Assembly (NCBI GenBank): GCA_002440125.1 | Contig: DJRQ01000038.1 | Span: 10,060 to 73,937 of the forward strand | Length of the DNA: 63,878 bases | Source of the DNA: Bacillales bacterium UBA6356 | GTDB lineage: Bacteria > Bacillota_I > Bacilli_A > RFN20 > CAG-826 | Direction of reading: 5' to 3' | Shown: positions 1 to 63,878 of the stretch, one piece after another | Layout: each line of letters begins with the position of its first letter | Position numbering within the stretch: the first letter of the stretch is position 1 | Translations under genes and position numbers: made by a program | The notes under the pieces: model-generated | Told to the model about the DNA's origin: nothing | Databases searched by the model: none | The model's input: the letters and a program-made list of their open reading frames with translations, nothing else

Positions 1-3000
1 GATTTAATGGAGATATTGTCCCCTTCGATATTCAGTTGCTTTTTGAGTTTCGATAGCGCCTCATTCATCACTTCGAGCGATTTATTTCCAAGCCTGGAGA
101 AACCACATTCCTCCATCAAGGCGTGATAAAGACCCATTTTTGTGACCGTCCCATTTTGCTTGATGATCTGAACCATTCCGTCAGCTAACTCTTCGGGCGC
201 AATTTCATCGATATCTCTTTTGAAATCGCCCGCTTTTCGGAAATGAACGACCTCCTTGCCTTTTAGCCAAAGAAAGCCCCTTTTTCTAACAATTCCGTGA
301 AAATTGAATCCGGTTGAGTAGCGTTTGAATGTTTTTTCAATGACGCTCGTTACCTTTTCACGACCAAAAAACCATGCCGTTCTCTCCATCAATAGTCTCT
401 CCGAAAGAGGGGCTTCCGTTTCGAGAATCTCTTTGATTATAGCGAAGAGTTCCATATGAGGAGTTTCGGTGTCTAAGGAGCCAAAAAGAACTCCTTTCTT
501 CTTATGAATGGGGAAATAAGGCAAATGCTTACGATAAAGGCGTTCAATATTCGCAACCCGATAAATAGGGAATAGGAACTCGTCTTGTTTTTTTGTCGTT
601 TCAAAGTCTTCTTTCCTTTTTTCTTTCTCCGGTTTCTTTTCTTCCTCGAAAGACGATATTCCACCATTCATTGCTTTCTTAACCGCATCTAAAAGGCGCT
701 TTTTCTCCACCTCTTGATTTCGGAACCAGTCCGTTGACCAAACACGGTAAAACTTCCACCCCATTCTCTCGAGGATTTCTTGCCTAAGGCGATCTCTATC
801 TCTCGCATTTTTCCCTGAATGATAGCTTGCACCATCGCACTCAATGGCTAAAAGATAATTCGAACTATTCGGCTTTTTAAGAGCTAAATCTATTCGAAAA
901 CCCGAACATCCGACCTGCGTGTCTATAGAAAATCCATTCATCTTAAGGAAATCGCAAACTTCCATCTCGAAATCAGAATCAAATTGCTCGTTCGGCTGGA
1001 TAGACAACGTTCTTTTTAGTGCTATATCGCCGTTTTCTGCATAATCAAGGTATTCTCTTAAAAGCTTAGCCCCCTGAGAAGCAGTCCGTTTTAAATCGAT
1101 ATCCGTATAATGCATAGAAGAAACGAGTTGGACATTGTCCTTAGCGCGCGTGATCGCAACATTAAGACGCCTCTCCCCACCGATTCGATTTAGAGGTCCA
1201 AAATTATGCAACAACCGACCTTCGGAATCTTTCCCATAAGCGACGCTAAAAATGATTGTATCGCGCTCGTCTCCTTGAACCGTTTCCAAGTTTTTTATAA
1301 AGAAAGGCTCTTTTTTATCGCCCCCAAAGAACGCCTCTTCTTTCGGATGGCGGAATCGAGCCATCGTCAACAAATCGTCGATTAGGTTTTGCTGAGCAAC
1401 GCTAAAAGCTACTACCCCTAGACTTCTTTTCGGATATTTTTGTATGTTTTTATATATCAAATCAACAATGAATTCCGCTTCTTTTCTGTTTGTATGCGTC
1501 TTGCGATCGAAAACACCATCCACATGGTAATAATCAACCCCTATCCCTTTAGCGTCCTTTTTCGAAGAGGGGAAAGTCACCAAATCATTGTCGTAGAAAT
1601 TCTTGTTGGAAAACGCTATCAAAGATTCGTAGCGACTTCGATAATGCCAGCGGAGACGGAGTTGAGAAAAACAAGAACTGCATAGATCGAGAATAGATTC
1701 AAAATCGCCAACGTCTTCTATCTCTTCATCATCACTATCGACATCAACCGATGAAGTGAAGAAATTGCTCGGAGGCATTTGCTTCGAATCGCCCACCACA
1801 ATCAATTGCTTCGCCCGGTAGATGGCACCGATGGCGTCTTGAGGGAATATCTGCGAGGCTTCATCAAAAATAACAACATCGAAATGAATGCTATCGGAAG
1901 TCAAAAAAGTACTAACGCTTAGAGGGGACATCAAAAAGCACGGCTTTATTTTTTGAATCAGATTGCCGATGGTCTGCATGAGGCAACGAATGCTTTTTTT
2001 GTTCCTTTTCTTTTCTCCTTCTCTAAGCAAAAGCGAAAGTGAACTCCCGGCTGAAACCAAGGAAAGAGAAGGTCTTTCCGAAGAGAGCTTTGCCCGGATA
2101 ATCGCCTTATTCATTTCAAAATTCTCTATGTCTTTTTGGGCAAAGGCTTTCACTGCCTCATCTTGAGAAACCCGGCTGAAATTAGACAAAACCTCATTGG
2201 AGCCGCGGATATAGTACATCCATTCGAGGTAAAAGCGCTTGCGGAAGGCGCCTACAAAATGATCTAGAGGCAGGTTATCATCGACGGCAATATTTATGTA
2301 GTCAAGAGCTCCATGTTCTTTCAGTTTCTTTAAAAGTCTGTAAAAGAGAGACCAATTCTCTAGCCCTCCGAACGATTCGATAAGATTTTTTGTTTTTTCG
2401 AAAACGAATTCGCAATCGGAATCTTCAATCTTCAAAACGCCCCAATCAAAATACTTATCGAATCGTTTTACCGTTTCCGCATCCACACTCTTGAGAGCCG
2501 ATTGGAGCTTCTCATGGAGTTGAAGAAAAACATCCTTCTCCGATGAAGAAGTGTGCCGATAAGCCAAATCCCCAAAAGAAACATTGGCACTTAAAAATGT
2601 TTGCAAGCGTTCCAATTCGTCTTCAACCTCGTCCCACGACGTCTCTATGCCTTGGTAGCAGCAGCCCAATAAACCCTTTAGCGTTTCTGCTTTTTGTTGA
2701 AACAACTCCATTTTAGATTCGAACAATGACAAATCTTTCATTGCAAAAAGGGCTTCCTGGTAGGAAACTTTACCGCCATTTTTCTTATGGAGGCGAATAG
2801 TATTTATGAGGGCTTTATAGTTCCTGTTGAAAAGCCTTGAAAACTTCTTTGGATAGTCTTTCTCGAGTTTTTTAAAAGACTCGCCGCCGTCAAGCTCATA
2901 CAAGCCCTCATCAAAGCCTCCATTCAGCTTGCTACGGATAGAAATCAAATCCAAACTCAAATCCTTTAAATACTTTAAATCGGATTGCAATAGGAACCGA

Positions 3001-4730
3001 TTCCGATCGTTCAATAAGCCTAGAACGTCGGTTCTCGAGGCTGCTATAAATTCAAAAAACCCATTCCAAAAGCGTAAATCCGACAGGCTTTTGCATTTAA
3101 TTTTAAATTTTTCTGAAATGTCTTCGGAAATCGAACGGAGTTTATCGTAGCTTCCATTAACTCGAATCAAATCTTTCTCTAACGTCGCTTTCGCTTGGTA
3201 ACTCGTATCTTGAAAAACGTATCCGAACCAAGGATTTTTACGATAGTCGAAGCCGATATCCGAAGAATAAGTGACATATTGGCCGATAAGAGAAGACGCT
3301 TCTTCGAGATAATTCTCGTCTTTGGAAGAAATATTTTGAAAAAGATAATTGACGTCGGGCTCGGAATCCAAAGAAGCAAAAGACTCGTAGACTTCATATA
3401 AGCTCTTCTCAATGACGGGACGTTTCTTATGAAGTTCAAACGCATAATCATCCAATTGGCTTTGGGCTCTTACCTTTGCGAAAATTTCATTCTCAACTTT
3501 AGAGGAAACATCCGTTTTTTCTAAATGCAAGGTGTGGCAAAGTTCATCTATAACGGTTTTTTTATTAGCTTTGTGACTATGGAGTTCTAAGCAAAATTCC
3601 GAAAGACGAACTTGCTTTAGTTTTTCAAAAACAACGTTAAGGGCAGCGAGTTTTTCGGAAACGAAAAGGACCTTTTTCCCATCATATAGGCATTCGGCAA
3701 TAATATTGGTGATTGTTTGACTTTTTCCAGTTCCCGGAGGACCTTGGAGCACAAAGCTTTTTCCGTTTTTTGCCATTTCGATCGCTTCGATTTGGCTCGA
3801 ATCCGCATCCACGACACTATGAAGTTCAACAAGAGGATTTTTGAGGCGATGGCCTTTGGATGCCTCTTCTTTTGCTTCGTCGTCAGAAATGTCATCTTTT
3901 CTTTCGTTTAGGAGCAAACGGATGTTTTCGTTTTTTAGTATTTTCCCCTTGTTGTCCTTTAAGTCTTTATACATGTTGATCTTAAGGAAAGAGAAAGGAC
4001 CTATTTTACATTCAGAAGTGACATTCCACTTGAGCTTTTTTACGATGCGTTCAATCTTTTGGATGTAGGAATAAAATCCCTCGCCCTCGTAATCAGGAAT
4101 CTTAATGCCATATTCCGTTTCCATTTTAAAGGCAAAGGTAGGGTTGACGATCAACTCATCATCCGTGGACTTGATGAAAAAAGGGTCGGTATAAGATTTA
4201 TTCTCAATTTGAATGGGAGCAAGAAGAATAGGGGCTTTAAAAACAAGATTTGATGTTTCGCTTTCTTTCCATTCGATAAAGCCGAAAGCTAGATAAATGA
4301 TATTAATGCCCGTTTCTTCGATGGCCTCTCGACTCTTTTTTTCGATTTTTCTTATGACTTTATTGGGATTTGAAAAGGCGTTGTATAAGACAATTTGGTT
4401 TTGTTTCATCCTCCGGGACAAACATTTTCGAAGATAAGAATCTTCGGACTCCACAGCCTTGGCGTTTTCATTTTCGAAATTAAGCCCAGAAGCATCTTCC
4501 TCGTTATCTTCTTTCAAATCGAAAACTTCCAAAGAAATGGGCCCCTCGAAAATCTTGTCCAGCAATTTATCTGGCAAAGGAGACAAGACCTTAACCGTAG
4601 AAGATTTTGTATCCCTAAAATTAATTAAATTATTTCGCTTTCCCGTATCTAAAAGCAAATCAGCCCAACGGTTCAATTTTTTCTCATCCATGTGTCGCTC
4701 CAAAGCGTCTTCTTCGGAGCTTTCAGTCAT
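1..4730 (-). CDS. Giant SF1 (Upf1/DNA2-like) helicase fused to a restriction-endonuclease-like domain (DUF4011 / AAA_11 / AAA_12 / DUF559-type REase / DUF3320-like architecture); 3' end lies beyond the left window edge
   Basis: Absent from the ORF track because it has no stop in the window. Minus-strand translation from ATG 4730..4728 (MTESSEEDALERHMDEKKLNRWADLLLDTGKRNNLINF...) stays open to base 1; frame checked at 3743, 839 and 35. Motifs read directly: LQGPPGTGKSQT (~3720-3750), FDVVIFDEASQ (~1850-1880), VGDSKQMPP, TVQGDERD (~1262-1285), RRLNVAITRAK (~1145-1175), ECDGASYHSGKNARDRDRLRQEILERMGWKFYRVWSTDWF (~725-845). Confidence 0.85.
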   Translation of the reverse strand, partial: MTESSEEDALERHMDEKKLNRWADLLLDTGKRNNLINFRDTKSSTVKVLSPLPDKLLDKIFEGPISLEVFDLKEDNEEDASGLNFENENAKAVESEDSYLRKCLSRRMKQNQIVLYNAFSNPNKVIRKIEKKSREAIEETGINIIYLAFGFIEWKESETSNLVFKAPILLAPIQIENKSYTDPFFIKSTDDELIVNPTFAFKMETEYGIKIPDYEGEGFYSYIQKIERIVKKLKWNVTSECKIGPFSFLKINMYKDLKDNKGKILKNENIRLLLNERKDDISDDEAKEEASKGHRLKNPLVELHSVVDADSSQIEAIEMAKNGKSFVLQGPPGTGKSQTITNIIAECLYDGKKVLFVSEKLAALNVVFEKLKQVRLSEFCLELHSHKANKKTVIDELCHTLHLEKTDVSSKVENEIFAKVRAQSQLDDYAFELHKKRPVIEKSLYEVYESFASLDSEPDVNYLFQNISSKDENYLEEASSLIGQYVTYSSDIGFDYRKNPWFGYVFQDTSYQAKATLEKDLIRVNGSYDKLRSISEDISEKFKIKCKSLSDLRFWNGFFEFIAASRTDVLGLLNDRNRFLLQSDLKYLKDLSLDLISIRSKLNGGFDEGLYELDGGESFKKLEKDYPKKFSRLFNRNYKALINTIRLHKKNGGKVSYQEALFAMKDLSLFESKMELFQQKAETLKGLLGCCYQGIETSWDEVEDELERLQTFLSANVSFGDLAYRHTSSSEKDVFLQLHEKLQSALKSVDAETVKRFDKYFDWGVLKIEDSDCEFVFEKTKNLIESFGGLENWSLFYRLLKKLKEHGALDYINIAVDDNLPLDHFVGAFRKRFYLEWMYYIRGSNEVLSNFSRVSQDEAVKAFAQKDIENFEMNKAIIRAKLSSERPSLSLVSAGSSLSLLLREGEKKRNKKSIRCLMQTIGNLIQKIKPCFLMSPLSVSTFLTSDSIHFDVVIFDEASQIFPQDAIGAIYRAKQLIVVGDSKQMPPSNFFTSSVDVDSDDEEIEDVGDFESILDLCSSCFSQLRLRWHYRSRYESLIAFSNKNFYDNDLVTFPSSKKDAKGIGVDYYHVDGVFDRKTHTNRKEAEFIVDLIYKNIQKYPKRSLGVVAFSVAQQNLIDDLLTMARFRHPKEEAFFGGDKKEPFFIKNLETVQGDERDTIIFSVAYGKDSEGRLLHNFGPLNRIGGERRLNVAITRAKDNVQLVSSMHYTDIDLKRTASQGAKLLREYLDYAENGDIALKRTLSIQPNEQFDSDFEMEVCDFLKMNGFSIDTQVGCSGFRIDLALKKPNSSNYLLAIECDGASYHSGKNARDRDRLRQEILERMGWKFYRVWSTDWFRNQEVEKKRLLDAVKKAMNGGISSFEEEKKPEKEKRKEDFETTKKQDEFLFPIYRVANIERLYRKHLPYFPIHKKKGVLFGSLDTETPHMELFAIIKEILETEAPLSERLLMERTAWFFGREKVTSVIEKTFKRYSTGFNFHGIVRKRGFLWLKGKEVVHFRKAGDFKRDIDEIAPEELADGMVQIIKQNGTVTKMGLYHALMEECGFSRLGNKSLEVMNEALSKLKKQLNIEGDNISIK

Positions 4731-5072
4731 GCTATGAACGTAATCGATTAAAGCGGTGTAAAACAAAAATTTAATCGTTGTTCACGAATTGCTCCGACAA
4801 TAAGGTTACGCTCAAGAATAGACGTTTCAAAATAAACATCGTAAATTTTTTAACCTTCTTAAAGGGCGGGGTTAAAATACTCGATATTCGCTTGCTTTTT
4901 TCTCTTCCGTCTGGGAATTGTTGAAAAATTTCGTTTTTCAAAAAAATAAGCTGACCATCAAAAAATGCGCATCGTGATTTTTTTATTCCGAAAACAAGAT
5001 CTTCATTGTTTTTTTGGCACCCAAAAACGCCACTCGTTCAAATTCGCTTTGTTTTGCAATTGGTGGTTGCGC

Positions 5073-6368
5073 TTATTCTATTCCCGCTTTCTTATAAATG
5101 TAATCGATGTTTTTAAAAGCGGACTCATCGCTGAATAAATCTTTGATGCCTTCCTCTTTCAAGCTTTCGTAGATTTCTTTTTCGTTCCTCAGAAGCGATT
5201 CGAACTCCTTCCCTTCGAGAATCGACTTCATGGCCAAAGGTTGCACAAGATCATAGGCTTTCTCTCGGATCATCCCTTTCAATATAAGGGCGTTCATGGC
5301 CTTTTGGGAATAGATGGCTCCATGGGTCAAAGCGATGTTTCTTTCCATATTTTGCGGGAAGAAACGCACGTTCGAAAGAACGTTGTTCATGCGGATAAGC
5401 ATGTAATCAAAGAGGGTTACCATATCGATAAGAGCCACCCTTTCAACACTCGAATGGGAGATATCCCTTTCGTGGAACAAAGCGTTATCTTCCAAAATCG
5501 GAAGCAGATACCCGCGGAGCATCCTCGCATCGCCCGTTAGGTTTTCGCTCGATATGGGATTTCTCTTTTGAGGCATGGCGCTGCTTCCTTTTTGGCCTTT
5601 GCCAAAGCCTTCTTCAACTTCCGCAATCTCGCTTCGAGAGAGATTGCGAATTTCAAGAGCGATCTTTTCGATAAGGCTTCCGCCGATGGCAATGCTCGAA
5701 GCATAGTGCTCATGACGGTCTCGAGAAAGAACTTGGGTCGAGAAAGAAGCGCTTTCTAGGCCAAGCTTCTTAGCGACTCTTTCTTGAACGAAAGGATCGA
5801 CATTGGCAAAGTTTCCAACCGCCCCCGAAAGCTTGGCGCATTCGACATAGCATCGCGCTCTTTCGAAGTTCTCTAACGCTCTCTTCCCTTCGTCGAAATA
5901 GCCAGCGAAGCGAAGCCCAAAAGAAGTCACTTCGGCATGCATTCCATGGGTTCTTGCCATGGATTTTTGGTTTTTGTAGCGGAGAGCGATTCCTTTAATG
6001 GTTTCTAAAAGAGCTTGGAAATTCCTCTCTATTAAGTCATTTGCTTTCTTATAAAGAAGGGCTAACGCCGTATCAACCACATCCGTAGAGGTTAAGCCGA
6101 AATGCACGAATCTTTTCTCTTCCCCTAACTTTTCGTCGATGGATCGCGTGAAGGCAACGACATCATGCTTGGTTATCCCTTCCAATTCGTAAATGCGAGG
6201 AAGATCCACTTTCGCTTTTTCTTTTACCTTTTTGACGTCTTCCTTAGACACGATGCCAAGTTCGCTTTGAGCTTCTAAAACGGCGATTTCTACCGCTAAA
6301 TACGCTTCAAAACGGCTCTTGTCGCTAAAGACATCTTTCATTTCCAAAGGCGTATAACGGTCAATCAT
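5073..6368 (-). CDS. purB: Adenylosuccinate lyase
   Basis: 431-aa ORF. Fumarate-lyase signature GSSAMPQKRNP; N-terminus MIDRYTPLEMKDVFSD is typical of PurB; 4-nt overlap with purA upstream. Confidence 0.95.
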   Translation of the reverse strand: MIDRYTPLEMKDVFSDKSRFEAYLAVEIAVLEAQSELGIVSKEDVKKVKEKAKVDLPRIYELEGITKHDVVAFTRSIDEKLGEEKRFVHFGLTSTDVVDTALALLYKKANDLIERNFQALLETIKGIALRYKNQKSMARTHGMHAEVTSFGLRFAGYFDEGKRALENFERARCYVECAKLSGAVGNFANVDPFVQERVAKKLGLESASFSTQVLSRDRHEHYASSIAIGGSLIEKIALEIRNLSRSEIAEVEEGFGKGQKGSSAMPQKRNPISSENLTGDARMLRGYLLPILEDNALFHERDISHSSVERVALIDMVTLFDYMLIRMNNVLSNVRFFPQNMERNIALTHGAIYSQKAMNALILKGMIREKAYDLVQPLAMKSILEGKEFESLLRNEKEIYESLKEEGIKDLFSDESAFKNIDYIYKKAGIE

Positions 6369-7651
6369 TCAAAAATCTCCTTCCGAACGATGGTCTGATG
6401 CTCTTCTGGTCCTACCGAGACCAAATCAATGGAAACGCCGATTAGTTTCTCGAGGGCAAGCACATAATCCTTGGCTTCTTTCGGAAGCTCCTCAAAGCTC
6501 TTGATGTTGGAGATATCTTCTTTCCAGCTTGGGAAACGCTCGTAATGAACTTCCATCCTCTCGAAATCGGGCAAGGAAGCCGGCAAGGTCTCTAGCCGCT
6601 TTCCATCGAGGCGATATTCGGTCGCAACTTCAATCTCATCGACCGCATCCAAAACGTCCAAAAGCATGATGGCGGCGTGTTTTATCCCACTTATACGGGC
6701 GACATAGCGAAGCAAGGGCACATCAAGCCATCCTACTCTCCGAGGTCTTCCCGTCACCACGCCAAACTCATGCCCTCGAATGCGAATTTTATTCGCAAGC
6801 CCTTCATCCCTTATCTCGCTGGGGAAAGGGCCGCTTCCAACGCGCGTCGCGTAGGCCTTAAAAACGCCAAGAACATCTGTCACCGCGGAAAGGGGGAGAG
6901 AAGTATTTTCCGGTATGGCCGTCACAAGAGGCGAGGAACTTGTCACAAAAGGATAAGTCCCAGCATCCAAAGAAAGCATTGCTCCTTGGGCGCCTTCGAA
7001 AAGGATTTTTTTGCCTTCTTGGAGCGCTTTCCATAGAAATAGGCCGGTATCCGCGATATAGGGTTTCAAAAGCGTGGCTTCTTCAAGAAGTTGTCGGTAA
7101 AGAGGCTCGAAAGCGAAAGAAGGGACGTTATAAGCCTCTAATTCTTTGTTATGGATGGCTAAGGCCTTCTCGAGCCTTTCCTTCAAATAGTCAGGATGAA
7201 GCAAATCCCCCACTCTCAAAGCATTCCTCGAAGCTCGATCTTCGTAACACGGACCAATCCCTCTTCCCGTGGTCCCGATCTTATCTTTCGCCAAAAAGGA
7301 TTCGCGTGCCTTATCGAGGGCGATATGATAGGGCAAAAGCAAAGTGGCACGATCGCTAATAAGGAGTTTGAAAGGGCTAACACCTGCTTCTTCGATGTTC
7401 TTTATTTCTTCGAGCAAAGCGCTAGGATTGACCACCACGCCATCGGCGATGACGTTAGTCACTTCTTTATGCAAAATGCCACTCGGCAAAAGCCTCAAGG
7501 CATAGCGTTTTTCGCCATGGACGACGCTATGCCCGGCATTATTCCCCCCTTGAGAACGAACGACAATGTCGCTATGGCTTGCGAAATAATCGGTTATCTT
7601 GCCTTTTCCTTCATCGCCCCATTGCATTCCTTCAATCGCCAAACTCGACAT
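6365..7651 (-). CDS. purA: Adenylosuccinate synthetase
   Basis: 428-aa ORF. P-loop QWGDEGKGKITD, GGNNAGHS and TTGRGIGPCYEDR motifs; SD AGGAGGGA 7-8 nt upstream of the ATG. Confidence 0.95.
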   Translation of the reverse strand: MSSLAIEGMQWGDEGKGKITDYFASHSDIVVRSQGGNNAGHSVVHGEKRYALRLLPSGILHKEVTNVIADGVVVNPSALLEEIKNIEEAGVSPFKLLISDRATLLLPYHIALDKARESFLAKDKIGTTGRGIGPCYEDRASRNALRVGDLLHPDYLKERLEKALAIHNKELEAYNVPSFAFEPLYRQLLEEATLLKPYIADTGLFLWKALQEGKKILFEGAQGAMLSLDAGTYPFVTSSSPLVTAIPENTSLPLSAVTDVLGVFKAYATRVGSGPFPSEIRDEGLANKIRIRGHEFGVVTGRPRRVGWLDVPLLRYVARISGIKHAAIMLLDVLDAVDEIEVATEYRLDGKRLETLPASLPDFERMEVHYERFPSWKEDISNIKSFEELPKEAKDYVLALEKLIGVSIDLVSVGPEEHQTIVRKEIFE

Positions 7652-7775
7652 AAAAAAATCCCTCCTGCTCTCTTATGGCGTATTAAGAAGTTCTTAATAC
7701 CTAAATATATTAGGCTCTTTTAAGAAAGATGGAAGAGATTCTAAGGATAAAGTTAGGCAGGGCCGAAAAGATAAT

Positions 7776-8159
7776 TTATTTGTTAAGCCCTTCTTCGATG
7801 GCGCATTTCTTTAGCGCCTCGAAAGTCTCATCGCTCAAATCATGCTCGATACGGCAAGCGTCTTTCAGGGCGATTTCTTTCTCAACGCCAATGGTTTCGA
7901 GCAAGAAAGTCAAGACTTGATGTCTCTCGTAAATCTTTTTGGCGACTTTATAACCGTCAGGCGTCAAATAGAGCTGCTGTCGAGGTCCTAAAGCGACGTA
8001 TCCACCATTTTCAAGTTTCTTCAAAGCAACGGAAATGCTTGCTTTGCTATATCCAAAGGAAGAGGCAAGATCCACGGCATGGATCTCTTTGACTCCCGAT
8101 TCCTCAAGCATCAATATTCTTTCCAAATAATCTTCCGCAGATTCGTGTGTTTTTTCCAT
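7776..8159 (-). CDS. DtxR/MntR-family metal-dependent transcriptional regulator
   Basis: AEDYLERILMLEESG...DLASSFGYSKASISVALKKLENGGYV is a wHTH of DtxR type. The track ORF extends to 8255, but the internal ATG at 8159 has the SD AAGGTGA upstream. Divergent from the feo operon. Confidence 0.8.
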   Translation of the reverse strand: MEKTHESAEDYLERILMLEESGVKEIHAVDLASSFGYSKASISVALKKLENGGYVALGPRQQLYLTPDGYKVAKKIYERHQVLTFLLETIGVEKEIALKDACRIEHDLSDETFEALKKCAIEEGLNK

Positions 8160-8307
8160 CGCTATCACCTTTTTGACAATTGTTGGCGACTTTGTATTCT
8201 TTGTCAAGCGAAAGGCGCTAAAGTTAGTCATTATTAACTTTTCCTTGCTTTTCATTACCGAAGCTCCATAATACGGCTGTTAGCGAAATCTAACTGGAGG
8301 GAAAAGT

Positions 8308-8523
8308 ATGCCATTATTCATTGCTCCGATAAACCAGGAAGTCAAAGTGCTTCGTGTGAATGGGAACGAAAAGATGAAAGGTCATCTTGCGAGCCTAGGA
8401 ATCGTGGAAGAAAGCACCCTCACGTTACTTTCCCACGAAGCCAGTGGGGTCATTGTCAAAGTGAAAGAATCGCGACTCGCTTTGGACCATGACATCGCTT
8501 CGCACATTTTAGTCGCGTGTTAA
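8308..8523 (+). CDS. feoA: FeoA-family ferrous iron transport protein
   Basis: 71 aa; SH3-like FeoA pattern (VKVLRVNGNEKMKGHLASLGIVE...); SD GGAGGG upstream; directly upstream of feoB. Confidence 0.8.
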   Translation: MPLFIAPINQEVKVLRVNGNEKMKGHLASLGIVEESTLTLLSHEASGVIVKVKESRLALDHDIASHILVAC

Positions 8524-8548
8524 GAATAAGGAGTTCTCTTAAGCAACT

Positions 8549-8854
8549 ATGGAAGAGAAAGAAAAAGAGGTAGGAAGCTCTTTGGCCGTGGGAAGCGAAG
8601 CGACCTTGGAAGACTTACCAGTTGGCGCCACTGGCGTCATCGTCAGCGTCGGAGGCGAAGGAAGAATCCGTCGTCGCCTCTTCGACATGGGACTCACCCC
8701 AGGATGTGAAGTATTCGTGAGAAAAAGGGCGCCTTTGGGCGATCCTGTGGAGGTCACTCTCCGCGGCTACGAGCTCACCCTTCGCAAAGACGAAGCGAGC
8801 TTCGCCATGATGAAAGTAACGGATTTATCGAAAGGAAGCGAGGAGGCCAAATGA
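8549..8854 (+). CDS. feoA: FeoA-family protein (second copy)
   Basis: 101 aa; LEDLPVGATGVIVSVGGEGRIRRRLFDMGLTPGCEV is a classic FeoA core; ATGA overlap with the feoB start. Confidence 0.8.
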   Translation: MEEKEKEVGSSLAVGSEATLEDLPVGATGVIVSVGGEGRIRRRLFDMGLTPGCEVFVRKRAPLGDPVEVTLRGYELTLRKDEASFAMMKVTDLSKGSEEAK

Positions 8855-11199
8855 GCGAAAAGAAAATGAACTTTGCCCTCGCGGGAAACCCAAACTGCGG
8901 CAAAACAACTCTCTTTAACGGTTTGACTGGCAGCACCGCTTATGTCGGAAATTGGCCAGGCGTCACCGTTGAAAAAAGAGAAGGAACCTATAAAAACAAG
9001 AAACTTGGCGATTGCATCATCACCGATCTCCCTGGCATATATAGCCTTTCGCCATATTCGCCAGAAGAAGTCATTTCGAGGAACTACATCCTCGATTCCA
9101 AACCCGATTGCGTGATTAACGTCATCGATGCCACCAATCTCGAACGTAACCTTTACATGACCACCCAAATCCTAGAGATGGATGTGCCTGTGGTTATCGC
9201 TTTGAATATGACCGATGCCTTAGAGGCAGAAGGCCAAAGCATCGACGCCAAAGCCCTTTCCAAAAAACTTGGCGTTCCCGTTGTCTCCATCAGCGCCCTT
9301 AAACGCAAAGGTTTAGACGAACTCATGAGCGTCGCTATCGCCACCGCCACGCGTCCGAGAAAAGGGCGCGTTATTTGGGAAGCCAATGAGCTTCAGGAAG
9401 CGATTGACAAAGCGGCCAAAGTCTATGGCGACGAAAAGATCGACAATCCCGTCTTCCATGCCGTCAAAGCGCTTGAAAAAGACGAGATCGAAATGAAAAT
9501 CAATCCCGTTCTGGCTCAAAAGGTTCAAGAAGAGACGAAGGATGTCCAAGATTTCGAAGCCAAGAGCGCCGACTACCGCTACCGCTACATCTCCAAAGAA
9601 CTTTCGGATACGAGAAAAGGCTTCGTGAAACAAGAAAAGAACAAGCTTTCCTTAAGCGATAAGATCGATAAGATTCTCACCAATCGTTGGCTTGCTTTCC
9701 CGATTCTCATTGTTCTTTTCTATCTCATATTCCAAATCGTCTTTAACGAAGATGTCTTGTATTTGGGGGCGATGGGAGTTGATTTCGGGGATGGGTTCCT
9801 CGATAATCTTATCCCAATGCCAGGCGCCGAAGCAGTCGATGGACGTGTCGCAGGCGTCTTTGACGGCCTCTTCTACACCGCCGATGGCTGGAATAGCTTA
9901 GGTGTGTTCTTGGCAAATCTTCTCAACGCCTGCACAGGCGCTTTCACTGCCTGGATTGCCACCCTTTTAGAAGGTGCGCCAGCTTGGGTGAGCGGCTTTA
10001 TCTGCGATGGCGTTTTGGCTGGTTTATTCGCCGTCATCGGATTCTTGCCGCAGATCCTTCTCTTATTCTTCTTCTTTAGCATCCTCGAAGACAGCGGCTA
10101 TATGGCTCGTGTTGCCTTCGTTCTTGATCGTCTCTTCCGCCGCTTTGGGGTGTCAGGAAGAGCCTTCTTACCGATGATAATGGGCTTTGGTTGCGGCGTT
10201 CCTGCCATGATCAACACCCGTACGCTTGTAAGCGATAAGGAACGCGTCAAAACGATTCGCGTCATTCCTTTCTTCTCTTGCAGCGCCAAACTTCCGATTT
10301 TGACTGCCGTTTGTGGCGTTTTGGCCTCAAATTTCGGTTTGCAAGCGGGACTTGTCACCTTTGCGATGTACGTCCTTGGCGTAGCGATGGCTATTGCGAT
10401 GGTCATCGTCATGAATAAGACCACCCAACGCGAAAAGGTCGCTCCATTCGTCATGGAACTTCCAAGCTATCACCTCCCACAGCCTCGCGCTTTGGGAATC
10501 CACGTTTGGGACAAGGCCAAGCACTTCTTGAAGAAAGCCTTCACGATCATTCTTGTAACAACGATCTTGGTTTGGGTTTTCTCTTCCTTCACTTGGGATT
10601 GGAAATTCATCGCCGACTATACGGCCGACGATATCAAAGCCATCAATGACGCTGGCTTTGTCAGTCTCCAAGCGATGTATGAAAATAGCATTCTGGCTGG
10701 CATTGGCAAACTCTTGCAACCTCTCTTCACTCCTTTGGGTTGGGGGTCGCAAGCCGGTCCGAACGGTTGGGTTTATAGCGTCGCTGCCATCAACGGCCTT
10801 ATCGCCAAAGAAAACGTCATCGGTACCCTCGGGACTCTTGGCAATGTCATTGCCAACACCATTGGTGCCGACGTTGCCGAAGGCGAGGAAATGGTCGCCA
10901 TTGTCGCGAATACGAATGTGACGACTGGAAGCCTCATTTCCTTCATCATCTTCAACGTGCTTACCATTCCTTGCTTTGCGAGCGTCGCCACCGCCAAAGG
11001 CGAAATGCCTTCCCACAAAGCGTTTGTTGGAACCATCGCCTTCTGGCTCCTTGTCAGCTATCTCACCGCGAGCGCCTTCTATCTTATGATCGACTATGTT
11101 TGGACGATCGCTATCATCTTGCCAGTCGTCGCTCTTCTCATCGTGGGGCTCTACTTCTACGATAGAAAGAAAAAGAAAGAAGAAAGCGTTGCCGAATAA
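8851..11199 (+). CDS. feoB: Ferrous iron transporter FeoB (G-domain plus membrane permease)
   Basis: 782 aa; GTPase G1 motif ALAGNPNCGKTTLFN and DLPGIYSL; long polytopic C-terminal domain. Confidence 0.95.
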   Translation: MSEKKMNFALAGNPNCGKTTLFNGLTGSTAYVGNWPGVTVEKREGTYKNKKLGDCIITDLPGIYSLSPYSPEEVISRNYILDSKPDCVINVIDATNLERNLYMTTQILEMDVPVVIALNMTDALEAEGQSIDAKALSKKLGVPVVSISALKRKGLDELMSVAIATATRPRKGRVIWEANELQEAIDKAAKVYGDEKIDNPVFHAVKALEKDEIEMKINPVLAQKVQEETKDVQDFEAKSADYRYRYISKELSDTRKGFVKQEKNKLSLSDKIDKILTNRWLAFPILIVLFYLIFQIVFNEDVLYLGAMGVDFGDGFLDNLIPMPGAEAVDGRVAGVFDGLFYTADGWNSLGVFLANLLNACTGAFTAWIATLLEGAPAWVSGFICDGVLAGLFAVIGFLPQILLLFFFFSILEDSGYMARVAFVLDRLFRRFGVSGRAFLPMIMGFGCGVPAMINTRTLVSDKERVKTIRVIPFFSCSAKLPILTAVCGVLASNFGLQAGLVTFAMYVLGVAMAIAMVIVMNKTTQREKVAPFVMELPSYHLPQPRALGIHVWDKAKHFLKKAFTIILVTTILVWVFSSFTWDWKFIADYTADDIKAINDAGFVSLQAMYENSILAGIGKLLQPLFTPLGWGSQAGPNGWVYSVAAINGLIAKENVIGTLGTLGNVIANTIGADVAEGEEMVAIVANTNVTTGSLISFIIFNVLTIPCFASVATAKGEMPSHKAFVGTIAFWLLVSYLTASAFYLMIDYVWTIAIILPVVALLIVGLYFYDRKKKKEESVAE

Positions 11200-11205
11200 T
11201 TCCTT

Positions 11206-11439
11206 ATGAGTGCTATAGAGATTTGCACAATCGTTGTTGCCGCCGCGATTGTCTTAGGTTATTTCGGAATCGAAATATATCGGAAAATCACCGGCAGACC
11301 CTCCATCAATGACGATTGTGCCTCTACGCACAAAGGGAAAGCTCTTATCAAGGCTTATCGAAAGCAAAAAGAAAAAGAACGGAGAGCCTTAGAGAAAGAG
11401 AAAAAAAAGAAAAGCGACAAAGAAGGCGCGAACGAATAA
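11206..11439 (+). CDS. Small membrane protein downstream of feoB (one TM helix plus Lys/Glu-rich tail)
   Basis: 77 aa; N-terminal hydrophobic helix ICTIVVAAAIVLGYFGI followed by a charged tail. The position is typical of FeoB-associated small proteins. No clear SD. Confidence 0.45.
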   Translation: MSAIEICTIVVAAAIVLGYFGIEIYRKITGRPSINDDCASTHKGKALIKAYRKQKEKERRALEKEKKKKSDKEGANE

Positions 11440-11457
11440 TCCGCGCCTTTTCTTTTT
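11423..11457 (+). terminator. Rho-independent terminator after the feo operon
   Basis: Stem AAGGCGCG (11423-11430) pairs with CGCGCCTT (11442-11449), followed by a T-rich run TTTTCTTTTT. Confidence 0.6.
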
Positions 11458-11469
11458 AAGGAGGCCCCT

Positions 11470-12258
11470 ATGAACGATTATCTCTTTCTGGCTTTAGGCA
11501 TATTCATCCCATTTTTAGGAACCGCGCTTGGCTCGGCCATGGTCTTTTTCTTTAAAAAAGGAATGAATGAAAAGCTCCATAAAATTCTTTTGGGGTTTGC
11601 AAGCGGAGTCATGGTGGCCGCCTCGATATGGAGTCTTTTGATTCCATCTTTGGAAATGGCGGATTTAGAAGAGAACTTGAAATGGATCCCGGCTTTCGTG
11701 GGACTGCTTTTGGGCTTTGGTTTTTTGTGGCTCATCGATGCCTTGACGCCCCATCAGCATTTGGAAAGCCAAGAGCCGGAAGGTTTAAGGAGCAATCTTG
11801 GCAAAATAAGCATGCTTCTTTTAGCCGTAACCATCCATAACATCCCCGAAGGAATGGCCCCTGGAATCGTCTTGGCAAGCGCCATCGGCGAAGGGGCGAC
11901 CATATCCAAAATGAGCGCCTTGGCCCTTTCCATAGGCATCGCCATTCAGAATTTCCCAGAAGGGGCCATTATTTCTTTGCCTCTATTAAGTGAGGGCAAA
12001 AGCAAAAAGAAAGCGTTTCTCTTAGGAACTTTAAGCGGGGCTGTGGAGCCGATTGGCGCCATCTTGATGATTGTTTTGGCTTCCTTTTTGAAGCCCATTC
12101 TCCCCTACTTCCTTAGTTTTGCCTCCGGAGCGATGCTTTACGTTGTCGTGGAAGAGCTTATTCCCGAAGCTCAAAATGGGAAGCATTCGAACTTAGGGAC
12201 AATAGGCTTCGCCATTGGTTTTGCCATCATGATGGTGCTAGATGTCGCTTTAGGCTAG
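11470..12258 (+). CDS. ZIP-family zinc/divalent metal transporter (ZupT-like)
   Basis: 262 aa; duplicated ZIP signatures IHNIPEGMA and IQNFPEGA; SD AAGGAGG upstream. Confidence 0.85.
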   Translation: MNDYLFLALGIFIPFLGTALGSAMVFFFKKGMNEKLHKILLGFASGVMVAASIWSLLIPSLEMADLEENLKWIPAFVGLLLGFGFLWLIDALTPHQHLESQEPEGLRSNLGKISMLLLAVTIHNIPEGMAPGIVLASAIGEGATISKMSALALSIGIAIQNFPEGAIISLPLLSEGKSKKKAFLLGTLSGAVEPIGAILMIVLASFLKPILPYFLSFASGAMLYVVVEELIPEAQNGKHSNLGTIGFAIGFAIMMVLDVALG

Positions 12259-12528
12259 AAAAAAGAGCTTCGAAAAGAAGCCTTTTTTCGTATAGGGCTC
12301 GCTTCGAACGTCTAAAACACGATAGCCGTCTTTTGCAACACTGGCTTTCAACTCGTCCAAAGAAACGTCTTTTCTAGCCAGGACTTTAGCTATTTTCTTA
12401 GGTGCGCTGGCTTTCGCTTTTTTGACGCCAACAACCTTCCTAAGGGCATCGTTTACATGAGCTTCGCACATGGAACAACGCATGCCGTCAATCGTAAGAT
12501 AAACAAGAATCAAGTCTTCCTTTTCCAT
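12250..12528 (-). CDS. Heavy-metal-associated (HMA) domain protein, CopZ-like
   Basis: 92 aa; metal-binding loop DGMRCSMCEAHVNDAL (MxCxxC); SD GAGGTAAGAGGT upstream; 9-nt convergent overlap with the ZIP gene. Confidence 0.7.
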   Translation of the reverse strand: MEKEDLILVYLTIDGMRCSMCEAHVNDALRKVVGVKKAKASAPKKIAKVLARKDVSLDELKASVAKDGYRVLDVRSEPYTKKGFFSKLFFLA

Positions 12529-12659
12529 ACCTCTTACCTCACCCTTATTTTAGCATTTCATCGGCTGAAAATCCGTTTTTTCATTGAACGTTTTCGAGAT
12601 TCTTTCCGATGAATTGTTCGCTTTCTAAATAAGCTTTAAAAACGTCTTGTTTTTCTCCC

Positions 12660-12687
12660 TTGACGTGTTTTCTTTTCCCATTAAAAT
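12660..12687 (+). promoter_or_regulatory. Candidate sigma-70-type promoter of the ABC exporter pair
   Basis: TTGACG (12660-12665), 16-nt spacer, TAAAAT (12682-12687); about 25 nt upstream of SD AGGAGG and the ATG at 12713. Confidence 0.4.
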
Positions 12688-12712
12688 ACTCACGATTGTT
12701 AGGAGGCGAACG

Positions 12713-14479
12713 ATGTTCAAATTATTGAAAAACCTACGTGCCAAAGATTGGATAGGAATCATCATCGCTTTGGGTTTAGTCGTCCTAAGCGTTTGGTTAG
12801 AGCTCTTAATACCCGATTATATGGGTTCCTTGTCGAAGAACTTGCTTTCTCAAAGCACCGACATGTCCTCTATCTGGAAAGATGGCGGCATGATGCTTTT
12901 ATGCGCAGTGGCAACGTGTCTGGATATGTGCGTCGTCTATTTCATTAGCGCCCGAGTCGGATCGAATTTCTCAAAGACTTTGCGTTCGAAGCTTTATGCG
13001 AAAGTCCAAAGGCTATCGGAAAAAGACATCGAAAGCTTTAGCACCGCCTCTTTAATCACCCGAACGACCAACGATATCACTCAAATCACCCAACTTCTCA
13101 CAATGGGTATGTCTCTCATCTTCAAAGCGCCCATCATGGCCATATGGGCTATCTTCAAAATCTTAGGAAAAGGCAATGACGCTTGGACGATCGCGGTTGG
13201 GATTGCGGTTGCCTTCCTAATCGTCATGATTTCTATCTTAGGCTCTTTGGTCCTTCCGAAGTTCAAGCGCATCCAAACCCAAATCGATAAGGTCAACGCC
13301 ATGTCGCGAGAAGATATTGAGGGCCTTCGCGTCATCAAGGCCTTTAATGCGGAGGGCTTCCAAGGGGCGAAGTTCGATAAAGCCAACGACGCATTGACGA
13401 AAACAAACATATTCACCGGTCAAGTGATGAACGCTTTAAACCCGGTTATGACCGCCATAATGTCCGGTCTTCCCGTGGCCATCTATTGGATTGGCGCTTA
13501 TAGCATCCATGAAGCAAATGCGATGGATAAGCTCGATATTTTTTCCAATATGATGGTTTTCTCCAGCTATAGCGCCCTGGTCATCATGGGCTTTTTGATG
13601 CTTGTCATCGTCTTCATGATTTCTCCTCGAAGCTTTGTTGCCGCCAAAAGGGTCAACGAAGTTCTCGAGGCCAAAGATAGCATCGAGGAAGGAAACTTCT
13701 CTGGCCCCACCGAAAAACAAGGCGAACTCGAATTCGAAAACGTTTCTTTCGGTTACGATAACGATGACAAAACCATTCAAGAAAACGTTTTAACGAATAT
13801 CTCTTTCACGCTCGAGAAAGGGCAAACCCTTGCCATCATCGGCCCAACAGGCAGTGGCAAAAGCACGCTCGTGAGAATGGCCATGCGTTTCTATGATCCG
13901 AAAGAAGGAGAAATTCTTTTGGATGGGCATTCTTTGAAGGAATATACTTTCCACGCTCTCTATAACAAAATCGCATTAGTCCCGCAAAAAGCCGTTCTTT
14001 TTAGCGATACGATCAAAGGGAACATCCTTTATGGCCAAAGTGACGGTTATAACGAAAAATCCTTGCAAAAAGCCCTTCGAATTTCTCAAAGCGAGGAATT
14101 CGTCTCCAAGAAGGAGAAGGGTCTAGAAAGCGAAATCGAGCAAGGTGGAAAAAACGTCTCCGGCGGGCAAAAGCAACGTCTTAGCATTGCCAGAGCCTTA
14201 GCGAGAAACCCGGAAATCTTGATTTTGGACGATAGTTTGAGCGCTTTGGACTTCAAGACTGATTTCGAGGTTCGAAAAGCCTTAAAGAACGAGTATAAGG
14301 ATACGACCAAAATCATTGTTGCCCAACGCGTCGGTTCCATCAAAGATGCCGATAAGATTCTCGTTCTTGACGAAGGGAAAGTCGTCGGACTCGGGAAACA
14401 CGAGGACCTCTTAAAGAAATGCCCTCTCTATCTAGAAATCGCCAAGAGCCAATTAAGTCAGGAGGAATTAGACAAATGA
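12713..14479 (+). CDS. ABC exporter, fused permease/ATP-binding subunit (multidrug/lipid exporter type), subunit 1
   Basis: Six-TM N-terminal half, then Walker A GPTGSGKST, signature VSGGQKQRLSIARAL and Walker B ILILDDSLSALD. Start moved to ATG 12713 (SD AGGAGG); the track ORF begins at 12647. Confidence 0.9.
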   Translation: MFKLLKNLRAKDWIGIIIALGLVVLSVWLELLIPDYMGSLSKNLLSQSTDMSSIWKDGGMMLLCAVATCLDMCVVYFISARVGSNFSKTLRSKLYAKVQRLSEKDIESFSTASLITRTTNDITQITQLLTMGMSLIFKAPIMAIWAIFKILGKGNDAWTIAVGIAVAFLIVMISILGSLVLPKFKRIQTQIDKVNAMSREDIEGLRVIKAFNAEGFQGAKFDKANDALTKTNIFTGQVMNALNPVMTAIMSGLPVAIYWIGAYSIHEANAMDKLDIFSNMMVFSSYSALVIMGFLMLVIVFMISPRSFVAAKRVNEVLEAKDSIEEGNFSGPTEKQGELEFENVSFGYDNDDKTIQENVLTNISFTLEKGQTLAIIGPTGSGKSTLVRMAMRFYDPKEGEILLDGHSLKEYTFHALYNKIALVPQKAVLFSDTIKGNILYGQSDGYNEKSLQKALRISQSEEFVSKKEKGLESEIEQGGKNVSGGQKQRLSIARALARNPEILILDDSLSALDFKTDFEVRKALKNEYKDTTKIIVAQRVGSIKDADKILVLDEGKVVGLGKHEDLLKKCPLYLEIAKSQLSQEELDK

Positions 14480-16293
14480 GCCCACGTCCTTTAAGAGAAA
14501 CGAAAAGAAAAGTCACCTTCAAAGAGTCTTTTATCGGCCTTAAAAAACTCTTTGTCTATTCAAAAAAAGCCCTTCCGGCCATTCTTCTTGCCGTCGTATT
14601 CGCTTGCGCCGGCGCCATATTGACGATTCTTGGCCCAAGCTATCTTGGAGATATCACCGATCTTTTAGAAGAAGGCGTCGCAAAGGAACTTCAAGGCGTC
14701 GGTTCCATCGATTTAGCTTCAATTGGCCACATTTGCCTGCTTCTTATCCTTTTCTATAGCCTAAGCATTGTCTTTAGCTATATCCAAAGCTTCATTATGA
14801 CCCTTGTCGCCAATATCGTGAGCAAGAAGCTTCGAAAAGACATCAACGATAAAATCAACCGCATCCCTTTAAAGACCATCGAAGGCAAAGAGGCAGGCGA
14901 CATCATGTCCTTAGTCACAAACGACGTTGATCTTATCGGCCAGTCTTTGTCCAATAGCATTGCTTCTTTCGTTTCCAGCAGCGTGCAGTTTATTGGCGTT
15001 ACCATCATGATGTTCGTGACGGAGTGGCGAATGGCCCTAACCGCCATCTTCGCGACCCTTTTAGGCGGAATTGCCGCGATGGTCATTCTTTTAAAGAGTC
15101 AAAAATATTTCACCGCTCAACAAGTCGCTGTCGCGAGGGTGAACGCCCAAGTCGAAGAAATCTATGGCGCTCATAGCGTGGTCCGAGCCAATAACGCGGT
15201 CGAAACCAATATCGAGGATTTCGAAAAGAGAAACACCGAACTTTATAATATGAACTGGAAGTCACAGTTCTTTGGAAGCTTGACGATGCCTTTGATGAAC
15301 TTCATCGGAAATTTCGGATATGTGGCAGTCTGCGTCGTCGGCGCCTTCCTTATAAGCAACAATTTGGGAAAGCTTGCGCTTATTACCAGCTTCATGCTTT
15401 ATATTCGTCTCTTTAGCTCCCCTTTAACCACCATTGCGCAAGACTTCCCCTATCTTCAGCAAAGCGCCGCTGCCGCGATGCGCGTCTTTGACTTCCTAGA
15501 AGAAAAGGAAGTAAGCGACGAATCCAATATCCAAAAAAGCATCGATCCAAGCCAAGTCAAAGGGGAAATCGTCTTCGAGCATGTCCGCTTCGGCTACGAA
15601 GAAGGAAAACCCATCATCAAGGATTTTAGCGCGAAGGTGCTACCTGGCCAAAAAGTGGCGATCGTCGGACCTACGGGAGCAGGAAAAACGACTCTCGTGA
15701 ATCTCTTGATGCGCTTCTATGAGATTTGGGACGGTTCCATTACGATTGATGGCATTAGCACCAAAGACCTTAAAAGGGAAAACGTTCATTCGCTCTTTGG
15801 AATGGTGCTTCAAGATACTTGGCTTTTCGATGGAACAATCCGCGAGAATCTAAAATTCAACCATCCGGAAATCCCTGACGAAGTCATGAAAGGCGATGCC
15901 AAAATTTGTGGCGTCGATCACTTCATCAAGGCTCTCCCCCACGGCTATCACACCATCCTCGACAACCATTTGGAGATTAGTTCTGGCCAAAAGCAGCTTC
16001 TGACCATCACCCGTGCCATGATACAAAACGCTCCGATGTTAATCCTCGACGAAGCCACATCCAGCGTTGATACCAGGACGGAACTTGTCATACAGAAGGC
16101 GATGGACGAACTCACCAAAGGAAGAACCTCATTCATCATCGCCCACCGTCTAAGCACCATCAAGAATGCCGACCTCATTCTCGTTTTGAAAGATGGCAAC
16201 ATCGTCGAAAGCGGAACCCACCGCTCCCTCTTGGCGAAGAATGGGGCTTATGCCGAGCTTTATAATTCGCAATTTGCAAGCATGGCCCAATAA
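14476..16293 (+). CDS. ABC exporter, fused permease/ATP-binding subunit, subunit 2
   Basis: Walker A GPTGAGKTT, signature SSGQKQLLTITRAM and Walker B MLILDEATSSVD. ATG 14476 overlaps the upstream TGA (ATGA), implying a heterodimer pair. Confidence 0.9.
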   Translation: MSPRPLRETKRKVTFKESFIGLKKLFVYSKKALPAILLAVVFACAGAILTILGPSYLGDITDLLEEGVAKELQGVGSIDLASIGHICLLLILFYSLSIVFSYIQSFIMTLVANIVSKKLRKDINDKINRIPLKTIEGKEAGDIMSLVTNDVDLIGQSLSNSIASFVSSSVQFIGVTIMMFVTEWRMALTAIFATLLGGIAAMVILLKSQKYFTAQQVAVARVNAQVEEIYGAHSVVRANNAVETNIEDFEKRNTELYNMNWKSQFFGSLTMPLMNFIGNFGYVAVCVVGAFLISNNLGKLALITSFMLYIRLFSSPLTTIAQDFPYLQQSAAAAMRVFDFLEEKEVSDESNIQKSIDPSQVKGEIVFEHVRFGYEEGKPIIKDFSAKVLPGQKVAIVGPTGAGKTTLVNLLMRFYEIWDGSITIDGISTKDLKRENVHSLFGMVLQDTWLFDGTIRENLKFNHPEIPDEVMKGDAKICGVDHFIKALPHGYHTILDNHLEISSGQKQLLTITRAMIQNAPMLILDEATSSVDTRTELVIQKAMDELTKGRTSFIIAHRLSTIKNADLILVLKDGNIVESGTHRSLLAKNGAYAELYNSQFASMAQ

Positions 16294-16365
16294 AAGCTAA
16301 AAAGCCCTGCAAAATCCCAATATATTAGAGGGATGCATGGGTTTCGTTTTACAAAAAATCGAATA

Positions 16366-19065
16366 TCAAGAAGCAAAACCATCGAAAACCCACATCTTTG
16401 TGGAAGTATCGAATTTTAATTTCGCTTTGTCGTATTTCGTTGAATTCGAATATAAAGCCGTGTTGTTATTCGAACAAAATTTTCGGATATTTGCGGTTAA
16501 ACTCGTATATGTTGTTCCAGAAACTAAGGAATCCAGAACCGGAACAAAGACCCCTTTATAATTCACATAATAGGCGTTTGATGCCTTGATGATTTGATTG
16601 TTTATTTCGCCATCAACGAGCGTTGGAGTAACATCATAATCCGTTAAAGCGTTTTGATTTTCGGGGGCGCTGCCACCTTGCAAAAAATCATTCTTTGTAT
16701 AGAGGAAGTATTTTTTGTTGTTGTCCGTTTTGAAGAGTCTCGTCGTAGAATCAAAAGTTCCTTTGAGCTTGAGGCTAGCGTCTTTAATGTAAGCAAAACC
16801 ATTCGAAATCAAAGGCAAAGCATTAAAGGAGGTAATAAGATTGACGCTCGATTTATATGTTCGATGCGACAAACTAAACCAAAGGCTACCGTTTTGCTCT
16901 CCTTTGATATCGTAGGTTTGAACATCGCTTGAGCCAAGGATAGATTGAATCGACTCCTTGGAAAAAGAGATAGGTCCAGAGATAAGGTACTTGTAAGAAT
17001 CGGGAATATCACGAATCTCAACATTTCCAAGAACCATGTGGTTTGAAGGCTTCGTGTATTTCCAATAATTATACAAGGCATAAACGCCTTTATTCTGCGG
17101 AACGTGAGTTGATGCGTTATAGGTATAGAAGCTTCTATCGTAGGCCATCAAACCACCGCGATTTCTGGTCGTTTCACCAGTAATATTGACGTCCACAATA
17201 TTAGCAGCATTTATTGAGACGTCTTCATATTTCACGACTTCGCCGGGATCGAATGTCAAAGTGGAGTTTGACTCACTGACGAAAGAGCTTCCCGGCAGCA
17301 AAAGAAGCTTGGCTTTCAAAATCAAAGAATAAGTGCTTTTAAGAAGCAAATCGAAAAATGGTGGGATGGGAACACCGATTCTTGCCCAATCGATATCAAC
17401 ATCTTTTGTAATATATTTGTTGATTGTGGCACTCAGAGGTATTTTGCTATTCAAGACGATATTGGCGTTGAAAGTATATTTGTAACGGTAGTAGTACATT
17501 TTTAGATAAATCTGGTTAGCACCCTGACCGGTAACTTGGGAAGGATAAAGATTGGCGTTTATATAAGGAATAATCTTGATGCTGTCATCTTCGGCTTTCT
17601 TCTCTCCCCATGAGAAAACAGATGATCCCGAAGGACCTACGATATTCGCATAGATGTTGCTGAGGCCTAGTTCTCCTAAATCGAGTTTCAAATACCCTTT
17701 AAGCGTAGTCCCATGCATAGCCTCGATAGGCGCTTCGATGTAAGTGAATCGATACTCATCAAAAGGAGACTGCCCTTTCCCATAGCCATAAGTCGTCTGA
17801 TTGCCACCACGCCCATCCGTCACGTTCAATAGACCCATAAGAGTTCCGCTGCTTTTAAGAAGAACCTTCCCTCCTCCTATCCGATCTACGATCGAGCCAT
17901 AGCAATTGAGCGTACCCCCATCGACAATCAAATTATGGCCATTCAAATCAAGCTGAGTATAGTTGCCGATGATTTGCGAATAAGTTTTATCGGCAGCGAC
18001 GGAGCCGACTTTCGCGCCGATATTAAGCGTTCCTTTTACCGTGAGATCGCCATTCAGCCGAATCATCAAGGAACAATTGTTGTTCCCGATATATTGATTG
18101 TTATAGTAATCCAAGGCCACGTTAGCGTTTGCATCACGATGCTCCTTAGCGTCGTTACCATCGGCGATGGCGCCGGTATTGGGAGAAGGATAGAGTCGAT
18201 TGTCGAGATAAACAAAATTTATGGTCACGCCATTAACGATGCTGCAACTATTCAAATAATCAAAATTGCCTGCGTTCTCATAGACAAAATCAGAAAAAAC
18301 ATCGTAACCACTTCCAGACCCACCTTTGCCGCTATCATAAATAGCGTATTCTCCGGAAGTTTTCTGAGCTATAAAATCGGTTAAGGAGGAATTTCCTTCG
18401 CAGTATTTAAGATATATTGAGGTATTGGCGTTGATTGGCTTATTAAAATCGAAGAGTTCACTATAGGATGCATCAGAGAAATAGCTATATTTCTCATAGT
18501 TATCAACGGGTAAATCAAAGGGCTTGATAAAGCTGTTGCGGGCTACCTTTAAAACGACGTCCGATTGACTATCAATGGGCTTTTCCCTTGTTTTTACGAC
18601 AGTTTTTGTCCAGGTAAACCACGCAACGGTGTATTTAAACGTATATTTCGGAAAGCCAGTACGTTCATAATCAACAACCTGTTTTTGCCTATATATTATA
18701 ATGGTTGTCTCCGATAAATGATCCTCGCTAACCGATACTTTATTGTCGACGATCTCCCACGATCCTACAAAATCGCCTTTGCTATATGAATTTCCCCACA
18801 GGTTATAACTCGTTTCGGTTAATGTCGAATCCTCGAATCTCCCAGTAGAAGTATCTTCAACCCTCTCACTTTCAACAGGCGCAGATTCAATCATTTTGTT
18901 GGATTGAAGTCTGGTATAGATATTAATCGTGCATAAATCCTCGTTTTTGGCAATGAAATTGGATGTCTCATTCAAATAAATCCAATCCGAAAGCCCAGCT
19001 GGCACAAGGAAGGAAAGCAAGAGAACAATGATTTTAGCAATATTTTTCTTCTTCATATCGTTCAT
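16366..19065 (-). CDS. Large secreted/surface protein of unknown function (N-terminal signal anchor, Gly/Asn-rich beta-rich centre)
   Basis: 899 aa; N-terminus KKKNIAKIIVLLLSFLVPAGLSDWIYL. No catalytic motif recognised. ATGA overlap (19062-19065) with the upstream gene. Confidence 0.75.
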   Translation of the reverse strand: MNDMKKKNIAKIIVLLLSFLVPAGLSDWIYLNETSNFIAKNEDLCTINIYTRLQSNKMIESAPVESERVEDTSTGRFEDSTLTETSYNLWGNSYSKGDFVGSWEIVDNKVSVSEDHLSETTIIIYRQKQVVDYERTGFPKYTFKYTVAWFTWTKTVVKTREKPIDSQSDVVLKVARNSFIKPFDLPVDNYEKYSYFSDASYSELFDFNKPINANTSIYLKYCEGNSSLTDFIAQKTSGEYAIYDSGKGGSGSGYDVFSDFVYENAGNFDYLNSCSIVNGVTINFVYLDNRLYPSPNTGAIADGNDAKEHRDANANVALDYYNNQYIGNNNCSLMIRLNGDLTVKGTLNIGAKVGSVAADKTYSQIIGNYTQLDLNGHNLIVDGGTLNCYGSIVDRIGGGKVLLKSSGTLMGLLNVTDGRGGNQTTYGYGKGQSPFDEYRFTYIEAPIEAMHGTTLKGYLKLDLGELGLSNIYANIVGPSGSSVFSWGEKKAEDDSIKIIPYINANLYPSQVTGQGANQIYLKMYYYRYKYTFNANIVLNSKIPLSATINKYITKDVDIDWARIGVPIPPFFDLLLKSTYSLILKAKLLLLPGSSFVSESNSTLTFDPGEVVKYEDVSINAANIVDVNITGETTRNRGGLMAYDRSFYTYNASTHVPQNKGVYALYNYWKYTKPSNHMVLGNVEIRDIPDSYKYLISGPISFSKESIQSILGSSDVQTYDIKGEQNGSLWFSLSHRTYKSSVNLITSFNALPLISNGFAYIKDASLKLKGTFDSTTRLFKTDNNKKYFLYTKNDFLQGGSAPENQNALTDYDVTPTLVDGEINNQIIKASNAYYVNYKGVFVPVLDSLVSGTTYTSLTANIRKFCSNNNTALYSNSTKYDKAKLKFDTSTKMWVFDGFAS

Positions 19066-19811
19066 TCCCTTTGACGATTGAGGCTAACCGAAAAGCTAAA
19101 AGAAAGCTTTTTGTAGTTTTCGAAAGAGAAAGAATCCTTCAATTCGAAAGGCAAATAAACGTTATAAAAAGTGTATTCGGTGCCGCTTTTGGTGGAAAAA
19201 GTCTTGGTAAATTCCAAGAGGGAATTCTCCCCTTCTTCGAATAGAAGCGTCCTTGAGGCAATCAAACCATAATTCTTATCCGTTCCTTTCGAATAAGAAG
19301 CTTCAAGTTCGTCGGAAGCGAAAACATATTCCGGATTCTCTTCGAGACTGAAAACAAATCCAGAGGGCACTACCGCATTGGCGTTATTCTTCGAGAACAT
19401 ATCAAAGTCGTCCGTTGTTTCATAGGAAACGTTAATATCAATCCAAAGCTCCGAAGGCTTAGGACTTAATTTGGCTATGGCCTTTTCGAGTTCCGAGCTA
19501 CAAAGCTTAATGCGAAATCCCAATCGCGAACTCGTGCAAATATCCCTAACATCCTCGCCATCGACGATAGAAAAATACTCGAAGGCATATTCGCTATCAA
19601 AAACATAATAAATGTAGTTTTCAATGGTAATATCATCCTTTACATTACCAATCGAAGCCACAATAATGGTCGATGCATGAGAGGAGCCACTAGACCCTGT
19701 GACCCAACTCGAAAAGCCAACCGAAGCAAGAGAGATATTACTTAGAAGTAATAGCCCCCCCCCGAAACTCTTCGAGATATATCTCTTCAAATGTTCTCCT
19801 AGCGATTTCAT
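19062..19811 (-). CDS. Secreted/membrane-anchored protein of unknown function, first gene of a two-gene operon
   Basis: 249 aa; N-terminal hydrophobic segment FGGGLLLLSNISLASVGFSSWV. Weak or no SD. Contains the G9 tract at codons 17-19. Confidence 0.65.
   Translation of the reverse strand: MKSLGEHLKRYISKSFGGGLLLLSNISLASVGFSSWVTGSSGSSHASTIIVASIGNVKDDITIENYIYYVFDSEYAFEYFSIVDGEDVRDICTSSRLGFRIKLCSSELEKAIAKLSPKPSELWIDINVSYETTDDFDMFSKNNANAVVPSGFVFSLEENPEYVFASDELEASYSKGTDKNYGLIASRTLLFEEGENSLLEFTKTFSTKSGTEYTFYNVYLPFELKDSFSFENYKKLSFSFSVSLNRQRE
19755..19763 (-). repeat. Homopolymeric G9 (C9 on the + strand) inside the 5' coding region
   Basis: The + strand reads atagCCCCCCCCCgaaac. On the coding strand this is GGG GGG GGG, i.e. 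Gly17-Gly19 of the 249-aa ORF. Confidence 0.9.
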
Positions 19812-19930
19812 ACGCGAATTTTATCACTTGCCATCTCTAAATCGCAAAGATTTTGAAAAGTCGTTGATTAAAAACCAAAAAGAGAACGAAAAGCGGAGCA
19901 AAACATAAACGAAAAAGAAAGGAGTTTGCT

Positions 19931-20113
19931 ATGTTTTTCAAAGAATATATTGGGATTTTGCTTGATTTTTTTGATTTCTCAATTTCTTTTTTCCTTGGCC
20001 AACAAGAAGAGAAAGAAAAATATCTCCAAATCCTTAAATCTACAGATTCGGTGATTGCCTTAGGCTTAAAAACCGTTAAAAAGTTTTTTATGGGCGTTTT
20101 GCCACCCTCATAA
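19931..20113 (+). CDS. Small hypothetical protein
   Basis: 60-aa ORF with a good SD (AAAGGAG, 7-nt spacer). No recognisable motif. A short hairpin follows. Confidence 0.35.
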   Translation: MFFKEYIGILLDFFDFSISFFLGQQEEKEKYLQILKSTDSVIALGLKTVKKFFMGVLPPS

Positions 20114-20161
20114 ACATGAGCGAGGGGGCTTTAGAGCGTTCCGCAAAGTCCAAAACTTACT

Positions 20162-21043
20162 CTAGCCGTTAAAAGTCTCTAACATTGTCTTTAGAAAAAC
20201 AGCAACGTCCGTCTCTTTTAAACCTATCTCCATGTCTTTTTTATTCGGTTCAAAAGACTTTGTGACGTATCGTTTGACGGCCATGGAAAAGTCCTCTTCA
20301 TTCGTTTCCTCTTTGATGATGCGAATCATCGCATCGAAATTGTCGAAAAGCGCGGAGCGAAGATGCTCGTCGGTCGGTTTGGCACATTCATAAAAGAAGC
20401 TTGTCAAATAATCAAGCCGGATGTCCAAAACATCAACCCCCAATAATCCGAGCAAAAAGATAGCCAACGTACCCGTTCGATCTCTTCCAATCATGCAATG
20501 AAAGTCAATCGGATAGTTTTTAGGATCCAGAAAGACGCTTAATTCCTCATAAAGCGTTTTTCCCCCGTTATAGAGTCCAAGCCCATCGGAAGGAACGTCA
20601 TTTCCATAGAGATAATAAACCCCGCCTTTGGGATTGGTTGGATGATGGAGTGTCACGCTATCTCCAAACACGCTTCGAGGTTTCCAAAACGCCTCTTCCC
20701 TTAAATCAAGTTCATGTTTGATTTTTAAGGCATCGGAGGCCTTCCTTATAGCTTCTCCATCGAGTTCATCGAAAGCAGCGCTTCGGTAAATCATCCCCTT
20801 CTTAATCCTTTTATGGGGAAAAGATGTTCTATAAGAACCTAAATCCCGAAGATTCGTGAAGCCTTCTAAATGGGGACGAATAGGAAGTATCTTCTTATCG
20901 ATAGCATAAGAAGAAAAGGCGGTCGGTTCCTCGTTAAAACGTTTCGTGATCGAAAACAATTCCTTTTCGTTTCTTTTGTTCTCGTATAAAAAAGTCAAAG
21001 CGTTTTCCAAATAAGGTTTCTGAGTCAGATCCAATTCCATCAA
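20162..21043 (-). CDS. Protein-tyrosine phosphatase (Y_phosphatase3-like)
   Basis: 293 aa; CX5R active-site loop HCMIGRDRTGT. Confidence 0.8.
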   Translation of the reverse strand: MMELDLTQKPYLENALTFLYENKRNEKELFSITKRFNEEPTAFSSYAIDKKILPIRPHLEGFTNLRDLGSYRTSFPHKRIKKGMIYRSAAFDELDGEAIRKASDALKIKHELDLREEAFWKPRSVFGDSVTLHHPTNPKGGVYYLYGNDVPSDGLGLYNGGKTLYEELSVFLDPKNYPIDFHCMIGRDRTGTLAIFLLGLLGVDVLDIRLDYLTSFFYECAKPTDEHLRSALFDNFDAMIRIIKEETNEEDFSMAVKRYVTKSFEPNKKDMEIGLKETDVAVFLKTMLETFNG

Positions 21044-21154
21044 AATTCCTTAATTACTCAAAATAGGATATTGCATTCTAACCCAAAGCGCAAAACATCT
21101 AAAAAAGAAAAAACAGCCTGGTGCCGAAGCAATACCAAACTGCAAGATCCGCAA

Positions 21155-21232
21155 TGGTCGGGATGATCGGATTCGAACCGATGATCTTCTGCTCCCAAAG
21201 CAGACGCGGTAACCAAGCTGCGCTACATCCCG
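21155..21232 (-). tRNA. tRNA-Pro (anticodon UGG)
   Basis: Hand fold: acceptor CGGGATG/CATCCCG, anticodon arm TCTGC-TTTGGGA-GCAGA, T arm ATCGG-TTCGAAT-CCGAT, encoded CCA. Confidence 0.9.
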
Positions 21233-21236
21233 AGAA

Positions 21237-21313
21237 TGGCGCGCCAGACAAGATTCGAACTCGTGACCCTCAGATTCGTAGTCTGATACTCTATCCAGCT
21301 GAGCTACTGGCGC
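21237..21313 (-). tRNA. tRNA-Arg (anticodon ACG)
   Basis: Hand fold: acceptor GCGCCAG/CTGGCGC, D arm GCTC-AGCTGGATA-GAGT, anticodon arm TCAGA-CTACGAA-TCTGA, T loop TTCGAAT, encoded CCA. Confidence 0.9.
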
Positions 21314-21345
21314 ACACTCACTACTCCGCTCGGAATAGCTCATAA

Positions 21346-21374
21346 AATATAAGCTTCTAGGCTATTAGTTGCAA
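21346..21374 (-). promoter_or_regulatory. Candidate promoter of the tRNA-Arg/tRNA-Pro pair
   Basis: On the minus strand: TTGCAA (21374-21369), 17-nt spacer, TATATT (21351-21346); about 33 nt upstream of the tRNA-Arg 5' end. Confidence 0.45.
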
Positions 21375-21628
21375 GGACTTTTTAGAAATTCGATGACTTT
21401 TCGAGCAAGCGTTTAAAAGAGAATGTTTTGAATTCCTTTCCTTTGCTCTTTTCAAAAGGGAGAAAGGCAAAAAACTTTCTTTTTTTCTCTCCTTCAGCAT
21501 TCATCAAAAAATCTTTAAAGAAAGCATATAAAAAGAAAACACAATACATTTAGAAAAGGATTTGCATTGTTTTTTCGTTTTTATTGAAGGTTCGAAATGT
21601 TCAAAGAAGATTTGCTTGCGGCTATTGC

Positions 21629-23101
21629 CTAGCCATTCAAGCCAGTCGTCCGAATGCCATTAAAATCCCAAATCTGATTGGCGTATTCTGGATGATCGAC
21701 AAAAGGATTACGGCCATAGCCTTCGGCATAGAGATACTCATTGATTTGCTTTTCCATCTTGGTGACGGGATACTTGGCATTCCATTCTAAAAGAGATTTC
21801 AAAGTTCCCATCGTGTGAGCGTTTTTATGATCGCTTGGATTGTTAGAAAGTTCCAAAGGCTCGTTTCCTTCGCTGCTTCCGCCACTGCCACATGTTCCAA
21901 AATAAGCGGTCGCCGTATAAAACATGATTCGTGCGGATTCGCCTCGAGCCGCTTCATAGCCGCAAGAAGCCGGATCCCAAACTTTGCTCCCCGATACGCC
22001 ATAAAAGTTGTTGCTTCTACTCGTGTTTTCGCTCGATAGAGTAGGTCGAATGACGAAAGGATCGGCGGCCGGCCCGCTCTTTTTCCCACATCCCCGCGAA
22101 TTGGGCCAGGTGTGTTCCTTATTGACGCTATCCGTAGAAAGGTTTGCCAAATAAACGCCATCCCCACTCACCCCTTTTGTGACATCGGGCGAAGCATGAT
22201 AGAAAGGAACGAAATTATCGCTGCCTTTAGGATAGGAGGCCGCCTTAACGCCAATCGAGAGGCATGCCTTATAAGTCGTTGTTTTCGTCCGGTAGCTTTT
22301 GATGAGTTTTTGCAAGGACCCGCGGAAAGCGTTACCGAAAGTAGTAAAGTCGAGGCCTTCCCAATAAGTATCATCGGTTGTGCCACCTAAATTTCCACCT
22401 CCTGTCGAATCATCCGATCCCCCGTTTTTTGCTATAGCGATTTTGGAAGGAGCGTAGAAATAAACATAGCAATTATCTTTATATTTCGATGAAGCTCCGC
22501 AGAAAGACCCTTTGTAATATTGCAAATAAACGTTTTTAGAGGAAACGACTTGGGATTTGCCAGAGGAATCCATGGTAATAGTCCAGTCGTTGCCTTCTTT
22601 GTTGGCATCATAGCCAATGCTATAGTGCGTGCCATCCACATAACTATAGAGATCCTTGCCATCGAGAGTGAATGTATAAGAGCTTCCGGTTTCTGTCACG
22701 TTCCAAAGAGCGGTTTTTCCAATATCTTTGACGTCTTTATGCTCATTGGCTTCTTCCAAGGGTTCTCCAACAAGATACCAAGGAAGGGAGGAAGACTTCG
22801 CATTCGCGCTTAAGCCGAAAAGAGAAGTTCCGCTATAGGCGCCGATCGCCACTTTCGTAGAGGACTTAAACTCCTCCATGCTCGTTATCAGGCGATAGCC
22901 ATCCACCAAGGTTTCGGAAGAGTCTTGGGAGTTTGAAGAAGAGCTTTTCGAATCCGAAGAAGTATTTTCCGACTTCGAGCCATGCATATCGCTAGAAGAG
23001 GAGAGAGTGCTACTAGCGCCGCTTTCGGAAGATCCGCAAGCGCCTAAAACAAGGCAAACAAAAGAGGAGACAAATAACGCACTGAGTTTCTGTGATTTCA
23101 T
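21629..23101 (-). CDS. Secreted lipoprotein nuclease (Endonuclease I family C-terminal domain)
   Basis: 490 aa; lipobox LVLGAC-G, Ser-rich linker, C-terminal motifs NKEHTWPNSRG and GYGRNPFVDHPEYANQIW typical of Endonuclease_1. Confidence 0.8.
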   Translation of the reverse strand: MKSQKLSALFVSSFVCLVLGACGSSESGASSTLSSSSDMHGSKSENTSSDSKSSSSNSQDSSETLVDGYRLITSMEEFKSSTKVAIGAYSGTSLFGLSANAKSSSLPWYLVGEPLEEANEHKDVKDIGKTALWNVTETGSSYTFTLDGKDLYSYVDGTHYSIGYDANKEGNDWTITMDSSGKSQVVSSKNVYLQYYKGSFCGASSKYKDNCYVYFYAPSKIAIAKNGGSDDSTGGGNLGGTTDDTYWEGLDFTTFGNAFRGSLQKLIKSYRTKTTTYKACLSIGVKAASYPKGSDNFVPFYHASPDVTKGVSGDGVYLANLSTDSVNKEHTWPNSRGCGKKSGPAADPFVIRPTLSSENTSRSNNFYGVSGSKVWDPASCGYEAARGESARIMFYTATAYFGTCGSGGSSEGNEPLELSNNPSDHKNAHTMGTLKSLLEWNAKYPVTKMEKQINEYLYAEGYGRNPFVDHPEYANQIWDFNGIRTTGLNG

Positions 23102-23282
23102 TCTTCCTATTTCCTTTTCGATATGGAGGTGTCGCTAAGAGAGTTCCTAGCCCTTTAGAATACCCCTCTTAAAGGCTTACCGAAAGCGTTATTGCGACCT
23201 TTTCGATTGCCACTTTCATAAGAAACGTCAAAAGCTTCTTTTTCTTCTACCGTCTTTATTCCTTTGCATCTATCATTATTGC

Positions 23283-24593
23283 GTGAAAGTAAAAATTCCT
23301 TTTCTATTTTTCCGTTTATTTATCTTTGTGACGGGTTGTTCAAACGCGCAAGAAGCGTCTTCTTTCCCAACGCGAGAATATAGCAAAGAACTCCCAGTTC
23401 TCTATCTTGAAACCCTTGGGGAGAAGATTCCTAGCAAAGATGACCCTGAGTACGAGGATTATGCCAGGGGAAAATTGACTTTCGTAAGCAAGGAAGGGGA
23501 AGCTCTTTTAAGCGAAACGGATACTAAAATAAGGATCCGCGGCACTTCAAGCCGTTATTTCCCTAAGAAAGGCTACAAGATTAAGCTTGATAAGGCCTAT
23601 CCCCTTCTTGGTTCTTCGAAAGCGAAGAAATTTAACCTTCTAGCAAGTTTTCCAAGTCCCGATAAACTGCGGGACTACCTTGCCTTGACGATATCTTCTT
23701 CGTTTGCTTCTAAAAAGCGATTCTCCCCCAAGATCGAACCTGTTTCGCTTTACGTGGATAGCATTTATCAAGGATTCTACTATTTGGTGGACGATATCGA
23801 AGCAAGAGAAGGAAGGATCGCACTCGATGCCTTTAGCGAAAATGACAAAGCAATACCTTTCATCGTGGAGATGGATAGCTACGCTTTCCACGATAAAAAA
23901 GAAAGCCTCGACTATTTTAAGCTCGGAGAAACGAATGTTTTCGACTACGATGGGAGTGGCAAAGCGGATCTGCTCTATGTCATCGACGAGCCAAAAAGGA
24001 AAGATGGATTGACGGATTCGCAGTTTTCCTATATCGAGAAATACATAACGCAATGCCGCGAAGCCCTTTTGAAGAAAGACTTCCACTCTTTCGAAACACT
24101 TGTGGACATCGATTCTTTTATCGATTTCTTCGTCCTTTCGGATTTCTATAGGAACACCGACCACGCGGGAAGAAGCGTTTACATGTATCGAAAGGAGAAG
24201 AATGGAAAACTCATATTCGGTCCTTCTTGGGACTTTGACTATTCGTGCTCAAGGCCATGGTCTTTGAAGCCGAATACCGATTATTCTTTGGACAATGCAA
24301 CCGACCGCTTCGATGGCTTTGAATGGTGGAATCTTTTCTTATCGCTTCCCGAAGGGGAAAAACTAGCACTTGAACGCTTCCATGAATGGAACCTTCCCAT
24401 CATCGAACACGAAATAAAAGAAGCAAAGCGATATTTCGAAGCACATATAGAGGAAATCAAAAAAGACGCCGAACTATGGTATTCTCAATACGTCGTAGAC
24501 ACCGATGAACTCGTAGAAGCTAACTACACATGGTTTATGGACTATCTCACGAAAAGAATCGATTTTTATAAGGATGATGCGTTTGCATTTTAA
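23283..24593 (+). CDS. CotH-family protein (atypical kinase fold), lipoprotein
   Basis: 436 aa; GTG start; lipobox FVTGC; CotH-like core YMYRKEKNGKLIFGPSWDFDYS. Confidence 0.75.
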   Translation: MKVKIPFLFFRLFIFVTGCSNAQEASSFPTREYSKELPVLYLETLGEKIPSKDDPEYEDYARGKLTFVSKEGEALLSETDTKIRIRGTSSRYFPKKGYKIKLDKAYPLLGSSKAKKFNLLASFPSPDKLRDYLALTISSSFASKKRFSPKIEPVSLYVDSIYQGFYYLVDDIEAREGRIALDAFSENDKAIPFIVEMDSYAFHDKKESLDYFKLGETNVFDYDGSGKADLLYVIDEPKRKDGLTDSQFSYIEKYITQCREALLKKDFHSFETLVDIDSFIDFFVLSDFYRNTDHAGRSVYMYRKEKNGKLIFGPSWDFDYSCSRPWSLKPNTDYSLDNATDRFDGFEWWNLFLSLPEGEKLALERFHEWNLPIIEHEIKEAKRYFEAHIEEIKKDAELWYSQYVVDTDELVEANYTWFMDYLTKRIDFYKDDAFAF

Positions 24594-24748
24594 GATAAAA
24601 GACATTCAGGAATACATTGTTTATCCGATTCCATCCTTCTGATAATTCTCAATGTTCATCTCCTAGAATGCGTCCACTTTCCCTTTACGGATTTGTTTTT
24701 GAATCGTTTACCTTTAGAGAAAACTACTTCGAGTTTCGTAGTGAAATT

Positions 24749-24808
24749 TCGCCAATCGTCGGGTTTATTTTCCGCCAATCGTCGGGTTTATTTTCCGCCA
24801 ATCGTCGG
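24749..24808 (+). repeat. 2.6 copies of a 23-bp tandem repeat
   Basis: (T/C)CGCCAATCGTCGGGTTTATTTT at 24749-24771 and 24772-24794, then a partial copy CCGCCAATCGTCGG at 24795-24808. Lies 68 bp upstream of the ATG at 24876. Confidence 0.9.
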
Positions 24809-24875
24809 AAAGTAATTCCAATCACCAATTCTTTTGTATAAGATAAAGCTGTTTATTGCCCTCAGGAGAAGCGAA

Positions 24876-26150
24876 ATGAAGAATTACAGGAGCCGAATCG
24901 CCGACGAAATACTAAAAAGGAAATTGGAAGGAAAGGGCGCCGTTGTCATCGAAGGTCCTAAATGGTGCGGAAAAACGACTACGGCAGAGCAAATTGCAAG
25001 AAGCGTCTTGTATATGGACGATCCAACAAGCAGAAAAGGAAATGTTATTGTTTCTGAAACGAATCCGAAGCAACTCCTTGTAGGCAAGACGCCAAGATTG
25101 ATTGATGAATGGCAAATAGCCCCAAAATTATGGGATGCCATTCGTTTTGAAGTAGATCATCGAGGCGAATTTGGGCAATTCATTTTAACCGGTTCAGCAA
25201 CCCCCGTCTCGAGTAAAGACATCACTCATTCGGGGACAGGTAGGTTTGCTTGGTTGACCATGCGAACAATGAGCCTTTATGAATCGGGCGATTCTAGCGG
25301 AAGCGTTAGCTTAAAAGACCTTTTTGAGGGCAAGAAAAAAATCGCCGGCTATTCCAACCTCACTTTCGAGCGTTTGGCATTCCTTGTGTGTAGAGGAGGT
25401 TGGCCCCAAGCAATCGATACACGAGATGAAATCGCTTTGGAACAGGCGATGGACTATTACGAAGCTGTCGTCCGTTCCGATATTAATCGCGCCGACAACA
25501 CCGAAAAGAATCCAGATAGGGTCAGGCGCTTGATGCGCTCTTACGCCAAAAATCAAGGGACTCAAGTCCCAAATACGACTCTCGTAAAAGACCTTATCGG
25601 CCACGATGAGGGTTCGTTTAACGAAGAAACTGTCGCCAATTATCTTAAAGCGCTAAGAAGAATCTTCGTCATCGAAGACATGCCAGCTTGGAATCCGAAT
25701 TTACGTTCAAAAACGGCCATACGTTCATCCGACACACGTTATTATGCCGACCCTTCTATCGCGGTTTCCGCCTTAGGTCTTGGCCCTAAAGATCTTATAA
25801 ACGACACTCAAACTTTCGGATTCCTATTCGAAACGCTTTGTATGCGCGATCTCCGTGTTTTTGCCGATTCATTAAACGGCATCGTCTATCATTATCGAGA
25901 CAAGGAAGGTCAGGAATGCGATGCGGTCATACACCTTAGGAACGGAAAATATGGGCTTATCGAAGTCAAATTGGGCGGCGACACTTTAATTGAAGAGGGG
26001 GCCAAAACCCTTAAACTCATGAAGCAAAAAATAGATATCGAAAAGATGAACTACCCTTCGTTTCTTATGGTTCTAACCGGCGTTGGAAATTACGCCTATC
26101 AACGTGAAGACGGCATATATGTTGTTCCAATAGGAAGCCTAAAGAATTAA
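24876..26150 (+). CDS. AAA+ superfamily ATPase (AAA_14 plus DUF4143-like, COG1373 type)
   Basis: Walker A GPKWCGKTTTAEQ, Walker B-like LIDEWQ. Start moved to ATG 24876 (SD GGAGAA). Confidence 0.85.
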   Translation: MKNYRSRIADEILKRKLEGKGAVVIEGPKWCGKTTTAEQIARSVLYMDDPTSRKGNVIVSETNPKQLLVGKTPRLIDEWQIAPKLWDAIRFEVDHRGEFGQFILTGSATPVSSKDITHSGTGRFAWLTMRTMSLYESGDSSGSVSLKDLFEGKKKIAGYSNLTFERLAFLVCRGGWPQAIDTRDEIALEQAMDYYEAVVRSDINRADNTEKNPDRVRRLMRSYAKNQGTQVPNTTLVKDLIGHDEGSFNEETVANYLKALRRIFVIEDMPAWNPNLRSKTAIRSSDTRYYADPSIAVSALGLGPKDLINDTQTFGFLFETLCMRDLRVFADSLNGIVYHYRDKEGQECDAVIHLRNGKYGLIEVKLGGDTLIEEGAKTLKLMKQKIDIEKMNYPSFLMVLTGVGNYAYQREDGIYVVPIGSLKN

Positions 26151-26262
26151 TTCTTTTGCGAATCGCCGTCGATATAAGAGGATATTGAAAAGACCTCGCA
26201 TCGATATCATTGAGACAAAAGCGGAAAGCGATTTCAGAAATCTTAAAATCCCCGCAATACCC

Positions 26263-28536
26263 TCATATCTTTTCGATTATCATTCCTTCTTGGGTGTTGC
26301 TCCCCAAAGTAACCTTAACGTCATATTGATCGTTTTCGTAAACGCCATTCCCAAGGCTTTGGTAACCATTCGAAACAAGCGTTCTACCAAAAGACGCGAA
26401 ATAATACTTGTCGTTAAAGAGGTTGTATATTTTGATGCTGACGGGGCTTATTTGCAAACTTCTCCAATTCGTCGAGGTATCTTCCGAGAAGTAATAGGGG
26501 AAACCATTGGCGAATTCTTCGCCAAAGATACCAACAAGTTGTTGATAAATGGTGCCGCTTTCCTTTTTCCATGAGTCAATATAAGACCAAGAAGAGACGG
26601 TTTTAAGTTTCTCTACGACATAGGAAGGAACGGTAACAGGATTAGAAGAAGTGCCATAAGTGATAACGATGGTCGCCTCCCTATTGGCAAAAGAACTAAA
26701 GGAAAAATGAATTTCCGCCAAATACCCATCTTCATTTAATACCAGCTTCACCGTTGAGGGATCGATGTTGCTATTATTCCTTCCCCACAAGAAGCCAAAT
26801 TGGTCTTTGACGTAAGTTACCTCATCGCGCAGCTTGAAAGTCCTATTTGTTTTATCGCTCTTATCGAATTCGAAAACATCGGTCGAGAAATTGAAGATAA
26901 GGTCGAACCAATGTTTGGCGATGGTGTCAGTGGCATTTAAATCAGCGGTAGGAACAACGGAATCGGACGTTTTGTTGATGTAAAAAGAAGCCAGACCATC
27001 ATCGGTCTGATAATAGCCAGAGTACTCATGGTCGTCGGGATTGGGATTGGAAGTCGTCTCGGAATATTTTTTGTCGGTGACGATCACGTCTTTCGTATAA
27101 TAGAAATCCGTTTTTTCGTTGAGCTCGGAAAGCATGGAATCGGTCATAGATAATTGGATGCCGTTTCCCGATGTCGCTTGGAATTTCAACTTCTCGAAAG
27201 CGGGCAAGAGCTTCTCTTTCACCCCCGAAATGGGTTCGAGCGTTTTGATTTGTTTGAGAGCCCTACTATCCCCGAAATCCGAAATTCGGATGATATATTG
27301 CTGATTGCCGTTATCGCTTTCATAAATGGTCGAATAGGCATCGATCTCTTGGATCTCGCCGCTATCATTCAGAAGAACATCGATGGTGTTAATCTGGTAA
27401 CTCTCGGTGCTCGATTGCATAAAGGCGTACAAAAGACTCTCGGGATAGAATCCGTAATAACGATATTTTTTATCGGCGATTTTCCGGAACAAAGAAGGTT
27501 CAATCACATCTTGGGCGGTCGTCAAATAAGAATCGAAATCCTCTTCCGATAAGACTTTCTCGAGGATGTGGTTGGTCCCATCGAGGTATTTTTCCACAAC
27601 CTCGTTGTTGCCTCCCCTATACAAGACGCTATCGGAAGTCGCACTACTGCTTGTGCTTGTCACCTCCAGGTAATCGGAGGTGTAATTCACTTCGATGCTG
27701 CTTTCTTGGCTCGAGGAAGTCCCACTGCTATAGGTAACTGTGGCTTTGGAATACAAAGAATCCTTCTTGACGTTAGAAACGCTTTTCTCGCTTATGCTCT
27801 CGTCGAAACGATAGCCAATAGACGAAAAATAGGCATCGAGGTTCTCCTCTTTGGCGCTTCCGATAGCGGAAATCACGCCACTTGCGTCATAATAAGTCAG
27901 ATTGTCATTATCATCATAGGTTACGAATTGGAAATTGAGTCCGTTTTCAGCAATCCAGAAATCCACGCCAAACAAGGTGTTGCTAGTAGCCAAAGATTCA
28001 ATGCCCGATAAATAGGACATGACGTAAAGAAGCTTTTCGTTTTTCGAATAGAGAGCGTCTTCGTTTAGCGTCGATTGCGAGAAATCGCTTTCCTTCAAAG
28101 TAAAGGATTCCGATCCGATAAGCTGCAAAGCGTCCAATTCGGAAACGGAGAAATAAGGAATCCCATTTTGCACCGTTGCCCTCGTGATCTCTATTCGGCC
28201 TTCTTCATCCACTTCGAAATTAAACAAGGCTTTTTCCTTGTTGAAAATTTCCTTGGAGGGATTATCCATCCGGACAAGGCCCGCTTTGGAACCGACGTAA
28301 TATAGATAGTTCTCGGTGATAATCTCGGTATAGGATGAGCCGGAAACGGTGTAATCGAGCTGATAATTTTTCTTTTGGCATGCGTCTTCTAAAACCTGAA
28401 TGACGTTCTTGGCAGTCGTAGGCAATGTAGCAATAGAAGAATCGGAGCTATCAGAAGCGCTATCGGAGCTAATGCCGTTAGCGCAAGAGGCCAAAGCGAA
28501 AATGGATGCGGTTAATAAAACCAATTGTCTTTTCAT
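26263..28536 (-). CDS. Large lipoprotein, unknown function
   Basis: MKRQLVLLTASIFALASC-ANG lipobox followed by a Ser/Asp-rich linker. Start moved to ATG 28536 (SD AGGAGG); the N-terminal extension in the track ORF overlaps the upstream gene. Confidence 0.8.
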   Translation of the reverse strand: MKRQLVLLTASIFALASCANGISSDSASDSSDSSIATLPTTAKNVIQVLEDACQKKNYQLDYTVSGSSYTEIITENYLYYVGSKAGLVRMDNPSKEIFNKEKALFNFEVDEEGRIEITRATVQNGIPYFSVSELDALQLIGSESFTLKESDFSQSTLNEDALYSKNEKLLYVMSYLSGIESLATSNTLFGVDFWIAENGLNFQFVTYDDNDNLTYYDASGVISAIGSAKEENLDAYFSSIGYRFDESISEKSVSNVKKDSLYSKATVTYSSGTSSSQESSIEVNYTSDYLEVTSTSSSATSDSVLYRGGNNEVVEKYLDGTNHILEKVLSEEDFDSYLTTAQDVIEPSLFRKIADKKYRYYGFYPESLLYAFMQSSTESYQINTIDVLLNDSGEIQEIDAYSTIYESDNGNQQYIIRISDFGDSRALKQIKTLEPISGVKEKLLPAFEKLKFQATSGNGIQLSMTDSMLSELNEKTDFYYTKDVIVTDKKYSETTSNPNPDDHEYSGYYQTDDGLASFYINKTSDSVVPTADLNATDTIAKHWFDLIFNFSTDVFEFDKSDKTNRTFKLRDEVTYVKDQFGFLWGRNNSNIDPSTVKLVLNEDGYLAEIHFSFSSFANREATIVITYGTSSNPVTVPSYVVEKLKTVSSWSYIDSWKKESGTIYQQLVGIFGEEFANGFPYYFSEDTSTNWRSLQISPVSIKIYNLFNDKYYFASFGRTLVSNGYQSLGNGVYENDQYDVKVTLGSNTQEGMIIEKI

Positions 28537-28547
28537 ACTCTTGCCTC

Positions 28548-30506
28548 CTAGAAAACAAACCGCGAGGAATCGAAACCGTAAATCGTATTGAACTTTGTTT
28601 TTTCCATCTGATCGTTGTTGGAGTTGTAATTCCAAGTGCTGGACCAGTCGGATGGCAATTGGTTTTCGGCCCATTCGGTATAAACGACGAGCTTTTCAAA
28701 GTCGCAAAGGCTAAAAGCGTTGTATTTGATTTTGACCACGCTTTTGGGGACAAAAACTGCCTTTAAATTCGGCATATTATAGAAAGGCGCGTATTCCAAA
28801 GTCGTCACAGAGCTGGGGATTTTTATGACCTCAAGTTCCGAATAGCCAAAAGCTTGGTCATAAATCGTTTGGACGGTATTGGGAATATAGGCGTTGGTCC
28901 CGCCTTTGCCATTCGCATAGACGATAAGCATCGTTTTGTCTTTGTTATAGAGAGATCCGAAATCATCGCTCGAATAAAACTTATTATTGGGGCTAACAGT
29001 GAAACGAATGATATTCTCGGTCGATTTCTGGAAGGGGAAAACGCCGCTAAGCTTCTCTAAGTTCTCAGGAAGATTGACATACTTTAATTTCGCCATATCG
29101 CAAAAGGCGAATCGATCGATGGTTTTCACCGACTTAAAATCCAATTCCTCCAAGGATTCGCATTGCCCGAAAGCGTATTCCCCTACCGTTTCCAGGCTTC
29201 GAGGCAAATGGATATTCGCCAGGCTTTTGTTGCCATTTAGGGCATACTTAGAAATTTCCGTAATGGTGTCGGGAAGGAAAAGGCTCTTCAATTTGCTTAA
29301 GGATGATATGCCATATTCCGGGATCGAGGCCAAAGGCGTATCGCTAGGGATATAAAGGTATTCGAGGTTCTTCCAATATTGGATGCCATTCGCGGGGAGG
29401 GTTTTGATCGTATTCGGCAAAGCGAAAGAAGTGATGCTGTTTACGAAATCATTCGTCGTTATTTTCTTAAACGAGGTAACTTCCTTCCCTTCGTGATAAG
29501 CAGGGATCCCAACGCTCAAATTCGTTAAGACGCTCGTGGACGAATAGGTATTCAAGCTAGAAACCTTGACCGAGCCATCTCCATTGTCTTCGTAATTCCA
29601 GTCATAGCCGTTTCCGCTTGCTTTCAAATCCACGAATTTGGCATACAAAGTCAAGTCGCTATATGTGGACGTCAAAGGGAAAGTGACGGGAGTCACGAAT
29701 TTTTCGTCGAAATAAAAGCCAAAGAAAACCACATCGGAGACGCTATTTTTGTCTTCTATGTTGCTAAACGGGTCATAAGAAATGCTTTCAAGGCTCGATC
29801 CTTTCGTCACTTCCAGAGATTCTTTAGGGGCGTAGGATCCGGTTTCGAAAGAAATCCTTATCTTTTCCGTTTCATTCAAAGGTTTGACTTTCACCTTGAA
29901 TTCTTCGTGCTTGGAGAAATCTTTGCTCGCAAAAACCTTGATGGTGACTTCTTCGTCGGTGTGTTTGATCGCCTTTAATGTCTTCTCTGAAGAATTCACC
30001 TCGATGGCTTGACTCGAAGAAGTGATTTCCACCCCTTGATTGGCTTCGCTTGGGAGAACGCTTGTCTCTAGACGAATCGTTTCCCCAACGCCGATGAGGC
30101 TCGGTTCGTTTTGGACGATAAGAGACGTGACTGGAGTCACATCGACGTTAATGGATATCGGTTGGGAGATGAATTCGTCGCTCGAAACGGTAATCAAGGC
30201 CGTCCCCTTCGAGGCCGCCTTGACAAGACCCTCATCATCGACGAAAGCGACGCTTGGATCCGAGCTCACCCATTTCAATAACAAGACGTCGATATCCGGA
30301 TCGGCTTGGACGCTTAGTTGCAAGGTCTCTCCGACTGCAAGCTTATCTTTGCTAGGGTTATTGATGACCAATTTCGAATCACCATCCGAAAGGCTAGTTC
30401 CGCTGCTATGGCCCGCTTGGCTGCTATTGCTATCAACTGGCTGGCTACCGCAACTTGCTAACGCTGCAAGCGAAAAAGCCATTAAACCTAATATCTTTTT
30501 GTTCAT
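28548..30506 (-). CDS. Surface lipoprotein with Ig-like (Big_2-type) repeats and BspA-type leucine-rich repeats
   Basis: Lipobox LAALASC-GSQ; Big_2-like segments (LQLSVQADPD...WVSSDPSVAFVDDEGLVKAASKGTALITV); C-terminal LRR_5 pattern (IPEYGISSLSKLKSLFLPDTITEISKYALNGNKSLANIHLP...). Confidence 0.85.
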   Translation of the reverse strand: MNKKILGLMAFSLAALASCGSQPVDSNSSQAGHSSGTSLSDGDSKLVINNPSKDKLAVGETLQLSVQADPDIDVLLLKWVSSDPSVAFVDDEGLVKAASKGTALITVSSDEFISQPISINVDVTPVTSLIVQNEPSLIGVGETIRLETSVLPSEANQGVEITSSSQAIEVNSSEKTLKAIKHTDEEVTIKVFASKDFSKHEEFKVKVKPLNETEKIRISFETGSYAPKESLEVTKGSSLESISYDPFSNIEDKNSVSDVVFFGFYFDEKFVTPVTFPLTSTYSDLTLYAKFVDLKASGNGYDWNYEDNGDGSVKVSSLNTYSSTSVLTNLSVGIPAYHEGKEVTSFKKITTNDFVNSITSFALPNTIKTLPANGIQYWKNLEYLYIPSDTPLASIPEYGISSLSKLKSLFLPDTITEISKYALNGNKSLANIHLPRSLETVGEYAFGQCESLEELDFKSVKTIDRFAFCDMAKLKYVNLPENLEKLSGVFPFQKSTENIIRFTVSPNNKFYSSDDFGSLYNKDKTMLIVYANGKGGTNAYIPNTVQTIYDQAFGYSELEVIKIPSSVTTLEYAPFYNMPNLKAVFVPKSVVKIKYNAFSLCDFEKLVVYTEWAENQLPSDWSSTWNYNSNNDQMEKTKFNTIYGFDSSRFVF

Positions 30507-30518
30507 TTCTCTACCTCT

Positions 30519-33077
30519 CTATTTGAATTTGCTATTCTCAAAAACATCGATCTTGACAGTCAATGGTTCTTTGGAAGAAAAAGAATAATAGGTAGAGCCC
30601 AGCTCCACCGAACTCACTTGATTATAAGAAGTGATCTTTACCAATTTCCCGACTTGTTGGGCCTTGCCTTGCCAATCGGCTCTTACGAATTGGAAGCCGA
30701 AAAAGTAGTAACCCGATTTCACCATCGAATTGCCCGTAAATTGCTCTTCGGTCAATAACGAGTGCAAATAGATTGTTTTTCCAAGCGAGAATTTGCCATC
30801 CGTTTGGACGTATTGATCCGATCCATCGAAATTGTATTCGAGTTGATATTGATCCATCGACAAAGCCAAGGGATTGGTGTTCTCCTCTTCGACGGCTTTT
30901 TTATCGATGCTGAGGGTCAATGAAATCGGGCTATTCGGCATCACGAAAGAAAACGCCATTTGAACATCGCTATATCCCTGATCGCCGATAACGGTGATTG
31001 TGGTATCTTTCAAAGAGCTTTCCACTTTGAAAGTCGAAGTGTCGACCGTGTCTTTCTTCGCATTCGCGTAAATTGTGACTTTTTCGCCAGTCGGAACTTC
31101 CTCAAAAGGGAAGGTGACGTTATTCTTTCTTCCGGTTGTTGAGGAAGAAAGATCGAAAGAAGTGAACAATTTCGAGCTATCGACCAAATTGATGGCGGGA
31201 TAGACGATCTTTTGCCCTTCTAAGGTCAAGGTCAAAGTCTCCTCCATTTCGATAACAATGAAGGAATAGGAGGTATCGCTTTCCTTTTTGAATGCAACGT
31301 TTGTGTTATTGGAAGTAAGGCTCTTAAATTCATAGCCATTCTCAAAGCCAAAGCTCAAGGTCACCTTGCTTCCGACGGTAACGGCGCCATAGTCGTAAAT
31401 CTTGTTATTCTTTTCATCGCGCGCTTCAAAAGAACTCACGCCAGTTCCTTTTTTGAAGACAAGGGAAACCGTCTTCACTTCCGAAGTCTTAACGACTATT
31501 TCGACGTCATGAGCAGGCATTGTGAAGACATATTTGCCATCTTCTAAGGAGACCTCTACCCCAGTGATCGAAACGGAATCGATTTGGTAGCCTTCGTTGG
31601 CTTTGATGGCGAAGCTCGCTTTCTCACCGGCCTTGAAGATGGCGTCTTTATCGGAGACGGAGAAGGTGTCTGCTTCGCCTTTGAAGGTAACGGAATAGTA
31701 ACGATCGGCTTGGCAAGTCACATTCACTTCCCCTTCGGAAGGAACGGTGAAGAAAAACCTCGTCTCCCCCAAGGAATCTTTTCTCTTCGTCAATTCTTTG
31801 CCTTCTTGGTAAAAGAAGGTTGCATCCGAAGTCAAGAAGCCTTCATTCAAAGTTGGAACGAACTCCACCTCATCGGTCGGAAAGGCGCTTGTCGTGGTTA
31901 GGCTATTGACCAAGAACTCTCCCGTTTTCAAAGCGTCGGATGCCGTGAAAGAGAGTGTTTTCGGGGTCGCGATCTCAAAATCAATCAAAACGCTCGATTG
32001 AGGCATCGTGAAGGTCAATAAGCCATCATTCGCGATAAAAACGGACGCGATTTCTTTTTCTTCGCCATCGGTTACGGTAGCGGAAATCGGCTTATATCCA
32101 GTTTCGCCCGTCGCTTTTATCGAGACGAAATCGCCATAGAACACATTCGTGGTCTTGCTCGTCTCGATTTTCAATTTGTCTAAGTCGTCTTCCTTGAACG
32201 TAATATTGCCAGCCCCGACTTGGCTCGCTTCGATATTGATGGTAACGCTCTTGGCATCTTCCTTTACGGGAATCGTAACCAAACCATCGTCTTGGATGGA
32301 TAAAGGCAAGCCGGATGCTCCATCAAAAAGATAATTCCCGCTAATTTTGACGCCATAATTTCCTATGATATAGAAAGTCATATCCCCATCAAACTGATAG
32401 GTGGCTTCGTTTTCGATGCCATAAACCTTGTAATTCAAATCATCGGCATTGAATGTCACGCGGACACCGGTGGAACTAGGAATGTAATACTCAAAGATTT
32501 CAATTTTGAAATCGACGCTGGGAACCGCAAAAGTCCCATGGAATTTCCCATCGGCTTCTTCTATATCGAATTCGCTTCCATTGACGAAGAACTTATATTT
32601 CTTTCCTTCTAATCCTTTAAAGGAGAATTCAACTTCATCGCCCTCATAAAATGTTTTTTGAGTCAATCCATCGATATCGATGATATGAGATGAGTAGGCT
32701 TTCACCTCTGTTAGATTCAGAACCTTCTTCGCTTCGCTCTTGACAGTTATAGTAATATCGCTATTGGGCATGGAGAAGGAATAGACCTCGCCCTTTTTCA
32801 CCTCAGTAAAAGCGATTTCCTTATTCGCGAATTCCTTGAACCGATATCCTTCGTTAAAGGTCAAATAGACATCGATAAGATCGCCTTCTTTGGCCTCGGA
32901 GACTATTTCGCCGCCGACTTTGAAAAGAACGCTCCCGTTTTCGTTAACAAAGCCAAGCGAGTGTTTGTTTTGTTGCTTATCAGAGCTCTCTGCGCTCGTT
33001 GAACCATCCGGAAGCTTGGACTCTGCGCAAGCTCCAAGAAGCACCAATGGCAAAATAAGAAGCAAACTTTTTTTCAT
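30519..33077 (-). CDS. Large repetitive lipoprotein, unknown function
   Basis: MKKSLLLILPLVLLGAC-AES lipobox (start moved to ATG 33077). Reiterated beta-sandwich-like modules carrying (E/T/N)GY-x-(F/P/I) motifs (EGYRFKEF, TGYKPISA, EGYQIDSV, NGYEFKSL). Confidence 0.8.
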   Translation of the reverse strand: MKKSLLLILPLVLLGACAESKLPDGSTSAESSDKQQNKHSLGFVNENGSVLFKVGGEIVSEAKEGDLIDVYLTFNEGYRFKEFANKEIAFTEVKKGEVYSFSMPNSDITITVKSEAKKVLNLTEVKAYSSHIIDIDGLTQKTFYEGDEVEFSFKGLEGKKYKFFVNGSEFDIEEADGKFHGTFAVPSVDFKIEIFEYYIPSSTGVRVTFNADDLNYKVYGIENEATYQFDGDMTFYIIGNYGVKISGNYLFDGASGLPLSIQDDGLVTIPVKEDAKSVTINIEASQVGAGNITFKEDDLDKLKIETSKTTNVFYGDFVSIKATGETGYKPISATVTDGEEKEIASVFIANDGLLTFTMPQSSVLIDFEIATPKTLSFTASDALKTGEFLVNSLTTTSAFPTDEVEFVPTLNEGFLTSDATFFYQEGKELTKRKDSLGETRFFFTVPSEGEVNVTCQADRYYSVTFKGEADTFSVSDKDAIFKAGEKASFAIKANEGYQIDSVSITGVEVSLEDGKYVFTMPAHDVEIVVKTSEVKTVSLVFKKGTGVSSFEARDEKNNKIYDYGAVTVGSKVTLSFGFENGYEFKSLTSNNTNVAFKKESDTSYSFIVIEMEETLTLTLEGQKIVYPAINLVDSSKLFTSFDLSSSTTGRKNNVTFPFEEVPTGEKVTIYANAKKDTVDTSTFKVESSLKDTTITVIGDQGYSDVQMAFSFVMPNSPISLTLSIDKKAVEEENTNPLALSMDQYQLEYNFDGSDQYVQTDGKFSLGKTIYLHSLLTEEQFTGNSMVKSGYYFFGFQFVRADWQGKAQQVGKLVKITSYNQVSSVELGSTYYSFSSKEPLTVKIDVFENSKFK

Positions 33078-33322
33078 ACTAAAACCCCTCCCGATTGAGC
33101 ACCATATTATATATAGGTTCAAAAACGCACTTTACAAGCAATATTTTCCAAGGCTCTATATAAACCCTATAAACGGACGAGTGATAAAATTTTGAACAAT
33201 TCCTTTATTGTCGATACCGTCAAAAATTTCTAAACGTTTTTATCATCATTACCGATGTTCTTCCGAAAGAACAGCAAAAAAAGTTCGACGCATTCGAGCG
33301 CATCGAACTTATCTTTCGCCTT

Positions 33323-33396
33323 TGGAGCATCCGGGCGGATTCGAACCGTCGGTTGGTGAGTTGCAGTCACCTGCCTTACCACTTGGCTACGGATGC
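33323..33396 (-). tRNA. tRNA-Cys (anticodon GCA)
   Basis: Hand fold: acceptor GCATCCG/CGGATGC, anticodon arm GGTGA-CTGCAAC-TCACC, T loop TTCGAAT (one A-C mismatch in the T stem), encoded CCA. Confidence 0.85.
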
Positions 33397-33534
33397 AGCT
33401 TTTGAATGATAGCACTTAGGAAGAAGTCCCGCAATGAGGGAAAAGCAAAGCGTTATTCGATAGCGAGCCGTCAGACGACAAAGCAATCGCGAAAGTTGGA
33501 ATATTCCATCTCAAAAACCATACGCACCTAAAAC

Positions 33535-34548
33535 TTATTTGGCGTGATAGCGTGCTATGATTTCCTTGACCTTCGAATAATCAAAGAGGGCGTAATTGTC
33601 GCTCGCTCCTTCTTCATCCGTCAAAGCAGCGAGAAAATCCTCCTTCTCATCGCGATAAACATCGATGTATGGCGAGATTTCAGTGTCTTTATCAAGAAGG
33701 TCGACGTTTCCTAACCCATAACGAGGAAGAGGCAAATAATCTTTGCCGTCAATGGTTTTAACCTTTACGGAAATAGGGGGAAGAAGGGAGTCCGTATTCC
33801 CTTCCATCCCAAAGGTCGGAGCATATATTGCTTTGGCATCTTTAAAAGACGAAAGAGCCATCTCAAGCATCTTTCCTTCTCGAATGTTTCGATTCTCCAT
33901 AGAGAATTTCTTCGTTACAGAATCGTAAGAAAGCCTTAATGCGTTATATACCGCCGTCTCTTTCTTGAAAGCAGTTACGGAAGAGGCTTCCTCAAGAGTT
34001 CGAACGTTTTGTTTTTCCAAAGCGAAAACAAGGCGATATCCATCCGTTTCGAGAGGGATATTTTCGAGCGTTTCGCTTTTTAGAACAAGCGCCTTTGCCG
34101 TTTTGCCAAGAAGCTGGGCCCCGAGAAGATATTTCCCACCGACCACCATTTCTTCATCGAAAGAAAAAGGGTAACTAGCCTTATCTTTCAAGGAAAACTC
34201 CACTTCTTTTTTGGATGCTTCATAATCGCTTTTAGAAAGGTAAACGAAATAATACCCTTCCGATGGGCCATAGTCATTCAAGAAAGTCAAAGTTCGGTTA
34301 TCTTTGGAACCTTGGATTCCATCCAGAAGAGCATCGTCATACCCTTTCCAAAGGTAACGATAAGAATACGCCTCCCCTGGTTTTACTTTGGTGAGGGAGA
34401 GGGGGTAAGAAATAACTTCTTCTTTGCCTTCCGTTACCATTTCTACATCATCTGGGAGTTTAACCTGAGAAGTGCAAGAGCATAATCCGAAAAACGCAAT
34501 AGCAGTTACCGGTAAAACGCATTTTATAAAAGAGTTTTTCATAAGCAT
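33535..34548 (-). CDS. Lipoprotein, unknown function
   Basis: 337 aa; lipobox FFGLCSC-TSQ. The alternative ATG at 34542 forms an ATGA overlap with the upstream ORF stop. Confidence 0.75.
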   Translation of the reverse strand: MLMKNSFIKCVLPVTAIAFFGLCSCTSQVKLPDDVEMVTEGKEEVISYPLSLTKVKPGEAYSYRYLWKGYDDALLDGIQGSKDNRTLTFLNDYGPSEGYYFVYLSKSDYEASKKEVEFSLKDKASYPFSFDEEMVVGGKYLLGAQLLGKTAKALVLKSETLENIPLETDGYRLVFALEKQNVRTLEEASSVTAFKKETAVYNALRLSYDSVTKKFSMENRNIREGKMLEMALSSFKDAKAIYAPTFGMEGNTDSLLPPISVKVKTIDGKDYLPLPRYGLGNVDLLDKDTEISPYIDVYRDEKEDFLAALTDEEGASDNYALFDYSKVKEIIARYHAK

Positions 34549-34868
34549 TCCTTCCCTCCTCCTATAAGATTTTCTTGTTGAATGGGGTCTTTAAAAGAGT
34601 CGATCGTCGCATGGCAGAGCATGCATGTTTTATATCTTCCAGCCCCTAAAGCAATATGATTTCCAAAAACGCCATTGGTTTTTCCACACGAATAACTTTG
34701 AAGACGCTTAATCAAATCATAAAACGAATCGAAATAAAAAGATATCGGCTCAAAGACCCATACCCACAAGCCCCTTTTTGATTTGTCGGTGAGAATTGAG
34801 TCATATCGTAAAAAACCGTGAAGGAAAAAAGGAAGTAACAAGTTCTTAATGTTTCGCTGGTATTTCAT
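34539..34868 (-). CDS. Small Cys-containing hypothetical protein
   Basis: 109 aa; SD AAAGGAG upstream; C-x17-C-x2-C-H cluster (SCGKTNG...YKTCMLCH). No family recognised. Confidence 0.5.
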   Translation of the reverse strand: MKYQRNIKNLLLPFFLHGFLRYDSILTDKSKRGLWVWVFEPISFYFDSFYDLIKRLQSYSCGKTNGVFGNHIALGAGRYKTCMLCHATIDSFKDPIQQENLIGGGKECL

Positions 34869-35289
34869 AAAAATCTCCTTTTTAGCTTACAATTAGCAAG
34901 TATTTTGTCAACCTCATTTTGTTTAATTTAATATAACGTTTTTAAAGATTGTCGATTCACCAAAAAACACTCAAGCGAAAATTCTGAAATATTCCCCAAT
35001 AAGTTGCTTTTTTGTAAAGTTGAAGCTCATATATCCTATCGAGCGATAATACATTTTAATTTTATCAATCAATGCAAATACATCATCTTGAATTCCATTC
35101 ATAGTATCGGAATAGAAGCGAAGAAGAAAAACGCCTAAAAAATCAACATCCCACACAAAGAACGTAGAATATCGACTTTTCAAGATTATGTATAGCGGCC
35201 GATCCTTTGAAGCTCTATGCAAAGGATCCAACCTTAAGGCAGTTTCAAGATATATACCCAAATGAGGTGAAAGCGAGGTAAGCTGATTT

Positions 35290-36468
35290 CTATCTCTTCA
35301 AAGACATGAAAACACCGCATCCATCCGTGAAAAGAGTCCTTTTTCGAAGAAGCGGCCTCAAATAATCGCGGAAGCCTTCCGAAAAGGAATGATGATCCTT
35401 GAGATATTCTTTTGGCATATAAAGGATTTTGCCACCCACGCTATCTAAAGAGACAGGGTGGAATTCCACGCGATAAGGATTATTCGAAATTCTAGAAATC
35501 GCTGGCATAACTCCCTTCTTTCCATCCAAAAAGAAGGAAAGAGCGGCTTCGCTTGCCCTCAAAGCTTCGTCAATATCCACTTGGCTTGCCAAAACAGGAT
35601 CGCTTCGCATAGGACTCGATAAAACGCTGACTCTGCTTTTTAAACCAAGCGCCTTGCGAATCAAAGCGCTCCATTCATAAGCAGCCCCTTCGAAATTCAT
35701 ATGCCCAAACGGATCTTTCTCTTTGGGGGCGTTATGGTTGATGCCTTCGCTTAGGACCACTAAAGCGCGTTTCTTTTTTTCGTAGATTCCCTTTAGTTCG
35801 TTCAAGAACTCCTTATGGTCGATAGGAAGTTCAGGGACGAGGATGAGGTCCGGATGGTAAGGTTCTTCGAGAAGATCCGTAGAGGCGGCAAGCCAGCCGG
35901 TATCTCGACCCATCGTTTCGACGATCTGGATTTTCCCTTCCTTATAGCTAAAGCCATCGATGGCGATGGATTTGGTAAGGGAAACGGTATGCAAGGCTGC
36001 GCTTGCGTATCCTAAAGTATGATCGAAACCAACGAGGTCGTTATCGATGGTTTTAGGGATGCCAATGACCGAAATGGGAATATCGTGAAGCGAGAAAGAG
36101 CGAAAAAGCTTCGCGGCCGTTAGCATCGAATCGTTGCCTCCATTGACGAAAACGCAATCGATTTCAAAAGAAAGGAGCTTCTCTTTTATTTTTTCATATA
36201 AAGGAGAGGACAAATCCTCTGGCAAATTCTTTCTTGAGCTTCCCAAATACATGCCAGGCGTCTGGGTAAGGAGATTCAAATCGTTCTCGCTTAAACCCCT
36301 TAAATTCGTAAAATCGCCATCCAAAACCCCTTCGATTCCGTACCGAGCGCCATATATTTCACCAATCGAAGGGCTCTTCAAAGCAGATAGCACCAGCCCA
36401 GCCAAAGAGGCATTGATAACAGCGGTTGGACCACCGCTTTGGAAATAGAGGATGTTCTTCTTTTTCAT
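35290..36468 (-). CDS. 6-phosphofructokinase (ATP- or PPi-dependent PFK family)
   Basis: 392 aa; FQSGGPTAVINAS, NGGNDSM, IPKTIDNDL and ETMGRDTGWLA motifs. Confidence 0.9.
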   Translation of the reverse strand: MKKKNILYFQSGGPTAVINASLAGLVLSALKSPSIGEIYGARYGIEGVLDGDFTNLRGLSENDLNLLTQTPGMYLGSSRKNLPEDLSSPLYEKIKEKLLSFEIDCVFVNGGNDSMLTAAKLFRSFSLHDIPISVIGIPKTIDNDLVGFDHTLGYASAALHTVSLTKSIAIDGFSYKEGKIQIVETMGRDTGWLAASTDLLEEPYHPDLILVPELPIDHKEFLNELKGIYEKKKRALVVLSEGINHNAPKEKDPFGHMNFEGAAYEWSALIRKALGLKSRVSVLSSPMRSDPVLASQVDIDEALRASEAALSFFLDGKKGVMPAISRISNNPYRVEFHPVSLDSVGGKILYMPKEYLKDHHSFSEGFRDYLRPLLRKRTLFTDGCGVFMSLKR

Positions 36469-36533
36469 TAGGATATTCTATAAAGAAAAGAAAGGCTTTT
36501 CTAGACGAAAGGCCTTTCATAAGAAATTTCGAT

Positions 36534-38486
36534 TTAAGCGCTTTTTCTTTCTTCGCGACGTTTCCTTCGAAGCCGTTTGGAAGCGTTCTTTGTGACAAGG
36601 AAGGTCACCACTAAGCCGCCTGCTAAGGCAATTTCCAAAGAAAGAACGACAATAGCCCAAATCGGCAAAGGAGAGCTCTTGACCTGTTCCCACATCGTCA
36701 ATACATCCGAAGCATCGTTGCCATAGTCTTCCATGATGGCTAAGCTTGGCATCGAGCAAAGGACCGTCCCTTTTTCCGTTTCGTCTTCGACGGGGTATTG
36801 GGCCAAGAATTGGCGTCCGACAAGAACCGTCTCTTCTTCGCCATCGAGGTTTTTCCCCGTCACTTCCTCGATTTCATCGCTATAGAAGATAGTGTCGATG
36901 TTGTCATGAAGTTCTTCGTTATCGAGCGTCCCATTATAGAAATAAGAGAGATCGATCCTCGTCCAATCTTCTTCAAGCTCTTCCTTAGCGAACTCGCTCC
37001 AACTCATCGCTACGCCATCCGAAGAGGCCATCTGATAGTCGCTCCCACGCATGTCGATATCCCCATAATCGAGCCCATCGTCATGAATGCCAGTGCCATC
37101 TTTATAAACGTAATTCCCCTCATCATCGAGAAGATAGGCTTCTTCCTCTTCGTCGTAGACATACATCGCTGCCGTCCGAGGATCGTAGGATTCGCGGATA
37201 TAGGTCAAAACGTCATTGCCCCCGACAAAAGAAGTGTATCCGATGTAATCCATATTGGCGGCGACGATTTCCGGATTCGAAATATAGTCGATGAACTTTT
37301 GGCAATATTGCTTTTTAAGGTCGTTCCCATGGACGTTGTCTTTGAGCATAACCCAGTTATCGCTCCAAATATTGCCACCCGTCAGAGGGACAGAATAATA
37401 CAAAGACACGGGATTTGCGGAGTTTTCGTCCCCTAAATCCATGGAAGTGATGGCATCGCCACTCCAAGCCGTGTCGATGCCGCTCTTCTTGCCCGTCGTG
37501 ATATCGGTCTTGCCGCTATCGACTTCCATCCCAAAGCTATTGTCTTTAAGCGTCGTCAAAGCATTTTGGATTTCATCGAGGATGATTTCCTTGGTATAGG
37601 TTTTTGAGGAACTATCCACTTTCTTGGCCAAGGCATTGAATTCATCGAGATAGTTTAAGTTGTTGAATATGACTTTCACATCTTGTTGGTATTGCTCTTT
37701 GGAATAGAGATTCCCCTGAGCATCGCGCCCAGCAACATACCAATCTTTCAAGGCCTTGAAATACTTGTCGTAGACGTGCATAAGACCAATGGCATAGGTG
37801 TCACGCATCGAGTCTTTGATTTGGAAAGTGCCATGATACGCTTCGTTCCACATGGCGTTCCAATCGCTCATTTGGACCTTGACGTCTTCGGAGGAAAGGC
37901 CGCGTTCTTGGTAGACGGAGAAATCGGGGTTATAGGTGATGCCTAAAGTGCCCCACATATAACCGCGCGCATAGTCGCCAAGCTTCCTTTCTTCCACGCC
38001 ATCCGAGGTTTTCACTTTGGCGCGAATGCCATCGAGAAGATTCTTCAATGTCGGCGAAGCGTATTCCTCGTAATAGTCTTCCCACTTCGAAGCGCTCTCT
38101 CCGTAAAGAGCGGCCCTTTCCTCTCCCCTCGCAAAAGGTTCAAGCATATCTAGACCCATCATCTTTTGGATGATGTAGTCGCTATTGTTGACAAGATCAT
38201 AAGCCGCCGTCCCTGCCGTTACTTTGGAAAGGATCTCTTCAGGGGTGCTAAAGACGCTGTAATTGACTTTAAGAGTGACGCCATCGACTTCTTTCACATA
38301 ATCGACAAAATCGTCCACCAAAGTCCTCGGAAGGCCGTTTTCCGTATCGTAAGTCAAGATGTAATCATCGCTATTTGCGATATTGATCGTAATAACAGAA
38401 TCAGATGAATCGCTTTCGTTTGCCCCACAAGAGGCGAGCATCAAAGCGGTTAAGCTTAAAACAAGCAAGGAACTCTTTTTTTTCAT
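36534..38486 (-). CDS. potD: Spermidine/putrescine ABC transporter substrate-binding lipoprotein, enlarged, with a C-terminal TM anchor
   Basis: MKKKSSLLVLSLTALMLASC-GAN lipobox (start ATG 38486 overlaps the potC stop, TAATG). About 650 aa. C-terminal helix PIWAIVVLSLEIALAGGLVVTFLV followed by a basic tail. Last gene of the pot operon. Confidence 0.8.
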   Translation of the reverse strand: MKKKSSLLVLSLTALMLASCGANESDSSDSVITINIANSDDYILTYDTENGLPRTLVDDFVDYVKEVDGVTLKVNYSVFSTPEEILSKVTAGTAAYDLVNNSDYIIQKMMGLDMLEPFARGEERAALYGESASKWEDYYEEYASPTLKNLLDGIRAKVKTSDGVEERKLGDYARGYMWGTLGITYNPDFSVYQERGLSSEDVKVQMSDWNAMWNEAYHGTFQIKDSMRDTYAIGLMHVYDKYFKALKDWYVAGRDAQGNLYSKEQYQQDVKVIFNNLNYLDEFNALAKKVDSSSKTYTKEIILDEIQNALTTLKDNSFGMEVDSGKTDITTGKKSGIDTAWSGDAITSMDLGDENSANPVSLYYSVPLTGGNIWSDNWVMLKDNVHGNDLKKQYCQKFIDYISNPEIVAANMDYIGYTSFVGGNDVLTYIRESYDPRTAAMYVYDEEEEAYLLDDEGNYVYKDGTGIHDDGLDYGDIDMRGSDYQMASSDGVAMSWSEFAKEELEEDWTRIDLSYFYNGTLDNEELHDNIDTIFYSDEIEEVTGKNLDGEEETVLVGRQFLAQYPVEDETEKGTVLCSMPSLAIMEDYGNDASDVLTMWEQVKSSPLPIWAIVVLSLEIALAGGLVVTFLVTKNASKRLRRKRREERKSA

Positions 38487-39373
38487 TAGTAGGTCCTCCC
38501 TTTGCGTTTCTTGTTCTTTTTCGCCTTTTGATTTTGAAGAAGCGTAAAACCGACAGCCAATAAAAGGACAAGCAAGAAAATAATCGTGCAAAGCGCCCTC
38601 AATTCCGCCGGAAGCGGATGTTTCTTGATAATGCCTTCCACATAAGTCGAAATCGTTTGGATGTCGCTATTGCCACTAAGAAGTCCAGGGCCGGTGGTAA
38701 AGGCCGTGACGATGAAGTCATCCAAAGACAAAGTGATGGCGATAAGGAAGCCACTTAATATCCCAGGGACGATCTCAGGGAAGACGGCTTTGCGAAGGGC
38801 TTGTCGAGGGGTGCAGCCTAAATCAAGCGCCGCTTCGTAAAGGGCGGGATCCATCTGGATGAGTTTCGGCTTCACACTCAAATAGACGAAAGGAATGGTA
38901 AGCACCAAGTGGCCAAGCAAAAGAGTCCAGAAGGAAAGGTGGATGCCAAGAGCCACGAAAACAACAATAAGCGACAAAGCGATGACGATTTCCGGATTCA
39001 CAACCGGAATTTGGGTGAGAAATTCCAAAGAGCGTTTCGGAAGCTTCTTGCATTCATAGACGCCAATGGCACCCATCGTGCCGATGATGGTCGATAAAGT
39101 CGCGGCCAGCAAGGCGATAATCACCGTATTGCCAATGGCTCTTTGAATCTGAGCGTCCTTGAAAAGGTTGATGTAGAGATCGAAGCTAAACTTCCCCCAT
39201 TCGCCAAGGTTCAAATCGCCGCCATTCTCCCCGACTGTGAAGCTATAGATCATAAGCACCAGCACGGGAAGATACATAAGAAGGAGCAAGATCCAGATAT
39301 AGGATTGCCCAACGCACTTAAAGATAAGGGTTTTCTTCTCTTTGCTCATAAGAGGCTTTCTTGTCTTTACCAT
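38486..39373 (-). CDS. potC: Spermidine/putrescine ABC transporter permease
   Basis: 295 aa, six TM helices; EAA-like loop YEAALDLGCTPRQALRKAVFPEIVPG; 7-nt overlap with potB. Confidence 0.9.
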   Translation of the reverse strand: MVKTRKPLMSKEKKTLIFKCVGQSYIWILLLLMYLPVLVLMIYSFTVGENGGDLNLGEWGKFSFDLYINLFKDAQIQRAIGNTVIIALLAATLSTIIGTMGAIGVYECKKLPKRSLEFLTQIPVVNPEIVIALSLIVVFVALGIHLSFWTLLLGHLVLTIPFVYLSVKPKLIQMDPALYEAALDLGCTPRQALRKAVFPEIVPGILSGFLIAITLSLDDFIVTAFTTGPGLLSGNSDIQTISTYVEGIIKKHPLPAELRALCTIIFLLVLLLAVGFTLLQNQKAKKNKKRKGRTY

Positions 39374-40227
39374 AAGGCACCTCCTCTATTGGACGCGGCA
39401 TCTTTATCGACGCCGCGCGTCAAGAACATCGAAATGCCGATGATGATTAGCATCACCAAAGCCATGAAGGAACCCTCGTTCCAAAGAGAGTTCGTGAAAT
39501 CAAGATAAATATAGTTCCCAAAGAGGGTGATTTTCCCTTCCGAAAGGGTATCGCTGATGACATAGCTCGACATGACTGGCATAAAAACCATCTCCGAGGC
39601 GCTCACAATGCCAGGAAGGCTTTGGGGAAGAATGTTCCGGAAGAAGGTTTGAAAGCGGTTCGCGCCAAGATCGTAAGAAGCCTCGATTTGGCTGCGGTCA
39701 AGCTTAAGCATCGTGGTATAGAGAGGGAGAATCGTGAATGGAATGTAGTTATAGACCATGCCGATTAGAGTCGCACCCCAAGGATGGGTCGATCCATCTA
39801 AGCCCATCCAACTAAGAAGATCACGCGTAGCGCCAGTGCGGATAACGAAGTTGATCCACATTGGCATGATGAAGAGAATCACAAGGACGCTATTCTTGGA
39901 GACGCGCTTATCGGCCAAGAAGAAAGCGGCCGGATAGCTAAGCAATATGCAAATGGCGGTTGTCTGTAAGCCCATGAAAAGGGAAACAAAGAGGACTTCC
40001 CATTTATAGCTTTTCGTGAAGAAATTTGCCGCCGCATCGAAAGAAAAGGAAACAACCTTGTTGTTATATTCGTCGTAGGTAGTCTTGGTGAAGGCGTAAA
40101 TCAAAATCGTAAGAAGAGGGATGACGACGAAAAGGACGAGGAAAAGCGCATAAGGAATGGCCAAGTGTTTCCGCTTCAACGCGAAAAAGCGCTTCATCTT
40201 GGCTAAAGCAACCCTATTCGACGACAT
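39367..40227 (-). CDS. potB: Spermidine/putrescine ABC transporter permease
   Basis: EAA loop IEASYDLGANRFQTFFRNILPQSLPG. The start is uncertain: TTG 40236 in the track, or ATG 40227 or 40197. Confidence 0.88.
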   Translation of the reverse strand: MSSNRVALAKMKRFFALKRKHLAIPYALFLVLFVVIPLLTILIYAFTKTTYDEYNNKVVSFSFDAAANFFTKSYKWEVLFVSLFMGLQTTAICILLSYPAAFFLADKRVSKNSVLVILFIMPMWINFVIRTGATRDLLSWMGLDGSTHPWGATLIGMVYNYIPFTILPLYTTMLKLDRSQIEASYDLGANRFQTFFRNILPQSLPGIVSASEMVFMPVMSSYVISDTLSEGKITLFGNYIYLDFTNSLWNEGSFMALVMLIIIGISMFLTRGVDKDAASNRGGALW

Positions 40228-41725
40228 AAGCCCCAATGTCCTTCTTCAAGCGGAGTTTGATCTTCTCTTTGGCAATATCGACGGAGACGATATCGCCAAC
40301 GTTCCATTGGTAAGGAGAATTGGCAAGGAAGTCTTCTTCCCCTTCGGTGCGGATGAGATATTGGTAATGGTCGCCGATCCAAACGGCGCTAATGATGGTG
40401 CCCTTGGCGAGGCCCTCTTCGAGGTTATCGCTGATAACAGGGTCTTCCAAAGAGCAAGAAGCGACGACTTTGGCATCGCTCAAATCGTATTCGCGGCCGT
40501 TTTTAGGATCGACCAAGAAGCCTTTTTCGTTTAAGGAGCTCCCCTTCAAGAGTTGGGTGATATCAGCGTGAAGAATGACATCCCCCGTCTCGATGTCGCC
40601 ATTCTTATCGATGATGGCGTCATCCCATTCGTTTCCAGTGACGTCTTTATGAACGATTTGGAGGTTCTCTTTATCGACATTGATGGAAACTTGATCCCCC
40701 ACTTGGTGTTTCTTCTTGTCACGGCAAAGGACCTCGCTTTTGCCGACAAGGATGACATAGCTATAGTCTTCGCCTTTAAAGACGCGGGAATCGATCGTTC
40801 CATTGACGATGCCTTTCCCCGGTTCGCCAAGTTCGACGTCCTCAGGACGGATAACGACATCGACTTTTTCGTTGATGGGGAATTCGTCTACCGCTTCCCA
40901 AACACCACCCAAGAAACGGACTTTGCTTTTGGAAGTCATCGTGCCGTTATAGATATTGGATTCGCCAATGAAGTCGGCGACATAAGCGCTTTTGGGTTCG
41001 TTATAGATTTCTTCTGGCGTTCCCACTTGCTCGATTTCGCCATCTTTCATGACGACGATCTTATCGGACATCGAAAGGGCCTCTTCTTGGTCGTGAGTAA
41101 CGTAAATAAAGGTGATGCCGAGTTTTCGATGCATCTCTTTAAGCTCTATTTGCATGTCTAGGCGCATTTTGTGATCAAGGGCGCTTAAAGGTTCATCTAG
41201 AAGGAGAACGCTTGGCTCATTGACGATAGCGCGAGCGATGGCGACGCGTTGTTGTTGGCCGCCAGAGAGATTGTTTATGTCACGATCCTCCATCTCTTCC
41301 ATATCGACGATAGCAAGGGCCTTGGCCACCTTTTCGTCGATCGTTTTGGAATCCAGATGCTTCATCTTGACATTCCCATTTTTGTCTTTGACCGGAACTT
41401 TCTTCAATTTCAAGCCAAAGGCGATGTTGTCGTAGACATCAAGATTGGGGAAAAGGGCATAATGTTGGAAAACGGTATTGACTGGCCTCTTATAAGGGGG
41501 CAAGTTCGTAATATCAAGCCCATCGAGAAGAATTTGCCCGCTCGTTGGGATATCGAATCCAGCGATCATGCGGAGGGTGGTCGTTTTGCCACATCCGCTC
41601 GGGCCAAGAAGCGTCACGAATTCGCCACGTTTGATGTCAAGATTGAAGTCGTTGACAGCCGTGAAGGTCTTGTCGAAAACCTTGGAAACGTGGACGAGAG
41701 AAATAATCGAATCCTTACCATCCAT
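40214..41725 (-). CDS. potA: Spermidine/putrescine ABC transporter ATP-binding protein with extended C-terminal domain
   Basis: Walker A GPSGCGKTT, signature LSGGQQQRVAIARAI, Walker B LLLDEPLSALD. Start moved to ATG 41725 (SD AGAGGAGA). About 503 aa, against roughly 370 typical. Confidence 0.9.
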   Translation of the reverse strand: MDGKDSIISLVHVSKVFDKTFTAVNDFNLDIKRGEFVTLLGPSGCGKTTTLRMIAGFDIPTSGQILLDGLDITNLPPYKRPVNTVFQHYALFPNLDVYDNIAFGLKLKKVPVKDKNGNVKMKHLDSKTIDEKVAKALAIVDMEEMEDRDINNLSGGQQQRVAIARAIVNEPSVLLLDEPLSALDHKMRLDMQIELKEMHRKLGITFIYVTHDQEEALSMSDKIVVMKDGEIEQVGTPEEIYNEPKSAYVADFIGESNIYNGTMTSKSKVRFLGGVWEAVDEFPINEKVDVVIRPEDVELGEPGKGIVNGTIDSRVFKGEDYSYVILVGKSEVLCRDKKKHQVGDQVSINVDKENLQIVHKDVTGNEWDDAIIDKNGDIETGDVILHADITQLLKGSSLNEKGFLVDPKNGREYDLSDAKVVASCSLEDPVISDNLEEGLAKGTIISAVWIGDHYQYLIRTEGEEDFLANSPYQWNVGDIVSVDIAKEKIKLRLKKDIGAYVVE

Positions 41726-42075
41726 TTTGGGGTCTCCTCTTTTATCCAAAATCTGTGCGAAACACGCCTTCGATAGGAGTGCGTTTTCTCACGGCGAAAA
41801 ATATGGGGCTTGGGGGGTCAAAAATCAACAACTTTTTTTCGATTTTTTTCCTTTCGTTTTCCTCTTCGTTTTCTAAAAAAACAAAAAGTGGCTTTCTATC
41901 GATATTTTCTAAAGATTATAAGATTTTTTGATCGTCGAGATTTTTACAAGTTTTAAGAGCGATTTCGCGCTTAAAATTTCGCTTTGTTTTCTTTCGATTT
42001 TCAAGAAAGTTTTCGCGGAGAGAGGCCCGCTCTTTTCCCTTGCTCTCTTTCGAGAAGGTTTTTAAAATAGGATTC

Positions 42076-43230
42076 ATGAAAAAAACACCTCTCTTTTACG
42101 CCCTTCTCTTACTTCCTTTTTTAGCGCCTTTGGCTTCTTGCAGCGCCAATAGCAATTCCACTCTTGCCCATTTGAATTTCGGAATGCTTTATGATGCGAC
42201 TCTAGACACCCAAAATAGCTCTCAATTCGCTGACCATTCCATCTCGCTTACCTATGGAGAGCTCGTCTCCAAAATAAACAACAAGGAAAGCTTCTTGCTT
42301 TTGGTTTACGACAAAGGGAATACTTGCACATGCTGGTATCGGTACGAGGCGACTTTGCTTCGTGCCATGAAAGCCAAGAATCTCCTCATTTATGGCATCG
42401 ACCCGCAAGAGTTCGAAGGTGGCAAAGAGACATATGGAATCAAGTATTCTTCAAGCGAAGAGAATCTCGTCGTCTTCCAAGAAGGGAGCGTCCTTGCTCA
42501 AAAAAGCACCAACGGAACCGACGACCCCTTTGTTGAATATGACAATTTCATCGCTTGGTTAGAGGGAAAAGCCAAAACCAGCGATATGCTTCGAATAAGC
42601 AAAAAACAACTGGACGATCTTTTCGAAGAGAGCGGCACTCCTTCTTTCTTGGTCTATTTTGGAAGAGAGAGTTGCGGCGATTGCTCCTATATCGATAAGA
42701 ACTTCCTCTATACCTATAATAAAGAGGAAAGAAATACCTCCTATTACCTCGATTGCGACGAAGTGGGCATTCGCTTCGAAAGCGAAGAAGCCAAAAAAGA
42801 AGGAAAAGTCGGCGCCATTTGGCAAACTTTCAAAGACGACTATGGTCTAAGCGAGAAATATAACGAAGAGCTTGGCTATGGGCAAGGCTATGTCCCTAGT
42901 TTCATCCTTTATAATAAGGGAAAGAAAGAAGATAGAAAGGCGAGCCTCATTCGGGATATGATCGTGACCTTTAACGACGAAGTGAAGGGAGAAAACGGCA
43001 AATACACGCTTAGCAATTCTTTTTATAGCGAGGAGCGGATTCAAAATAGCGAAGCTCTCTCTTCCCTAAAAGAAAAAGGGATGGACTTCGTTTTAAAGGG
43101 AATAGAAATCCCCGAAAGCGAGATCGAAACCTATCCTGGCGGTTATATCGCCTGGAAAAAAGAAGCGGCACTTCAAAAAGAGAAGCCACTTTTACAAGGT
43201 TTTTTGGATTTTTACTTGAAAAAAGAGTGA
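42076..43230 (+). CDS. Thioredoxin-fold lipoprotein (CxxC)
   Basis: MKKTPLFYALLLLPFLAPLASC-SAN lipobox. PSFLVYFGRESCGDCSYIDKNF is a Trx-like CGDC motif; the N-terminal half carries a degenerate NTCTCW. Confidence 0.65.
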   Translation: MKKTPLFYALLLLPFLAPLASCSANSNSTLAHLNFGMLYDATLDTQNSSQFADHSISLTYGELVSKINNKESFLLLVYDKGNTCTCWYRYEATLLRAMKAKNLLIYGIDPQEFEGGKETYGIKYSSSEENLVVFQEGSVLAQKSTNGTDDPFVEYDNFIAWLEGKAKTSDMLRISKKQLDDLFEESGTPSFLVYFGRESCGDCSYIDKNFLYTYNKEERNTSYYLDCDEVGIRFESEEAKKEGKVGAIWQTFKDDYGLSEKYNEELGYGQGYVPSFILYNKGKKEDRKASLIRDMIVTFNDEVKGENGKYTLSNSFYSEERIQNSEALSSLKEKGMDFVLKGIEIPESEIETYPGGYIAWKKEAALQKEKPLLQGFLDFYLKKE

Positions 43231-43693
43231 TAGTGCTCTCCCTTTGATGAAGGTAGTATTGTTCGTTTTTAGTTTCATTTGCGTATCAATGCGGCCTCTT
43301 CGGCCGCCATCGACGAAAAAAGTTGTATGATTGACATGTCGCATAGCTCCTTTCATTTTTGTGAGAACAAACAAATTATAAGGGCTATGCGGCTTTTTGC
43401 TTCCCCGGCCGGGGAAGCAAAGCTATTATCACTCAATTAGACGTACTTATTGTCACTTCCAATTACAAAGACTTATCGTCACTCCCAAAGCTAAGAGAGT
43501 CTTAATCTAAAAGAAGACGATCGGCAAGAGTTTGATGGCATATGGATACGGCTCAAATGGGCACTTTCTCAAACGAAAGCCCAAGGCGCCTTTTCAATAA
43601 TAAATAAAGAAGGACGAGACGAAGAACATTTACGGAAAGAGGGCTAAAAAGATTCCAAAAATTGGACGCATATATAAGAAAGTGAGAAGAAGG

Positions 43694-46252
43694 CTATTCC
43701 ACGCTTTTGAGGGACTCGACCATGGCGATCTTTTTCGACTTGAAGCCAAAGAAGAGATTGACGAAGAAAGCGACGACGAAAGTCAAAAGGAAGCTATAGA
43801 AGAAGGAAAGAGGAGAAACATAATAGAGGTAAGTCACAAGCTCCACTTTGTTAAGCGAAAGCACCGCGAGCATAAAAGGGTAGCCAAGGGCCAAACCGCA
43901 CAAAACGCCAAGCGATGTCAGAAACATCGTCTCTAATAAAAGGCTTAGAACGATCTCTCTTAAGCTAAAGCCCAAGACTTTCAAGGTCGCAATATCCCTA
44001 CTCCTTTCATTGAAGTTCAAAAGAGCAAGATTATAAAGAACAACAAGAGCCAACAATATGGCAAAGATCTTAACTGCTCCCGTCATGACGAGAACCCCTT
44101 GAAGGACGTTATTGATCTTCAAGCGCCAATCCGCTTTGCTTTGGGAAGTCAAAAGATATGGTAGCTTTTCTTTTAAAGCGCGCCGTACTTTTTCGATATC
44201 CGTTCCTTTCTCCAAATCAAGGTACACGCCATTATAACTAAGTTCTTCTCCTCTAAAGATGTCGTTACTTGAATACAAAGCGATGCCACTATAGAAGAAA
44301 GCCTCGTAAAAGAAAGCGATTTTGGACGTATGTTTGACGTTTCCGATGGAGAAGGTAATCCATTCCCCTTCTTGGAGCGACAAAGACTCTTGGATCTTTT
44401 TAGAGACTGCCACTTCATCGTTTTTTAGTCCTCGAGCGAAAGCGAAATGGGTGTTTTCTGCGCCCGTTAACACGTAGATCGTTGAATTCACGCTTAGAGA
44501 AGAAGGATTCTCTACCTTACTCACGTTGTTTTGATACATCTCGAAGCCAGAAATGCCTTCTATTTCCGAAATATCTTCGGCAAAATCCCCTTCTTTTTTC
44601 CCTTCGCTAAAGGTTAAAGTGAAATCGCAATCGCCCACTTTCGCTAAATCGTGATTAATGCCATAGTTAACAGTATCCTCAATGCCATAACCCGTCAAAA
44701 GAAGGGCAGTACAGCCCATCACTCCTACCACCACCATGATGGACTTCACGATATTCACGCGAATATTGCGAAAAGCCATCTTGGTCGAAAGGAACAAAGC
44801 ACTTTCCTTTTTTCTGGCCCCCTTTCTTTTGCCTTTCGCTTTAAAAGCGGGAAGAGAAGGTCGCATGCTTTCGGAAGGATTGAGAGAAGCTTCTTTATAG
44901 ACGACTAAAAGAGTCGTTAAAGCGCTCGCCAAAAGAAAAAGAACAGCCGATAGGATTCCTTGGAAGATGGGGAAAACATACCGAAGATCTGGAAGAGTGT
45001 AGATAAGGCCATATTTGTTCCCCATGATAAGAGGTATAAGAATCGGGCCGATGATTTCGCCTATAAGAATGCCAAGAAAGACCAAAGAACAAACAAGGCC
45101 TACATAAAAGAGAAGAATGCCGTTTTTAGAAACGCCGATGGCTTTCAAAGTACCTATCTGGGAACGTTCCTTCAGAATCATTTGACTAGTCGTTACCAGA
45201 ATCACTAAAACCGCTACAAAAAAGAAAACGAAGGGAAAGAGATAAGTGAACCCTTTGGCTTGATTCATCTCGCTCTCAATCGTCAAAAAGAAAGGCATAT
45301 TCTCTCTCGAATTGACAGAGACGAAAGAATAACGTCCCTCTCGAAGGCTTTCCTTGAGAGCGTTTTCCACATATTTCAAGCGGGTTTTGTCAGGAATTTT
45401 TAATAAATACTGGTTTGGAGCAACTCCATAAACGCCATCGCTTTCGCTAAAATAGCCTAGTTCTATGAAGACTTCCGCGATGGTTTTTAAGGCGTCGTCT
45501 TTTTCTTTTTCCGATAAGGAAGATAGCAAACGCGAAGAAAAATCTTCTTTCAAAGACTTCATAAACATCGAGGAACTCACCAGAAGAGTGCTCGTCCCAT
45601 AGCTCGCTTTGGTGATGTTTTCGGGATATTTCATAATCCCTGTCACCTCGAAATCCAAAGTCCACTTGTTTTCCAAAAAAGGGTTTTTCCCTTCTTCGAA
45701 ATAGGAATCCAATCCGAGGAGCTTCGATAAAGAAAGGAAGGTCTTATGGAAACTTGAAAGGTCATAGACGACGGACGCCTTTTCTCCAATGCCATAAAAG
45801 CCATAGACATCCATGGCTTCGCTCTTTTTGCTTATGGCCTCGTCGATGTAGCAAAAATAAGTGTCCGATTGTTTTTCTATAAATTCCGTATCGAATGGAC
45901 GGCTAATGGTCGGCAAAGCATCCGATATGGCAATTAGAACGCTATGGGAACCAAGGCTGGCGCTTAACTCAAAGCGTTTTTCGTAGCCCTCACCCGCTCC
46001 CAATAAGGAAGCAATCTTCTCTTCGTCTTTTTCGGTATAACGAGAGGAGGTCACCCAAAGGTCGGCCATATTCCCAGAAGCATATGTTTCCGACACACGG
46101 CTTTGGAGACTAACCACATTCGCTTCCAATCCGACAAAGAGAGTAACGGCAATTGCGCCAATGGCGATAATCGCCAAAAACTGCGTCAAATGATGGCGCA
46201 CTTCTCGCCATGCCAAACGCAAAAAGAGCAGGAAAGTCCTTCTTTTCTTCAC
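43694..46252 (-). CDS. ABC transporter permease with two FtsX-type domains (MacB/YbbP-like)
   Basis: 852 aa; two clusters of four TM helices separated by large extracytoplasmic domains; ATGA overlap with the upstream ATPase gene. Confidence 0.85.
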   Translation of the reverse strand: MKKRRTFLLFLRLAWREVRHHLTQFLAIIAIGAIAVTLFVGLEANVVSLQSRVSETYASGNMADLWVTSSRYTEKDEEKIASLLGAGEGYEKRFELSASLGSHSVLIAISDALPTISRPFDTEFIEKQSDTYFCYIDEAISKKSEAMDVYGFYGIGEKASVVYDLSSFHKTFLSLSKLLGLDSYFEEGKNPFLENKWTLDFEVTGIMKYPENITKASYGTSTLLVSSSMFMKSLKEDFSSRLLSSLSEKEKDDALKTIAEVFIELGYFSESDGVYGVAPNQYLLKIPDKTRLKYVENALKESLREGRYSFVSVNSRENMPFFLTIESEMNQAKGFTYLFPFVFFFVAVLVILVTTSQMILKERSQIGTLKAIGVSKNGILLFYVGLVCSLVFLGILIGEIIGPILIPLIMGNKYGLIYTLPDLRYVFPIFQGILSAVLFLLASALTTLLVVYKEASLNPSESMRPSLPAFKAKGKRKGARKKESALFLSTKMAFRNIRVNIVKSIMVVVGVMGCTALLLTGYGIEDTVNYGINHDLAKVGDCDFTLTFSEGKKEGDFAEDISEIEGISGFEMYQNNVSKVENPSSLSVNSTIYVLTGAENTHFAFARGLKNDEVAVSKKIQESLSLQEGEWITFSIGNVKHTSKIAFFYEAFFYSGIALYSSNDIFRGEELSYNGVYLDLEKGTDIEKVRRALKEKLPYLLTSQSKADWRLKINNVLQGVLVMTGAVKIFAILLALVVLYNLALLNFNERSRDIATLKVLGFSLREIVLSLLLETMFLTSLGVLCGLALGYPFMLAVLSLNKVELVTYLYYVSPLSFFYSFLLTFVVAFFVNLFFGFKSKKIAMVESLKSVE

Positions 46253-46953
46253 CAGGCAATATCCTCAGGATTCTTAGGGGAAGAACAAATTTCATTGTTG
46301 GCAATCGAACCATCGCGAATCGTGATGAGACGATCGCAAACTTGAGCGAGAGCGCTGTTATGAGTCACGACGATAACGGTTTTATGAAATTCCTTCGAAA
46401 CGCGTTTAAGCAAGGAAACAACGCTTCCCCCCGTTTTGCTATCCAAAGCCCCCGTTGGTTCATCGCAAAGCAAGAGAGTCGGGTTTTTAACGATGGCTCT
46501 GGCGATGGAAACGCGTTGTTGTTCGCCACCCGAGAGTTCGCTTGGGAAGTTATTCGCCCTTTTGGAAAGGCCAACCTCCGAAAGAATCTTTTCGCTTTCA
46601 AAGGGGCTTTTTGACAAGGATGCAGCCAATTCGACGTTCTCAAGCGCCGTTAAATTCGGAATGAGGTTATAGAATTGAAAAACGAAACCGATCTCATTTC
46701 TTCGAAAAAAAGAAAGCTCTTTCTCGGTGTATTCGGTAACATCTTCCCCATTGAGAAGATAGGTACCGCTCGTCGCTTTATCCATGCCGCCAAGAATATT
46801 CAAAAGAGTGCTTTTCCCAGCGCCGGAAGCGCCAAGGATAACGACGAATTCTCCGCTTTCGATTTCAAAGGAGGCGTCGTGGAGAGCTTTGACCTCATTC
46901 GACTGGCCGGAATGGTAGATTTTAGCGATATTTTGAAAGACGATTTGAGGCAT
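46249..46953 (-). CDS. ABC transporter ATP-binding protein (MacB/LolD type)
   Basis: 234 aa; Walker [10 protein letters not shown], signature [15 protein letters not shown], Walker [13 protein letters not shown]. Confidence 0.9.
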
Positions 46954-47003
46954 GGAAAAATCTTAATTTCGCCTACCGAAAAGGGCAAGAGGAAAGAGAA
47001 GGG

Positions 47004-47044
47004 AAACAAAAAGAGAGAAGCTCCTTTAAAAAGCAACTTCTCTC
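47004..47044 (-). terminator. Rho-independent terminator after pepC
   Basis: Minus strand: GAGAGAAG, 16-nt loop, CTCTTCTC-type perfect 8-bp stem (plus-strand arms at 47013-47020 and 47037-47044), followed by TTTTTGTTT. Confidence 0.6.
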
Positions 47045-47059
47045 GGTAGAAAGCACGAT

Positions 47060-48400
47060 TTAGTCGGCTAAGGTTCCCATTGGATCCCAAGGATGCAAAT
47101 GAGTCGGTTCAGCGTTAGCCGCTTCCTTTTCTTCCTCCGTTAGATATTTCTTGTTAATGACGGCTTGATAGACGAAGGTGTCGAACCAGCTTTGGCTCAT
47201 GACGTAATAGCCTTTAAGGCCATTGTCCGGTCCCCAACTATTCTCGATCTTCCAACGATTTGGAATGCCGTTTTCGAGATTGACGCCCACAATCACCATC
47301 GCGTGATTCATAGCGCTATTCCAGTAATCGAGCATAGTCGCCTTATCGAATTCGATCGAGAAGCCAAAAGCGCTCTTGTAATCGAAGGCGTGGTCATTCC
47401 AGCTAAAGCTATTGCGATCGCGATAGAAAGAGACATCGCTTCCAAACCAAACGGGTTCGTTATTCGAAAGTTGTTTGACGATAAGCTCTTTGATTCTTTC
47501 CATCGGAAGATTCAAATGGTTGATGGGCTTCCCCTCCACCACATTGCCAAGATAATCGATGGTGAAATTCTTAAGATAGGGCTTATCTTCCGTCGGGGAA
47601 TGGATGATGGATTGATATTCGTCGATCTTGCTACCAATATACTTTTCAAAGAAGGAAAGGGGGGTGAGTCCTTTTTCCACGTGATATCCTTTGTCGTTTT
47701 CGTATTCAAAGTCGAAGCTCTTAGGGGGAACGCCGAAGGAATTCAAGAAGAAGTGATAGATTTTTTCCATCGTCTCTTCCTTCAAAGCGCGTGCTTCATC
47801 CATTTTCCCTTCTTTAAGAAGAGGAGCCGCATCCGAAGCGAAATGGCGAATGACGCAATTCACGATTTGATCGCCTTCTCTCGTCCCTTCCGACTGATAG
47901 GTCTCAGGGAATTTGTCTTGAGGAACAAGACCGTACTTTTTCACGAGATTCACGAACATATCCCATTGGCCGCCATCGCTCACGGGATTGCTCAAAATGA
48001 AGTGCAGTTCACGATCATCGTGGTCACGATCCCCAAGCTTCAGGATCGTTTCGAGAGCGAAGTTGCTTTTTTCGATCTTGTCGTAAAGGGAAATATAGTT
48101 TTGGGAGAGTTCGAACTTATGGAGGCCACATTTCTTAGCCACGATTTCGCGGAGGACATTAAGGCCAGCGAAAATCCAACAACGACCGCTTTGCTTTTGA
48201 TTGGCGACCGGAAGCGTCTTCAAATCAATCGAGAAAGCGGGCGTTACCTCTTTTAGAGAAGCGCTTTCGAAAATAACATTCGAGATGGCGTGTCTGCTTA
48301 ATGCGTGGCGAACGACGCTGTTTTTGGGGTTTCTTTCGTAATCGGTGAGAATATCGGCGGTCTTTTTTTCGTTCAAGGCGCCTATGCAAGTTTGTTTCAT
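47060..48400 (-). CDS. pepC: Aminopeptidase C (C1-family bleomycin-hydrolase-like cysteine peptidase)
   Basis: Active-site QKQSGRCWIFAG; C-terminal NSWG...GYYVMS. Start moved to ATG 48400 (SD GGAG). Confidence 0.9.
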   Translation of the reverse strand: MKQTCIGALNEKKTADILTDYERNPKNSVVRHALSRHAISNVIFESASLKEVTPAFSIDLKTLPVANQKQSGRCWIFAGLNVLREIVAKKCGLHKFELSQNYISLYDKIEKSNFALETILKLGDRDHDDRELHFILSNPVSDGGQWDMFVNLVKKYGLVPQDKFPETYQSEGTREGDQIVNCVIRHFASDAAPLLKEGKMDEARALKEETMEKIYHFFLNSFGVPPKSFDFEYENDKGYHVEKGLTPLSFFEKYIGSKIDEYQSIIHSPTEDKPYLKNFTIDYLGNVVEGKPINHLNLPMERIKELIVKQLSNNEPVWFGSDVSFYRDRNSFSWNDHAFDYKSAFGFSIEFDKATMLDYWNSAMNHAMVIVGVNLENGIPNRWKIENSWGPDNGLKGYYVMSQSWFDTFVYQAVINKKYLTEEEKEAANAEPTHLHPWDPMGTLAD

Positions 48401-48533
48401 ATAACTCCTTTTTTCGTTTCGCAAAACAAATCTCGCTTATTTTAACGCTCAAAGAGGATATCGCAATAAAAAAGGCTTTACCCCTTTTTAGAGAAGGGGA
48501 TTACAATAATGAAGTTAGTGAGAGGTAACTACC

Positions 48534-49739
48534 ATGAAAGAAGATAAAGCGCTCGAAAGATTCTTGCGTTACGTGAAAATCGACACCCAAAGCGACGAAA
48601 ATAGCTCCTCGTCCCCAAGTACGGCCAAACAGCTAAACTTAGCGAAAGCGTTAAAAGAAGAACTCGAAGGCTTGGGGATGATGGTCGAAATCGACCGATA
48701 TGGACGTGTTTATTCGCATTTGGCTGGCGAAAAAGGCCTTGATGTCATCGGGCTCAATTCCCATATGGACACCGCTTTAGAATGTTCGGGAAAAGATGTG
48801 AAACCACAAATCATCGAGAATTACGACGGAAAAGACATCCGCCTCAATAAGGACGTCACGATGTCGCCAAAAGACTTCCCTTCTTTGAATGGACATATCG
48901 GAGATACCCTCGTTGTCACTTCCGGCGATACTCTTTTGGGTGGAGACGATAAAGCGGGCATCGCCATCATCATGAGCGTTCTAAGCTATCTCCACGAGCA
49001 TCCCGAAATCAAACATCACCCTCTTTCCATTTTATTCACGCCAGATGAGGAGATCGGAAGAGGGCCCGAGCATTTCGATGCCAAGAAGTTCGGAGCGGAC
49101 TACGCCTACACAATCGATGGCGATTATCCGAATCACATCGACATCGATAATTTCAATGGCTCCCATGCCGATCTCACCTTTAAGGGCGTTGAAATCCATC
49201 CAGGCGAAGCCAAAGGAAAGCTCATAAACGCCATTCGCTTGGCCGAGGAATTCGACTCCTTGCTTCCCGTTTTCGATAAACCGGAATATACGGAAGGCTA
49301 CGAAGGCTTTAATCACCTTCTCCATATCGAAGGGACAAGCGGCCTTTGCAAAACCCACTATATTTTAAGAAATCACTGCAAAACCCTCCTCGAAAAGCAA
49401 AAGCAAGACTTCGAGAATGCCCTCAAATTCATGCAAAAGAAATATCCGAAGGCAGAAATCACACTCTCTATCGCGGATGATTACCGCAACATGCACGAGG
49501 TGCTTGAAAAGGATCCCCGGGCCATAGAGCACGCGAAAAAAGCCTTCGAAAGCTTAGGCATCACCCCTCTTTCTTTGCCCGTACGCGGCGGAACGGATGG
49601 CGCGACTTTCTCCTTTAAAGGCTGCCCTACCCCTAACCTTGGCACGGGAAGCTATAACCACCATGGCCGATACGAGTATTTAAGTCTTAGAGACTTCCAT
49701 CGAATGATTGACATCGTTTTGGCAATCGTGAAGGCTTAG
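48534..49739 (+). CDS. pepT: Peptidase T (M20B tripeptide aminopeptidase)
   Basis: 401 aa; RFLRYVKIDTQSDE N-terminus; HMDT and GGDDKAGIA metal-ligand motifs. Confidence 0.9.
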   Translation: MKEDKALERFLRYVKIDTQSDENSSSSPSTAKQLNLAKALKEELEGLGMMVEIDRYGRVYSHLAGEKGLDVIGLNSHMDTALECSGKDVKPQIIENYDGKDIRLNKDVTMSPKDFPSLNGHIGDTLVVTSGDTLLGGDDKAGIAIIMSVLSYLHEHPEIKHHPLSILFTPDEEIGRGPEHFDAKKFGADYAYTIDGDYPNHIDIDNFNGSHADLTFKGVEIHPGEAKGKLINAIRLAEEFDSLLPVFDKPEYTEGYEGFNHLLHIEGTSGLCKTHYILRNHCKTLLEKQKQDFENALKFMQKKYPKAEITLSIADDYRNMHEVLEKDPRAIEHAKKAFESLGITPLSLPVRGGTDGATFSFKGCPTPNLGTGSYNHHGRYEYLSLRDFHRMIDIVLAIVKA

Positions 49740-49758
49740 TTTCTCTTTAACCTTCTAA

Positions 49759-49783
49759 GTCAGGCGAACCCTGGCTTTTTTTT
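49759..49783 (+). terminator. Rho-independent terminator after pepT
   Basis: GTCAGG-cgaac-CCTGGC hairpin (one G-U pair) followed by T8. Confidence 0.6.
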
Positions 49784-49869
49784 GATAGCTACCGCTTCTT
49801 TCGCTCTAAACGAAAATCCTTTGGCCGCTTCCAAAATAAAAAAAGCCCAGAAGGGCAAGAAGCAAATTT

Positions 49870-49944
49870 TGGCTGGGGTGACTGGGATCGGACCAGTGCA
49901 TGAGGGTTTCAGAGACCCTTGCCTTACCGCTTGGCTACACCCCA
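49870..49944 (-). tRNA. tRNA-Gln (anticodon CUG), with a non-canonical T loop
   Basis: Hand fold: acceptor TGGGGTG/CACCCCA, anticodon arm AGGGT-CTCTGAA-ACCCT, T arm ACTGG-TCCGATC-CCAGT (C at the position that is normally U55), encoded CCA. Confidence 0.75.
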
Positions 49945-50021
49945 AGAGCAAACAATATTTTACACATACCGTTTTAGAGAGCAACTAAGAAAAACAAGGA
50001 TATTGGAGATTCTCTCACCCC

Positions 50022-50546
50022 TTATTCCTTCTTCTTTATAGGCTTCTCCTCTGGCGTTTTCGTAAGAGCTTTCGATTTGGCGTATCGCTCTGGATTCTCT
50101 TTAAACCACGCCATCATAAGAAGCCCAAAGACAAAGAAAACGCCTTCAAAGACAAGAAGGAAAACGCTATAGGTCCTTAGGAGCGACACCATCTCTTCTT
50201 CTTCTTTGAACGTATAAGAAGAAAGAAGCAACATCAACCCGCTAAATAGCAAAGCGATACGGATAGACGCATAGAGAATATCGAGGGAAAAGAAGTAAGA
50301 TTCGCTTTTTCGAAGAGGCAAGAAGGAAAGAAGAAGCAAAACGACGTAAAGAAGAAGCGAAAGCAAACTAAAAGCCCCGAAAGCGTAGATAATCCAAGAA
50401 GCCTCACCCACGCCTTTCTTAGCCAAAAGGAAATAAAGAAAGAGACCGCTCCCAAAAAGAGTCAATAAGCCAAGGATAATGTAAGAAGAGAGATGAAAAA
50501 GAACTTTCAGACGCGCCTTAAGAGTCATTTGAATGCCATTACCCAT
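50022..50546 (-). CDS. Polytopic membrane protein, unknown function
   Basis: 174 aa; about five hydrophobic helices; SD GGAAGGAG upstream. Confidence 0.6.
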   Translation of the reverse strand: MGNGIQMTLKARLKVLFHLSSYIILGLLTLFGSGLFLYFLLAKKGVGEASWIIYAFGAFSLLSLLLYVVLLLLSFLPLRKSESYFFSLDILYASIRIALLFSGLMLLLSSYTFKEEEEMVSLLRTYSVFLLVFEGVFFVFGLLMMAWFKENPERYAKSKALTKTPEEKPIKKKE

Positions 50547-50561
50547 ACCACTCCTTCCTAG

Positions 50562-50705
50562 CTAGTATGAATCGATATGATCCCGATAGCGATAGGAACC
50601 ATTCGAATGGTTCTCGGGTTCGATCTCCCTCTCGTGAAGCATATCAATATCTTCTCCGGTCCGTTCTTTCTTTTTAGGAACGTAGGGTTTCTTCTTTTCG
50701 TTCAT
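50562..50705 (-). CDS. Small (47-aa) charged ORF, translationally coupled; below the ORF-track size cutoff
   Basis: My translation is MNEKKKPYVPKKKERTGEDIDMLHEREIEPENHSNGSYRYRDHIDSY. Its ATG (50705-50703) overlaps the TGA of the upstream transporter gene (ttATGAac). Its stop lies 15 nt before the next gene's ATG. Confidence 0.35.
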   Translation of the reverse strand: MNEKKKPYVPKKKERTGEDIDMLHEREIEPENHSNGSYRYRDHIDSY

Positions 50706-51592
50706 AAGCTCACCCAAATGAAAGAATAGCCTAGAACCAACGAAAAGAAAATGAGAATGCCCATGATCATAAAGGCCTCTTTGAGATTTTTCTTGCTTCT
50801 AAAAAGATAAAGAGGACCCAAGCCCGCATTCATGGCTAAACCCGTTAACAAAGCGCCAAAAGACAAGGCGCTTCCGATATAGAGATCGCTTAAAAGAACG
50901 CTGGAGGCGCAATTGGGAATCATGCCGATGACCAAAGCCGCTAGCGGCGAAAGATAATAATTTGCCGTTAAGAAGCTTTGGATGTCGTCCTCGCCGACCC
51001 CCAAAATCAATAGGCCGAAAAGGAAGGAAACAAGATAGCTATAGAGAAAGATTTTCAAAGAGTGAACGAGAGGATGGAAAAGATGCTCATGCCACTTCCC
51101 TTCGTGCTCTTCTTCGATTTCATGGCCGCAACAGCCTTTGTGGCAAGCCTTCTCGCCTTCGCAACCTTCGAGATGCTCTTCAACCTCCTGATCGTTTCGC
51201 TTGGCCAATAAATCAACCAAAAAGCCAAAAAAAGTTCCAGCCACGATCTTAATGCCCAAAACCGCAAAAGCCATATACCACTTCCCGCTAAAATCGCCTA
51301 GAAGAACTGGAAAAGCTTCGTCGCTTGTCGATAAGAAGATGGCAATTAAGGTGCCAAGAGTCAAATGCCGTTTGAGATAAAGATCGCTTCCTATGACGCT
51401 CATGCCGCATTGTGGAATGGCGCCGACCAAAGATCCGAAAAACGGTCCATAGTGTTTTCCTTTTTCAAGGAGCTTGGCTATCTTTCCCTCGAAAAAGGAC
51501 AAAAGAACGTAGATAACAAGAGCCAAAGCGAGGATTTTGAGAGAATCGTAGAGACTATCGAGAGCGAGCTCTAGGACATTTTCGGCATTCAT
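50702..51592 (-). CDS. Putative 10-TM metal/metalloid permease (ArsP_2 / DUF2899-like) with a His/Cys-rich loop
   Basis: 296 aa; duplicated membrane motifs AIPQCGMS and MIPNCASS; central loop EGCEGEKACHKGCCGHEIEEEHEGKWHEH. Confidence 0.55.
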   Translation of the reverse strand: MNAENVLELALDSLYDSLKILALALVIYVLLSFFEGKIAKLLEKGKHYGPFFGSLVGAIPQCGMSVIGSDLYLKRHLTLGTLIAIFLSTSDEAFPVLLGDFSGKWYMAFAVLGIKIVAGTFFGFLVDLLAKRNDQEVEEHLEGCEGEKACHKGCCGHEIEEEHEGKWHEHLFHPLVHSLKIFLYSYLVSFLFGLLILGVGEDDIQSFLTANYYLSPLAALVIGMIPNCASSVLLSDLYIGSALSFGALLTGLAMNAGLGPLYLFRSKKNLKEAFMIMGILIFFSLVLGYSFIWVSL

Positions 51593-51661
51593 ACGCCATT
51601 ATGATACTCTTTTCGTCAAGTCCTTCCTTCTTTTGGATTATAATGAGCAAGAGGTAAAACT

Positions 51662-52489
51662 ATGGCTATAGAAAAATGCACGCATGACTGCTCCTCTTGC
51701 GGTGTGAGCGGATGCAATTCGAGAACGAAGATCCAAAAGCTCGTTCCCAATAAGGCAAGCAAAATCAAAAAGACCATCGCCGTTATGAGTGGCAAAGGCG
51801 GCGTTGGAAAGTCGATGGTCACCTGTTTATTGGCCGTCTCTCTTTTAAACGAAGGAAAGAAGGTGGCCATTTTAGACGCAGATGTGACTGGGCCATCGAT
51901 CCCGAAAGCGTTCGGTCTAAATAACTATCAAGCCTATGGCGATGAAAATGGCATATTCCCCGCCGAAAGCGAAAAGGGCATAAAGCTTCTAAGCGCCAAT
52001 AATCTCTTAGAGGATCCAAGCGCGCCCATTATCTGGCGCGGAAGCCTCGTTTCGAACTTGGTAGCTCAAATGTATACCATGGCCATATTCGAAGAAGTCG
52101 ACGTTCTATTGATCGATATGCCCCCAGGAACGGGGGATATTCCTTTAACGGTCTTCCAACAGATTCCACTCAATAGCGCTATCTTTGTTTCTTCGCCTCA
52201 AGAGCTTGTGGAGGAGGTCGTTAAGAAATCCACCACCATGGCCAAGGAAATGAAGATCAAAGTCCTAGGCCTGGTAGAGAATATGTCTTATGTCGAATGC
52301 CCGAAATGTCACGAAATCATCCATCCTTTCGGCAATAAGGACGGGGAAGAAATAGCGAAGAAACTCGATATCCCCTTCCTTAGCGAACTGCCCATCGATC
52401 CAAAGCTCGCAAAGCTTGTGGACGAAGGGAAAATCGAAGAATATCAGGCAAACTATCTCGATAAGGCAATCCAAGCGATTCTAAGCTAA
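51662..52489 (+). CDS. Mrp/NBP35-family Fe-S cluster carrier ATPase (ApbC-like)
   Basis: 275 aa; deviant Walker A MSGKGGVGKS; N-terminal Cys cluster CTHDCSSCGVSGC; CPKC pair. Confidence 0.9.
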   Translation: MAIEKCTHDCSSCGVSGCNSRTKIQKLVPNKASKIKKTIAVMSGKGGVGKSMVTCLLAVSLLNEGKKVAILDADVTGPSIPKAFGLNNYQAYGDENGIFPAESEKGIKLLSANNLLEDPSAPIIWRGSLVSNLVAQMYTMAIFEEVDVLLIDMPPGTGDIPLTVFQQIPLNSAIFVSSPQELVEEVVKKSTTMAKEMKIKVLGLVENMSYVECPKCHEIIHPFGNKDGEEIAKKLDIPFLSELPIDPKLAKLVDEGKIEEYQANYLDKAIQAILS

Positions 52490-52496
52490 TCTTCCA

Positions 52497-52526
52497 GGGG
52501 GCCTATTCTAAAAGGCCCCTTTTTTG
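52497..52526 (+). terminator. Rho-independent terminator after the mrp-like gene
   Basis: GGGGGCC (52497-52503), loop, GGCCCC (52515-52520), then T6. Confidence 0.7.
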
Positions 52527-52529
52527 TGC

Positions 52530-52558
52530 TTGCAATGTATACCCTATGGGGGTATTAC
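52530..52558 (+). promoter_or_regulatory. csoR-copA promoter with an embedded CsoR-type operator
   Basis: TTGCAA (52530-52535), 17-nt spacer, TATTAC (52553-52558). The spacer contains the GC-rich pseudo-palindrome ATACCCTATGGGGGTAT (52539-52555), which resembles known CsoR boxes. Confidence 0.65.
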
Positions 52559-52577
52559 TTAGAAGGAGGATAATCCC

Positions 52578-52880
52578 ATGGAAAAATGCTCATGCGAGAA
52601 GAAAAGCAAAAGAATCCCCCGAGACCCCAAAGAAAAGAAAGATCTCGAAAATCGGATAAGCCGCATCCAAGGACAACTTAATGGGGTTAAGAAGATGATC
52701 GAGGAAGACCGCTACTGCGGGGATATATTGATACAAGTCGCGGCTATTGAAAAAGCACTCGAAAAAGTAGCCCTCATCCTCTTAAAAACGCATATGAAAA
52801 CATGCGTCAAGGACGATATCTTAGAAGGAAATAGCGCCATTATCGACGAAACCATTTCCTTAGTGGAAAGGCTTAAATAG
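52578..52880 (+). CDS. csoR: CsoR-family copper-sensing repressor
   Basis: 100 aa; RIQGQLNGVKKMIEEDRYCGDILIQVAAIEKAL with the conserved Cys and His/Cys ligand positions. Confidence 0.9.
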   Translation: MEKCSCEKKSKRIPRDPKEKKDLENRISRIQGQLNGVKKMIEEDRYCGDILIQVAAIEKALEKVALILLKTHMKTCVKDDILEGNSAIIDETISLVERLK

Positions 52881-52882
52881 TT

Positions 52883-55447
52883 ATGGAAGAGAAAAAAGAG
52901 CATTTCGCGATTGAGGGCATGAGTTGCGCCTCTTGCGTCGCCCATGTCGAAAAAGCCACGAAGAAAGTCGAAGGCGTTCTCGAAGCCGACGTCAATCTTT
53001 TGACAAACTCCATGGATGTCACCTACAAAGAACCGGCAAGCATCGAAAAAATTGAAAAATCCGTTGCAAAAGCCGGCTATAAAGCTGTTCCAAGCGAGAA
53101 AAAGAAGGAAAAAGAAAAGCCAAATGACGCTTTTGGGAACCGAGAGGAAGGAAAGAAACTCCTCTGGCGTTTAATCCCTTCCTTCCTCATTTTGATTCCT
53201 CTTTTCTATATCGGCATGGGCTCGATGCTCTCTTGGCCTTTAGGAGAACTCGGCAAGAATTTGTTGGACATTGCCCTTATCGAGCTTCTCCTTTCCATAA
53301 GCATTATCCTCCTCAATATCCCTTTCTTCGTATCCGGCTTTAAGTCCCTTTATCATCTTTCCCCGAATATGGATAGTTTGGTGGCAATGGCAAGCACCGT
53401 TTCGTTTATCTATAGCCTTGTCATGATGTTCTTAATGAATGGGGACGCTTTAAGGGGGGCGAACGAGGCTTTGATGCATCACTCCATGAATCTTTCTTTC
53501 GAAAGCGCAGGCATGGTGCCTTCTTTTGTGCTATTGGGAAAAATGCTAGAAGCCTTCTCCAAAGGGAAGACGACAAACGCGATCGCTTCCTTGCTTCGGC
53601 TTGCCCCAAAAGAAGCCACGCTCCTAAAGGATGGCCAAGAAGTCAAAGTCCTTTCGAAAGACATCAAGCAAGGAGACCTCATCTTAGTGCGTCCTGGGGA
53701 AAGCTTTGCCATCGATGGCGTTATCTTAGAAGGCGCCTCATCGGTGAACGAAAGTAGCTTAACTGGCGAATCTTTGCCCATCTTAAAGGAAAAGGGCAAA
53801 GAGGTTTATAGTGGCACGATCAATATCGATGGCCTTCTTAAGGTAAAAGCCACCAAAGTCGGAGAGGATACGACTCTCCACAAAATCGTGAAGCTCGTCG
53901 AACAAAGCGCGGCATCCAAACCGAAAATCGCCGTTTTGGCGGACCGCATCTCTTCCGTCTTTATTCCCTCCGTCTTCCTTTTATCTCTCCTTGTCTTCGG
54001 AGGATGGATGCTCTTTGGAGGAGAATTCGTATCGCAAAGCTCCCATGCCAATAGCCTATTTGGCTACGCTTTAGAAAGAGCGATTTCAGTGCTGGTCATC
54101 GCTTGTCCTTGCGCCCTTGGATTAGCAACCCCTGTCGCCACCATGGTTTCTTCGGGAAAGGGCGCTAAAAATGGTCTTCTTTTCAAAAACGCAAAAGCCC
54201 TTGAAGAAACGGGGAAATGCCGTTATGTCGTCTTTGATAAGACAGGGACTTTAACGAAAGGCGAAATGGTTGTTACCGATTTAGTCCCCTTTAAAGGAGA
54301 TAAGGAAAGCCTTTTGGCTATGGCGGCGGCACTAGAAAAGGGAAGCGAACACCCTTTGGCCAAGGCCATATTAAAAGAAGCAAGCGCGAAAAAGATAGAA
54401 ACGCCTGAGATCTCTTCCTTTAAAGCCATCATCGGAAAAGGGGTCGAAGGAAGGAAAGATGGAGTTCTTTTGAAACTAGGAAAGCGTTCCTTCATAGAAG
54501 AAAACGCTTCTCTTCCCAATGAAGCCCTTATGAAAGCAAAAGAACTCTCTCAAAAAGGAAAAACGATTCTCTTTTTAATAGAAGGAAATGAGTTTTGCGG
54601 TCTTATTGCGATTTCCGATGAGCCTAAAGAAGACGCCAAAGAAGCCATACTTCTTTTAAAAGAAGAAGGCTATACGCCGGTGATGCTTACGGGCGATAAC
54701 GAAGAAACGGCCAAAGAAATCGCCCAAACCTTAGGAATAGAGCACTACCGCTCGTCTTTGCTTCCAGAAGGAAAGGTCAAAGCCGTCGGGGAGCTTAAAA
54801 AAGAAGGAAAGGTCCTTATGGTAGGCGATGGCATTAACGACGCTCCCGCCCTCATGCAAGCCAACGTCGGAATCGCTATCGGAAAGGGAACGGATATCGC
54901 CATTGAGTCCGCCGATATCGTTCTGACTCGGAGCGAGCTCAAAGACGTCGTTAAAGCGATTCATCTTTCAAGGTTAACGACAAGGAACATCGCCGAGAAC
55001 CTCTTTTGGGCCTTCTTCTATAACCTCATCATGATTCCGATTGCCGCAGGCGCTTATAGCGCCCTTGGCTTAGTGGCATTAAAGCCTTGGATGGGAGCGG
55101 CCGCCATGAGTCTTTCGAGCGTTTCGGTGGTAATGAACGCTTTAAGAATCAACGCTTTCCATCTTGAAAAGAGAAGAAGCAAAGTTCACTTTAAAGAAGG
55201 GAAAGGAATTTCTTGTCCCTTGAAGAAGGAGGATGAAAACATGGAAAAATTCGTTATCGGTGTGGATGGCATGATGTGCGAAATGTGCGCCAAACACGTT
55301 AAGGATGCCCTTCAAAAGGCTGGATTTTGTAACGTCGAAGTCTCTCTAAGCAAGAAAGAAGCACGTTTTGAAGCGATCTCTTTTGACGAAGCGAAAGCGA
55401 AAACCGCCATCGAAGAAGCGGGATACCAATATACGGGGAGAAAGTAA
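52883..55447 (+). CDS. copA: Copper-translocating P1B-type ATPase with N- and C-terminal HMA domains
   Basis: 854 aa; GMSCASC N-terminal HMA; CPC (ACPCALGLATP), DKTGTLT and GDGINDAP motifs; C-terminal HMA DGMMCEMCAKHV. Confidence 0.95.
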   Translation: MEEKKEHFAIEGMSCASCVAHVEKATKKVEGVLEADVNLLTNSMDVTYKEPASIEKIEKSVAKAGYKAVPSEKKKEKEKPNDAFGNREEGKKLLWRLIPSFLILIPLFYIGMGSMLSWPLGELGKNLLDIALIELLLSISIILLNIPFFVSGFKSLYHLSPNMDSLVAMASTVSFIYSLVMMFLMNGDALRGANEALMHHSMNLSFESAGMVPSFVLLGKMLEAFSKGKTTNAIASLLRLAPKEATLLKDGQEVKVLSKDIKQGDLILVRPGESFAIDGVILEGASSVNESSLTGESLPILKEKGKEVYSGTINIDGLLKVKATKVGEDTTLHKIVKLVEQSAASKPKIAVLADRISSVFIPSVFLLSLLVFGGWMLFGGEFVSQSSHANSLFGYALERAISVLVIACPCALGLATPVATMVSSGKGAKNGLLFKNAKALEETGKCRYVVFDKTGTLTKGEMVVTDLVPFKGDKESLLAMAAALEKGSEHPLAKAILKEASAKKIETPEISSFKAIIGKGVEGRKDGVLLKLGKRSFIEENASLPNEALMKAKELSQKGKTILFLIEGNEFCGLIAISDEPKEDAKEAILLLKEEGYTPVMLTGDNEETAKEIAQTLGIEHYRSSLLPEGKVKAVGELKKEGKVLMVGDGINDAPALMQANVGIAIGKGTDIAIESADIVLTRSELKDVVKAIHLSRLTTRNIAENLFWAFFYNLIMIPIAAGAYSALGLVALKPWMGAAAMSLSSVSVVMNALRINAFHLEKRRSKVHFKEGKGISCPLKKEDENMEKFVIGVDGMMCEMCAKHVKDALQKAGFCNVEVSLSKKEARFEAISFDEAKAKTAIEEAGYQYTGRK

Positions 55448-55448
55448 G

Positions 55449-56423
55449 CTAACGGTATTTCTTCTCGAGTTCTTCTTTCAAAAAATCCTTTTGATCATTC
55501 TCAAGGAAGCTTCCTTCGACGCTATTAAGGAAGAGTTCTTTCATGGTCTCATCGCTTAGTCCAAAGGTTTTTTGAACTTTCTCGCATTCTTCTTGAAGCG
55601 TTATATTCGAGACGGTCATATCATCGGTATTGATGCACGTTTTTACGCCATAGCGAAGAAAAGTCTTAAGGGGAAGATCTTCGTAGCGATCGATCGCATG
55701 GGTGTCTTTTTCGCTTGTTGGGCAAAGCTCAAGAAGAACGCCACTGCTCGCCAAAAAGGAAAGAAGCATCTTATCTTTGACGGCACTCACGCCATGGCCG
55801 ATCCGTCTAGCGCCCATCTTAAGGGCTTCCCAAATGGAGTCGGGACCGCTTGCTTCGCCAGCGTGGATCGTAAAAGGGATGTCGAGCTCATTGGCGAGCT
55901 TGAAAACGTTTTGGAAGGAAGAAGTCGGAAAAAGAGCCTCAGCTCCCGCCAAATCAAGCCCGCACACCCCTTTATGGAGATATTCTTTGGCAAGCCGCAC
56001 CGTAAGAAGATTCTCTTCCTCGTTTCCCTCTCCGCGCATCGCACATAATATGAGGTTCGCTGGGAAAGCGTAATCCTTTTTGGCCTTTTCTAAACCCTTT
56101 ATAGCAGCTTCAACCACATCTTTTTGCGTCAAGCCTTCTTGGGTATGGAGTTGTGGCGCGAAACGGACTTCCGCATAAAGAAGACCGCTTCGCGATAAGC
56201 GAGAAAGAAGGAAATAGACCGCTTTCTCGATGCATTCCTTCTTTTGAAGGACCTTAAGCGGGAATTCAAAGCACTTTAGATAGTCATTTAAAGAATGGCA
56301 GCTCTCATCCACCGAAATGTGAGCGGTTTTCGCATATTCGAGAGGGATCCCAGACATTTTGCCAAGAAGAAGGAGCTCTTCCCTCGTAAGAGAACCGTCA
56401 AGATGTAAATGTAAGTCAATCAT
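55449..56423 (-). CDS. add: Adenosine deaminase
   Basis: 324 aa; MIDLHLHLDGSL metal-binding N-terminus; HAGE and NTDD motifs. Confidence 0.9.
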   Translation of the reverse strand: MIDLHLHLDGSLTREELLLLGKMSGIPLEYAKTAHISVDESCHSLNDYLKCFEFPLKVLQKKECIEKAVYFLLSRLSRSGLLYAEVRFAPQLHTQEGLTQKDVVEAAIKGLEKAKKDYAFPANLILCAMRGEGNEEENLLTVRLAKEYLHKGVCGLDLAGAEALFPTSSFQNVFKLANELDIPFTIHAGEASGPDSIWEALKMGARRIGHGVSAVKDKMLLSFLASSGVLLELCPTSEKDTHAIDRYEDLPLKTFLRYGVKTCINTDDMTVSNITLQEECEKVQKTFGLSDETMKELFLNSVEGSFLENDQKDFLKEELEKKYR

Positions 56424-56464
56424 GCCGTAATTATCAATGGAAAACGAGGGCTTGTAAATCGCTA

Positions 56465-56497
56465 AAAAACAAAAAAAGGTCCCCGCTAGAGGAACCT
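56465..56497 (-). terminator. Probable terminator after the DegV-family gene
   Basis: Minus strand: AGGTTCC-tctagcg-GGGACCT imperfect hairpin followed by TTTTTTTGTTTTT. Confidence 0.5.
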
Positions 56498-56521
56498 AAA
56501 AAAATATCGAAAAAGCGACGA

Positions 56522-57445
56522 TTACGCTTTCTTTCCCAAAAGAGAAGACAAAACGGATTTCTTTTGGATAAGGCGGTTTTTCCCTTCGTAAAAGACCGCT
56601 AAAGTGCCAGGGCCAACATGGGCGCCGGTGATAAGATCGTAATAGTAGATCTCGATATTCCGGATGCCGCCTTCCTTCAATAAGGCTTCTAGGCTCTTGG
56701 CATCTTCCAAAGAGTCGCAATGAGCGATATAGACAAGCTTCTCTTTGTCGAAAACGTTCTCTAGAACCTGGCTTGCAAGTTTCTTGATGGAATTCTTCCG
56801 ACCTTGGACTTTCGAAGTGACGACGATTTTCCCCTCGGGGCTTCCATAAAGCAAAGGCTTAATGAGGAGAACGCCCGCGAGGATGGCGGCGACATTCGAC
56901 ACACGACCGCTATTGGCAAGATAACGGATGCTATCCACGGTGAATTCGCTTCGAACGGTTTGACGATACTTCTCGGTCTTCGAGACGATTTCTTCCAAAG
57001 AGAAACCTTCTTTCGCCAGGTTAGCGGCATAAAGAGCAATCATGCCTTCCCCTAGCCCCGCCGTCTTGGAATCAAGAACGTGGACCACTTCTTTCCCTTC
57101 TTTTTGGTTTAGCTCCTTAGCGATAAGAGTCGCAGCATTGAATGTTCCCGAGATACCGCTTGATAAAGTCACATAGAGCACCTCATTTCCTTTTGCTATC
57201 TCCTCTTTTGCTTTTTCTTCGAATAAGCCTGGGCTTGCCAAAGATGTTTGGGGCTTAGCACCCCCTTTCATAGCGGAATAGAACTCTTTCGACATCTTCT
57301 CGACGTCGATATCCTCGCTATAGCAGCGATATTCTTTTCCATTGAGCCTCAAAGTCATAGGAAGAAGGACGATATCGGCATTTCTTTTTAGGAGAATCTC
57401 TTTGAAAAGATTGCTTCCGGCATCGGTGTATATGCGAACGCTCAT
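56522..57445 (-). CDS. DegV-family fatty-acid-binding protein
   Basis: MSVRIYTDAGSNL..., TLSSGISGTFN and DSKTAGLGEG motifs. Start moved to ATG 57445 (SD GGAGG). Confidence 0.9.
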   Translation of the reverse strand: MSVRIYTDAGSNLFKEILLKRNADIVLLPMTLRLNGKEYRCYSEDIDVEKMSKEFYSAMKGGAKPQTSLASPGLFEEKAKEEIAKGNEVLYVTLSSGISGTFNAATLIAKELNQKEGKEVVHVLDSKTAGLGEGMIALYAANLAKEGFSLEEIVSKTEKYRQTVRSEFTVDSIRYLANSGRVSNVAAILAGVLLIKPLLYGSPEGKIVVTSKVQGRKNSIKKLASQVLENVFDKEKLVYIAHCDSLEDAKSLEALLKEGGIRNIEIYYYDLITGAHVGPGTLAVFYEGKNRLIQKKSVLSSLLGKKA

Positions 57446-58063
57446 AACTGAAACCTCCATCTCAAGGAAAAGCGAAGATATGCCTTTCGTGAGACATTCT
57501 AGTTTCTATTACTAGATAGTCAAGCATAGAAAACTTTATTGCCTCAATTAAGCCTCATATCCCTAGCATAAAACGCTTGGAGGTTTTGGAAAGGGAAGAT
57601 GGGATCGTCTTCTTTTATCCATCATTGGGAAGCGTCCCGAATCGAGGAATGGGAAATGGGAATAAAAAGATCCTTAATAAATTCATAAGAAACACGCATA
57701 ACGGCAGAGTCAAAGGGATGGCGATATGGACGTTTTTCTGAACCGTTTTCGCCATGATGCCCTTCTTTCCGCTACGCAGTGACTTTGCTTAGGATGCTGG
57801 AGAAGAAGGTTTTCAAGGGCGTGTTTTACTCATACGAGCCAATCGATGTGAAATGCAAAATCAAAGAGTCATAGCGCTAGATTTTCGCCCTAAATTCCAA
57901 AATTAGGATTCTTTTCCTTCGCTAAAAAAGCCTTAGCCTTATAGGATGCTTTGTTTCTTAAATCCACCTGAAGACGTTTTTGTGATATTAGCCATGAAAT
58001 AGGGCAAAAAAGAGGGTTTATGATGAAAATAGCTTTTCGATTCTTTCTGAGAAATGAATGAAA

Positions 58064-58111
58064 TAATCTTCCAAAAAATCAATTAATCTTCCAAATGATT
58101 CTGGAAGAATA
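58064..58111. repeat. Repeat cluster downstream of the AlbA_2 gene
   Basis: TAATCTTCCA at 58064-58073 and 58084-58093 (20-bp phase), plus inverted TGGAAGAATA at 58102-58111, which is the exact reverse complement of the upstream 10-mer. Confidence 0.85.
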
Positions 58112-58128
58112 GGGAAAATAGATTCGTT

Positions 58129-59559
58129 TTATTCTCCATTATCCGAAATAAAATAACGTTTCCCTTTGGTCTTTTTTCCGTTCGTTTTGACAAGATTTGT
58201 CAGCAACAATTCCGTAACAATCGTGGATGTGGACGATTTTTTCATTCCGATTTGTTTGGAGAGCTCTTCGGTGGAGGCCCCCTCCGGATGAGCATTCAAA
58301 TAAGAAAGAATTTCCATTTTTTCTGTATAATGCGGCGTTTTTTGATTTAACTGAGCGAAATGAATAATGAGTGTGGTTCTTTTGGGATTGCTTTCAACTG
58401 CAAGAATAGGTTTTAAAAAACCATAAGAGCGGCACATCTCAAAAATGCTAGGTATGCCCGATCCAGCTCTATCAGAAACCTGAAGGAGCCTGAAATAATT
58501 CATTATGTTTTTATTGAGAGGATTGGTTACTCCACCTTCAATAGCTTGCTTGATGCCAACAGGAATATCTCCAGAATTAATGAAGGCAACATTATCGTAT
58601 GTTCTTTTGATAACGATTCCAGGGAGCGAAGAGAAATCGCAATTCGTTATGGCGTTGACCATGCCTTCAATAACAGAGCGTTTCACATCCTTTCCGTTCA
58701 TGTTGGCGACACCATCTTTTGCATTAAAAGGCTTTGGTAATCTTTGAATGAGATTCGAACTTACTAAGCGAAAAAAGTTAAACAAATTAGCATTAAAGGA
58801 ATAATCGTCCGATGCAATTCTGTTATCCCATCTCGTTTTTCCAGAAAAATTCTCTTGATAATCTAGAAAATAATTCGGACAAATTTGGGAAATGTCACTT
58901 TGCTGTCCAAAGAAGAGGACAGCACCATTTTTGAGAACTTCTTTCCCGTTCGCCTTTGTCAAAGCGCCAATCCGATAGAGAAAATCATGGTCGTTTAAAT
59001 CCCGAAAAGAGTTATTGGGATTTGCTTCATTGACTTCTTTACGGAACTCTCCCAAGGATTCTTTATCAATATTTGTTTCATCTAAATCAAGATAATTCGG
59101 AAGCACATCAAACCCCGTTCCTTTTTTTCTTAAAAGAAGCGATGCGATCTCATCTTCTGACATTAAAAAGTCGCCATCGCCAATTCTTTGATACGACTTC
59201 GATAAATTTCCATCAATATAAACGGGTTTGGCCCCAAGAGGAGCCTCTTTCACGACAAAACGAATGATTTTCTTTCCGTTAACATCAATAATTTGCACAT
59301 CTTCATCGGAAATGGAACAGTAACTGGTTTTTTTTGAATGGAGGGTGGAAATAAGGGCTTTCTTTTGCTCTTCTGGATTTGAAATGCCGACTATTGTGTT
59401 TAATTTTCCTTCCTTTATGCCCAAGTAAATGGTACCTCCCTCCGTATTAGAAAAGGAAGAATACGTATCGTAAAGACTATCTGGAATCTTTTTCCCTGAT
59501 TCTTTTAATTCTATTCGGAGACCTTCTTTTAAGGTTCTTAAATAATTCTCGTTTTCCAT
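58129..59559 (-). CDS. AlbA_2 (Schlafen-like) domain / HATPase_c_4 / C-terminal wHTH putative DNA-binding regulator (often mis-annotated as RecG-like)
   Basis: LRIELKESGKKIPDSLYDTYSSFSNTEGGTIYLGIKEG is an AlbA_2 core. C-terminal ILSYLNAHPEGASTEELSKQIGMKKSSTSTIVTELLLTNLV is a wHTH. Start moved to ATG 59559; the TTG at 59610 in the track lies in the predicted -35 box. Confidence 0.8.
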   Translation of the reverse strand: MENENYLRTLKEGLRIELKESGKKIPDSLYDTYSSFSNTEGGTIYLGIKEGKLNTIVGISNPEEQKKALISTLHSKKTSYCSISDEDVQIIDVNGKKIIRFVVKEAPLGAKPVYIDGNLSKSYQRIGDGDFLMSEDEIASLLLRKKGTGFDVLPNYLDLDETNIDKESLGEFRKEVNEANPNNSFRDLNDHDFLYRIGALTKANGKEVLKNGAVLFFGQQSDISQICPNYFLDYQENFSGKTRWDNRIASDDYSFNANLFNFFRLVSSNLIQRLPKPFNAKDGVANMNGKDVKRSVIEGMVNAITNCDFSSLPGIVIKRTYDNVAFINSGDIPVGIKQAIEGGVTNPLNKNIMNYFRLLQVSDRAGSGIPSIFEMCRSYGFLKPILAVESNPKRTTLIIHFAQLNQKTPHYTEKMEILSYLNAHPEGASTEELSKQIGMKKSSTSTIVTELLLTNLVKTNGKKTKGKRYFISDNGE

Positions 59560-59582
59560 ATAAAGCCATCCTGCATATAAAA

Positions 59583-59610
59583 AGTATAATGTATTCTTCC
59601 AAGATTGCAA
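59583..59610 (-). promoter_or_regulatory. Candidate promoter of the AlbA_2 gene, overlapped by one repeat copy
   Basis: Minus strand: TTGCAA (59610-59605), 16-nt spacer containing TGGAAGAATA, then TATACT (59588-59583). Confidence 0.4.
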
Positions 59611-59674
59611 TTATTCTTCCATTTTCTTTAATATTCTTCCAAGGAAAAAATTATTCTTCCAAAGTATTCTGGAA
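59592..59674. repeat. Four exact copies of TATTCTTCCA phased at exactly 20 bp, plus a variant
   Basis: Copies at 59592-59601, 59612-59621, 59632-59641 and 59652-59661; variant TATTCTGGAA at 59665-59674. Confidence 0.9.
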
Positions 59675-59854
59675 AATTAAGAAAACACAAAAAATAAGTG
59701 TCATCTGAAAAATCTCCTTAGCGAAAGCAGCTCGCTTTGGAAAGAGGTAAGGCCAGAGGCTTAAGACAGCGCTTCCTTCCATCGCTCTTCTTAACGCGCT
59801 TATCAAACAAGGCTTGGGATTGGCACTATTGAAGGGCGTTCCCCCGATTATTCG

Positions 59855-60067
59855 TCATCTAATGCAATGGAAGTTAAGAAATGCGATAAGTGCAATTTTT
59901 TGCGTTTTTGCACTTATAAATGATATAGCGAAGCCAGCGGTGTTCTGCGTATTCGGTTGAGAATTGAAGATCATCCACAAAAATATATTGATTGGATGGG
60001 GTGTGCCCTCGTAGAACTCATCCAGAGCCAAACCATACGGGAGACCGCCATAAGAAACAATCTCCAT
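59855..60067 (-). pseudogene. Possible remnant of a second AlbA_2/HATPase_c_4-type gene
   Basis: The 70-aa ORF starts EIVSYGGLPYGLALDEFYEG, resembling the GGLP-x-G...E-x-x-x-G segment of this family, then degenerates. No SD and no upstream domain. Confidence 0.25.
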
Positions 60068-60220
60068 CCTATCGCTGTAGGTGTACGAGGCGAATAGATA
60101 GTTGCAATATGTGTTTTGAAGCCACTATTTTTCATCGACATATCAAGGCTTGTAACAAGGCAAAATGCATGTTAAAGCAAATTGTGCTCATCCTTTCGGC
60201 TTTTAATGAATTGAACCGCT

Positions 60221-61861
60221 TTATTTTTTAGACCAAGTAAAGCCGAACAGCGCTTGGCCGTCCCCACCGAGTTCCACCACTTCATGCTCGATGATAATTT
60301 TTTGTATTTCGATACAAAATACATTGATTCTGTCTATGGCGATAAAGATCTGCTTTTCAGCTTTGTTATAAAGCTTGAATAATCCTTCAACCGGTTCATC
60401 CCATATGTTCTTAAACAGCATAGAATCATTGATGATAAATGGAAGGGGGGTCAAATCCAGGATGGCAAGGTCAAACAAAATCAGGCTTTTATATTCCGTT
60501 CCCGTGCCTTTGTCGTTTGGAGTTTTATAGCTGTAATGGCTAAAATCAGCAAGCTTCAAAGAGGGTGGCATCCTCTTCTCTAGGTAAATGCAATCGTTCA
60601 ATTCATTCAGTTTAGCGTTTATTGCATTTTCCATTTCAAGCAAAACATATCCGTAATCATCGTTCATTTGCCGGCTAATATTGCCGGCTTTTTCCTTCAT
60701 GCTTTTCACTTTTTCGAACAAAGAAATCTGACTTTCGAGTGTTTGGATTTCGTTCTTCTTTTTATAAAGAGTATCCAAGAATGTTTTCGGGATTCTCGGA
60801 GAGACGTTGTTTTTCAACAGTTCGGCATTGATTTCATCTATTCTCTTTTGGATTTCGTTTATTTTGTAAGAAAGTTCTTCTTTTTGCGCATTTACTTCTT
60901 GATTGACGGTTTTACTCAGCTGCTTTTGGAATTCGTTCATTTCCAAAATCGGTTTCAAATCAATTTCAGGAAATAATGTGACAAGTTTTTGCCTATCCTC
61001 TTCGTCCATGAGCAAGGAATCCCCCGTCATTTCTTGCAACGTTTTAAGCTGGATAGATAACGATTTTTTCTCTCTATAAAGATAGATTTGCTCCGATTTG
61101 AGATCGATGTCCCTTTGGGAAATGGTTTCATCTATCGATATAGACGCTCGATTCTGTTCGTTTACCATCTTCTCGACTTCATCTTGCAGTCTCTTAATCT
61201 CTTGTTTTGCCTCCTCCAACGCTGAAAACGTCTTGATGGGAGAATAAACGATGTTGTATTTCTGCGCCTCGTCCATTGCTTTCTTGGCTTTCTTCGCTTC
61301 CGCGACTTTTTGAATCGATTCTTCGACGATGCTTGTTTTTCCGAACAAATCGATCAAAACGCTGATGCCATTTTCATCTGTCGCATCGTTTGCGTAAGTC
61401 TTCAGCGGTTTATTGACATCATAATTGTTCTTCCCATGAACCCTGGAAAAGGCGTCCACCAAAGCTCGGAACGTCTTTTTTGTGGACGTTCCGAAATATT
61501 TTTCCTTTAGGAACGCACATAGTTCACCAATTGGCTTTTTGTCACTGATTTTGCCGTATGAACTGTCGCAATCATAAAAATGTCCGAAATCAGCTGTGTC
61601 CCTACAAAAATGATATTCAATGTTATCGAATTCGAATGTAAAGCAAATGACATGGTCTCCTATGTTTTGCCTCACGTCAGAATCTTTGACACAATAGGCG
61701 TTCCCGCCAAAGCAAAAGTCAACAATGAGCAACAAGCTAGATTTGCCGATGGAATTCAAGGCATCGTTTGCGCCGACCACACAATTCAGCCCGTTTAGAA
61801 AATGAATGGTTTTGTTCGGAATATGATCCGAAAACTTTTCACATTTGATTTCTTTTAGCAT
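60221..61861 (-). CDS. Coiled-coil ABC/SMC-like ATPase (DUF2326-like; candidate ABC-3C / Lamassu-type ATPase subunit)
   Basis: 546 aa. N-terminal head FLNGLNCVVGANDALNSIGKSSLLLIVDFCFGG (P-loop GKS with an insertion). About 200 aa of heptad-rich E/K/Q sequence (residues ~185-400). C-terminal head GTGTEYKSLILFDLAILDLTPLPFIINDSMLFKNI (Walker-B-like hhhhND). Its ATG overlaps the upstream stop by 7 nt. Confidence 0.7.
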   Translation of the reverse strand: MLKEIKCEKFSDHIPNKTIHFLNGLNCVVGANDALNSIGKSSLLLIVDFCFGGNAYCVKDSDVRQNIGDHVICFTFEFDNIEYHFCRDTADFGHFYDCDSSYGKISDKKPIGELCAFLKEKYFGTSTKKTFRALVDAFSRVHGKNNYDVNKPLKTYANDATDENGISVLIDLFGKTSIVEESIQKVAEAKKAKKAMDEAQKYNIVYSPIKTFSALEEAKQEIKRLQDEVEKMVNEQNRASISIDETISQRDIDLKSEQIYLYREKKSLSIQLKTLQEMTGDSLLMDEEDRQKLVTLFPEIDLKPILEMNEFQKQLSKTVNQEVNAQKEELSYKINEIQKRIDEINAELLKNNVSPRIPKTFLDTLYKKKNEIQTLESQISLFEKVKSMKEKAGNISRQMNDDYGYVLLEMENAINAKLNELNDCIYLEKRMPPSLKLADFSHYSYKTPNDKGTGTEYKSLILFDLAILDLTPLPFIINDSMLFKNIWDEPVEGLFKLYNKAEKQIFIAIDRINVFCIEIQKIIIEHEVVELGGDGQALFGFTWSKK

Positions 61862-62070
61862 TTTCTAATCCTCCCATCTTTGAGTAATTCCACCTTTTGA
61901 ATTGCGAATAAAGCGCTCATGCCATCAAGAAATTCTTTTGCGTTCATCTTCGAAGAAACCTTAATGTAAATTTCGGTCGGAAACATATCATTGTTGATAG
62001 CATTCAAAATTTCGGCCATGTGATAGATGACTGTTGTTTTGTATCGATTTACCTTATTTGGAAATTTCAT
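61855..62070 (-). CDS. 71-aa protein, candidate middle/adaptor component of the cassette
   Basis: MKFPNKVNRYKTTVIYHMAEILNAINNDMF... It overlaps the upstream gene by 17 nt and the downstream ATPase gene by 7 nt. Size and position match ABC-3C middle components. Confidence 0.55.
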   Translation of the reverse strand: MKFPNKVNRYKTTVIYHMAEILNAINNDMFPTEIYIKVSSKMNAKEFLDGMSALFAIQKVELLKDGRIRKC

Positions 62071-63175
62071 GGAACACCTCGCAGCTTTGAACGAAATAGG
62101 AAACGATGATTTCCGCTATTGATTGTTCGCAGCTTGCAGCTCTGGATACTTGATTAACAAGGCAATTGAAAATGGCCTCTCTATTATCGGAAACTTTCTC
62201 CGCTTTCAAAAAAGCGATTTTAATCGACGCAGAGAGAAACTCATACGATCGTTTATCTTCCCCGTCTAATTCTCCAAAAGTGTCATAAAGCGTGGAAAAG
62301 TAAGAAGACACGTTCATTTTGATTTTAGCATAAAGAGCAAAGTCCCCCTTTTTATCGATTTTTTGGCTTATCTTGAGGCTCTTCATGCTCAGTTTAACTT
62401 TTGTGTCATTTCTTTGCCTCAATAGACAATCGATCGCCGCCATAAGCTTTTCATTGATTTCGATGGAACCGGTTTGCTTTCGGAGATTATTCTTTTCCTC
62501 AAATGACTTTTTAATCTTCGCCAAATCCTTGCCTAATGAACCATTTCTGCACTTTTCGGCACATTTTCTGCAAAGCCCTATTGATTTTGTGACGCCGCAT
62601 GGCGATGAGCCATCTACTCCGATTGCAACGATCGCATTCTCTTTAGAGGAATCCATATCGAGCGGGCGAGCACAGGTCGGACAAATACCGGCATCTTCCT
62701 GGAAAAGTTCAGAGCGCAGCGTGGCTGTCCCTTCCAGTTGAGCACTCCGAAACAAAGCGGAATTGTCCAAAATTATCTTCCGCAACAAATTAGAAACTTC
62801 CTCGGCAAAATTTTCTTTTGTGACGTTCCCGTCATAGCAACCAAAAGTGCTCACGAAGTCATCCAAAGCATAGCCTTGGATTTGGGTCTTTAAAACCTCA
62901 ATCAAATCCGACATATCCAAAAAGGGATATATCTTTTCCGCCACTTTTGAAATCGAATACACCCCGTTGCAAAGGTTCCTTTTTTGCTTCGCCGACATAT
63001 GGGCAATTTCTTCCCTCAGACCCTCATTCTCCGATGTGATCGAGTTCAAAATCAGCAAATCAAAAAGTACTTCCTTGCTTTTGCATATCCCTTTTAAGAA
63101 TGGGTGAATCAACCTGCACAAGTCTGAAAATGTCATTATTTGAAACTTCCCCGAACTTCCCTCGACTTCCTTCAC
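62054..63175 (-). CDS. 373-aa protein of unknown function with a central Cys cluster; candidate effector/sensor component
   Basis: GTG start at 63175; alternative ATG at 63136 (MTFSDLCRL...) preceded by GGGGAAG. Cys cluster C165/C168/C193/C202/C205/C209 (62549-62683). Helical C-terminal region ending IVSYFVQSCEVFHEISK. Confidence 0.65.
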   Translation of the reverse strand: MKEVEGSSGKFQIMTFSDLCRLIHPFLKGICKSKEVLFDLLILNSITSENEGLREEIAHMSAKQKRNLCNGVYSISKVAEKIYPFLDMSDLIEVLKTQIQGYALDDFVSTFGCYDGNVTKENFAEEVSNLLRKIILDNSALFRSAQLEGTATLRSELFQEDAGICPTCARPLDMDSSKENAIVAIGVDGSSPCGVTKSIGLCRKCAEKCRNGSLGKDLAKIKKSFEEKNNLRKQTGSIEINEKLMAAIDCLLRQRNDTKVKLSMKSLKISQKIDKKGDFALYAKIKMNVSSYFSTLYDTFGELDGEDKRSYEFLSASIKIAFLKAEKVSDNREAIFNCLVNQVSRAASCEQSIAEIIVSYFVQSCEVFHEISK

Positions 63176-63292
63176 TACCCTAGGGAAAAGGCCCGATTTT
63201 GTAATCTATCTCCTGACCACGAGTAATTTCGGTAATCGATGACAATATTGTACCAAAAGAATCGTGGCGCCCATACCTTTAGGAGATATTGA

Positions 63293-63878
63293 ATGAAAAA
63301 AATTATCATTGACGATGGCTTCCAGGACTACTTGGCGGAAGGAGCCAAATTTGAAGGGAAAGATGGCATCCCTTGCCTATTGAATCAAAAACATGCCATC
63401 CCAACATCCCTTATTCCATTTGATAAAGCGAGAGCTGCTAAAGAGAAGCATGGGTATCTGCATTTCTATATCCATGACTGCAAGTACGGCGACTTTTTAA
63501 CGAACACACGGAAATACGATGGGATAGTTTCGCAATACGACGGAATCATCACCCCAGACCCAACCATCACCATTGGAATGCCCCATTGCATACAAGCAAC
63601 TTCGACTTATATGAATCGGGCCATCGGCTATTACGAACAATGCAGAGGCATTTCCGTGATTCCGAACGTTCGATGGGGCGACTCTACGACATTTGACTTT
63701 TGCTTTCTTGGCATTCCAAAGCAATCCGTTGTCGCTATAAGCACACACGGCGCCATTGCCAAGGATAAGTCCAACCAAAATCTCCTCAGGCGAATCTTCA
63801 AAGATGGTTTAAGGAAAATGCTTGAGGTTCTAGAGCCGACGGATGTCTTGGTTTATGGCCGTATGCCATCAGATATTT
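63293..63878 (+). CDS. DUF4417-like protein (partial; 3' end beyond the right window edge)
   Basis: Not in the ORF track because it has no stop. SD AGGAGA then ATG 63293. Translation: MKKIIIDDGFQDYLAEGAKFEGKDGIPCLLNQKHAIPTSLIPFDKARAAKEKHGYLHFYIHDCKYGDFL...GIITPDPTITIGMPHCIQATSTYMNRAIGYYEQCRGISVIPNVRWGDSTTFDFCFLGIPKQSVVAIST..., which matches my recollection of the DUF4417 pattern. Confidence 0.65.
   Translation, partial: MKKIIIDDGFQDYLAEGAKFEGKDGIPCLLNQKHAIPTSLIPFDKARAAKEKHGYLHFYIHDCKYGDFLTNTRKYDGIVSQYDGIITPDPTITIGMPHCIQATSTYMNRAIGYYEQCRGISVIPNVRWGDSTTFDFCFLGIPKQSVVAISTHGAIAKDKSNQNLLRRIFKDGLRKMLEVLEPTDVLVYGRMPSDI

Follow-up and report, generated by a model that had tools for sequence, protein, structure and literature searches.

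Lamassu ranks among the commonest families of bacterial immunity, and the mechanism solved for it relies on the release of a nuclease. In the solved complexes, LmuA is held by two LmuB subunits and LmuC and is then freed to form a tetramer; the V. cholerae complex contains a single LmuC (A1:B2:C1), and the effectors of Lamassu systems occupy the N-terminal slot of LmuA. The ABC-3C systems were reportedly described by Krishnan, Burroughs, Iyer and Aravind in 2020, with the Pfam families CTD1-12 and MC1-8. Haudiquet et al. 2025 (bioRxiv 10.1101/2025.04.02.646746), in their table of DefenseFinder models, classify loci combining LmuA_HNH or LmuA_CTD11 with LmuC_MC7 and LmuB_Short (about 535 aa) as Lamassu. 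The same work names the short type-II subtypes 'Lamassu_HNH' and 'Lamassu_Hypothetical' and gives the Walker B consensus of short Lamassu as hhhhD[Q/S/T/E]; no phage assay is reported in it for the short type-II subtype with CTD11/HNH and MC7. A further relative, PADLOC PDC-M68 (PDC-M68A plus PDC-M68B), is a candidate system that is not validated.

The locus considered here lies in a window (the whole stretch of DNA that was analysed) of 63,878 nucleotides from Bacillales bacterium UBA6356, in which the following features were assigned:

60221..61861, minus strand: coiled-coil ABC ATPase, DUF2326, resembling short LmuB; 546 aa, without a CxxC zinc hook
60422..60508, minus strand: signature-like GTGT (residues 452-455) and Walker B FIINDS (475-480) of the ATPase, from alignment A3
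61739..61762, minus strand: Walker A (P-loop) of the ATPase, A34-LNSIGKS41, with K40 as the catalytic lysine
61855..62070, minus strand: middle component, ABC-3C MC7 (PF20292), LmuC-like; 71 aa
62054..63136, minus strand: LmuA-like first gene; 360 aa from ATG
62054-63175, minus strand: longer reading frame of the first gene; 373 aa from GTG
62072..62482, minus strand: CTD11 domain (PF20277) of the first protein, residues 219-355 of 360; a helical bundle in the AF2 model
62522..62695, minus strand: HNH-derived Cys4 zinc module of the first protein, residues 148-205, with C152, C155, C189 and C192
62696..63136, minus strand: NdomA, the all-helical N-terminal domain of the first protein, residues 1-147; no Pfam family
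63137..63292, no strand: divergent intergenic region of 156 nt that separates the cassette from the DUF4417 gene, presumed to hold both promoters
63293..63878, plus strand: DUF4417 gene (Pfam E 1.7e-42), first 195 of 221 codons, cut by the end of the window

The three overlapping minus-strand genes of the original prediction are real (reading frames 62054-63175, 61855-62070 and 60221-61861). As it had stated, the first and middle genes share 17 nt at 62054-62070 (ATGAAATTTCCAAATAA), and the middle and ATPase genes share 7 nt at 61855-61861 (ATGCTAA). A ribosome-binding-like motif, GAGG or GGGAGG, was found 7-9 nt upstream of both overlaps, within the preceding gene. The called genes of distant loci also overlap, by 17 and 16 nt in L007 and by 17 and 23 nt in L008. 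The 373-codon reading frame of the first gene is present, but its start is most likely the ATG at 63136 (MTFSDLC...), giving 360 aa. This start was chosen by the gene callers and in 17 of 22 aligned homologues, and the identical 360-aa protein is present on 20 contigs.

The profile matches that had been anticipated were all obtained, above the Pfam curated cut-offs. The ATPase matched DUF2326/PF10088 (58.9 bits against a cut-off of 28.7, E 5.9e-16), the middle protein MC7/PF20292 (48.4 bits against 27, E 9.7e-13) and the C-terminal part of the first protein CTD11/PF20277 (90.2 bits against 27.7, E 2.2e-25). The cassette resembles the ABC-3C systems in having direct Pfam members of CTD11 and MC7 beside a coiled-coil ABC ATPase. 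A scan of 185,579 species genomes yielded 324 relatives, and 78 non-redundant loci were annotated. The co-directional order CTD11 - MC7 - ATPase was found in 78 of these 78 loci, each with an MC7 reading frame placed between its CTD11 and ATPase genes. The assignment to the ABC-3C or Lamassu-like class is therefore borne out by the three Pfam matches and by synteny.

Since the 2025 survey files trios of CTD11/HNH, MC7 and short LmuB as short type-II Lamassu, the kind of this cassette is already known. The likeness extends to the three-gene layout, the sizes of the ATPase (about 535-546 aa) and of the middle component (about 71-77 aa), membership of Pfam MC7 and CTD11 and a D-S Walker B, FIINDS, that fits hhhhD[Q/S/T/E]. 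The novelty lies in the first protein, with an HNH zinc module devoid of any His and an added N-terminal domain: the LmuA_HNH example of Haudiquet et al. is a short form of 257 aa, whereas the protein of the window has 360 aa, the extra N-domain and no HNH catalytic residues. Searches of the three window proteins against PADLOC and NCBIfam gave no useful matches. In particular, the ATPase matched PADLOC LmuB weakly (E 0.0047) and PDC-M68B over the P-loop only (E 2.7e-6), the other two proteins matched no Lamassu model, and the first protein had no PDC-M68A match. Its relatives, however, matched PDC-M68A across HNH and CTD11 (E 1e-8 to 4e-13), and the ATPase relatives matched PADLOC LmuB models in 13 of 19 cases (best E 2e-14) and PDC-M68B in 18 of 19. 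MC7 proteins matched no PADLOC model.

The split ABC head that had been described in the ATPase is present, with about 250 residues rich in E, K, Q and L and poor in Pro and Gly between Walker A and the signature and Walker B region. Walker A reads NSIGKS at residues 36-41 (G39-K40-S41), and N36, S37, G39, K40 and S41 were invariant in ATPase alignment A3, where the Walker B Asp479, itself invariant, is followed by an invariant Ser480 rather than Glu. The insertion formerly read into the P-loop was a misalignment, as A34-L-N-S-I-G39-K40-S41 fits the ABC consensus G-x-N-G-x-G-K-S residue for residue; the first P-loop Gly is replaced by Ala in the window ATPase only, and is Gly in relatives. A match to PHROG 5467 was also found (E 2e-108). 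A housekeeping SMC, RecN or SbcC protein was rejected as a reading, the Pfam SMC_N match staying at 11.9 bits, below the cut-off of 40. Moreover, the Rad50 match of the ATPase profile was marginal (E 0.008 over 45 residues), and the genes beside that of the ATPase encode MC7 and CTD11 proteins, with neither SbcD/Mre11 nor kleisins among them. The non-housekeeping character foreseen for the ATPase agrees with a family that matches LmuB models and not SMC, RecN or SbcC.

A cassette with no part in defence, either a housekeeping or mobile-element SMC-like complex for DNA maintenance or a decaying relic, seems quite improbable. Such a reading would fit the searchable literature, where neither an experimental report of defence nor a phage test was found for the DUF2326/MC7/CTD11 subfamily, and the split ATPase reading frames of some relatives (L015, L017 and L018). 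However, besides the marginal SMC_N and Rad50 matches, it has against it a sporadic distribution over several phyla (about 0.2% of species), the presence of the cassette in the cargo of Streptococcus prophages and of plasmids, and the match of relatives with an intact HNH to models of the CBASS HNH effector (Cap5-type). The three genes are furthermore intact and under purifying selection, with dN/dS values that are approximate because dS was saturated: 0.05-0.16 for all parts of the cassette, 0.06 for the ATPase and 0.06 for the first gene when compared with L011. A decaying relic was rejected on account of the three intact reading frames and of a dN/dS far below 1. We infer that the cassette serves in defence.

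The first protein is composed of the N-terminal helical domain, the dead HNH zinc module, linker helices and CTD11 (AF2 model, pLDDT 77). In this model the zinc module has a strand-strand-helix topology, and Foldseek gave local matches to the HNH of Cap5 (probability 0.93) and of GeoCas9; with the 360-aa model searched against PDB and BFVD, only local HNH matches were obtained and nothing for CTD11. The family profile matched the McrA HNH 6ghc at E 4e-7 and Cap5 7rwm at 1e-5. The module shares the treble-clef fold with CBASS Cap5 (SAVED-HNH) and McrA, a profile relationship being detectable, but differs from both in having other residues in place of the catalytic His, Asn and His. These positions are occupied by G, K and A, residues 148-205 contain no His, and the window protein gave no Pfam HNH match, unlike its short relatives. 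The effector is thus less unrecognisable than had been thought, the HNH-derived module being identifiable with its catalytic residues replaced; no enzymatic effector domain was recognised in the first protein, which otherwise has a helical domain without known relatives, and a new effector chemistry in the cassette is possible.

The loss of the active site was found to follow protein length among the 72 classifiable relatives (18 short and 54 long). The short forms (250-280 aa) kept the full H-N-H triad in 18 of 18 cases and passed Pfam HNH_2, while H-N-H was retained in none of the 54 long forms, which carry an added N-terminal domain and each lack at least one catalytic His. Accordingly, 54 of the 72 relatives sampled keep the sensor, adaptor and docking domain under purifying selection but lack the nuclease active site. 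Labels such as 'Lamassu_HNH' or 'HNH effector' given from fold or profile similarity can include catalytically dead proteins and call for caution. The dead module is itself still under purifying selection (dN/dS 0.11-0.12), which, with the strictly kept fold and four zinc cysteines and the conserved acidic residues E147 and D175 nearby, would suit a nuclease working through non-canonical residues. This is nevertheless very improbable, given that the module has no His, that Asn has become Lys in the window clade and that the Pfam HNH models passed by the short forms are failed by the long ones. To our knowledge, the first His is the general base in every characterised HNH enzyme.

Taken together, the cassette is best read, with a probability of roughly 0.6, as a short type-II Lamassu-like (ABC-3C) anti-phage or anti-plasmid module with a dead-HNH output and a sequester-and-release action. 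V. cholerae DdmABC (Vc-Cap4) and Salmonella LmuACB, which likewise have an effector with an ABC-3C CTD, a middle component and an SMC-like ATPase with the Walker A lysine (K40 here), are its likely mechanistic template, with A1:B2:C1 stoichiometry, DNA-end sensing and LmuA tetramerisation. By analogy with them, a dimer of the DUF2326 ATPase and the 71-aa MC7 protein would grip the CTD11 tail and keep the 360-aa protein monomeric and inert. The ATPase heads would bind foreign DNA ends or replication structures, and the freed 360-aa protein would oligomerise via CTD11 and become active. CTD11 is presumed to be the docking and oligomerisation domain, a role drawn from the Lamassu LmuA structures. 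The solved systems differ in pairing CTD7 with MC3 and in their active Cap4 nuclease, compared with CTD11 and MC7 here, all three proteins being of different families. In addition, the ATPase profile reached the solved LmuB 9hqu at no better than E 2e-4, in the coiled coil, and the LmuC proteins of the solved complexes are far larger than MC7 with its 71 aa.

As every HNH catalytic residue is replaced, any toxic or restrictive activity of such a module would have to come from elsewhere. What survives of the ancestral HNH nuclease would be no more than a fold stabilised by zinc, which probably binds DNA, and a helical domain of about 147 residues would have been added ahead of it. The source of the activity could be this N-domain, DNA binding that depends on oligomerisation, or a partner, for instance the DUF4417 module. 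An abortive-infection output is assumed, given that the cassette encodes no catalytic effector that could be recognised.

NdomA was modelled by AF2 as ten short helices (pLDDT about 90), for which Foldseek found no fold match in PDB or BFVD. Its profile search retrieved 95 clusters, including proteins of about 200 aa with only NdomA in common, and the domain recurs in the first genes of other ABC-ATPase operons. The suggestion that NdomA is a new toxic effector, activated by oligomerisation and replacing the HNH, would agree with its location in the usual Lamassu effector slot, with the perfect tracking of triad loss by the N-terminal extension and with strong purifying selection (dN/dS 0.05). 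Distant members also match the N-terminal 150 positions of the PADLOC LmuA model PDLC03857, and NdomA is the sole recognisable domain of the first gene in an operon made up of a first gene, a middle gene and an AAA_13 ATPase gene. Moreover, at least two unrelated N-domains fill the slot, as would be expected of swappable effectors: in long forms without an NdomA match, the extension aligned to NdomA with an hhalign probability of 9% and was consequently treated as a second domain. This suggestion is nonetheless rather unlikely. Apart from the missing fold match, almost no polar residue of NdomA is conserved across the wider family, where F3 and G58 alone are nearly invariant, which argues against an enzyme. 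Weak matches were furthermore obtained between similar N-terminal regions and the N-termini of HamA models, in which this part precedes an active nuclease, and they fit an accessory or sensor role of NdomA.

The divergent DUF4417 gene is followed in the full contig by a 128-aa and then a 213-aa gene. Head-to-head with CTD11 cassettes, DUF4417 genes were found 60-300 nt upstream in three separate clades whose ATPases are 30-44% identical to that of the window. They occur near 17 of the 55 loci without the first catalytic His and near none of the 23 that keep it. The DUF4417 structure predicted from database homologues is confident (pLDDT 91) and has an alpha/beta fold with the invariant polar motifs HD, PD and NxRWG, as expected of an enzyme. 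These points would accord with an effector acting in trans, DUF4417 with its 128-aa and 213-aa partners forming the effector, the CTD11 protein a sensor-coupled adaptor and the whole a unit of four to six genes. Such an arrangement is unlikely, however, as no DUF4417 gene lies within 7 kb in 38 of the 55 dead-HNH loci and no domain is common to DUF4417 and the CTD11 protein. Besides, the three-gene DUF4417 module also stands alone beside Xre or ImmA regulators, at sites that lack ABC-3C genes in the vicinity, and may be no more than an adjacent module of defence or of a mobile element. Foldseek matches of DUF4417 were weak and TIM-barrel-like (E about 7e-3, TM 0.44), and its profile had no match among PDB sequences. 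DUF4417 is a possible companion module or fourth component, and the conserved unit may extend beyond 60221-63175 to the divergent gene.

Going further than the sequester-and-release reading itself, a branch of 'HNH' Lamassu with its nuclease switched off and the zinc fold kept, acting via an N-domain that turns toxic or inhibitory upon release and oligomerisation, or via a recruited DUF4417 enzyme module that would leave the cassette as a Lamassu sensor whose effector is outsourced, can be proposed only tentatively. If the dead-HNH systems still defend, a different output is required, and they would offer a clean natural test of whether a Lamassu sensor drives non-nuclease effectors, together with a function for an orphan helical domain and possibly for DUF4417.

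Regarding the surroundings, the promoter and terminator scan was uninformative, with fewer promoter-like sites than in shuffled sequence, and it gave no consensus sigma-70 match in 63137..63292. No Rfam match reached the gathering score over 56-63.9 kb, and the repeat search found no att-like repeats flanking the cassette. In keeping with a defence module, the G+C content of the region is low (0.37-0.41 vs. about 0.45), and a Schlafen/AlbA_2 gene is among the neighbours of the cassette.

The three minus-strand open reading frames (ORFs) of the cassette were confirmed, with coding overlaps of 17 nt (ATGAAATTTCCAAATAA) and 7 nt (ATGCTAA) at their junctions, as the original prediction had read them:

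62054-63175, minus strand, first-gene ORF
61855-62070, minus strand, middle-gene ORF
60221-61861, minus strand, ATPase ORF

For the first protein, a length of 360 aa from ATG 63136 is the most likely, since the gene callers used this start and, of 22 aligned homologues, 17 open with the corresponding MTFSDLC. Each downstream ATG has a GAGG or GGGAGG motif on its 5' side, within the preceding gene. Moreover, called genes overlap at both junctions in distant loci too, which makes translational coupling plausible.

All three proteins passed curated Pfam cut-offs, in the families that had been predicted: the ABC-3C C-terminal domain CTD11 for the first (90.2 bits vs. 27.7), the ABC-3C middle component MC7 for the second (48.4 vs. 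27) and DUF2326 for the ATPase (58.9 vs. 28.7). PADLOC and NCBIfam gave almost no matches for the window's own three proteins. Relatives of the first protein matched PADLOC PDC-M68A, while 18 of 19 ATPase relatives matched PDC-M68B and 13 of 19 matched LmuB models (best E 2e-14). Housekeeping SMC and Rad50 matched the ATPase only marginally, and its reading as such a protein was rejected. PHROG families exist for all three proteins, each of unknown function. In the ATPase, the Walker A (A34-LNSIGKS41), a signature-like motif (G452-TGT) and the Walker B (FIIN-D479-S480) were located, with KQIFIAID occupying the H-loop place; the head halves are separated by an E/K/Q/L-rich stretch of about 250 residues, and no CxxC zinc hook was found in the 546-aa sequence. 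The P-loop insertion previously proposed was a misalignment, as ALNSIGKS aligns with the ABC consensus GxNGxGKS and relatives carry Gly at position 34.

A scan of 185,579 genomes, one per species, yielded 324 ATPase relatives, mostly in Bacillota and scattered in Bacteroidota, Actinomycetota and others. When 80 fetched loci and the earlier ones were annotated with HMMs built for this analysis, the order CTD11 protein, MC7, ATPase was kept in 78 of 78 non-redundant loci, namely every locus with room for it, and the three genes are thus syntenic, as anticipated. The trio is also carried by plasmids and by Streptococcus prophages (Javan422 and phiStag1); in phiStag1, it has replication genes on one side and an IS66 on the other. 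The MC7 position of phiStag1 (PP091924.1; locus L099, 3729-3953) is taken by a 74-aa gene annotated as 'MafI family immunity protein', probably a mislabel because it sits between the CTD11 and DUF2326 genes. In some metagenome-assembled relatives, frameshifts or errors of assembly have broken the ATPase into two or three ORFs, and L018 in addition has a second copy of the 128-aa/213-aa gene pair described below, downstream of its cassette (L015 2286-3924; L017 4901-6558; L018 7001-8642 and 8985-9997).

ABC-3C systems have been folded into Lamassu (Haudiquet et al. 2025, bioRxiv 10.1101/2025.04.02.646746), where the mean length of short LmuB proteins is about 600 aa and their Walker B has the form hhhhD[Q/S/T/E], which the FIINDS of the window ATPase fits. 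In the same work, HNH is listed as one of the effectors restricted to short Lamassu, and one clade is seemingly without an effector, having lost it. Its DefenseFinder table lists 'Lamassu_HNH' (LmuB_Short 536 aa, LmuC_MC7 73 aa and LmuA_HNH 257 aa) and 'Lamassu_Hypothetical' (LmuA_CTD11, LmuC_MC7 and LmuB_Short 535 aa), two trios matching the window cassette, so this kind of cassette is already catalogued; no phage assay of this subtype was found there. In the searchable literature, DUF2326 was not mentioned in a defence context, nor PDC-M68 at all. Taken with the Pfam matches and the conserved order, these listed trios uphold the proposed ABC-3C/Lamassu class, and there is good support for placing the cassette in ABC-3C/short Lamassu. 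Its role is probably one in defence. In solved Lamassu complexes, two LmuB together with LmuC (a single copy in the V. cholerae complex) hold LmuA at its C-terminal oligomerisation domain; LmuA is released upon sensing of DNA ends or replication origins and forms an active tetramer. By analogy, the LmuA-like first protein would be held by the ATPase and MC7, and then freed.

The AF2 model of the first protein (pLDDT 77) had four parts:

residues 1-147, all-helical domain (pLDDT about 90)
residues about 150-200, small strand-strand-helix unit
between that unit and CTD11, linker helices
C-terminal part, CTD11 helical bundle

No global Foldseek match was found for this model, and the only confident local matches were HNH domains (Cap5 with probability 0.93, GeoCas9 HNH with 0.72 and many phage HNH proteins). 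A profile built from 41 members of the family matched E. coli McrA in its HNH domain (6ghc, E 4e-7) and Cap5 (7rwm, E 1e-5), and a multi-HNH protein was also reached by the N-terminal profile. The strand-strand-helix unit is therefore HNH-related, and C152, C155, C189 and C192 are invariant among aligned homologues. The module was then aligned across all loci to compare the catalytic positions. The short forms (250-280 aa; 18 loci from Bacillus, Paenibacillus and others) carry the full H-N-H triad in AHIYP ... N.IALC..CH, and both of those scanned (L044, from Bacillus mediterraneensis, and L047) passed the HNH_2 Pfam cut-off. At least one catalytic His is missing in all 54 loci where the CxxC is preceded by over 110 residues. 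In the window clade, G, K and A occupy the catalytic triad positions, and no His occurs within residues 148-205 of the window protein, whose HNH active site is gone, as judged from the alignment. The effector had been called unrecognisable: the absence of an intact HNH motif holds, while the HNH-related module itself can be recognised.

Selection was estimated against the 83%-identical homologue in locus L011, with ratios that are approximate because dS was saturated. The dN/dS was 0.12 for the HNH module, by which its decay was ruled out, 0.05 for the N-terminal domain, 0.06 for the C-terminal part of the first protein, 0.06 for the ATPase and 0.16 for MC7. The specific finding is thus an annotated HNH effector that is catalytically dead here and degenerate in every sampled long form, yet kept by selection. 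Candidates for the system's output are the added N-terminal domain, DNA binding by oligomers through the dead HNH, and the DUF4417 module linked to the cassette.

Regarding the first candidate, residues 1-228 were used for an exhaustive profile search, which recovered 95 clusters, mostly CTD11 proteins of 350-400 aa, together with a set of proteins of about 200 aa whose similarity is confined to residues 1-130 and whose C-terminus is an Asn/Gly-rich tail. In locus L096 (5001-8644; also in L097 and L098), the helical domain heads a 227-aa protein with such a tail, in an operon continuing with a 215-aa protein and a 761-aa AAA_13 ATPase, within an element with two serine recombinases and beside cytosine methylases. 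The operon resembles another Lamassu-like system without a recognisable enzyme. Such distant members of the domain matched positions 1-150 of a PADLOC LmuA model (E 1e-11 to 1e-19) and, weakly, the N-termini of HamA models. A different N-terminal domain of about 160 aa, without a Pfam match, precedes the degenerate HNH in the first gene of 18 long-form cassettes (hhalign probability of being the same domain, 9%):

L023, L024, L026, L027, L036-L040, L042, L045, L060, L063
L079, L080, L086, L089, L090

One of these proteins weakly matched a HamA-model N-terminus (E 1.6e-5). With two different domains in the long forms, the slot before the dead HNH is, on this comparison, variable, as effector slots are. 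An enzymatic role of the window's N-terminal domain is disfavoured, because hardly any polar position has been conserved in the wider family. Foldseek found no fold match for the domain.

The DUF4417 gene lies outside the coordinates originally given for the cassette, head-to-head with it:

63293-63878, plus strand, DUF4417 gene (truncated by the end of the window)

In the fuller contig (L001 8161-9844), it is followed by genes of 128 aa and 213 aa without a known family. The same head-to-head arrangement recurs at loci with distant ATPases, which share just 44% and 34% identity with that of the window, and the linkage appeared in three separate ATPase clades of a rough NJ tree (73 sequences). 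DUF4417 was present at 17 of the 55 loci without the first catalytic His and at none of the 23 keeping it. The three-gene module also stands alone beside Xre or ImmA-type regulators in other genomes (L091-L095), so it may be an autonomous neighbour of the cassette instead of a component, and may itself represent an uncharacterised module of defence or of a mobile element. The confident DUF4417 model (AF2, pLDDT 91) gave only weak TIM-barrel-like matches to PdxJ, tRNA-guanine transglycosylase and transaldolase (E 7e-3 or worse, TM about 0.4).

Over the final 6 kb of the window (58000-63878), G+C content was 0.37-0.41 vs. about 0.45 elsewhere, and the fuller contig has an AbiEii gene about 10 kb past the cassette (L001 1-28). 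These two features are consistent with a variable accessory region that lies between MgtC and DegV, in which no integrase was seen. Furthermore, a 56-nt direct repeat (58062-58117 and within 59592-59685) brackets another gene of this region:

58129-59610, minus strand, Schlafen-AlbA_2/HATPase_c_4/winged-helix gene (493 aa)

Upstream of it, TATTCTTCCA decamers with an exact 20-nt spacing (59592, 59612, 59632 and 59652) and a palindrome were found; these resemble operator or iteron sites, perhaps serving the protein's own DNA-binding domain.
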